This document shows, piece after piece, positions 1-29,748 of a stretch of 29,748 nt of DNA (positions are counted from its first letter, which is position 1; the number at the start of each line of letters is the position of its first letter). This DNA is from a virus. Lineage: Duplodnaviria; Caudoviricetes. Under the pieces are notes generated by a model. That model saw only the letters and a list, made by a program, of their open reading frames with translations. It was not told the DNA's origin and made no database searches. The translations under genes were made by a program, and so were the position numbers. Where the stretch lies: positions 1-29,748 of IMG/VR virus record IMGVR_UViG_3300004241_000039; one strand, given 5' to 3'.

Positions 1-118
1 AGTGTATATCCTACGCTTGTTTGAATTTCCTCAACTATTCCGTAGAACGATTGAAAATTTCCGTCTCCGTTTAATTTTACGGGAAACGGCGTTACTGTCA
101 TGTACAGATGATCTCTCA

Positions 119-343
119 TTAGTTTTGATTTTTAGTCTTGTTTGTAGATTTCACAAGACGTTCGCAAAGCCTTGTAATTACTTTTTCAATTATCTCTAAT
201 CGGTGTGAAAGAATCGGAAATTCTTCAATGTTGCATGATGATTTGAATTGTTCGATAAGATCGATTCTGTTTTTCCGCATTTCTATGTATAAATGAATTG
301 CGTCTAAGATGTCGATTTGTTCTTCGTTGAATTGGTTTGTCAT
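119..343 (-). CDS. Hypothetical protein (74 aa)
   Basis: ATG ORF with an A-rich leader, on the same strand as its neighbours. Confidence 0.6.
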   Translation of the reverse strand: MTNQFNEEQIDILDAIHLYIEMRKNRIDLIEQFKSSCNIEEFPILSHRLEIIEKVITRLCERLVKSTNKTKNQN

Positions 344-548
344 GACTGTTTATTTTAATATGTTTAAAACGATTGATTCCAAGGAGCATAAAGTAAGAAT
401 GCAAAGCAAAATGAATAAAATTAGTGCTGTTTCTTTTCTGTATTGTATATTGTTTTTCATAATTATAAGTTTTTAATTGTTTGTTTTTGCCACCAAATCC
501 CAGATAATCGAAACTATCGGGGCTAATTCCGCTTAGAACTTGCGGAAA

Positions 549-899
549 TTAAGCGACTTTTATATATTTTCCAAATGCACCATTAACCCTATGTGTAAAT
601 CCTTCATTGCAAGATATAAATTCAAATCTTTCAGTAAATAAATATAATTCAACAGCATTTGCAACTTTTTCAATATTTATTGAATATGCTTTTTCGTGTC
701 TTTCATTAAAAACGCGTGTTGTATTTTTAACTGAATGATCGGAAATTCTAATAATGTATTTATCAGTTTCGTTTTTGTAAAATGTAAAGTAGCAAGAAGT
801 ACCAAAATCAGTTGAAGAAACAGAAAAATGATTTTCAATTCCTCTATTTGTAAGCTCTTGACTTAATTGTTCTGATTTGATTTCTTCTGTTGTTTTCAT
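549..899 (-). CDS. Hypothetical phage protein (116 aa, contains IRISDH motif)
   Basis: ATG ORF directly downstream of a Bacteroidota-type promoter. Confidence 0.7.
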   Translation of the reverse strand: MKTTEEIKSEQLSQELTNRGIENHFSVSSTDFGTSCYFTFYKNETDKYIIRISDHSVKNTTRVFNERHEKAYSINIEKVANAVELYLFTERFEFISCNEGFTHRVNGAFGKYIKVA

Positions 900-962
900 T
901 TTGCAAGTTTTTAATTTTTTGCCTCCGTTGTGGGCGGTGTGCTGTACCCTTTAAATCATACA

Positions 963-993
963 CAAATATATATTTATTTATTATTCCGTGCAA
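963..993 (-). promoter_or_regulatory. Bacteroidota sigma-A-type promoter for 549..899
   Basis: Minus strand TTG (993-991), 20 nt spacer, TATATTTG (970-963), matching the -33/-7 TAnnTTTG consensus. Confidence 0.7.
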
Positions 994-1017
994 GTATTTT
1001 GATATTTTTTTTCAAAT

Positions 1018-1041
1018 AAAAAAGCCTGAAAAAATCAGGCT
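1018..1041 (-). terminator. Intrinsic terminator closing the tmRNA-like gene
   Basis: AGCCTGA/TCAGGCT stem followed by a T-run on the minus strand. Confidence 0.8.
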
Positions 1042-1230
1042 AATTTTAAGCAGCTACATCTTATGCGGCTACTTTAATTTCTAAATTGTCATTTAAATAT
1101 TGATTCTCAATTGTCTGTCAATATCCAGTCATCCCCGAAAGACCGTACTAACGCGACGGGTTAGCGAATAATTGACTTATTGTGGAGATGGCGGGAATCG
1201 AACCCGCGTCCAAACAACTTCAACAAATCA
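1042..1230 (-). ncRNA. ssrA: Circularly permuted (two-piece) minimal tmRNA-like gene
   Basis: Minus strand order: acceptor piece ...GGAC GCGGG TTCGATT CCCGC CATCTCC A (1211-1183), a 46-nt intervening segment, then 5' half GGGGATG ACTGGATATTGAC (1136-1117). Acceptor stem GGGGATG/CATCTCC has G3-U70. P2-like pairing CAGACAATT/AGTTGTTTG and GAATCA/TGATTT. Tag frame GAC AAT TTA GAA ATT AAA GTA GCC GCA TAA (1090-1061). Confidence 0.8.
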
Positions 1231-1233
1231 TTA

Positions 1234-1263
1234 CAAATATAAATAAAAAACCCGACCAAACAA
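1234..1263 (-). promoter_or_regulatory. Promoter for the tmRNA-like gene
   Basis: TTG (1263-1261), 19 nt spacer, TATATTTG (1241-1234) immediately before the RNA's first paired segment. Confidence 0.7.
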
Positions 1264-1273
1264 TGATCGGGTT
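1245..1273 (-). terminator. Intrinsic terminator of the late/lysis transcript
   Basis: AACCCGA/TCGGGTT stem followed by TTTTTT on the minus strand, downstream of the holin-like gene. Confidence 0.7.
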
Positions 1274-1318
1274 AAAAACTAAACTTAAACTCAAATTATT
1301 AAAAAAACAATTACTCCT

Positions 1319-1576
1319 TTATTTTGGTAGTGTGGACTTTTTCTTTAGCCAGTTCATAAAAAACTGAAAAATAGAATTTGACTTTAACTTCGTACTCGCT
1401 AAGGCCTCCGAAATGATAAACAGAACCGAGGCAATCCAACCCCAATTTAATTGAAGGAAGTTCCAAACAGCTTTAATACCTGTTTCCTGAATGGCTGCAT
1501 CACCATCGGCTGCAAATACCATGACACAAACAAGCATCATAGTGATAAACATTGTAATTTTTTTGATTGTTTTCAT
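1319..1576 (-). CDS. Holin-like membrane protein (85 aa)
   Basis: Adjacent to the endolysin. Two hydrophobic segments, an ISEALA..KSNSIFQ segment and a basic C-terminus. Confidence 0.6.
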   Translation of the reverse strand: MKTIKKITMFITMMLVCVMVFAADGDAAIQETGIKAVWNFLQLNWGWIASVLFIISEALASTKLKSNSIFQFFMNWLKKKSTLPK

Positions 1577-1597
1577 ATTTTAATTTTTTTAGTGAAT

Positions 1598-2017
1598 TTA
1601 ATTATTGTTTAACAGTTTTGACAATCTTATAGCCCTGTCTCCAACCTGTTTGGCCCATTTTGAATTTAACATCTCTTTTGAAGCCTCGCTAAATTGGTTA
1701 TTTTCAATTAGTTTCAATGTTTTTTCAAATTTAATCAGCCTGTAAATTCCCAAATTGAAACACATATTTAACAAGACTAATTTAACGTTTTCGGGCTTAT
1801 TTTTCCACCATTCTAAATGTACATTTAAGTCATTTTCAACGCGATCAATATCATCGTTAGCTAATTCAATTATTTGATCGTCAGTTAATCCCAGATCATC
1901 CAAATTATGCCCTATTCCGATTGTTATTTTACCAACCGTATCAACATATGGTTTATTTTTTTTGCCTTCATCGATAATGAGTTGAGCAATTAATTTATCT
2001 TTTAATGTTTTTTCCAT
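1598..2017 (-). CDS. Endolysin, T4-type/GH24 lysozyme
   Basis: E-x8-D-x5-T catalytic pattern (EGKKNKPYVDTVGKITIGIGHNL), NMCFNLG, and SKWAKQVGDRA. ATG at 2017 (MEKTLK) preferred over the TTG at 2050. Confidence 0.92.
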   Translation of the reverse strand: MEKTLKDKLIAQLIIDEGKKNKPYVDTVGKITIGIGHNLDDLGLTDDQIIELANDDIDRVENDLNVHLEWWKNKPENVKLVLLNMCFNLGIYRLIKFEKTLKLIENNQFSEASKEMLNSKWAKQVGDRAIRLSKLLNNN

Positions 2018-2141
2018 TTTGTTTTTCAAATAATCGTTTAATCTGTTCAAATCTTACATTTACCGTAAGCCATGTAATTTTAATTCCAAAGATTACGGGT
2101 TTTTTCGACTCTAGTTTTTCATAGTTCGAAAACTCATTCAT
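1995..2141 (-). CDS. Small hypothetical protein (48 aa, MNEFSNYEKL...)
   Basis: Manually translated. ATGA-coupled to the upstream 28-aa ORF and overlaps the lysozyme start. Confidence 0.4.
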   Translation of the reverse strand: MNEFSNYEKLESKKPVIFGIKITWLTVNVRFEQIKRLFEKQNGKNIKR

Positions 2142-2224
2142 TTATGTGGTTTATTTGCGCCTTGCAAGAATGCCATCAAACAAGCAAACAATGTAAATCC
2201 TAGTGCAATAGCTAAACACAACAT
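2138..2224 (-). CDS. Small single-TM peptide (28 aa, MLCLAIALGFTLFACLMAFLQGANKPHK)
   Basis: Manually translated. Fills the gap in the lysis module and is hydrophobic. Confidence 0.35.
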   Translation of the reverse strand: MLCLAIALGFTLFACLMAFLQGANKPHK

Positions 2225-2228
2225 AATT

Positions 2229-2576
2229 TTATTTTTTTTGTTCTATAATTATTTCTAAAATTCTATCTGTTTTTCCGTTTAAGTCTCTGAGGTTTGTTTT
2301 AATATCTTCCTGATCGTCTTTAATTTCAGCTTTAATGTCTAAGCACTTTTTGTCTACGTACTCAATGTCGGCTTTTTTGATGGATATTTGTTGCACCTCT
2401 TTTCGAAGGTCTTTATCATCGTCTTTTTTTGATGCAAAACTTATTGTTGCGAGGGCTAAAATGATGGTTAGTACGGAATTAGATGTCCAACTCCACAACC
2501 TATCTTTCCATGTTTTAGTCATTTGTTTCTCTTTATTGTTATCCATATTCCTACGCCACAAGTCAACATTAAACAA
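2229..2576 (-). CDS. TM plus coiled-coil protein of the lysis module (true start probably a downstream Met)
   Basis: Hydrophobic VLTIILALATISFA segment followed by a charged heptad-like region. Confidence 0.6.
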   Translation of the reverse strand: MFNVDLWRRNMDNNKEKQMTKTWKDRLWSWTSNSVLTIILALATISFASKKDDDKDLRKEVQQISIKKADIEYVDKKCLDIKAEIKDDQEDIKTNLRDLNGKTDRILEIIIEQKK

Positions 2577-2851
2577 AGTAAGTAATTTTTATTTAGATAT
2601 TCAAGCGTTGAACTTGAAAATAAACCAATTATGTGAACTATAATTCTAACTATGTAAAAGCTCGCTAAGATTGACAACATCCATTTTTTTACAATCGTAA
2701 AGTCAGAAATAAACCAAAGCAACAACAAAACAAAACCAGATTCTAAAATGTAGAATATTGAACTCCACAAAGTTGAATCTGGGTTCCCGAATAAGTAATA
2801 AACGACCTGCCATAGACAAAAAACTAACAATATGCTGTTAATTTTTTTCAC
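2519..2851 (-). CDS. Multi-pass (about 4 TM) membrane protein
   Basis: Almost entirely hydrophobic 110-aa ORF next to the lysis genes. Confidence 0.65.
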   Translation of the reverse strand: MKKINSILLVFCLWQVVYYLFGNPDSTLWSSIFYILESGFVLLLLWFISDFTIVKKWMLSILASFYIVRIIVHIIGLFSSSTLEYLNKNYLLCLMLTCGVGIWITIKRNK

Positions 2852-2966
2852 GAGTTACGGCTTTTTTGGTGGTTTTGTGGGGGTGATAGCCCTTGTTTTT
2901 GTTTTTGCCATAATCAAAAAATTAATAAATACAATTAAATCAAAAAGTAAAAACTAAAGATAGTAA

Positions 2967-3212
2967 TTATTTTTTGAAAATCGAATAGTTAAATGTTGGG
3001 TCAAATAAACGTTGATCGGTTCCGCAATTGTAGTAACTGTTGAGGCTGTCCAGTCGCGCGTACTCATATACTTTGCGGCATTCTTTATTTGTCAAATTGT
3101 ATTCGGCTTTGATTCTAACTATCGGCACGAATCGCTGTGGAGTTGATTGTTTTACCGTTGAACATGAGCAAAGAATAAAAAGTGAGGCAATAATTAAAAG
3201 AGTTGTTTTCAT
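2967..3212 (-). CDS. Putative lipoprotein (81 aa)
   Basis: MKTTLLIIASLFILCSC signal peptide ending in a lipobox-like Cys. Confidence 0.65.
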   Translation of the reverse strand: MKTTLLIIASLFILCSCSTVKQSTPQRFVPIVRIKAEYNLTNKECRKVYEYARLDSLNSYYNCGTDQRLFDPTFNYSIFKK

Positions 3213-3257
3213 AATAAGTGAGTTTTTTTGTGATTTTTGAAAAGTGAGCTGTAAATA

Positions 3258-5702
3258 TTATTCTTCACCTCCGATGGTTACTGTTTCTGGTTGTGGTGCA
3301 AGCGTGTATTTCAGTTTTATTTCACAAGTTTCACCTACTGCGGGGAATGGGTTTGCTCCCAAATTTAAAGTCCAAATAGATTGATCGCCTCTATTTGTTA
3401 ATACATATTTTTCACTGTTAATTTGCATTATACAATCTCCTACAACAGAAAAATATACTCCTTCCGAATCAGTTGTAATTACGCCAAGTTCTCCTTCTCC
3501 ATAATTTATATCTTCCGTCAGGCTTTCATTTTTTATTTTTGGAATCAATGCTCCTTGTACGAATCCGTCATTATAGTGATATCCAACATAGTCCAGAAAT
3601 AATGAACCTACAGTCATAACCCCTTCATAAGTCCAGTCTTCCGTCGGTTTTTCCCATATCACATCCCCCCCCTGATAAATCTTGACAATATCGGTTGACC
3701 CGACTTTTACGGCACTCCAATTCTGAGCATTTGACCCCAAAAAAGTAAGTAACAAAATTAAAAGACCTAAAAGTCCGTAACCTTGATTTATAAAGTAGAT
3801 GGTGTTTGCATCTGGTGTAAGTGCGTCATATTCGGATTGGGTGCCTGACCAGAAATCTTTGGTTGCCATTGTGCCTGTTCTTGTGATTGTCTGGCCAGTA
3901 GAACCAACTTTCAAAGAATCTAAATTTCCACGAGGAAAATTTAAAACTCCAATCTTACTTATTCCTCCGTAGTAAATTATGTTGTGTTCGTCTTCAATTG
4001 TTAGCGCATTTGTTCCAATATTATTATAAGTGTCTATAACTACTCCAAGACCAGCGCCAAATACTCCAGCATAATTGAGTTGTGATTCACCCATAACACC
4101 ATAACCTTGAAGTCCTGTACCCCATACTCCAGCCGCTGAAGATGAAGTACCAGCGTATTCACCTCTTATAGATGATACATCTCCTGTGGCATATCCCCAA
4201 ATTGAATGTTTATACGCTGAATTGCCATATCCTTTTATAGCTGCCGATTCTTGAGAATTTCCACCAACCCCAATCCATCCATACTTAGAGTGCATTCCAT
4301 ATATATAATCATATCCATCCGTATGTTCCCATAAACTAGTGTCATTAGGTGTTGTTAAGGAACCACCATTATAATACCATACACCATTTATTTGCAAGCT
4401 ATCTAATTCGTTTGTGGAGTCAATATCACCATCTACTCCAGAAGTCCAATACCCTTCGTCATAATCGTAAATCAAAACATCTCTTTCGTTTGCTTGCATT
4501 TGTGGGTCTATGCCGTCGAGGTATGGAAAGTAAATGTTCACGGTGTCCCCGTCTCCTTTTAAATTATTACCTATAACGTTCGAAAAATAAAAAGTGTCTT
4601 TTTCATTTATCGGATCAAAATCAGCGTCATTGAAATCAAACAAAATAGTATCATTTTTCTTCCCCCATTTTTCAATATTTGCAAAATAAATACTATCAAT
4701 TGGAAGTAATTCCCAATAAATTGAATCCCCTGCACGTTTAGCAAATTTCGCGGTATCTTTCACATTAATAACTAAATGCTTAGTAAATAATGTATCATAA
4801 CCAACTCCAACCGCTTTTTTTGTGGCGTAATTTGGAGCCTTGATTGTTCCGTAGGTTCTCAATTCATTCATTGAGGTATCACCGACAACAATTTGATCGT
4901 TTGCAGTTGGTCGTGAATTATGACCAACTAAAACCACGTTGTCAAAGTTTTGAGCCCCGTATTTTGGATAATAATAAGCCGTGTCAATTATTTCAAATTC
5001 ACCTGTATTTGGATTTTGATATGATCCAAATTTGATAATTGTGTCGGTGCCTATTACCTCGCCTGCTCCATAACCGTAAGCCGTATAATTTTCCCCCAAA
5101 ATTGCATTTGGAAAGAAATTATACTTTCCGTTCTGCTTTGCCATCAGTGAAAAATCTGGGTTCTTTGGAAACATAGAGGCTGGCTGATCATCCCTCATGA
5201 AGCCGATTCTATCAACTCCATTGTTTTCAATCCTGTATATTCTTTCTGCATTTTCAGAAATAAAAAGGTTTGAAAGTCCGCTTTCCCTACATATTGTAGG
5301 ACTCCAAGTATTGTCTTTCGGGTGCTTGATCTGAATACACCAATCGCAATCTTCAATAGGGTAGCGAAAATATGCCATCGAATCATCTTCAACAATTGTA
5401 TCACCTTTTGCAAGCCATTCATTTGCAAATTCTAAGAACAATGAATCAGTTGCCTCCGTTTTTGAGGTATCGGAAAAGGCTTGCAATGTTCTTAAATTAA
5501 CCCCGTCCAGCGGGCTGTCTGGGTCTGCCATGTTATCATATCGGAATTGAATCACTGTATCAGCATCGGGATATATCAAATACATACCATTCGAGTGAAG
5601 CAATTGACGGACGTTTATTTTGTTGAAGTCGCCCACTCTTTGTTGTGAATAACATATCGTTGACACCAACAAAACGATTGCTATTAGAATTATTCTTTTC
5701 AT
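3258..5702 (-). CDS. Large tail-fibre/receptor-binding-like mosaic protein with N-terminal signal peptide
   Basis: Position after baseplate genes. G-x-x-G repeat tract (GVWGTGLQGYGVMGES), WSGTQSEYDAL...TIYFI motif, and MKRIILIAIVLLVSTICYS-Q leader. Confidence 0.65.
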   Translation of the reverse strand: MKRIILIAIVLLVSTICYSQQRVGDFNKINVRQLLHSNGMYLIYPDADTVIQFRYDNMADPDSPLDGVNLRTLQAFSDTSKTEATDSLFLEFANEWLAKGDTIVEDDSMAYFRYPIEDCDWCIQIKHPKDNTWSPTICRESGLSNLFISENAERIYRIENNGVDRIGFMRDDQPASMFPKNPDFSLMAKQNGKYNFFPNAILGENYTAYGYGAGEVIGTDTIIKFGSYQNPNTGEFEIIDTAYYYPKYGAQNFDNVVLVGHNSRPTANDQIVVGDTSMNELRTYGTIKAPNYATKKAVGVGYDTLFTKHLVINVKDTAKFAKRAGDSIYWELLPIDSIYFANIEKWGKKNDTILFDFNDADFDPINEKDTFYFSNVIGNNLKGDGDTVNIYFPYLDGIDPQMQANERDVLIYDYDEGYWTSGVDGDIDSTNELDSLQINGVWYYNGGSLTTPNDTSLWEHTDGYDYIYGMHSKYGWIGVGGNSQESAAIKGYGNSAYKHSIWGYATGDVSSIRGEYAGTSSSAAGVWGTGLQGYGVMGESQLNYAGVFGAGLGVVIDTYNNIGTNALTIEDEHNIIYYGGISKIGVLNFPRGNLDSLKVGSTGQTITRTGTMATKDFWSGTQSEYDALTPDANTIYFINQGYGLLGLLILLLTFLGSNAQNWSAVKVGSTDIVKIYQGGDVIWEKPTEDWTYEGVMTVGSLFLDYVGYHYNDGFVQGALIPKIKNESLTEDINYGEGELGVITTDSEGVYFSVVGDCIMQINSEKYVLTNRGDQSIWTLNLGANPFPAVGETCEIKLKYTLAPQPETVTIGGEE

Positions 5703-6139
5703 TTTATCTCAATTTTGTAATTTGGCATAGGTTTACCCATTATCCTGGTCTCTTTTTCGTTTTGAAACTTGTTCAGCTCAATAACCCCGAGGTTATAATC
5801 AATGGCTTTCATTATTTCCCTGTTTTCGTTTGGGATTGAAATAATCATCCTTGCTTCAGGAATCTTGAACGTATAGGCCGAAAGGTGTATGTAGTAGTCG
5901 CCGTTCTGATCTCGTGAAATCATGGTTTGCAAAGTATCTTTGTCCACCTCAACGGTTCCATAGGCCAGCATCATTGTTTGCACCACGCTTTGAACATTTG
6001 CATTGTAAACAGCCTCTTTCAGTGCTTCGATTTGAGCTTGTTTTAAACTATCGGCGGTTATTTGTTCTCCGTCAATTACTTGTGCTTGTGACCATATTGT
6101 TAACGTCAACAAAATGGTTATTACTGCTAATTTTTTCAT
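5699..6139 (-). CDS. Hypothetical exported protein (146 aa)
   Basis: MKKLAVITILLTLTIWSQA-Q signal peptide. Overlaps the start of the next gene by 4 nt. Confidence 0.7.
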   Translation of the reverse strand: MKKLAVITILLTLTIWSQAQVIDGEQITADSLKQAQIEALKEAVYNANVQSVVQTMMLAYGTVEVDKDTLQTMISRDQNGDYYIHLSAYTFKIPEARMIISIPNENREIMKAIDYNLGVIELNKFQNEKETRIMGKPMPNYKIEIK

Positions 6140-6140
6140 G

Positions 6141-8924
6141 TTATTTAGTTGATATTGTTCGACTTCCGTTTGTATCTATCTCATAATGTACGCCGTATGT
6201 TGTTAATATCACGTCACCAGCATCGCCGCCAGTTCTTGCAATGGTTACGGATAGTTGACTTCCTAACTCTGCTGCCCCTGCAAATGTAGAGTCATATACA
6301 TCAACTTTGTTTCCATTTGCTAATTGCGCACTCGTGGCTGTTAATGTTGATGAGCCGCTAGTTGTTCCAGTTGATTGTCGCAATTCCCAATAAAGAGTAA
6401 AAGTAACTCCAGTGGTTCCAACCGATTCACCAGATTTCAAAAATACATGTGCATGTGGTGCAAATACTGAGCTTAATTTATATTTGTGCGGCAATTCCTG
6501 AGCGTCGCCACATAGTTGATTGTTTGCGCTTGTAAATTCACGATGAACAACATTATTTATTGTAACGTAATCTGGAAGAGTGACAGCTGCACCTCCTGAG
6601 CTGTTTGGCGCAAAATTCAAATCTTCAAATACTGTTGCATCTCCGTTCATCACTATTGTCCCGTCTGCTTCTATTGTAGTGTTATCGGCAGATGTTCCTA
6701 TTTCGGCTGCTTTTGAAAATATTTTTCCATCTGTATTAACTGAATACACTACTGCTTCATCTGAATCTCTACCAGCAATTATATTTGAAGCACCGTCGTT
6801 TGAATCGCCTTTGATTGTGATTTTGCCTACTACTGGAGTTCCGTCTAGGTCAGACGTACCAATTGCTACAATACCATTACTTGTAATTATGACCTTTTCT
6901 GTGCCTACCAATGTTGTATTGTTCGAGGCGGTATAAAATGATATCTTTGTTGCGGTATTCCCAGAAGAGGAGCCTCCTCCGAATTGAAGAATATTTTCAG
7001 TTGATGAAGATTGTGCAAATAGCGTCAATACAGGTTCTTCTGAATTTAAAAAATGTGGCACTCCCCACCTCGATACTTTTAATGTCGAATTGGTTCTAGT
7101 CTTTGCATTGTTGTCTGCGCCAGTTGTAATACACATCCCAGTTCCCTGCGAAATGTCAATTAACGATAGTGGAAGTATTGTTCCAATGCCTAAATTTGTG
7201 CCATTAAAATAAGCGTTGGTATTAGCTAAATTTGTGCCGTTGAAATATGGAACATAGCCAGAAGTTAACGCATTACCACCTATAACCTGATTAACTGTAC
7301 CATAAGTAAGTTGTGAAGTTGAGCCTTGAGAATAGGGAATTGTACCTGCTGCTCCTGCATTGCCAGATTTGAAAGCATCAAGAAGGAGAGTGGTGTTTGA
7401 GAGCTTATAACTAGTGGCATCTACATATCCACTAATCCAAATATTGCCAGTCTGAGCACTTGTAGGGGAAACTTGCACATAGTTTGCTGAACCTGAAGAA
7501 GGGGCTTTCAATGCAAGCGCGTCGAACAACGCATTGCCACTTGCTGCTATTGAGGTGTGTCCGTCAACAATGGCATCTTCAACCTTTCCGTCAGCATAAC
7601 TGTTTGAGGTAGTGTTAGGGGCATTGTCGCCTGTATTAGTTCCACTTACTGCATTTAGTGCGGCAATGTTTGAATGTATGTCGGTTGAGTAGGTACCTGC
7701 TGGCTGTGCGCCTACTTCAGAATAGGTATATGTAGGTTTTGTTTCAGCCTTTGCCCACGCGTAAACATCTGATGCTGGTAGTGATGTTGGCTTATCGGTC
7801 AGGCTATTGTAACTCTTTTCGTCGAGATTTTGCAAAGAATCATGGTCAGTTTTTTGCCTATATCCTGACAAATCGGGATTAACGAGGTCTGAAAGATCAA
7901 CTGTCGAAGCATCTAACGAAAGGCTCAACGTGTTGCCTGTTCTCGATAAGTCCTGAAGTTCATTGGTGGTACTTCCGTCAACTTCCGAGGTAAGGTAGTC
8001 GTTTATGTTGTAATTGAAATCAAAATATCCCTCTGGTTCATTCCATACTGGGATTTGACCTTCTGTTTCTAATTCAGTTCCGTTTACGTCGCTTAGTTCT
8101 CTAAGACGCGGTATTGTGGTAACTTTCAAAGAAATGACCCCATTCACTGCATGAGTCACTTGAACAACTCCGATCATGCAAGTAAAAAACTTTGGAGACG
8201 GCGGCGTTAGCGTCCAAACAGTTGAACTATCTGGGTGATTGACATATATCAATGAACTTTCTGGATAGTTAATTGTATTCAACGGCCTTACTTTTCCGTT
8301 CTTAGTTACACGTCCAACTGTGTTTTGCGGTATAGAATCGACTGTGACAACACCTATAAAACAGCAAGCAGATTGCTGGTCTGTTATGTCTGTTCGAGAT
8401 ATTGCCGATCTATTTCCGCTTGCCCCTATCACACTAACTGGATCGCCTTCATGCAATGTTTCGCCGCTTAAATTATGATAATAGTCTCCTAATTCTTCAC
8501 CAATTTCAAAACTACCACCGTCGGCAAGTTTTACGGATACTGTTCTTTCGTCCGTATTCCAATACAATTCACCAGTTACAGGTGATGGATTGGCATTTGT
8601 GTCAACTATGAAACTTTCCGCCTTGATCCAATTTGCACCCATTTGCAAGTTGGTTGTAGCTCCTTCATAAGGAACATAAAAAGCTGCGTACTTTTGAATT
8701 GAATCCAAAACCTGTTGACCTGTTGAATCGGGGTAATAGTTTGCAATGTTTACCCACTTCCCATCCACGCGCCCGAGAAGTTGACCGTCTTGTGAGTTGC
8801 TAATCAAGAATGTATCTTGATTAATGGCAAAGGCGGTAACTTTAACCCCCTTGTAATTATTCCATTGCCCAAACGAAGCAACGGAAAAAAGCAAAATTAT
8901 TGCTATTGATAGTATTTTTTTCAT
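6141..8924 (-). CDS. Tail fibre-like protein with N-terminal signal peptide (about 927 aa)
   Basis: Fibre-type motifs (YNSLTDKP, SDVYAWAK..KPTYT..EVGA, NLGIGT). Start MKKILS at 8924 is ATGA-coupled to the upstream stop. Confidence 0.75.
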   Translation of the reverse strand: MKKILSIAIILLFSVASFGQWNNYKGVKVTAFAINQDTFLISNSQDGQLLGRVDGKWVNIANYYPDSTGQQVLDSIQKYAAFYVPYEGATTNLQMGANWIKAESFIVDTNANPSPVTGELYWNTDERTVSVKLADGGSFEIGEELGDYYHNLSGETLHEGDPVSVIGASGNRSAISRTDITDQQSACCFIGVVTVDSIPQNTVGRVTKNGKVRPLNTINYPESSLIYVNHPDSSTVWTLTPPSPKFFTCMIGVVQVTHAVNGVISLKVTTIPRLRELSDVNGTELETEGQIPVWNEPEGYFDFNYNINDYLTSEVDGSTTNELQDLSRTGNTLSLSLDASTVDLSDLVNPDLSGYRQKTDHDSLQNLDEKSYNSLTDKPTSLPASDVYAWAKAETKPTYTYSEVGAQPAGTYSTDIHSNIAALNAVSGTNTGDNAPNTTSNSYADGKVEDAIVDGHTSIAASGNALFDALALKAPSSGSANYVQVSPTSAQTGNIWISGYVDATSYKLSNTTLLLDAFKSGNAGAAGTIPYSQGSTSQLTYGTVNQVIGGNALTSGYVPYFNGTNLANTNAYFNGTNLGIGTILPLSLIDISQGTGMCITTGADNNAKTRTNSTLKVSRWGVPHFLNSEEPVLTLFAQSSSTENILQFGGGSSSGNTATKISFYTASNNTTLVGTEKVIITSNGIVAIGTSDLDGTPVVGKITIKGDSNDGASNIIAGRDSDEAVVYSVNTDGKIFSKAAEIGTSADNTTIEADGTIVMNGDATVFEDLNFAPNSSGGAAVTLPDYVTINNVVHREFTSANNQLCGDAQELPHKYKLSSVFAPHAHVFLKSGESVGTTGVTFTLYWELRQSTGTTSGSSTLTATSAQLANGNKVDVYDSTFAGAAELGSQLSVTIARTGGDAGDVILTTYGVHYEIDTNGSRTISTK

Positions 8925-9253
8925 GAATTGTATTTTATTGCTTTCCATTTTACTAATTCAACGTTTTCTGGTACAAAAATATCAAAACCTGTTTCTGTTT
9001 CGTTGTCAACCCAACACTCTACTTTATTTAATGCACCGTTGAATCCATCAGCTTCAGCCAAATATGAATCGTCGTCAAATGGTTCAAGTGCCGGGAAGTC
9101 GATATGTAACCAGCCTTCTTGAACTCCTGTTTCAAAACCTGCCTTTATTGTTTTTTTAATCAGGTAGTTAGTTTCACAAGTACTATAAGACTGCTCAACC
9201 GTGACTAATATTTCACGGGTTTCAAATGCTGATTCTACTATTACTGTGCTCAT
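8921..9253 (-). CDS. Hypothetical tail-region protein (110 aa)
   Basis: ATGA overlaps on both sides. Short beta-rich sequence (ETGFDIFV). Confidence 0.7.
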   Translation of the reverse strand: MSTVIVESAFETREILVTVEQSYSTCETNYLIKKTIKAGFETGVQEGWLHIDFPALEPFDDDSYLAEADGFNGALNKVECWVDNETETGFDIFVPENVELVKWKAIKYNS

Positions 9254-9624
9254 GCTATATTTTGTTTAATGTTCCAGACTCCTTTAAGATATGAAAAACA
9301 AAAGCCAGACGAGTTTGTGATTTTTAATTCGTGAACTATTTCACCAGCCGAATAATTGGAAATTAATCGCTCGACTTCATCAAACCTAAATATTCCATTT
9401 GCGGCATCAATGATTGTTATTCCGTTCCCAATTTTCCTATCAAGAACAATACCCCCTGTTTCTGAATATCTGAACACCCATTTTATTGTTGCGCCTGTCA
9501 AGTCGATAGGAGTTTCAACACCTTCAATCACTTCCTTTAGTGTGATTGTCATTGATGGAAAAGTGTTTGTTCTAGTCCAGTCGGGAAAGTCAAGTATTCC
9601 TATTGTATCGTAAGTTGTTGCCAT
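9250..9624 (-). CDS. Baseplate upper protein N-terminal-like (BppU-like) domain protein
   Basis: PIDLTGATI...ITIIDAANGIF pattern typical of such Ig-like baseplate domains, in a tail context. Confidence 0.55.
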   Translation of the reverse strand: MATTYDTIGILDFPDWTRTNTFPSMTITLKEVIEGVETPIDLTGATIKWVFRYSETGGIVLDRKIGNGITIIDAANGIFRFDEVERLISNYSAGEIVHELKITNSSGFCFSYLKGVWNIKQNIA

Positions 9625-9634
9625 ATCTTATTTT

Positions 9635-10816
9635 TTAAAATGATTCCATCCTATCACACACAATTCTGATTGAAAGCACCACAGCATCACCAGTCACACC
9701 AAAGTAAATTGTATTTGCCGCTGCAAAATCTGGCTTATCGTGAACCGCAAAAGAATAAGTTGTGTTGATTGCTTCAATATTTCCCCCTTCAGCATCTATA
9801 ATGTCTGTACCTGCCAACCCATGACCACAAGTAGCTGTTGCCACATTACCACTGCTCAATGCTGCATGACGTATAAATATCGAGTGCAAGAAATACCCGT
9901 CAGGAATATCAAATGTGAAATCTGTTGTGATTCCGTCATTTGTGAAAAATTTCATCCATTCTAAATCAGCCATAATGAATCCTAAATTATCGACATTCAA
10001 GCCGAGTGAATATTTTTGTGTTAAAGAAATAGTTGCCGCAAAACTGGTCGAGTTGCCAACGTTTTCAAATTCGACCGCCCCATCCCGGACATAGCTAATG
10101 CCATTAACCGAAACAAAATCAAGCATTGAGCATGAAATCAGGCGGTCAATCATGTATTCCGGAATGATTCCACTCTTAAATTGAACACCCTTAATGAATT
10201 TTCCACTTATAACATCAACAGATTGCACCCCTTCGAGTAGTTCAATTTTGTCGGTAGGCTTCAAAATCCTGCAATTGCCTTCAATGTAGAATCTCAATGT
10301 GTGGTTATCGGTTGTAAGTGAAGACCAGTCTACAAAGAAGTCGCTTAGATCGCTGTTTTGCGCGTCAAAGTTGCTGTATTCAAACACTTTGATCTCTCCG
10401 TTTCCGATCTGCTCAGTTAAGTCAGTAAACAAAACAGGCTCGCTAGTTAAGATGTCCGTTCCCTGAGTGGCTGTGAAAGTTATCACTTGCTCATTGAAAA
10501 TGATTGCATCTGACAAAAGGAAGTTGAAAAAATAAATCACTCCTTCTGTACCTGTCACAGTATTGGCCAGTACCCCGACGGTTGTTTTTACCAACAATTG
10601 ATTTTTGTAGGCTTTTATTTCTGGTGGTGTGGCTGAGTCGCTATTGAGTTGTAAAACAATTCCCCCTGAGTTTGGGAATTTTTGACAATATTGAATTACA
10701 TTGTAATTTCCATGCCTGTAATACCTATGCAGTGTGTTTTCGGCGTTCGGAAGATCTCCATTTGTGAGGTCTTTGAATGTTATCGGGTTTACAATCGGGC
10801 TAATCAGCATATACAA
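9635..10816 (-). CDS. Tail/baseplate structural protein (393 aa)
   Basis: Long ORF two genes downstream of the tape measure gene. Confidence 0.6.
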   Translation of the reverse strand: MYMLISPIVNPITFKDLTNGDLPNAENTLHRYYRHGNYNVIQYCQKFPNSGGIVLQLNSDSATPPEIKAYKNQLLVKTTVGVLANTVTGTEGVIYFFNFLLSDAIIFNEQVITFTATQGTDILTSEPVLFTDLTEQIGNGEIKVFEYSNFDAQNSDLSDFFVDWSSLTTDNHTLRFYIEGNCRILKPTDKIELLEGVQSVDVISGKFIKGVQFKSGIIPEYMIDRLISCSMLDFVSVNGISYVRDGAVEFENVGNSTSFAATISLTQKYSLGLNVDNLGFIMADLEWMKFFTNDGITTDFTFDIPDGYFLHSIFIRHAALSSGNVATATCGHGLAGTDIIDAEGGNIEAINTTYSFAVHDKPDFAAANTIYFGVTGDAVVLSIRIVCDRMESF

Positions 10817-12947
10817 ACCTTTCTATTATTTCAATCGTTGCTTTATTTTCACAATTCTTTTTGGAAACCGACAAAATAAAACCACTAATAGACTTAGTAA
10901 AAGTAATGAATCCATACTGATTTTGCAAGATGGTGTCAAATTCATCATCTGTCAGCACACATTCAACTGTGTGTTTAATTGGCTTCCACAAAGGCCAGCC
11001 AAGAGAATTAAGGAAAAACGTTGTCAATGTCTCATTTTCCCTCAACATAAAACCTTCACCATCAGTTCTTAGGTTTTGATATTTGTGTGACTTTTGGTGC
11101 TGAATCAATCCAGCCGAGTTCTTTTGCATTGCCCCAAGAAACTTATTTTTGTTCCTAACAAGGTTGCGAATCGGTGTTAAGTACAAGTTCAAAGAAGAGT
11201 CGCCAAACATAGAACTATCATCCTCCTGAGTGATCAACTCTTGTTGTTCAGCTACCCAATCTGAATCAGTCTCATCCAGTCGTTGTGATTTAATGATAAA
11301 CAAATGACTATCTCCGGGCTTGTCTTCAGACCCTTCAACATTTGGGATTTGTTCGGCTTGTTTTGCAATACCCATAACATCAGCCCTGATTTTTGAAACC
11401 ATCTCCAATTTTTGCGGAGTGTTCAAAAATGTTGAGTGAGTTACTTTTGTATTGTATTCGCCCCTACCGTTGATTGAATCGTAATCAAAATTTTCATAGC
11501 CATTGACAATTTCACTGTACGCATATTGCGGCATGTACTCTGTTGATATATCAAGAGGGTAAATTCTTGATGATAAATCAATGATTTCGCTGTTCTGAAA
11601 AAAGTACGCGTAATCTTCAATCCTAATTTTTCCGTTTTCAATCCCGTAACCCAGCGACCACATCGAATCAAGACTTTCAAATAACTCATCGAATTTTACA
11701 ACAAATGAATCGATTGAGCTATCCAATGGAACGCCTCGAATATTTAAGCCAGAAAACAAATGAGCAAACCTCGCTGAATTTTCAGTTAAATAACATTCAG
11801 TTGCATTGTGCTTCACATCTACTCGCCCGAAATATTCAGAATACAAAGGATAGTTAATGTCAAGAATCAACTGCAAACATCTTTCAATTGTTTCCAGAAT
11901 AGGAACGCCTTGAATTATCTTTTCAGTAGTGGAAACCGATCCTTCATGAACTGAGAACTGTCTTATCTCGATTTCTAATTCACTGCTTGCATTACCAGCC
12001 GTTTCAATATACACCCGAAGACTGTCACCAGCCGACAATGTGAATGATTGAGCTGTTGTTCCTAAGTATACCCGTCCTTCTGTTGATCCAAATGTATCAA
12101 GTACTCTTTTTTCAATTAGTGTTGATCCTGATCGATGCTCAATTGCATACGTGTATACATCTGTTGACTCATTTTCATGAACAAATACATTAATTGCTGG
12201 CCTTACGTTTAGCGTTCTGCCAACTGAAGAGTTCTCAAAAAAATATGGTATTGCAATTGGTGAAGTTTGAAGCGTTGAAAATGGCGTATTCTTTGCCTCT
12301 GGAAAGTCTGGAAGCTCTGTATTTAATGGAATAGATGAATAAGTTACATCTGTTGCATGACTTAAAACATCGTACTGATTAACACCGCCATAAATGTAGC
12401 TGTACCAATATGCCGAAATATAGTTATCAATAGCCAGTAATTTGAAAGGCTTATCGATTGCTGCTATATGGTCTTCGATGGTTACGCCTCCAACTGAAAT
12501 AAGTTTCTTTAAATCAACTTCATTCCCTTTTCTGTCTTTGAATTTCTGATTAAGTCCAGACCTTGTGCATTTAAGATTGACACCGATTGCCATATCTCCG
12601 ATTTTCGTAATCTTATAATCAGCAAAAACAAGCCTATACTTGTCTGGAAATTGTACGTATTCCATTGTTGATCGATCCAATTTCTCTACTACTAAGTCGG
12701 CTTCTGCGTTTACCTCGCTTGCCAAAAACAAAGCCCTCAACCTGTCTGCTGCATTGCCTACGAATGTCAATGAATCGATTTGATAAGCATTAAACAATCC
12801 AGCGCACTCCATTTCCCTGTTTATCTGCCTTATTCCTTCCTTCCATTCGAGAGGTTCTTTATCACAAACCAAATTGCCCAAGCTGCTTTCAATCGTGAAC
12901 TGATAAGCTTTTGGTGTGTTGGAAATCCATTTACTAATTGAGCCCAT
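10800..12947 (-). CDS. Tail tip/baseplate hub-like protein (715 aa)
   Basis: Immediately follows and overlaps the tape measure gene. Confidence 0.6.
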   Translation of the reverse strand: MGSISKWISNTPKAYQFTIESSLGNLVCDKEPLEWKEGIRQINREMECAGLFNAYQIDSLTFVGNAADRLRALFLASEVNAEADLVVEKLDRSTMEYVQFPDKYRLVFADYKITKIGDMAIGVNLKCTRSGLNQKFKDRKGNEVDLKKLISVGGVTIEDHIAAIDKPFKLLAIDNYISAYWYSYIYGGVNQYDVLSHATDVTYSSIPLNTELPDFPEAKNTPFSTLQTSPIAIPYFFENSSVGRTLNVRPAINVFVHENESTDVYTYAIEHRSGSTLIEKRVLDTFGSTEGRVYLGTTAQSFTLSAGDSLRVYIETAGNASSELEIEIRQFSVHEGSVSTTEKIIQGVPILETIERCLQLILDINYPLYSEYFGRVDVKHNATECYLTENSARFAHLFSGLNIRGVPLDSSIDSFVVKFDELFESLDSMWSLGYGIENGKIRIEDYAYFFQNSEIIDLSSRIYPLDISTEYMPQYAYSEIVNGYENFDYDSINGRGEYNTKVTHSTFLNTPQKLEMVSKIRADVMGIAKQAEQIPNVEGSEDKPGDSHLFIIKSQRLDETDSDWVAEQQELITQEDDSSMFGDSSLNLYLTPIRNLVRNKNKFLGAMQKNSAGLIQHQKSHKYQNLRTDGEGFMLRENETLTTFFLNSLGWPLWKPIKHTVECVLTDDEFDTILQNQYGFITFTKSISGFILSVSKKNCENKATIEIIERFVYAD

Positions 12948-15549
12948 TGTATCTGTTTAATATTTTTACTGTGGTTTGGTTCTGTTTATATCCTACCATT
13001 CGACCGTTCGCCATGATTGGAATTTTCACGTTCTTCATATCGCTTCGCATTCCTTTAATTTCGGTAAGCAACTGGTCGGAATTTCCGACGTGTTCAAATC
13101 CTGAATGATCGGTTCTGTTCATAAACCATTCAGTTTGTTGGTTGCTCATAATCCTTGCACCCTTGTATTTCTCGCCTGAGAAATAAGTGGCCTTGTCAAC
13201 CATCATCTTCTCACCTGATTTCAATTGCATTAATTCACGTCCTTTTTCACCAGCAACAAAAGCCGATGGTGCTGAAAGTGTACCAGTTGCAAAAGCAGGG
13301 ACAACAGGAAGGGGAGTTGATAAGATTGAAGCTATTTGCAAGCCCCCTGCAATACCAGCAGTCGCCGCCATAATCAAACCCAATGGTAAGAATGGTTTAG
13401 TTTGCAGTGCTGAAATAACCGCCTGAGCTGTTCCGATTGTGGCCTCAAATATGGCTCTCATTCGTGATGCCTTAGCTTGCTTGATTTCTATCTCGGCTTT
13501 CTGGGTTGCATATTCTTTTTCAGAAAGAAGACCAGCCGCATTTTTCTGCTCTAATCGTTCAAGATCGCCGCTATATTTTGCATCCATGAAATCAAACAAT
13601 GCACCTTGAATCTGTATTGCTGAGTCAGTGCCAGCCTGAATGATTTCGTCTTTTTTTGCCTTGCGTTCTAATTCTGCTTCTTGATCAATTTCAGCTTGTA
13701 CCCTTTTTTTCTCTGCAATAGATGTTATTGCGTTTGTTTCCAATCCAACCTCTCCAAAACTTGCATCTTCCTTCCGTTTCAGGTCTGTTTCTGTAATTAT
13801 CTTATCCTGTTCAGATGAATTTTTTCTAAGGTCAAACCTTGCCTTATTTAACTTTTCTTGAATTGCTAACTTTTCAGCCTCGCTGCCTTTGAAAGCATCC
13901 AATTCTAACTGGAGAAGATCAAATGTTTTTTCAAGATATTGTTTTTTAAGCTCAAAACCTCTCATTTCAGCTTCTTCTTTTGTCTTAGAAGTAGCTTCTA
14001 TGATCATCATTTCGTTATCAAATTCAAGTTGGCGTTGTGATTCTGCAAATTGAATTTGAGCCTGTAATATTTCCTTATCCCTATCGGCTTTTTCTTTTGC
14101 TGTTGCCTCTCTGTCTTTGTTTATTTCTTCCTCAAACCCTGTCATTTTTGAATAACGCCTTTTGTTTTCTTCAAAATAAACAGAATCAGCATCAACCATT
14201 TTTGCATATGTTTCTTCTAATGAATCAAATTTTGATCTGTTAACGTCGAAAGCCTCTTTTGCTGCTCCTTGTAGGTTTTCACGTTCTGCATCACTTGCCC
14301 GAATAATGGTTACTATTTCTTCCTGTTTCAATCCGCTTAAATCAGCCAGATATTTTGCTTCTGCATTAAACTTATCAATAGCAAGTTTTTTCCTGTTTTC
14401 TGAATCTTCCTGTTCTAATGCCAATAACTTTGAAAGTGCTTCTTTCCGTTGTTCTGGTGAAAGTGATTTATTTTGGCTTTCAAAATCTAACTTTGCAATC
14501 TCATTCCTTAAATCTGCAGCCCTGCTAATGTAATTCGTTTGACTATCTTCTATGTTATCAATTGTTTGCGCATATTCCTTGCCTGACTGAGCTGCTTCTT
14601 TTAGTCTTTCACTTACATCTTTTGTGGCGTTCGCATACTCTTCAGCCGCTTTTTTGCTATCTCCAGAAAACAAAGCAATTATTGATTTTGAAAGACCAGC
14701 CGCAACTTGCCTAACCACATCAAACATGGCTTTTAATTGTTGCATTTTCTCAGCAAGCAAATCAGCCCCCGAATCAGTGCTTAGAAAAGCCTTGCCTAAT
14801 GCGTATATTGCACCAACTATTGCACCCAATACAAGAAGAATAGGGTTTGAAAATATTGCAACAAAAAAAGCCTTTCCTAATTGGAACACTCCCTTTGTTA
14901 ATCCCTTGAGACCTATTTCGCCATTCTTAAAAGAATTAAATAATCCAGTGAATGCTTGCTTATAGTCTCCAATGCCTATTTTTTGCTTCTGCAATTTATT
15001 GGCACTATCGGACATTAGTTGATTATTTTCATCTTGCTTCTTGTTTATTTTTTCAAGCTGTTCAGCATAGTTTACGTCTGTATTTATCAGCTTTTCTTTT
15101 TGAATTTGAAGCAAACGATTTTCAGCCTTCGCCCGTTGTAGGGTTCCTGAGTTCTTATCATTAATGATTGAATTTAATTTCGTTACCTCATTTGCTTCTT
15201 GCAATGCTCTTTTTTTATCAGCAAGCGTCTTGCTTGTTTGCGTGTTTGCAGTTGCTAGCTTGGCTTCTGTTGCTGACAATTGGCGTTGTTGGCTGTCCAA
15301 CTCCTTAGCGGCTGCAGTTAACTTGTTATGACTCTCAGCCGCCTTGTTTAATATGGCTGCATATTCACCAGCCTTTTCAGTTGCTCCATTGGATGATTTA
15401 TTTGTTTCATCCATTTGCTTTTTCAAATCATCCTGAACTTTCAAGAACTTTCTTAAGTCTTCCGCCGTGCCTATTATTTCGGTTCGAAGATTCTTAATAT
15501 TTGTGATCTCTTTCGGGTCAACTATTCCTACAATGTCATATTGTGCCAT
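12934..15549 (-). CDS. Tape measure protein
   Basis: 871 aa, Ala/Lys/Glu-rich helical sequence with hydrophobic patches (SNPILLVLGAIVGAI) and C-terminal FATG...VAGEKGRE motif. Confidence 0.88.
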   Translation of the reverse strand: MAQYDIVGIVDPKEITNIKNLRTEIIGTAEDLRKFLKVQDDLKKQMDETNKSSNGATEKAGEYAAILNKAAESHNKLTAAAKELDSQQRQLSATEAKLATANTQTSKTLADKKRALQEANEVTKLNSIINDKNSGTLQRAKAENRLLQIQKEKLINTDVNYAEQLEKINKKQDENNQLMSDSANKLQKQKIGIGDYKQAFTGLFNSFKNGEIGLKGLTKGVFQLGKAFFVAIFSNPILLVLGAIVGAIYALGKAFLSTDSGADLLAEKMQQLKAMFDVVRQVAAGLSKSIIALFSGDSKKAAEEYANATKDVSERLKEAAQSGKEYAQTIDNIEDSQTNYISRAADLRNEIAKLDFESQNKSLSPEQRKEALSKLLALEQEDSENRKKLAIDKFNAEAKYLADLSGLKQEEIVTIIRASDAERENLQGAAKEAFDVNRSKFDSLEETYAKMVDADSVYFEENKRRYSKMTGFEEEINKDREATAKEKADRDKEILQAQIQFAESQRQLEFDNEMMIIEATSKTKEEAEMRGFELKKQYLEKTFDLLQLELDAFKGSEAEKLAIQEKLNKARFDLRKNSSEQDKIITETDLKRKEDASFGEVGLETNAITSIAEKKRVQAEIDQEAELERKAKKDEIIQAGTDSAIQIQGALFDFMDAKYSGDLERLEQKNAAGLLSEKEYATQKAEIEIKQAKASRMRAIFEATIGTAQAVISALQTKPFLPLGLIMAATAGIAGGLQIASILSTPLPVVPAFATGTLSAPSAFVAGEKGRELMQLKSGEKMMVDKATYFSGEKYKGARIMSNQQTEWFMNRTDHSGFEHVGNSDQLLTEIKGMRSDMKNVKIPIMANGRMVGYKQNQTTVKILNRYNGLN

Positions 15550-15551
15550 AC

Positions 15552-16232
15552 TTAATAACGGTTTTTCATTTTATCGGCTTGCGCCTGTTCTGCTTCCATC
15601 TTCTGAACTGCTTTTTTGTACAGCTCAACAAAATCGACTACTAACATTTCCTCGCTCTTTACAGGGGATATTTCCAAATACATGAAGATTGAAATCACTA
15701 ACGACATAATTCCGACGGCCTTTTTATTTTGATTTTCGACAGCGTTCTTTTGCCTGTACAAGAATAATCGATCGGTTTTTGTCTTAACGTATTCCTGAAA
15801 TTCTTTTATGTCATTGGTTTCTTTAATGTCAATTCCTGTTTCAGACTTAATACGGATGATTAATTTCCTCAACTCATCGCTGTAATTAGTTATTTCCCTC
15901 AATTTTCTTGAGTGTATTTTGTTCTTTAATGCAAACAACCTTGCATTATTATTTAGAATCGATATAATTAACAGTTCTAATGCCTGCAATGTGTTTACCT
16001 CAATCTGCAATTTTGCTTCGTACTTAACCCGAGAGGATTTTAATTCTTCATCCAGTTCTTTTGATGCACTATCAGAAAGCATTGTAGTGAGTTTTTCAAC
16101 CTCTGCAATGATCTTTTTTGCAAACATGAATGCAGGAAGTGGATTTAATTTACCTCGAAAATGCCCGATCTTGCCCGTTCTTTCCATAACTGCAAAATCT
16201 TTTATTGTTATCTCGTTGTGTTTCTTAATCAT
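15552..16232 (-). CDS. Putative tail assembly chaperone
   Basis: Helical protein directly upstream of the tape measure gene. Call is positional only. Confidence 0.45.
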   Translation of the reverse strand: MIKKHNEITIKDFAVMERTGKIGHFRGKLNPLPAFMFAKKIIAEVEKLTTMLSDSASKELDEELKSSRVKYEAKLQIEVNTLQALELLIISILNNNARLFALKNKIHSRKLREITNYSDELRKLIIRIKSETGIDIKETNDIKEFQEYVKTKTDRLFLYRQKNAVENQNKKAVGIMSLVISIFMYLEISPVKSEEMLVVDFVELYKKAVQKMEAEQAQADKMKNRY

Positions 16233-16316
16233 TTTATCTTATATTTGTTTTGGATTTGTCTCATAATTTTTGTTAGGGTTTGTTTTTTAGGGGTTGGCAG
16301 TCGTCAACCCTTTCTT

Positions 16317-16748
16317 TTACCTCAATAATCCTTCCTTTCTTAACCTTAACCCGATCGCACCGTTAGTAATTGAATATGCTTTTGTTTGGTTAGATGGTGC
16401 TACCCCGTGAATTTGATCACCGTATTTTTCCCGTAGTTTCAAATCTTTCCAATCTGTTGAATGAATTTCAAACTTCTCTCCATTAGTGTTTAATATCATT
16501 TTCTTTTGAAAGTCGCCAGTGTCGAAAAGGTCTGGATTGCTGGTTTTTTTTCCTGCTTTGGCTTTGTAGTTTGGATTATAAGGAGGTGAAATTGCGTTGT
16601 CAAAAGCGTCAACCTGTCTGAATAGCATCTGTTCTCTATTCAAATCTAGCAGCATGTAGTCAACCGATCGAACAGACAAGCTAATGTTATCGGTTATTTT
16701 ATCACAGAAAGAATTTAAAGCTGTTTCTATTTCAAATAGTCTACTCAT
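16317..16748 (-). CDS. Putative tail completion/neck protein
   Basis: PDLFDTGDFQKKM resembles the L.DTG.L motif of virion morphogenesis proteins. Confidence 0.5.
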   Translation of the reverse strand: MSRLFEIETALNSFCDKITDNISLSVRSVDYMLLDLNREQMLFRQVDAFDNAISPPYNPNYKAKAGKKTSNPDLFDTGDFQKKMILNTNGEKFEIHSTDWKDLKLREKYGDQIHGVAPSNQTKAYSITNGAIGLRLRKEGLLR

Positions 16749-16775
16749 GCTTATTTAGAATCGTTCTAAAGTTAC

Positions 16776-16801
16776 AAAAAAAGGAGCTAAAAAATAGCCC
16801 C
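16776..16801 (-). terminator. Intrinsic terminator after the major tail gene pair
   Basis: GGGGCTA/TAGCTCC stem followed by T7 on the minus strand. Confidence 0.7.
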
Positions 16802-16807
16802 TCTTTA

Positions 16808-16972
16808 TTATTTCTGTTTTGCCTTCCTAGGATGTTTCCCCCCTAGCTTTTCAAATGCTTCTTCAACTGTCATTTCTGTTTTTCCCTTCAATACCTTTTC
16901 AAAGAAAAGTTTGAAATCTTTAAACGGCCATTTTCCGACCTCTAAAGATACGTCAGCCGTTCCGATCAGCAT
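16808..16972 (-). CDS. Small hypothetical protein (54 aa, MLIGTADVSLEVGKWPF...)
   Basis: Manually translated. TAATG-coupled to the major tail gene and ends just before a terminator. Confidence 0.65.
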   Translation of the reverse strand: MLIGTADVSLEVGKWPFKDFKLFFEKVLKGKTEMTVEEAFEKLGGKHPRKAKQK

Positions 16973-17865
16973 TATGGGAAGACGCTAAGAGGTTGAGTCA
17001 CATGAGTGATGAAGTTAGATGCAACCTTAGAACCTTGAATAACTACTTCGCCTGTAATATCGGCGGCGGCGGCTTTCACAATGTTCAAAGTGTACTTACC
17101 TAATGCGGCTTCTGCAAAACTTGCAACGGTTAATACAACACCAACATCTTTTGCGGCTGATAAAACAGTCCATTCGGTTACGGTTGTCAAACCTGCATAA
17201 GGAATGTTTGTTCCTCTAAGGGTTGCAATAACGGTAACATCGCCACCAGTTGCATAAGGTGTAACCACTTTCAAATCCAATCCAATAGGGTTAATGTCTT
17301 CCAATACTTCGGTTAAGTCGAAATCAGTTTTCACCAAATAAGCTTTGTCCCCCCATTGATCGGTGTTGTCGAACATAACTTGAAAAGCCATGTCTTTCTG
17401 AAGATCAGCCCCTACTGCTGGCAATGTAGATTTCAAAAAGAAACGACCGCGGAAACCGCCTAATGTGGTATCGCTTACATTTGTTCCAATAACATTCCCT
17501 AATTTGTCGATTAGGTAGATGTCGAATTTCTTGCCTTCTGCAGCAAAAAACAATTGATAATCTACATAGCCCATATTTCCAAAGCCGTTAAACTTTGGCG
17601 CATTTCGGTTAACAAGCTCAGTGTAACCAACGTTTGAAGTGACCATTTCTGGCTCATCGGTTGCTGGCTCAAGCCCCCTATTAAAATCGATGATCAAAGC
17701 CTTTGCCCCTGTCGAAGGTGCCACAAGTGCTTTCCATCCTGCGGTTGTTGCGGCTAATGCTTTTGTGATAGTCGTTCCTTTTTCCGCTATGATCATTGCA
17801 ACGATTGAATCCCTCAACGCATTGCATTGTCCTTTTCCTGAAAAATAAAATTGTCTACATTCCAT
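16972..17865 (-). CDS. Major tail tube protein (probable)
   Basis: 297 aa, Ala/Thr/Gly/Val-rich, located between the neck genes and the tape measure gene. Confidence 0.65.
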   Translation of the reverse strand: MECRQFYFSGKGQCNALRDSIVAMIIAEKGTTITKALAATTAGWKALVAPSTGAKALIIDFNRGLEPATDEPEMVTSNVGYTELVNRNAPKFNGFGNMGYVDYQLFFAAEGKKFDIYLIDKLGNVIGTNVSDTTLGGFRGRFFLKSTLPAVGADLQKDMAFQVMFDNTDQWGDKAYLVKTDFDLTEVLEDINPIGLDLKVVTPYATGGDVTVIATLRGTNIPYAGLTTVTEWTVLSAAKDVGVVLTVASFAEAALGKYTLNIVKAAAADITGEVVIQGSKVASNFITHVTQPLSVFP

Positions 17866-17869
17866 TTTT

Positions 17870-18403
17870 TTAACAATTTTTCCTGATTAATAAATTTGTA
17901 AATTTCAATTCAATACAATCCAATTTATCATTTATGATTGTTCCGTTGTTGCCATGAATACCCACTTTTCCCCAATACAGCCTATCTATCTTAGTGTATT
18001 CGTAGTTTCCTGCTGCTTGACTTAGATGTTCGCTATTGTTGATCACTCTAATGAACGCCTCTAAAATTGGGTAAAGTACTGGCTTAAATGTTTCTTCGTA
18101 CCTTTGAGCCGCATTATATGAAGCCTCGGTACTGGTAATGATCAAGACGGTTAACGATGGTAATGTCATCCAGTCTTCAAATGAGTTGTGTTTCTCTTCA
18201 AAGTCTTGAACTAGCATAACCATCGGGTATTTTCTAAATGAATTGCGGTTTCCTTTTGCTTTCTCCTCAATGATTGAGGCGACATCTAAAGGGTGTCCAT
18301 GTTCATAATAGATCGACGTGTTTAACTTTATTGCGGTTGAATTAACCCAATCACGCACCACATCAACCATATATTTACGTTCTATTGTCATATACCGAAA
18401 CAA
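17870..18403 (-). CDS. Tail terminator/head-tail joining protein (putative)
   Basis: Position before the major tail gene, with a KYPMVML motif. Confidence 0.5.
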   Translation of the reverse strand: MFRYMTIERKYMVDVVRDWVNSTAIKLNTSIYYEHGHPLDVASIIEEKAKGNRNSFRKYPMVMLVQDFEEKHNSFEDWMTLPSLTVLIITSTEASYNAAQRYEETFKPVLYPILEAFIRVINNSEHLSQAAGNYEYTKIDRLYWGKVGIHGNNGTIINDKLDCIELKFTNLLIRKNC

Positions 18404-18897
18404 TTAAACCTTGTATTCAACGGATTACAAAAATAAAAGTCTGGGTAATCTTCTGATTTAAGGTCAATGAAAAATTCAACGTCTTCAATCAAATCAAAGC
18501 ATTTGTTTTGAGCTTCAACAATATTCCCAATCGGTGCAACATTTACGGAATTTTCATTCAGCATTTGAACGTTTCCGTTTGGCGTATGCGTGTGAACCCC
18601 GTTTCGTTGATATTGAAAATATGTGAAGTATTTCAAAGCCGCTTTAATCCCGTCAAACCAAAATGTTTCCCCTTCAACTACCAAATTACAGCCGTCCCTG
18701 AGATCTTTCCATTTCTGCTCTGGTTCATCGGAAAGTAAGCCCAATGAAAAAGAATTGAATAAAGTTACCCCAAGAACTTTCCTGAGAAATGAAATCTGAA
18801 TGCGGTTAAGCATTTGATCAAACTCCCCTGTGCTTCTATCCGAGATGCTCAATTGAGTATCATCGGTAAAATCTGAAATAGTTAAAAAGTTGTCCAT
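18388..18897 (-). CDS. Head-tail adaptor (putative)
   Basis: First gene after the capsid cluster terminator, of suitable size. Confidence 0.5.
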   Translation of the reverse strand: MDNFLTISDFTDDTQLSISDRSTGEFDQMLNRIQISFLRKVLGVTLFNSFSLGLLSDEPEQKWKDLRDGCNLVVEGETFWFDGIKAALKYFTYFQYQRNGVHTHTPNGNVQMLNENSVNVAPIGNIVEAQNKCFDLIEDVEFFIDLKSEDYPDFYFCNPLNTRFNCFGI

Positions 18898-18908
18898 AGA
18901 TTGTATTG

Positions 18909-18934
18909 AAAAATGGGGGCTGTTAACCCCCGTT
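18909..18934 (-). terminator. Terminator after the capsid cluster
   Basis: GGGGGTT/AGCCCCC stem followed by ATTTTT on the minus strand. Confidence 0.6.
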
Positions 18935-18936
18935 AA

Positions 18937-19395
18937 TTAATTTTTTCGAGCGATGATCTCAAATTTAGGAATCACTTTCGCTGTGCCTGACTGAATAATA
19001 GTAATCTTTTTGTAAGGCAAAATAACATCGGCAAAAGATAAAGCTGTTCCAAATAGCCCATCGGCTGTAACACTCGCAACCGTTAATGAATCGGCTGTTT
19101 TTGCCGTCCAATTGATACCATCAATAGAGTTGTAAGTGTAAACTTTCAATGCTGCTGTACCTGATACATGGTTGTTGTACAATTGTGCATTAACATCAAA
19201 TGTGCTTTCCCCTTTGAATCTTAAAACATAATTCAAAGTATCTGCATCCGTCAAAGTGTCCGCACTTGTACCCCAAATGTAAACCCATTCACCAGCCGAT
19301 AAAACACCGTCTTTCGCTTGTTCTACCATTTTGGTTTGTGCTGTGCTGATCATGGCTACCATAACCAGCATCAATAATACAATCAATTTGCGCAT
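18937..19395 (-). CDS. Beta-rich capsid-adjacent protein with signal peptide (152 aa)
   Basis: Start MRKLIVLLMLVMVAMISTA-Q at 19395, just after the upstream stop. Sits where capsid decoration genes usually lie. Confidence 0.7.
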   Translation of the reverse strand: MRKLIVLLMLVMVAMISTAQTKMVEQAKDGVLSAGEWVYIWGTSADTLTDADTLNYVLRFKGESTFDVNAQLYNNHVSGTAALKVYTYNSIDGINWTAKTADSLTVASVTADGLFGTALSFADVILPYKKITIIQSGTAKVIPKFEIIARKN

Positions 19396-19396
19396 T

Positions 19397-19549
19397 TTAA
19401 GCCTCCTTTTTTTCTTTAGGTGCGTTTTTTGTTGCTGCTCCTCTTGCAAGGAGTGTATTGGCCAACTGTTCTGAAACGCTATAAGCTTTTCCAGTTGCCA
19501 TTTTTGATTTTTCGGTTCCGTAAACGGTCACCAATTTAGTTGCTGCCAT
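19397..19549 (-). CDS. Small basic protein after the capsid gene (50 aa, MAATKLVTVYGTEK...)
   Basis: Manually translated. Exactly fills the gap between the capsid gene and the next gene. Confidence 0.7.
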   Translation of the reverse strand: MAATKLVTVYGTEKSKMATGKAYSVSEQLANTLLARGAATKNAPKEKKEA

Positions 19550-19553
19550 TTAA

Positions 19554-20804
19554 TTAAGCATTTAATTTTGTTAAAGCCTCGGTGATGGTGTCAATGTCCA
19601 AAATAACCCAGCTTGCCTTAGAAATAGTAGGAAGTTTGAGAAGTGAGAACAATTCACCTACAATCGTTTCCTCGTTTTCAATGAATTGATCACCGTAAAC
19701 ACCACGCCTAAGCATAAAGTTTGAGTGCTGTTCTTTGATAGAACTTGAAGTTCCAATGATAATCTTTCCTTCTGGAACATTCGTAGAAATGAACGGTGTT
19801 AATCCTGCGAATGCAATTGCATCAGGAATATAAACGATGTCGCCGTTTGCGTTTTGTTGAATGCCTGCTAATGCTGCATCTCCAGGGCGAATCATAACGA
19901 TGTCTGGTTCGTAAAGGTGATTCTCAACCCAAAGTTTACCAGCCTTAATCACCAATGATGTTGAAGGAGAAGTAAACTGTCCGTCCATTTCGGTAGTGGT
20001 GTAAGCCGAGCAATAAGAAACAATAGCGGCTTGAACTCCTGCATTCCATACACGAATTACTTGCTGTTCAAACATGTCAATGATTTGCAGTAACAATTGG
20101 TCAAAATCCATTGCCAATTCTTCTGTAAACTCAATACGACCAGCGTATTTAACACGGTCGGCAGACTTCCAAGTAAATGACTTGTCGGTAAGTGGTTTTA
20201 CGGTACCTTGACCAACAACGGCAGGAACTCCATCACTCTCGGCTGCTTGCTCTTTCCAACGAAGAACTGCGGGAACTTTAGGAACGGCACGACCACCGAT
20301 TGCATCAATAATGAAATTCTTTGGATATTGAATGACTGCAATTTCCAAATCATCAAGAACATTCACGGTGTTAATGGCAGACGCACCAGTTAATACGGTT
20401 GATGTTTGCATTAATGCAGAAGCGGCACGCTTTGCTTTGAACTCGATAGCCCAATTTGCACCAGCCTCACGATTACGCATTGCGCGCACAATATCGTCTT
20501 TCTTTTCTTCAAGCATTGAACGCAGTTTAAATTTCTCATCTGGTGAGAAACTGCGTTTTGTGTTGGCCTCCAAAGAATCAACTTTAGCGGCCAGAGTGCG
20601 AATGATTCCAGCGGCGCTGGTTCCTTCCTCGAACGTACCCAAAAGCGTGGTAATGTTTTCGAGTTTCTTATTTCGTTCTGCCGATTCGAGGGTGAGGGCT
20701 TCCTCAACCGCCTGACCAATTGAACCGAAATATGATTCTTCTTCCTGTGTCAATGCCTGTTTGGCATTTGAACGGATAATTTTCAAGAAATCTTCTTTCT
20801 TCAT
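19554..20804 (-). CDS. Major capsid protein (HK97-type, N-terminal delta/scaffold-like region)
   Basis: 416 aa following the protease, with a coiled-coil N-terminus and VVGQGTVKP...KYAGRIEFTEE pattern. Confidence 0.88.
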   Translation of the reverse strand: MKKEDFLKIIRSNAKQALTQEEESYFGSIGQAVEEALTLESAERNKKLENITTLLGTFEEGTSAAGIIRTLAAKVDSLEANTKRSFSPDEKFKLRSMLEEKKDDIVRAMRNREAGANWAIEFKAKRAASALMQTSTVLTGASAINTVNVLDDLEIAVIQYPKNFIIDAIGGRAVPKVPAVLRWKEQAAESDGVPAVVGQGTVKPLTDKSFTWKSADRVKYAGRIEFTEELAMDFDQLLLQIIDMFEQQVIRVWNAGVQAAIVSYCSAYTTTEMDGQFTSPSTSLVIKAGKLWVENHLYEPDIVMIRPGDAALAGIQQNANGDIVYIPDAIAFAGLTPFISTNVPEGKIIIGTSSSIKEQHSNFMLRRGVYGDQFIENEETIVGELFSLLKLPTISKASWVILDIDTITEALTKLNA

Positions 20805-20805
20805 T

Positions 20806-21420
20806 TTAAAACTTATTAATTAATTTGTGAATAAAAGTATCATTTTCAGGATCATCGACTATCAATGATTTTTCAATCTGTGTTTTCAATGCCCGTTTAA
20901 CTTCAATTTGACTTTTAATGTCTTGTGGAACTGGCGCAAGCGATACGCTTGTTGGTTCCCATTCAATAGCTGTATATACTGGTATTTCACCAGCCTTACG
21001 AGTTATTTCATATTCAAAAATATCACCTTCGATTGATACTGTTTTTACAATACCATTTTTTATATCGCTCCTCAATGCCTCGTCAGCCCTTGCCCCTAGC
21101 TTAATTTTTAGTTTTATCCCTTCTTCTGAAAACTCATAACCCCTAGAAATTCCAAGCTGTGATTCTGCTTTCTTATCCCAAGGATGGTTATCAAATAATG
21201 GAAGCCCACTATCCAACCGCTCCACCCTTGTTGATTCAATCGAAGGGTTTAGCACCTGATAGAAGTATTCGCCAACCTCATAGTTATAATTCAATTGACC
21301 ATTTTCAAATGGAGAGGCCACGCATTCAAAATCATAATCTTCTCCCCCTATTGAGTTTGTAATGAATGCCCTCATTATAGGCATTCTTTCTTTTTTGGTT
21401 TCTTTAGCTTCCATATTCAA
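20806..21420 (-). CDS. Prohead maturation protease (HK97 family)
   Basis: PLFDNH, VSI and WEPTSVSLAPVPQD motifs, located between portal and capsid genes. Confidence 0.88.
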   Translation of the reverse strand: MNMEAKETKKERMPIMRAFITNSIGGEDYDFECVASPFENGQLNYNYEVGEYFYQVLNPSIESTRVERLDSGLPLFDNHPWDKKAESQLGISRGYEFSEEGIKLKIKLGARADEALRSDIKNGIVKTVSIEGDIFEYEITRKAGEIPVYTAIEWEPTSVSLAPVPQDIKSQIEVKRALKTQIEKSLIVDDPENDTFIHKLINKF

Positions 21421-22669
21421 GGAATATTTTTTGTAATTCTATGTTAATGTCTAATTCTGGATCGAGTGCCTTAATTTTGTCTAAGTTTGCCAACTTCTTT
21501 GTGATCAAATCTTGATTATTAACTTCATTTGCTGCAAGACTACTAACACCTGAATAGTCGGACATTATTACGAAAGGTGTTTTATCTAGGCAAAATAGTT
21601 TTGTTAAGTTGTTGTTTACCGTTTCCGACACGCTCATTAAACCATTTTCCCAGACGCTTTTTTCTGCATCGGCTTGATTTGAAAATGTTGATTGATCTTT
21701 ACGAGGTACTAACACGGCAGGGATTTGGAATATTGAGCTAATCTTAATAGAGTTTTCTAAAGTCTCCTCTAATGGCATTAACTCACTAATGGTTGCCAAT
21801 GTCTTCACAAACTCAATCGGAACTCCTGAAATACCCCAAATGTTTTTCTTTCCGGTTAATCCATTACGCTTATTGATGTCGTCCAATATCTCTTGTCTTT
21901 TCCCATCATCGTTGCCGATATTATTCAAGTCCATGACTCCGTTTTGCGATGACTTTCTGGCAAGATAACCAGCCGCCCCATTATTTGCATATACATTGTA
22001 ACGGGCAGAATAAACAGCAAGCAATGTATCAATTGATTTATTTGCGGCAAACAATGGCGAAATACTCAACACATTAGAACAGTTTCTTTTGTAATTGTTG
22101 TATGAATGAATGAAAAGTCGTGAAACATCCAAGTCTTTTTTTCCAATGCCTTGAATATATTCTGCTTTCCTAATTAATTCATTTTGGCTTCTTATGTCGA
22201 GAATAGAAAGGTTTTCCCATTCGCTTATTGTTAGCATGTTTGGGTTGATCACATCCCATCGCTCAATTGTATCTGCGCTTATGTTTTTGTACAATGAAGG
22301 AACACCCAAGTAATTGCGGACATTACCGTCTGAAAGCAAACTAAACACGTACTGATAAACAAGGTCGGAGAATGAATACAATGGGTTAATGTCTGTGATA
22401 AATCGGTTTAGTGAATTGTTTGGTGCTGGTTTCCCAGTTGATTTGTAAGCGATAAAATAATTAAGCTTAGAAATCCTATCCGCATAAAAGTCAATCGGGA
22501 AGAATATTTCTGTAACTGTATTTGCAAGCATGAAAGAATTTTCAGGGCTTAATTTTTCAGGAACAACAATATTTCCAATGTTCTTGATATCCCACTGGTC
22601 GTACTCTTGATTTGTTTTTTCTGTTATTTCTACTCCCTTAATTTTTCTTATCAATTCTGATAAACCCAT
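21404..22669 (-). CDS. Portal protein
   Basis: 421 aa after terL, with NNGAAGYL and ISSIFQIPAVLV...STFSNQ motifs of HK97-like portals. Confidence 0.9.
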   Translation of the reverse strand: MGLSELIRKIKGVEITEKTNQEYDQWDIKNIGNIVVPEKLSPENSFMLANTVTEIFFPIDFYADRISKLNYFIAYKSTGKPAPNNSLNRFITDINPLYSFSDLVYQYVFSLLSDGNVRNYLGVPSLYKNISADTIERWDVINPNMLTISEWENLSILDIRSQNELIRKAEYIQGIGKKDLDVSRLFIHSYNNYKRNCSNVLSISPLFAANKSIDTLLAVYSARYNVYANNGAAGYLARKSSQNGVMDLNNIGNDDGKRQEILDDINKRNGLTGKKNIWGISGVPIEFVKTLATISELMPLEETLENSIKISSIFQIPAVLVPRKDQSTFSNQADAEKSVWENGLMSVSETVNNNLTKLFCLDKTPFVIMSDYSGVSSLAANEVNNQDLITKKLANLDKIKALDPELDINIELQKIFLEYGS

Positions 22670-22692
22670 TTTAACGCTATTAAAATTCAGTT

Positions 22693-22700
22693 CAAATTTA
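22693..22700 (-). promoter_or_regulatory. Possible -7 promoter element upstream of portal
   Basis: TAAATTTG on the minus strand in the terL-portal gap. Confidence 0.45.
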
Positions 22701-22726
22701 ATCTTATTTAGATTAATTACAAATAG

Positions 22727-24010
22727 CTAAGAATAAATTACTTTTCGATACTTTGACTTAATAAGATTTGCGGCTGAGCAAAGCACATCAATAGCGTCTT
22801 TCTTGTGCTTGTTGTCCCCGTCCTTAGAAAATGAAGTGAGGTCATTTATAAATGAATTGTATTCTGGATTTGATTTGTAGTTAATATCGAACACGAAATA
22901 TTTTTGGACAAATTCAAAATGTGAAAGAATACGAACGTCCTTATTGATCGTTGAAGCAAAAGGAATGAGCTTAGTATTTTTTGAAAGTCTTTTCGATATT
23001 AACAGTATAGCCGCAAGCCCTACCCCGTTTGATTCATACAGGATTGTTTCGGTTGAATTTTCTTTTATCTTTTCAAGTACTCTTTCCGTATTGGCTTCAA
23101 TTCCATACGTGGAGTGTATGACATCTTTTACAAAACATACTATCATTTCATCAACGACGGCCACATCGATAAAAGGCATTGAGAACTTATCACCTCCAAG
23201 GTCGGCAGGGTCACCAATTGCAAACCTAAACACTATGTTTTCTTCTGGGATTGTTGAAGTATCGGCAAAAGTTAGTTTTGATTTTGGTAATAATACACCT
23301 TCTGGTTCTGTTATCCATCCGCCTAATACCACATTTTCATAATCACTTGGCTTTTCTATTTTAAGCCTATTGTAATCATTAAGTATATTCTTTGGTATCA
23401 TTTCTTGTGTTGCATCTAAGTAGCTTGTATGAATATACATAACATTGTCAATGATGCAATTTTCACCACCTTCTAATCCTTTTGCTTCGAAATATTCTTT
23501 AAAAATCCAATGGTCTTTTGTTGTTGGGTTTAGAATTAGTATTGATAAGTTTCTTTTCTCGGTGTCGCGTATTGAATAGAAAATCTTTTTGAAGTTGTTA
23601 AGACTAGGCAATTCCTCGGCTTCATCATTTATGAAACAATTGAATCCTGATAATGATTTTAAATTTGCAGTTTGAGACTTTGCACCTGGTTTTATTCCCT
23701 TGAATGAAATTCTATTTTTCTTGTATTTGATATGACTCTCTGTATCATCTAACTGACCATTTAGCCCCAATAGTTCTATCTTATCTACTATCTCAGGCTT
23801 TACTGAATCTACAATTGTGCTATTTGTGTATCGAGAGTAAAGGATATTCCAATCATACCACCTTAATGCTGTTATTGCAAATATAGCCACCGTATATGAT
23901 TTAAGCGAATAACGGCCACCCGTAAGGATGACCGTATCTACTTCTTCGTGCTTGCCTTGAAGTATTTCAAAAAGAGGTGCAAATTTTATAGATATTTCTA
24001 ACTCACTCAC
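22727..24010 (-). CDS. terL: Terminase large subunit
   Basis: Walker A-like GGRYSLKS, Walker B FINDEAEE, LNP coupling motif, and C-terminal nuclease (GDPAD, KKDAID). Confidence 0.95.
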   Translation of the reverse strand: MSELEISIKFAPLFEILQGKHEEVDTVILTGGRYSLKSYTVAIFAITALRWYDWNILYSRYTNSTIVDSVKPEIVDKIELLGLNGQLDDTESHIKYKKNRISFKGIKPGAKSQTANLKSLSGFNCFINDEAEELPSLNNFKKIFYSIRDTEKRNLSILILNPTTKDHWIFKEYFEAKGLEGGENCIIDNVMYIHTSYLDATQEMIPKNILNDYNRLKIEKPSDYENVVLGGWITEPEGVLLPKSKLTFADTSTIPEENIVFRFAIGDPADLGGDKFSMPFIDVAVVDEMIVCFVKDVIHSTYGIEANTERVLEKIKENSTETILYESNGVGLAAILLISKRLSKNTKLIPFASTINKDVRILSHFEFVQKYFVFDINYKSNPEYNSFINDLTSFSKDGDNKHKKDAIDVLCSAANLIKSKYRKVIYS

Positions 24011-24356
24011 TTTTAGGATTTAATTCTTTGAAAACAAATACAGGTATTGTGTTAGTTATTTTTCCAGAATGCTCTAACTCTGTCCTCTCAATATAACCTC
24101 TTTTTTTGCCCTTTGTTTTAAGATAAAAAATAATTGAAGTATTATCATTATCCTGTATGTTTTCAATTAGTTTTGATTCTGCAATATCTAAAACGCTTTC
24201 CTCTTCTGAATCATAGGCTTGTTTTGTTGATTCAAACTTATTAACGTATGTTTTAGCGGTATGCCAATCACACCCCAGTTTATTAGCAATAGTAGATATG
24301 ATTCCACCAGAATCACTAATTGCATCTAAAACAATATCCTCGCTATAATCTTTCAT
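24003..24356 (-). CDS. terS: Terminase small subunit (HTH)
   Basis: IANKLGCDWHTAKTY HTH and IIFYLKTKGKKRGYIER motif. Overlaps the terL start. Confidence 0.8.
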   Translation of the reverse strand: MKDYSEDIVLDAISDSGGIISTIANKLGCDWHTAKTYVNKFESTKQAYDSEEESVLDIAESKLIENIQDNDNTSIIFYLKTKGKKRGYIERTELEHSGKITNTIPVFVFKELNPKSE

Positions 24357-24379
24357 TTTTTAAGTTCGGAAAATCGGAA

Positions 24380-24448
24380 TTACTTTTTCTTACTTACTGA
24401 TTTTTTGCCGCCAGACTTGCCTCCGCCGCCGTTTCCTGAATTAGCCAT
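24380..24448 (-). CDS. Gly/Lys-rich micro-ORF (MANSGNGGGGKSGGKKSVSKKK)
   Basis: Manually translated. Overlaps the upstream stop and fills the gap before terS. Confidence 0.4.
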   Translation of the reverse strand: MANSGNGGGGKSGGKKSVSKKK

Positions 24449-25028
24449 TTTCTACAGATTTTATCATTTCTAAATTAAAGTCATAAAGGTAATCATTATT
24501 TTCAATACAAAATTGTTCCCAATTTTGTGAACCTTTCATATTTGCTGATCCGTGCATGCAAATTTTTGTTCCGTCTTTTAATTTCATTAGTGTTATTTTT
24601 TGATGAGTATTTAAAACAGATACGATAAAATTATCTGAAACACTTTTTTCAAGAATTTCAATTGTATGCGTGTGTTTTATTTTTTCAGTCCTAATAAAAT
24701 AACCAGAAAGAATAAGATTTATTTTTTTCACCCATCCGTTTTCAATTAATGCTAATAGCGCCTCAATAGTCTCATGAGTTATTGATAATGAAATTATATG
24801 TAATTCATCAACATCTAAATTCATCGACTGGATATATTGAATAAAAAAGTCACCAAAAATAAAATTTCCTTCAATCCAAAAATATTGAGAATTGTTTTTT
24901 GCTGGAATTTTTATTAGTTTTTTGCAGAAATGGGCGGCGTTAACCCATTTTATTTTTTGCGCCTTTATTTCTTTTTGAATATTTATAAATGCTGGGTATT
25001 CTATTGTTTTTTTTTCTTTTAGTTTCAT
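24441..25028 (-). CDS. PLD-superfamily (HKD-like) protein
   Basis: H-x-K ... GSAN motif (THQKITL...HGSANM). Confidence 0.65.
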   Translation of the reverse strand: MKLKEKKTIEYPAFINIQKEIKAQKIKWVNAAHFCKKLIKIPAKNNSQYFWIEGNFIFGDFFIQYIQSMNLDVDELHIISLSITHETIEALLALIENGWVKKINLILSGYFIRTEKIKHTHTIEILEKSVSDNFIVSVLNTHQKITLMKLKDGTKICMHGSANMKGSQNWEQFCIENNDYLYDFNLEMIKSVENG

Positions 25029-25129
25029 ATTTTTCTATTTTGACAAACATTTTTTATTTTATTTATCACAGAAATTAAATTGCATATCTCAACACAAAGT
25101 TCATAGTTGTATTCTGTTAATCGTGCCAT
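25025..25129 (-). CDS. 34-aa ORF resembling the N-terminus of a terminase small subunit (possible remnant)
   Basis: MARLTEYNYELCVEICNLIS...; ATGA-coupled to the PLD gene, with TAACTTTG immediately upstream (25141-25134). Confidence 0.4.
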   Translation of the reverse strand: MARLTEYNYELCVEICNLISVINKIKNVCQNRKI

Positions 25130-25138
25130 GAAACAAAG

Positions 25139-25975
25139 TTAGGAAATCTTTTTTACAATTACACCTGTTTTGTCTGCTCTGTAATCTTTGCGGCATTCAG
25201 CGTCTAAGCAATTTGAATTGCCTTTTAAGTCGCAACCATCACAATTTCCGTCCTGATCTTCTTTTACTAATTTAAATTTTTCCCCATTAATAAAAAACGA
25301 AGATCCAACTGGTAATACTTCGGTGTTTTTTGTTGTTTTTTCTTGTGTTTCTGTTTTATCTTCCTTATTGTCAATCCACGCCGCCCAATTCTTGAACTCC
25401 TTAATTGATTCTTTGAGTGAGTTGTGATTGTGAAGCAGTCGAATATAGTTTGCGTTCTTTGATGACAATTGACGTTCTAATTTTTTGTTTTCAGAAGCCA
25501 GTTGAACGTTTCGTGACATCACAGCATTGTAGTGGTCGACTGTCATTGCGTCGACTGCTTTTTCGGCGTTGTATAATTGTTCTTTTCGCCTTGCTGTTTC
25601 TTGATCAAGTTTATGCTTTGCTATCCGAATATTAACCGCCGTATCTATATTTTTTTCAAAAAACATATTGCGCGCTTCAGCTAATTCTAATAGATTTTTT
25701 AATGATTCGATTTGATTTTCAAGACTAAAAATATAATTATCACATTGTAATTTTAATTTTTCAAGTTCCTTTTTTGGCTCATTTAATTTTTTTCCGCCTC
25801 GATTAGCAGCAATGATGATTTCAGATATAAAATATGTCAACAACCCACTAATAACTGATAAGAAAATAATAAATTCAGGAATGTGTTTTTTTTCAAAACT
25901 CCATATATCAGTAATTAATTGATATGACATTGTTGCAATTGTTATTGCAAAGAAAAAATAGATATACTTTTTCAT
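25139..25975 (-). CDS. Membrane-anchored coiled-coil protein with C-terminal Cys-rich domain
   Basis: Two N-terminal TM segments, a long heptad region and a CDGC...C...C tail. TATATTTG element upstream at 26025-26018. Confidence 0.7.
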   Translation of the reverse strand: MKKYIYFFFAITIATMSYQLITDIWSFEKKHIPEFIIFLSVISGLLTYFISEIIIAANRGGKKLNEPKKELEKLKLQCDNYIFSLENQIESLKNLLELAEARNMFFEKNIDTAVNIRIAKHKLDQETARRKEQLYNAEKAVDAMTVDHYNAVMSRNVQLASENKKLERQLSSKNANYIRLLHNHNSLKESIKEFKNWAAWIDNKEDKTETQEKTTKNTEVLPVGSSFFINGEKFKLVKEDQDGNCDGCDLKGNSNCLDAECRKDYRADKTGVIVKKIS

Positions 25976-26050
25976 AATAATTGTTTTAAATTGTTTGTTT
26001 TTAACTGTTTATAAACGCAAATATAGTAAAATTTATTTATTATTTACGCT

Positions 26051-26269
26051 TTATTTTACTTTTTTTAAGTGAGGTCTTAATTTTTTGTAGTTCCAAAATA
26101 TACCGTCAATTCTATACCCATAGCTTCCATTGTTTTCTGTTTGCTTTATGAATCGTCCTGTTTTTTGGTTGTAACATTTGCCGTCTAAAACAAAGGCGTA
26201 GTGTGGCGCAAAATCAAGAACATATTTGATCTTTAAGCTAACTGTTATATAATTTTATTTGTAGAACAT
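26051..26269 (-). pseudogene. Small NUMOD4-like ORF with an early in-frame stop
   Basis: ATG TTC TAC AAA TAA, then 67 open codons (..FAPHYAFVLDGKCYNQKTGRFIKQTENNGSYGYRIDG..). Confidence 0.4.
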
Positions 26270-26285
26270 TGCAAATCTATTTGAT

Positions 26286-27113
26286 TTAAAAAGCAATCAT
26301 TTTAATTGGACTTTCAGTATCGAGTATATCAGAATCAATTATTTTAATATATCCAGCAGTAGTATTAATATTTTTGTGCCCTGCTATTTTTTGAACTCTT
26401 CTTAAATCAACACCATTTTTAATTAATTGAGTCAAACATGAATGTCTAAGGCTATGACTCGATATATTTTTATTTATTCCAGCCTCTTTGGCTTTGCTTT
26501 TAACTATGTTTTGAACGCTAGTAACAGAATATTTACCTCCCTTGCTGCCTTCAAATAAATACTCTTTGGTGTTATACAAGTCCCAGTATTTTCTTAAAAG
26601 ATCAAGCACAGATGAATCTAACATTACAACCCTGTCTATTTTGCCTTTTCCAGACCTTATGTTTATTTTATTGTTTTTTGTATCTATGTCTTTTAATTTT
26701 AGGTTTACAACCTCCGAAACCCTTATAGCACATGAATACATTAAGGCAATTATAGATTTATGTTTAATGTTTTGGGTGTGATTTAGTATGTTTAAAATTT
26801 CATCTGTTGATAAAATATCTGGTTGCTTTTGTTCCATTTTTGGCCTTGGTAAAATACTGTGGTCAAACTGTTTTCCATGTATTTCTTTAAAAAATGCCTT
26901 AAATGAATTTATAATAGCCATTTGTGTTGAACTACTTATTTTCCTTTTTTTGTCTTTTACGATATAACTACGCAAGTCATATTCTGTAATGTCCAAAATT
27001 GGTTTTTCAATCCTTTCAGAAATAAGTTTTATATTTCCGATATAAGACAAAATTGTTTTTTCGCTTAAATTTCTAAGCAATAATTTTTCTTCAAACTCTA
27101 TAATTTCGTTCAT
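26286..27113 (-). CDS. Tyrosine recombinase (integron-integrase-related, SAM-like N-domain), 275 aa
   Basis: Catalytic set present: IRVSE (R), GKGKIDR (K), HSLRH, AGH, TTAGY (Y). Confidence 0.95.
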   Translation of the reverse strand: MNEIIEFEEKLLLRNLSEKTILSYIGNIKLISERIEKPILDITEYDLRSYIVKDKKRKISSSTQMAIINSFKAFFKEIHGKQFDHSILPRPKMEQKQPDILSTDEILNILNHTQNIKHKSIIALMYSCAIRVSEVVNLKLKDIDTKNNKINIRSGKGKIDRVVMLDSSVLDLLRKYWDLYNTKEYLFEGSKGGKYSVTSVQNIVKSKAKEAGINKNISSHSLRHSCLTQLIKNGVDLRRVQKIAGHKNINTTAGYIKIIDSDILDTESPIKMIAF

Positions 27114-27136
27114 GTTAGATATTTAATAATTCAACA

Positions 27137-27167
27137 CAAATATACTATTATTTTTTTATATACACAA
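27137..27167 (-). promoter_or_regulatory. Promoter of the recombinase gene
   Basis: TTG (27167-27165), 20 nt spacer, TATATTTG (27144-27137). Confidence 0.7.
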
Positions 27168-27194
27168 TTATAGGCTATCTATACGTTAGCAACA
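27165..27194 (+). other. attI-like primary recombination site (crossover inferred at G|TT, 27185/27186)
   Basis: CGTTAGCAACA lies 72 nt from the recombinase start with no hairpin left arm. GTTAGCAACA is the exact reverse complement of TGTTGCTAAC at 27682-27691. Confidence 0.7.
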
Positions 27195-27197
27195 AAA

Positions 27198-27371
27198 TTA
27201 AGGCGCATCTTTCGGCACTATCTTAATTTCGAGATTGAGAGGCAAAAGCCATAAATTGAGCTTATTGACTAATCCGTTAAATGTGCGCTTGAAATTCTTT
27301 GGATTTTTACCTAAAGAATTTGAAAAAGCAGTCCAACTACCGAACTGCTTTTTAATTTCTTCGTCTAACAT
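27198..27371 (-). CDS. Cassette 1 ORF B (57 aa, possible small DNA-binding protein)
   Basis: Manually translated MLDEEIKKQFGSWTAFSNSLGKNPKNFKR...; TAATG-coupled to ORF A. Confidence 0.6.
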   Translation of the reverse strand: MLDEEIKKQFGSWTAFSNSLGKNPKNFKRTFNGLVNKLNLWLLPLNLEIKIVPKDAP

Positions 27372-27550
27372 TAGTTTTCCGTTCTAACGTCAAAATATTC
27401 AACTCCTTTTTCTGTAATTTTTGTATAATAACTGTGCTTTTCGCCATTTAATTTTTGTGCCTTTTCTCTTGCATCTTCTTTGGTGGAATAACGAGAATTA
27501 AAACTGTACATTTTGCCTTCAATTGCTTTTGTGATTTGTGTTGTTTTCAT
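27371..27550 (-). CDS. Cassette 1 ORF A (59 aa hypothetical)
   Basis: Manually translated MKTTQITKAIEGKMYSFNSRYSTKEDAREKAQKL...; A-rich leader. Confidence 0.6.
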   Translation of the reverse strand: MKTTQITKAIEGKMYSFNSRYSTKEDAREKAQKLNGEKHSYYTKITEKGVEYFDVRTEN

Positions 27551-27684
27551 TTTCTTTTAGATTAAGTATCTGATGTGTTTCAAATACTTCGTAAAGTTCG
27601 TAAATAGTTACGATATATGCAAGCGTTTATGTTGTAGAACACGTAATTAATTACGTTTTATTTTTTAATAAACTGAAATTCTGT

Positions 27685-27778
27685 TGCTAACAACAAATAA
27701 CAGTCAATGGCTGCGGCGGTGTAATTTTGAAACGGTAGCGCGAAAACACGCCACTGCTGTTATTTGCAGCCGTTATGG
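27685..27778 (+). repeat. attC-like site 1
   Basis: TGCTAAC-aa-CAAATAACAG-t-CAATGGC ... GCCACTG-CTGTTATTTG-cagcc-GTTATGG. Confidence 0.85.
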
Positions 27779-27784
27779 CGCAGT

Positions 27785-28012
27785 TTAACCCAGCTCTTCG
27801 ATTTCATATTCCAATTCACAGCAATCACCTTCTTTTATATTATCACGAAGCCATTCGGCAGCTTCTGGATAATCTTCACAATTAGTTCCATCTATCTCAC
27901 ATCCAGAATTATAAATTTCTGACAGTTGTTCAAATACTTTTTTAGATACTTCTAATCCACCAATACCAACCTTGTAAGTTACTTTTACTGTTAAATCTTC
28001 AATTGTTTTCAT
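27785..28012 (-). CDS. Cassette 2 hypothetical acidic protein (75 aa)
   Basis: ATG ORF occupying a single cassette. Confidence 0.75.
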   Translation of the reverse strand: MKTIEDLTVKVTYKVGIGGLEVSKKVFEQLSEIYNSGCEIDGTNCEDYPEAAEWLRDNIKEGDCCELEYEIEELG

Positions 28013-28055
28013 AAATATTTGTTTTAAAATTAGTTACTTAAATAAAAAACCGCGA

Positions 28056-28148
28056 CCATAACACAAACTATACATCAATTGCTGCACCTGTGCGGACAAC
28101 TTGCTTTTTTGCGGACACACGCAACTGTGTATAGTTTCAACGTTATAA
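28056..28148 (+). repeat. attC-like site 2
   Basis: CCATAAC-ac-AAACTATACA-t-CAATTGC ... GCAACTG-TGTATAGTTT-caac-GTTATAA. Confidence 0.85.
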
Positions 28149-28154
28149 ACGCAT

Positions 28155-28694
28155 TTAAAAAAGCTTCGTTGACAGGTTGTATCGGTTGAGAAATTCAATC
28201 TTAGACCTTTCGGGTAGCCAAAATTCAGCGTTTGAACTTTTAATAATGTTTTCAAATTCCCATTGAAGCATTTCGAAATCAGAATCCTTTGAATCTTTTG
28301 ATTCCTTCGGAACTCCAAATTTTTCAAAGATTAAATCTCTGGTTTTGTGCATCGCCTCAATTATCTCAGGGCATTTTTCTTGTATGATATTTTTTAAAGG
28401 TTTTATCATGTCGCCCCAATAAGCTTCTTCGGCATCGTGCATTAAAAAGGTCAATTTTCTGCCAACTGGCGCAATGTCATACATCATGCAGCAATGCTGT
28501 GCAACGCTCCAAAACTTTTGCGTATGTCCATTCCAACGGCAATTATTTGATAGTCCGTGAGCAATATCTTCAATCAAAATAGTTGCCGGATCAATATTGA
28601 AAAGGTTAACTAAAATGTTGCTTACCGTGATCATGTGACCATCATAAACGATCTTCTTGTTATCGAGGTCTAAGGCTGTTGTGATCTTTTCCAT
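28155..28694 (-). CDS. Cassette 3 HD-domain phosphohydrolase (YfbR-like nucleotidase family)
   Basis: DIAHGLS..CRWNGH...SVAQH...LMHDAEEAYWGD motifs. Confidence 0.85.
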   Translation of the reverse strand: MEKITTALDLDNKKIVYDGHMITVSNILVNLFNIDPATILIEDIAHGLSNNCRWNGHTQKFWSVAQHCCMMYDIAPVGRKLTFLMHDAEEAYWGDMIKPLKNIIQEKCPEIIEAMHKTRDLIFEKFGVPKESKDSKDSDFEMLQWEFENIIKSSNAEFWLPERSKIEFLNRYNLSTKLF

Positions 28695-28703
28695 AAAAAC
28701 GCG

Positions 28704-28833
28704 TTATAACCCCAGCTATATGTCAAGTCGGGTAGTGTTTGTAATTCGAGCGACCTAACCCGCTCGTTGGTTCGTGCAGCTTGACAAATTTTACCACGCA
28801 TCCCGCCCTGCACATAGCTGGATACCGTTAACG
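28704..28833 (+). repeat. attC-like site 3
   Basis: TTATAAC-cc-CAGCTATATG-t-CAAGTCGGG ... CCCGCCCTG-CACATAGCTG-gatacc-GTTAACG. Confidence 0.85.
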
Positions 28834-28834
28834 C

Positions 28835-29413
28835 CTACTGTAAAAGCGACACGAATCGACCTGCAATATTGCAAGTTTTCAGCGTTTCGACATTTTGAGA
28901 TCCATAAGCGACAAGAACAGAAGGTGCGCCAGCATTCATACTCGCTTTTTGTCCAGAAACATGATAAAACGTTAATCTGCCTTCAATAAAGAGTAAGGCA
29001 TCTGCCTTATTCCATACATGTTCAAAAAACATTCTCGTTTCAGTTCGTGCAAAAATTAAAGCTACACCGTTCCCATGTTCAGAAAGTTTTTTCAGCCATT
29101 TTGCAGCCTCTAATCCATAAGGCGGGTTGCACCAAACGCGACCAAACCAATCTTGTTTTAATCCATCTTTTTTAATGTCAAAATGGTTTAATGCAGTTTC
29201 CCAAGGTGCTTTAATTGGTGCGCAAGGATCTAAATCAAATACACCTAAAGCACCAATTATTTCAGGAGGAGTTAACCACTCGTCTTTGCCCATATTTGCG
29301 GATTCATGAGATCCCATTCCATTACGACGAGAAACAGCAGCGTTAACACCAACTATATGCAAGTTGGGTTTCTGTGCTTCGTTCGATTGTAATATCTGTA
29401 ATTGTTCATTCAT
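28835..29413 (-). CDS. Cassette 4 phage-type DNA N6-adenine methyltransferase
   Basis: DEWLTP, FDLDPCA, VWCNPPYG and ARTET motifs. Confidence 0.9.
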   Translation of the reverse strand: MNEQLQILQSNEAQKPNLHIVGVNAAVSRRNGMGSHESANMGKDEWLTPPEIIGALGVFDLDPCAPIKAPWETALNHFDIKKDGLKQDWFGRVWCNPPYGLEAAKWLKKLSEHGNGVALIFARTETRMFFEHVWNKADALLFIEGRLTFYHVSGQKASMNAGAPSVLVAYGSQNVETLKTCNIAGRFVSLLQ

Positions 29414-29470
29414 AATTTAATATTGTTTAGTGGGTTGCTCCCAACCTGACATATAGTTGAACCGTTATGC
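29341..29470 (+). repeat. attC-like site 4
   Basis: CGTTAAC-ac-CAACTATATG-CAAGTTGGG ... CCCAACCTG-a-CATATAGTTG-aacc-GTTATGC. Confidence 0.85.
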
Positions 29471-29476
29471 ACAACC

Positions 29477-29748
29477 TTAAAAAAGACCGTCCAACACATT
29501 TGAGATTGTTTCTAAATCTGATTTATGTTTTGGATTTCGACTTGAATAAGATTTTTTTGCTTCAATTGCGTAATTTACATTTTGAATACAAATAGTAAAT
29601 TCTGTTTCATTCCTTGTAAATTTATGTTTTGAGCATTGCAATTCTTCATCAGATACTTTAAAGCAACAGGTTTTTACTCCTGCTATTTTTGCCCCTGTTC
29701 TTTGTATTTCAATGCCATTTGTATTAGTAACCGTATCTGAGGTTATTT
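29477..29748 (-). CDS. Cassette 5 hypothetical protein, 5' end outside the window
   Basis: Frame open from the window edge (..ITSDTVTNTNGIEIQRTGAKIAGVKTCC...NVLDGLF*) to a TAA at 29479-29477. Confidence 0.65.
   Translation of the reverse strand, partial: ITSDTVTNTNGIEIQRTGAKIAGVKTCCFKVSDEELQCSKHKFTRNETEFTICIQNVNYAIEAKKSYSSRNPKHKSDLETISNVLDGLF

Follow-up and report, generated by a model that had tools for sequence, protein, structure and literature searches.

A hairpin-bounded cassette array beside a short, I2-less tyrosine recombinase in a phage genome: a probable integron-like platform

The question raised by this locus is whether hairpin-bounded gene cassettes in a phage genome can be operated by a neighbouring tyrosine recombinase without the I2 helix, which is regarded as the innovation behind single-strand hairpin recombination and is used as the marker for finding integrons. 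The window, i.e., the whole stretch of 29,748 nt analysed here, carries such a recombinase gene, a putative docking site and a row of cassettes (Table 1). Residence in a phage, presented as a novelty in the first-pass annotation, is not new by itself, since phage-borne integrons with a canonical IntI and integrase-less phage attC arrays have been published (Qi et al. 2023, PMC9892861). According to the consulted sections of that paper, complete phage integrons carry a canonical IntI from host chromosomes or class 1 elements and the arrays of virulent phages are integrase-less; neither an I2-less driver nor a docking site for one is described in these sections. Our literature searches returned no description of this I2-less form.

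Table 1. Coordinates of the recombinase gene, predicted sites and cassettes in the window
Feature	Position	Strand	Details
Tyrosine recombinase, 275 aa	26286..27113	-	Phage_int_SAM_4 + Phage_integrase
Predicted Bacteroidota-type recombinase promoter	27137..27167	-	TTG 27165-27167, 20 nt, TAnnTTTG 27137-27144
attI-like docking site	27170..27195	+	inverted L-like box 27170-27179, 5-nt spacer, crossover G27185|TT, R box
Cassette 1, 587 bp	27186..27772	+	ORFs of 59 aa (27371-27550, -) and 57 aa (27198-27371, -)
attC-like site 1	27688-27775	+	88 bp; arms pair 10/10; spacer 5 nt
Cassette 2, 370 bp	27773..28142	+	75-aa gene 27785-28012 (-)
attC-like site 2	28059-28145	+	87 bp; arms pair 10/10; spacer 4 nt
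Cassette 3, 685 bp	28143..28827	+	HD-type deoxyribonucleoside 5'-monophosphatase gene 28155-28694 (-); phrog_318, 3e-41
attC-like site 3	28707-28830	+	124 bp; arms pair 9/10; spacer 6 nt
Cassette 4, 637 bp	28828..29464	+	Dam-family N6-adenine methyltransferase gene 28835-29413 (-)
attC-like site 4	29344-29467	+	124 bp; arms pair 10/10; spacer 4 nt
Cassette 5, start	29465..29748	+	cut by contig end; full cassette of 624 bp with 161-aa gene, complete in L038

A scan of the whole window for TAAC..GTTA hairpins returned four sites and no fifth on either strand; 100 first-order Markov simulations gave a mean of 0.2 and a maximum of 2 on one strand. These are the four intergenic palindromes annotated earlier, all at the places given then and nowhere else in the window. 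Their lengths, previously put at 94, 93, 130 and 130 bp, are 88, 87, 124 and 124 bp here, the earlier count taking in 3 nt more on each side. The shared architecture described for them holds for the four sites, except that, at site 4, the unpaired base preceding CAA is missing and the extra base sits on the other arm; CAA and CTG, proposed as a site feature, are not general among relatives. The left flank of each site had been read as complementary to the boundary of the previous site. This pairing is perfect at site 1 only: ungapped scores out of 7 for the previous versus the own boundary were 6 v 0, 3 v 4, 3 v 1 and 4 v 0 for sites 1 to 4, so that sites 2 and 3 require a one-base slip. The array runs past the window end. 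Contig L038, which overlaps the window with 100% identity over 3452 bp, adds four complete sites and one broken site, bringing the array to at least 8 sites.

The recombinase keeps all six catalytic residues (R131, K156, H220, R223, H246 and Y255), and R, K, H, R, H and Y are invariant in 66/66 recombinases. The distance from the KG to the HxLRH motif is 65 aa versus 106–107 aa in IntI, as read in the 10/13 IntI where both motifs are readable; the IntI insertion of about 42 aa (the I2 region) is absent, and in the structure model H167-180 is followed by H197-210 with no further helix in between. The adjacent tyrosine recombinase of the first-pass annotation is indeed present, but, because the I2 insertion is absent, it is by its sequence not a canonical IntI. 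Its score for TIGR02249, the integron-integrase family, is 151.4 bits, below the cut-off of 265 and broken into two stretches, and its best family score, 203 bits for NF040815, is below the cut-off of 220. The nearest solved structures by E-value are the archaeal Xer enzymes 4A8E and 5HXY, and the best TM-score of the model is 0.73, to 2A3V. In the tree, which has a single Xer-like outgroup, IntI and the short recombinases linked to arrays fall into one group (99/99), apart from 12 other recombinases.

The survey set comprised 25 loci with recombinases of at least 36% identity, including the window's own overlap L038 (8 sites). Duplicates (L009, L010, L014, L037, L043 and L006) and loci with a partial match or hardly any upstream DNA (L003, L012, L017, L042, L045, L049, L052, L054, L057, L059 and L060) were left out, and all trees, counts and alignments exclude the unpublished genome G041 (locus L104). 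Within the set, 47/47 sites are located upstream of the recombinase in one orientation, with 0 sites in the opposite orientation in 79 kb and 0 downstream in 84 kb, which bears out the proposed link between the array and the adjacent gene; the 233.5 kb around 26 distant recombinases gave 4 sites. No upstream site was found at 10/25 loci, seven of them with <620 bp of upstream DNA available and three (L046, L015 and L016) with 1.6–4.1 kb. The scanner gave 0 sites at 13 canonical IntI loci (44 kb), a result which, these loci being short, is no measure of specificity. A GTDB pattern scan returned 41 matches, with one relative at 28% and, at this pattern-based sensitivity, no member of the window's subclade.

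The content of the arrays changes among relatives at G|TT. Locus L053 matches L055 at every position of the 400 nt that lead up to GTT, as L011 does L051, and both pairs are unrelated beyond; L016 equals L015 plus 1341 bp inserted exactly at the docking-site GTT, and the hairpin at the end of the insert has a flank complementary to the insert's first bases. In all, three near-identical pairs part at GTT, one of them by this insertion; two of the pairs belong to the window's subclade and one to a sister clade at 37–38%. L004 and L050 have a common backbone on either side, and homology resumes at the last G. Cassette 2 recurs in phage locus L086, with homology from G27772 to site 2, parts of cassette 1 sit beside other neighbours in contigs of runs X4/X5, the first 38 nt of cassette 3 are repeated after another G|TT farther down the array and a homologue of the methyltransferase occurs in cassette form in L090. 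Among the loose ends of independent contigs (X4/X5), 5 of the 12 listed stop at G|TT or within 10 nt of it, and the X4 copy of cassette 7 starts with the bases predicted by its own flank; of the contig joints examined (contigs only), none matched a G-to-G junction. At the level of sequence comparison, the cassette boundaries lie at G|TT, and the crossover point proposed earlier stands: relatives gain, lose and exchange units there, contrary to the fixed order without gain or loss that the first-pass annotation had named as a refuting outcome. An explanation of the hairpins as terminators or RNA elements, belonging to mosaic phage genes that are swapped by ordinary homologous recombination, is extremely unlikely. 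Phage genomes are mosaic, and some ORFs, including that of the methyltransferase in site 4, begin within site loops; however, the sites are alike in structure and not in sequence, the exchanges map to one base, as seen for cassette 2 in L086 and for the pairs diverging at GTT, Rfam gives no match at E ≤ 1 over 26000-29748 and terminator-like matches are at shuffle level (4 v 2.6).

Flank matching plays no part in the site scanner. Across the related loci, the left flank fits the previous boundary better than its own at 35/44 sites and worse at 5, with 4 ties, and the mean scores of 4.55 v 2.30 (of 7) compare with a permutation maximum of 2.86. Among flank mismatches, those that become G-T pairs in the bottom strand prevail (47 v 7); within the arms, this bias is weak (20 v 13). 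In 43/44 sites the bottom strand is the better-folding of the two, and in 38/44 the circle-junction form folds better than the linear form. The sites match attC hairpins in having R''/R' cores and flanks that pair with their own cassette. The arms covary (8.9 of 10 v 4.1 once partners are shuffled), which is not counted as evidence, because the sites were picked by arm pairing. An enzyme without I2, whose nearest solved relatives are archaeal Xer and whose binding boxes appear about 10 bp long and Xer-like, might instead exchange double strands at a core of right arm, spacer and R box, with the hairpin as a by-product of inverted boxes. We consider this very improbable, since the spacers vary among sites in sequence and length (4, 5 and 6 nt), making those of partners unequal, the G-T bias falls on the bottom strand and the distant left flank follows the first bases of its own cassette, a match to be expected only if the two pair in a folded circle.

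The predicted recombinase promoter adjoins the docking site; its assignment follows the TTG/TAnnTTTG consensus of Bacteroidota. A -7-like motif lies 35–60 nt before the G in 13/18 loci, at 47–48 nt in 12 of them, the chance per 26-nt span being about 0.025; a sigma-70 promoter scan was at shuffle level (18 v 17.1). The docking-site geometry beside this promoter is constant across 46–100% identity, conservation of GTT in the alignment being by construction. There is no second copy elsewhere in the window, and the site is missing in a 77% fragment (L003/L012) and in L057. This is an attI-like site next to the recombinase, and the near-identical relatives show cassettes entering at the G|TT of such a site.

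The one-sided array, the fixed geometry beside the gene's own promoter and the phage genes on both flanks in the window also argue against an explanation that we regard as unlikely, in which the cassettes are real but moved by a host or co-infecting recombinase, be it a sister enzyme from Bacteroidota or a canonical IntI. The phage gene would then serve mainly another purpose, e.g., lysogenic integration or dimer resolution, its site being no more than a favoured landing place. Sister enzymes are present on Bacteroidota plasmids, cassette 2 in L086 sits at a non-hairpin site, and phage arrays without an integrase exist, as in Polaribacter phage P12002L (PMC9892861, sections consulted). The surroundings of arrays or single cassettes are recombinase-free in L086 and L090 (within 5 kb) and in P12002L (whole genome), so some enzyme has to act on them in trans. 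The same sections, however, report that IntI1 recombined all six P12002L sites except the only one with the present geometry.

We therefore judge it likely that the phage-resident cassette array, with its G|TT boundaries, functions as an integron, with the adjacent I2-less recombinase as its driver; the exchange at G|TT and the fixed arrangement of array and recombinase support the earlier notion of the phage's own shuffling platform. We infer that this recombinase catalyses the swaps and that cassettes are excised as circles. It would bind the double-stranded docking site (27170-27195) and the folded bottom strand of every attC-like site, with a single strand exchanged at G|TT and resolved by replication; cassettes would leave as circles and new ones enter at G27185. 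According to the consulted part of PMC7790495, both the capture of cassettes and the blocking of the second strand exchange need I2; no I2 substitute was identified in the phage enzyme. The longest ORF per interval is antisense to the attC top strand in 41/45 cases, sense in 1 and absent in 3, and the cargo genes share their orientation with the recombinase and other genes of the phage. Being antisense to the classical layout, the cargo would be transcribed from phage or internal promoters instead of a docking-site Pc. Rapid turnover of accessory genes, e.g., the methyltransferase and the nucleotidase, would be the likely benefit. Neither ORF of cassette 1 matches Pfam or PHROG, and the GC-content does not separate cassettes (0.33–0.39) from backbone (0.37).

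In canonical integrons (class 1; Vibrio IntIA, PDB 2A3V), too, the tyrosine recombinase is divergent to the top strand of the array and has the docking site beside its start; hairpin sites with TAAC/GTTR cores and the own-cassette flank rule are shared as well and so, as predicted here, are G|TT crossover and bottom-strand preference. Unlike theirs, the phage recombinase lacks I2 and falls below the TIGR02249 cut-off, the cassette genes are antisense and the platform lies within the phage's own gene module. The phage sites also differ from canonical attC in a longer right spacer and an extra base farther from the core, both judged visually against the aadA7 oligo in the consulted part of the PMC9892861 supplement, and in boxes of about 10 bp. 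Phages in the consulted sections of that paper similarly carry attC arrays, often with a DNA methyltransferase among the cargo, and attC1 of P12002L has the same geometry as the present sites. IntI-based tools would report a CALIN (attC cluster without integrase) here, as IntI is absent, but an intact recombinase and docking site adjoin the array. In length, domains, best score and nearest structures the enzyme resembles the NF040815 short recombinases (archaeal XerA; IS91-linked; Bacteroidota plasmid 'xerA'), but it is below their cut-off, and XerA acts on dif. The IS91-linked homologue examined, from Clostridium, lacks an array, equally short 38% homologues adjoin IS91 transposases without arrays, and the Bacteroidota plasmid homologue has cassettes. 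Smyshlyaev et al. 2021, who define an 'integron-like' recombinase subgroup, call the insertion essential for integron function (PMC8138268); the consulted part of the text describes no arrays or sites and mentions attC 0 times.

On balance, we lean slightly towards a broader reading, in which these short I2-less recombinases acting on folded single strands form a second integron lineage, native to Bacteroidota phages and plasmids and possibly ancestral to IntI. In phages it would maintain a changing store of shuffled accessory genes, some of them for counter-defence, and on plasmids it carries erm(F) and a dihydrofolate reductase gene. IntI-based tools would not see this lineage, and I2 would have refined hairpin recombination rather than given rise to it. 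Such a family would supply the evolutionary intermediate that the field calls missing (PMC7790495, part consulted). If this is true, phages own a gene-capture device, integron surveys have missed much of Bacteroidota and a related platform moves resistance genes on Bacteroidota plasmids. Natural I2-less enzymes heading actively exchanged hairpin cassettes make the claim about I2 directly testable, and the cultured Polaribacter phage Leef_1 carries a version of the system, so that it can be put to the test.

The window, a whole record, is a linear phage contig with genes for terminase, portal, capsid, tail and lysozyme on its minus strand. Because the terminase matches are mostly to phages of Flavobacteriia and other Bacteroidota, and nearly the entire stretch is present in three freshwater metagenomes (one of which may be its source), the host appears to belong to Bacteroidota. 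The features of the window and of compared loci are listed in the table.

Features of the window and of loci compared with it
Location	Strand	Feature
window:1182-1250	-	Apparent tRNA-like stretch between holin-like gene and left genes (from translation)
window:26286..27113	-	Recombinase, 275 aa
window:27170..27195		attI-like docking site, crossover G27185|TT
window:27688-27775	+	Site 1
window:28059-28145	+	Site 2
window:28707-28830	+	Site 3
window:29344-29467	+	Site 4
L038:470-547		Broken cassette: head of cassette 3 and right hairpin arm
L038:1007-1016		First bases of cassette 7, matching the site 8 flank instead of that of site 7; a copy from an independent contig matches site 7
L016:2700-4040		Complete cassette with TnpB/Cas12f-like gene, without TnpA, at phage docking site
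L086:5225-5260		Cassette 2 at G|TT without preceding hairpin, resembling secondary (attG-type) insertion
L046:167-2818		NAMPT and PRPP-synthetase-like genes straight after docking site
L002:5600-7950		70% homologue; upstream genes with decayed hairpin remnants in ORF ends
L096:6855-8990		Flagellimonas plasmid NZ_CP092416.1: 38.7% homologue; docking-like G|TT and two same-geometry cassettes before gene
L098:4237-8846		Cultured Polaribacter phage Leef_1: 34% homologue; four window-type sites upstream, same orientation
L117:174-2211		Clostridium plasmid: 38% homologue adjoining IS91 transposase

The window was scanned for the pattern TAAC, 2 nt, a 10-bp arm and the complement of the arm 4–6 nt before GTTA. 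Four sites were found, all in the region where the first-pass annotation had placed its hairpins, against 0.2 in simulations, which bears out that claim. The unpaired base described for every site is missing from its place in site 4. The proposed flank rule, by which the left flank of a site is complementary to the bases after the previous site's GTT and not its own, fits sites 2 and 3 only with a one-base slip. Contig L038, which extends the array, is identical to the window over 3452 bp and contains four further complete sites and a broken one, where the opening 38 nt of cassette 3, matched at 37 positions, come after another G|TT and are joined to the right arm of a site. This broken cassette and the flank mismatch of cassette 7 suggest secondary rearrangements.

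In 25 loci with recombinase homologues of at least 36% identity, all 47 sites are located on the upstream side of the recombinase gene, in a single orientation; none was found in the opposite orientation, and none in 84 kb downstream of the gene. Loci of distant recombinases (26) contained 4 sites in 233.5 kb. At least one site is present in 15 of the 25 loci, and in seven of the ten site-less loci the available upstream DNA is shorter than 620 bp. Left flanks favour pairing with the previous boundary over their own in 35 of 44 cases. Predicted folding favours the modelled circle junction over the linear form in 38 of 44, and the bottom over the top strand in 43 of 44. An inverted L-like box precedes the first G|TT. 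A motif that matches the Bacteroidota promoter consensus also lies upstream of it in 13 of 18 loci, so much of the conserved block there is probably the recombinase promoter rather than additional binding sites.

Variable spacers, the flank rule and the strand bias argue for an integron-type mechanism, which we consider most likely, with good confidence that the phage's own recombinase drives it. A single strand would be exchanged between the docking site and the folded bottom strand of a site, and replication would resolve the product. Double-stranded exchange is improbable given the same three features. Movement of the cassettes by a host enzyme acting in trans accords with the existence of arrays without an enzyme; set beside the association of gene and array, it seems rather unlikely.

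Exchange at one base is seen in several comparisons. In two pairs (L053/L055 and L011/L051), the 400 nt that lead up to GTT are the same in both members, which bear no relation to each other beyond it; in two other identical pairs, the first cassette is the same. In a sister clade (37–38%), L016 matches L015 except for an insertion of 1341 bp at GTT. This insert codes for a TnpB-like protein, and the flank of its terminal hairpin complements the insert's first bases. L004 and L050 have a common backbone on both sides of differing arrays, and their homology picks up again at the last G. Phage L086 also contains cassette 2, which starts there at the G of 27772 and is followed by another cassette. 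Contigs of two independent runs (88% likeness) carry single cassettes beside different neighbours. Of the 12 listed loose ends of these contigs, five lie within 10 nt of G|TT, four close to where a site has its TAAC, and three elsewhere; the listing covered 24 of 185 loose ends. No circle junction was found among the contigs, the sole data type. Chance mosaicism is very improbable. The site scan, the flank rule and exchange at G|TT support the integron-like platform claimed for this phage; the array is real and probably works like an integron.

The recombinase contains Phage_int_SAM_4 and Phage_integrase domains, and scores below the cut-offs of both NF040815 and TIGR02249. Its alignment with Vibrio IntI (2A3V) is split in two by the IntI insertion. 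The KG-to-HxLRH distance is 63–65 aa in 16 close homologues and 59–65 in eight of ten farther ones, versus 106–107 aa in IntI (the 10 of 13 that were readable). The predicted structure (pLDDT 91) matches the fold of Xer and IntI, and six catalytic residues are invariant across 66 aligned homologues. About 115 proteins form a tight family at 55% identity or more; a pattern scan of 185,579 species genomes found no member, and where the family occurs in a long locus, this is a viral record or a phage-like contig. In a 51-row tree with thin Xer sampling, the short enzymes linked to arrays cluster with IntI (99/99), apart from 12 other recombinases; the cluster is not resolved internally. The system probably works like an integron, with a recombinase that falls outside the canonical IntI family; the recombinase-driven platform proposed earlier is supported by the gene–array association and the single-base exchange. 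Against the preferred mechanism, similar short enzymes are also paired with IS91, some arrays have no enzyme, and the IntI-specific insertion I2 is reported as necessary (PMC7790495).

Qi et al. 2023 (PMC9892861) describe phage-borne integrons that carry a canonical IntI, as well as clusters lacking an integrase. In that article, attC1 of Polaribacter phage P12002L, which has the geometry of the window sites, is the only one of six sites not recombined by IntI1. P12002L contains five further sites of this geometry and no homologue of the recombinase; its attC1 and the L016 cassette hairpin have 23 nt in common. In IntegronFinder 2.0 (PMC9024848), the extra domain is what defines IntI, and one complete integron is named for Bacteroidetes proper. 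A literature search that took in PMC8138268, PMC8618304, PMC13616975 and PMC2426708, but not subscription journals or bioRxiv supplements, turned up no account of an integron without I2.

Besides an HD-type nucleotidase and a methyltransferase of the Dam family, the cassettes encode a 75-aa protein and several others of unknown function. Compared with the classical integron layout, genes run antisense in 41 of the 45 intervals, and 14 genes begin within a site. Other phages carry homologues of the 75-aa gene and of the Dam gene without sites. The L046 gene pair, a combination known from phage NAD-rebuilding counter-defence, has no closing hairpin within 3 kb.

Among relatives elsewhere, only one site passes the scan in L002, and the array is absent beside the Clostridium plasmid homologue. 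Matches H61-H65 ('tnpF') from Acinetobacter and low-GC plasmids are N-terminally shortened 40% homologues, present on many Acinetobacter plasmids. In the two Flagellimonas plasmid cassettes the cargo is erm(F) and a gene for dihydrofolate reductase, and both cassettes obey the flank rule. Three of the four Leef_1 sites are at or above the main score threshold, and this cultured phage offers a testable system.
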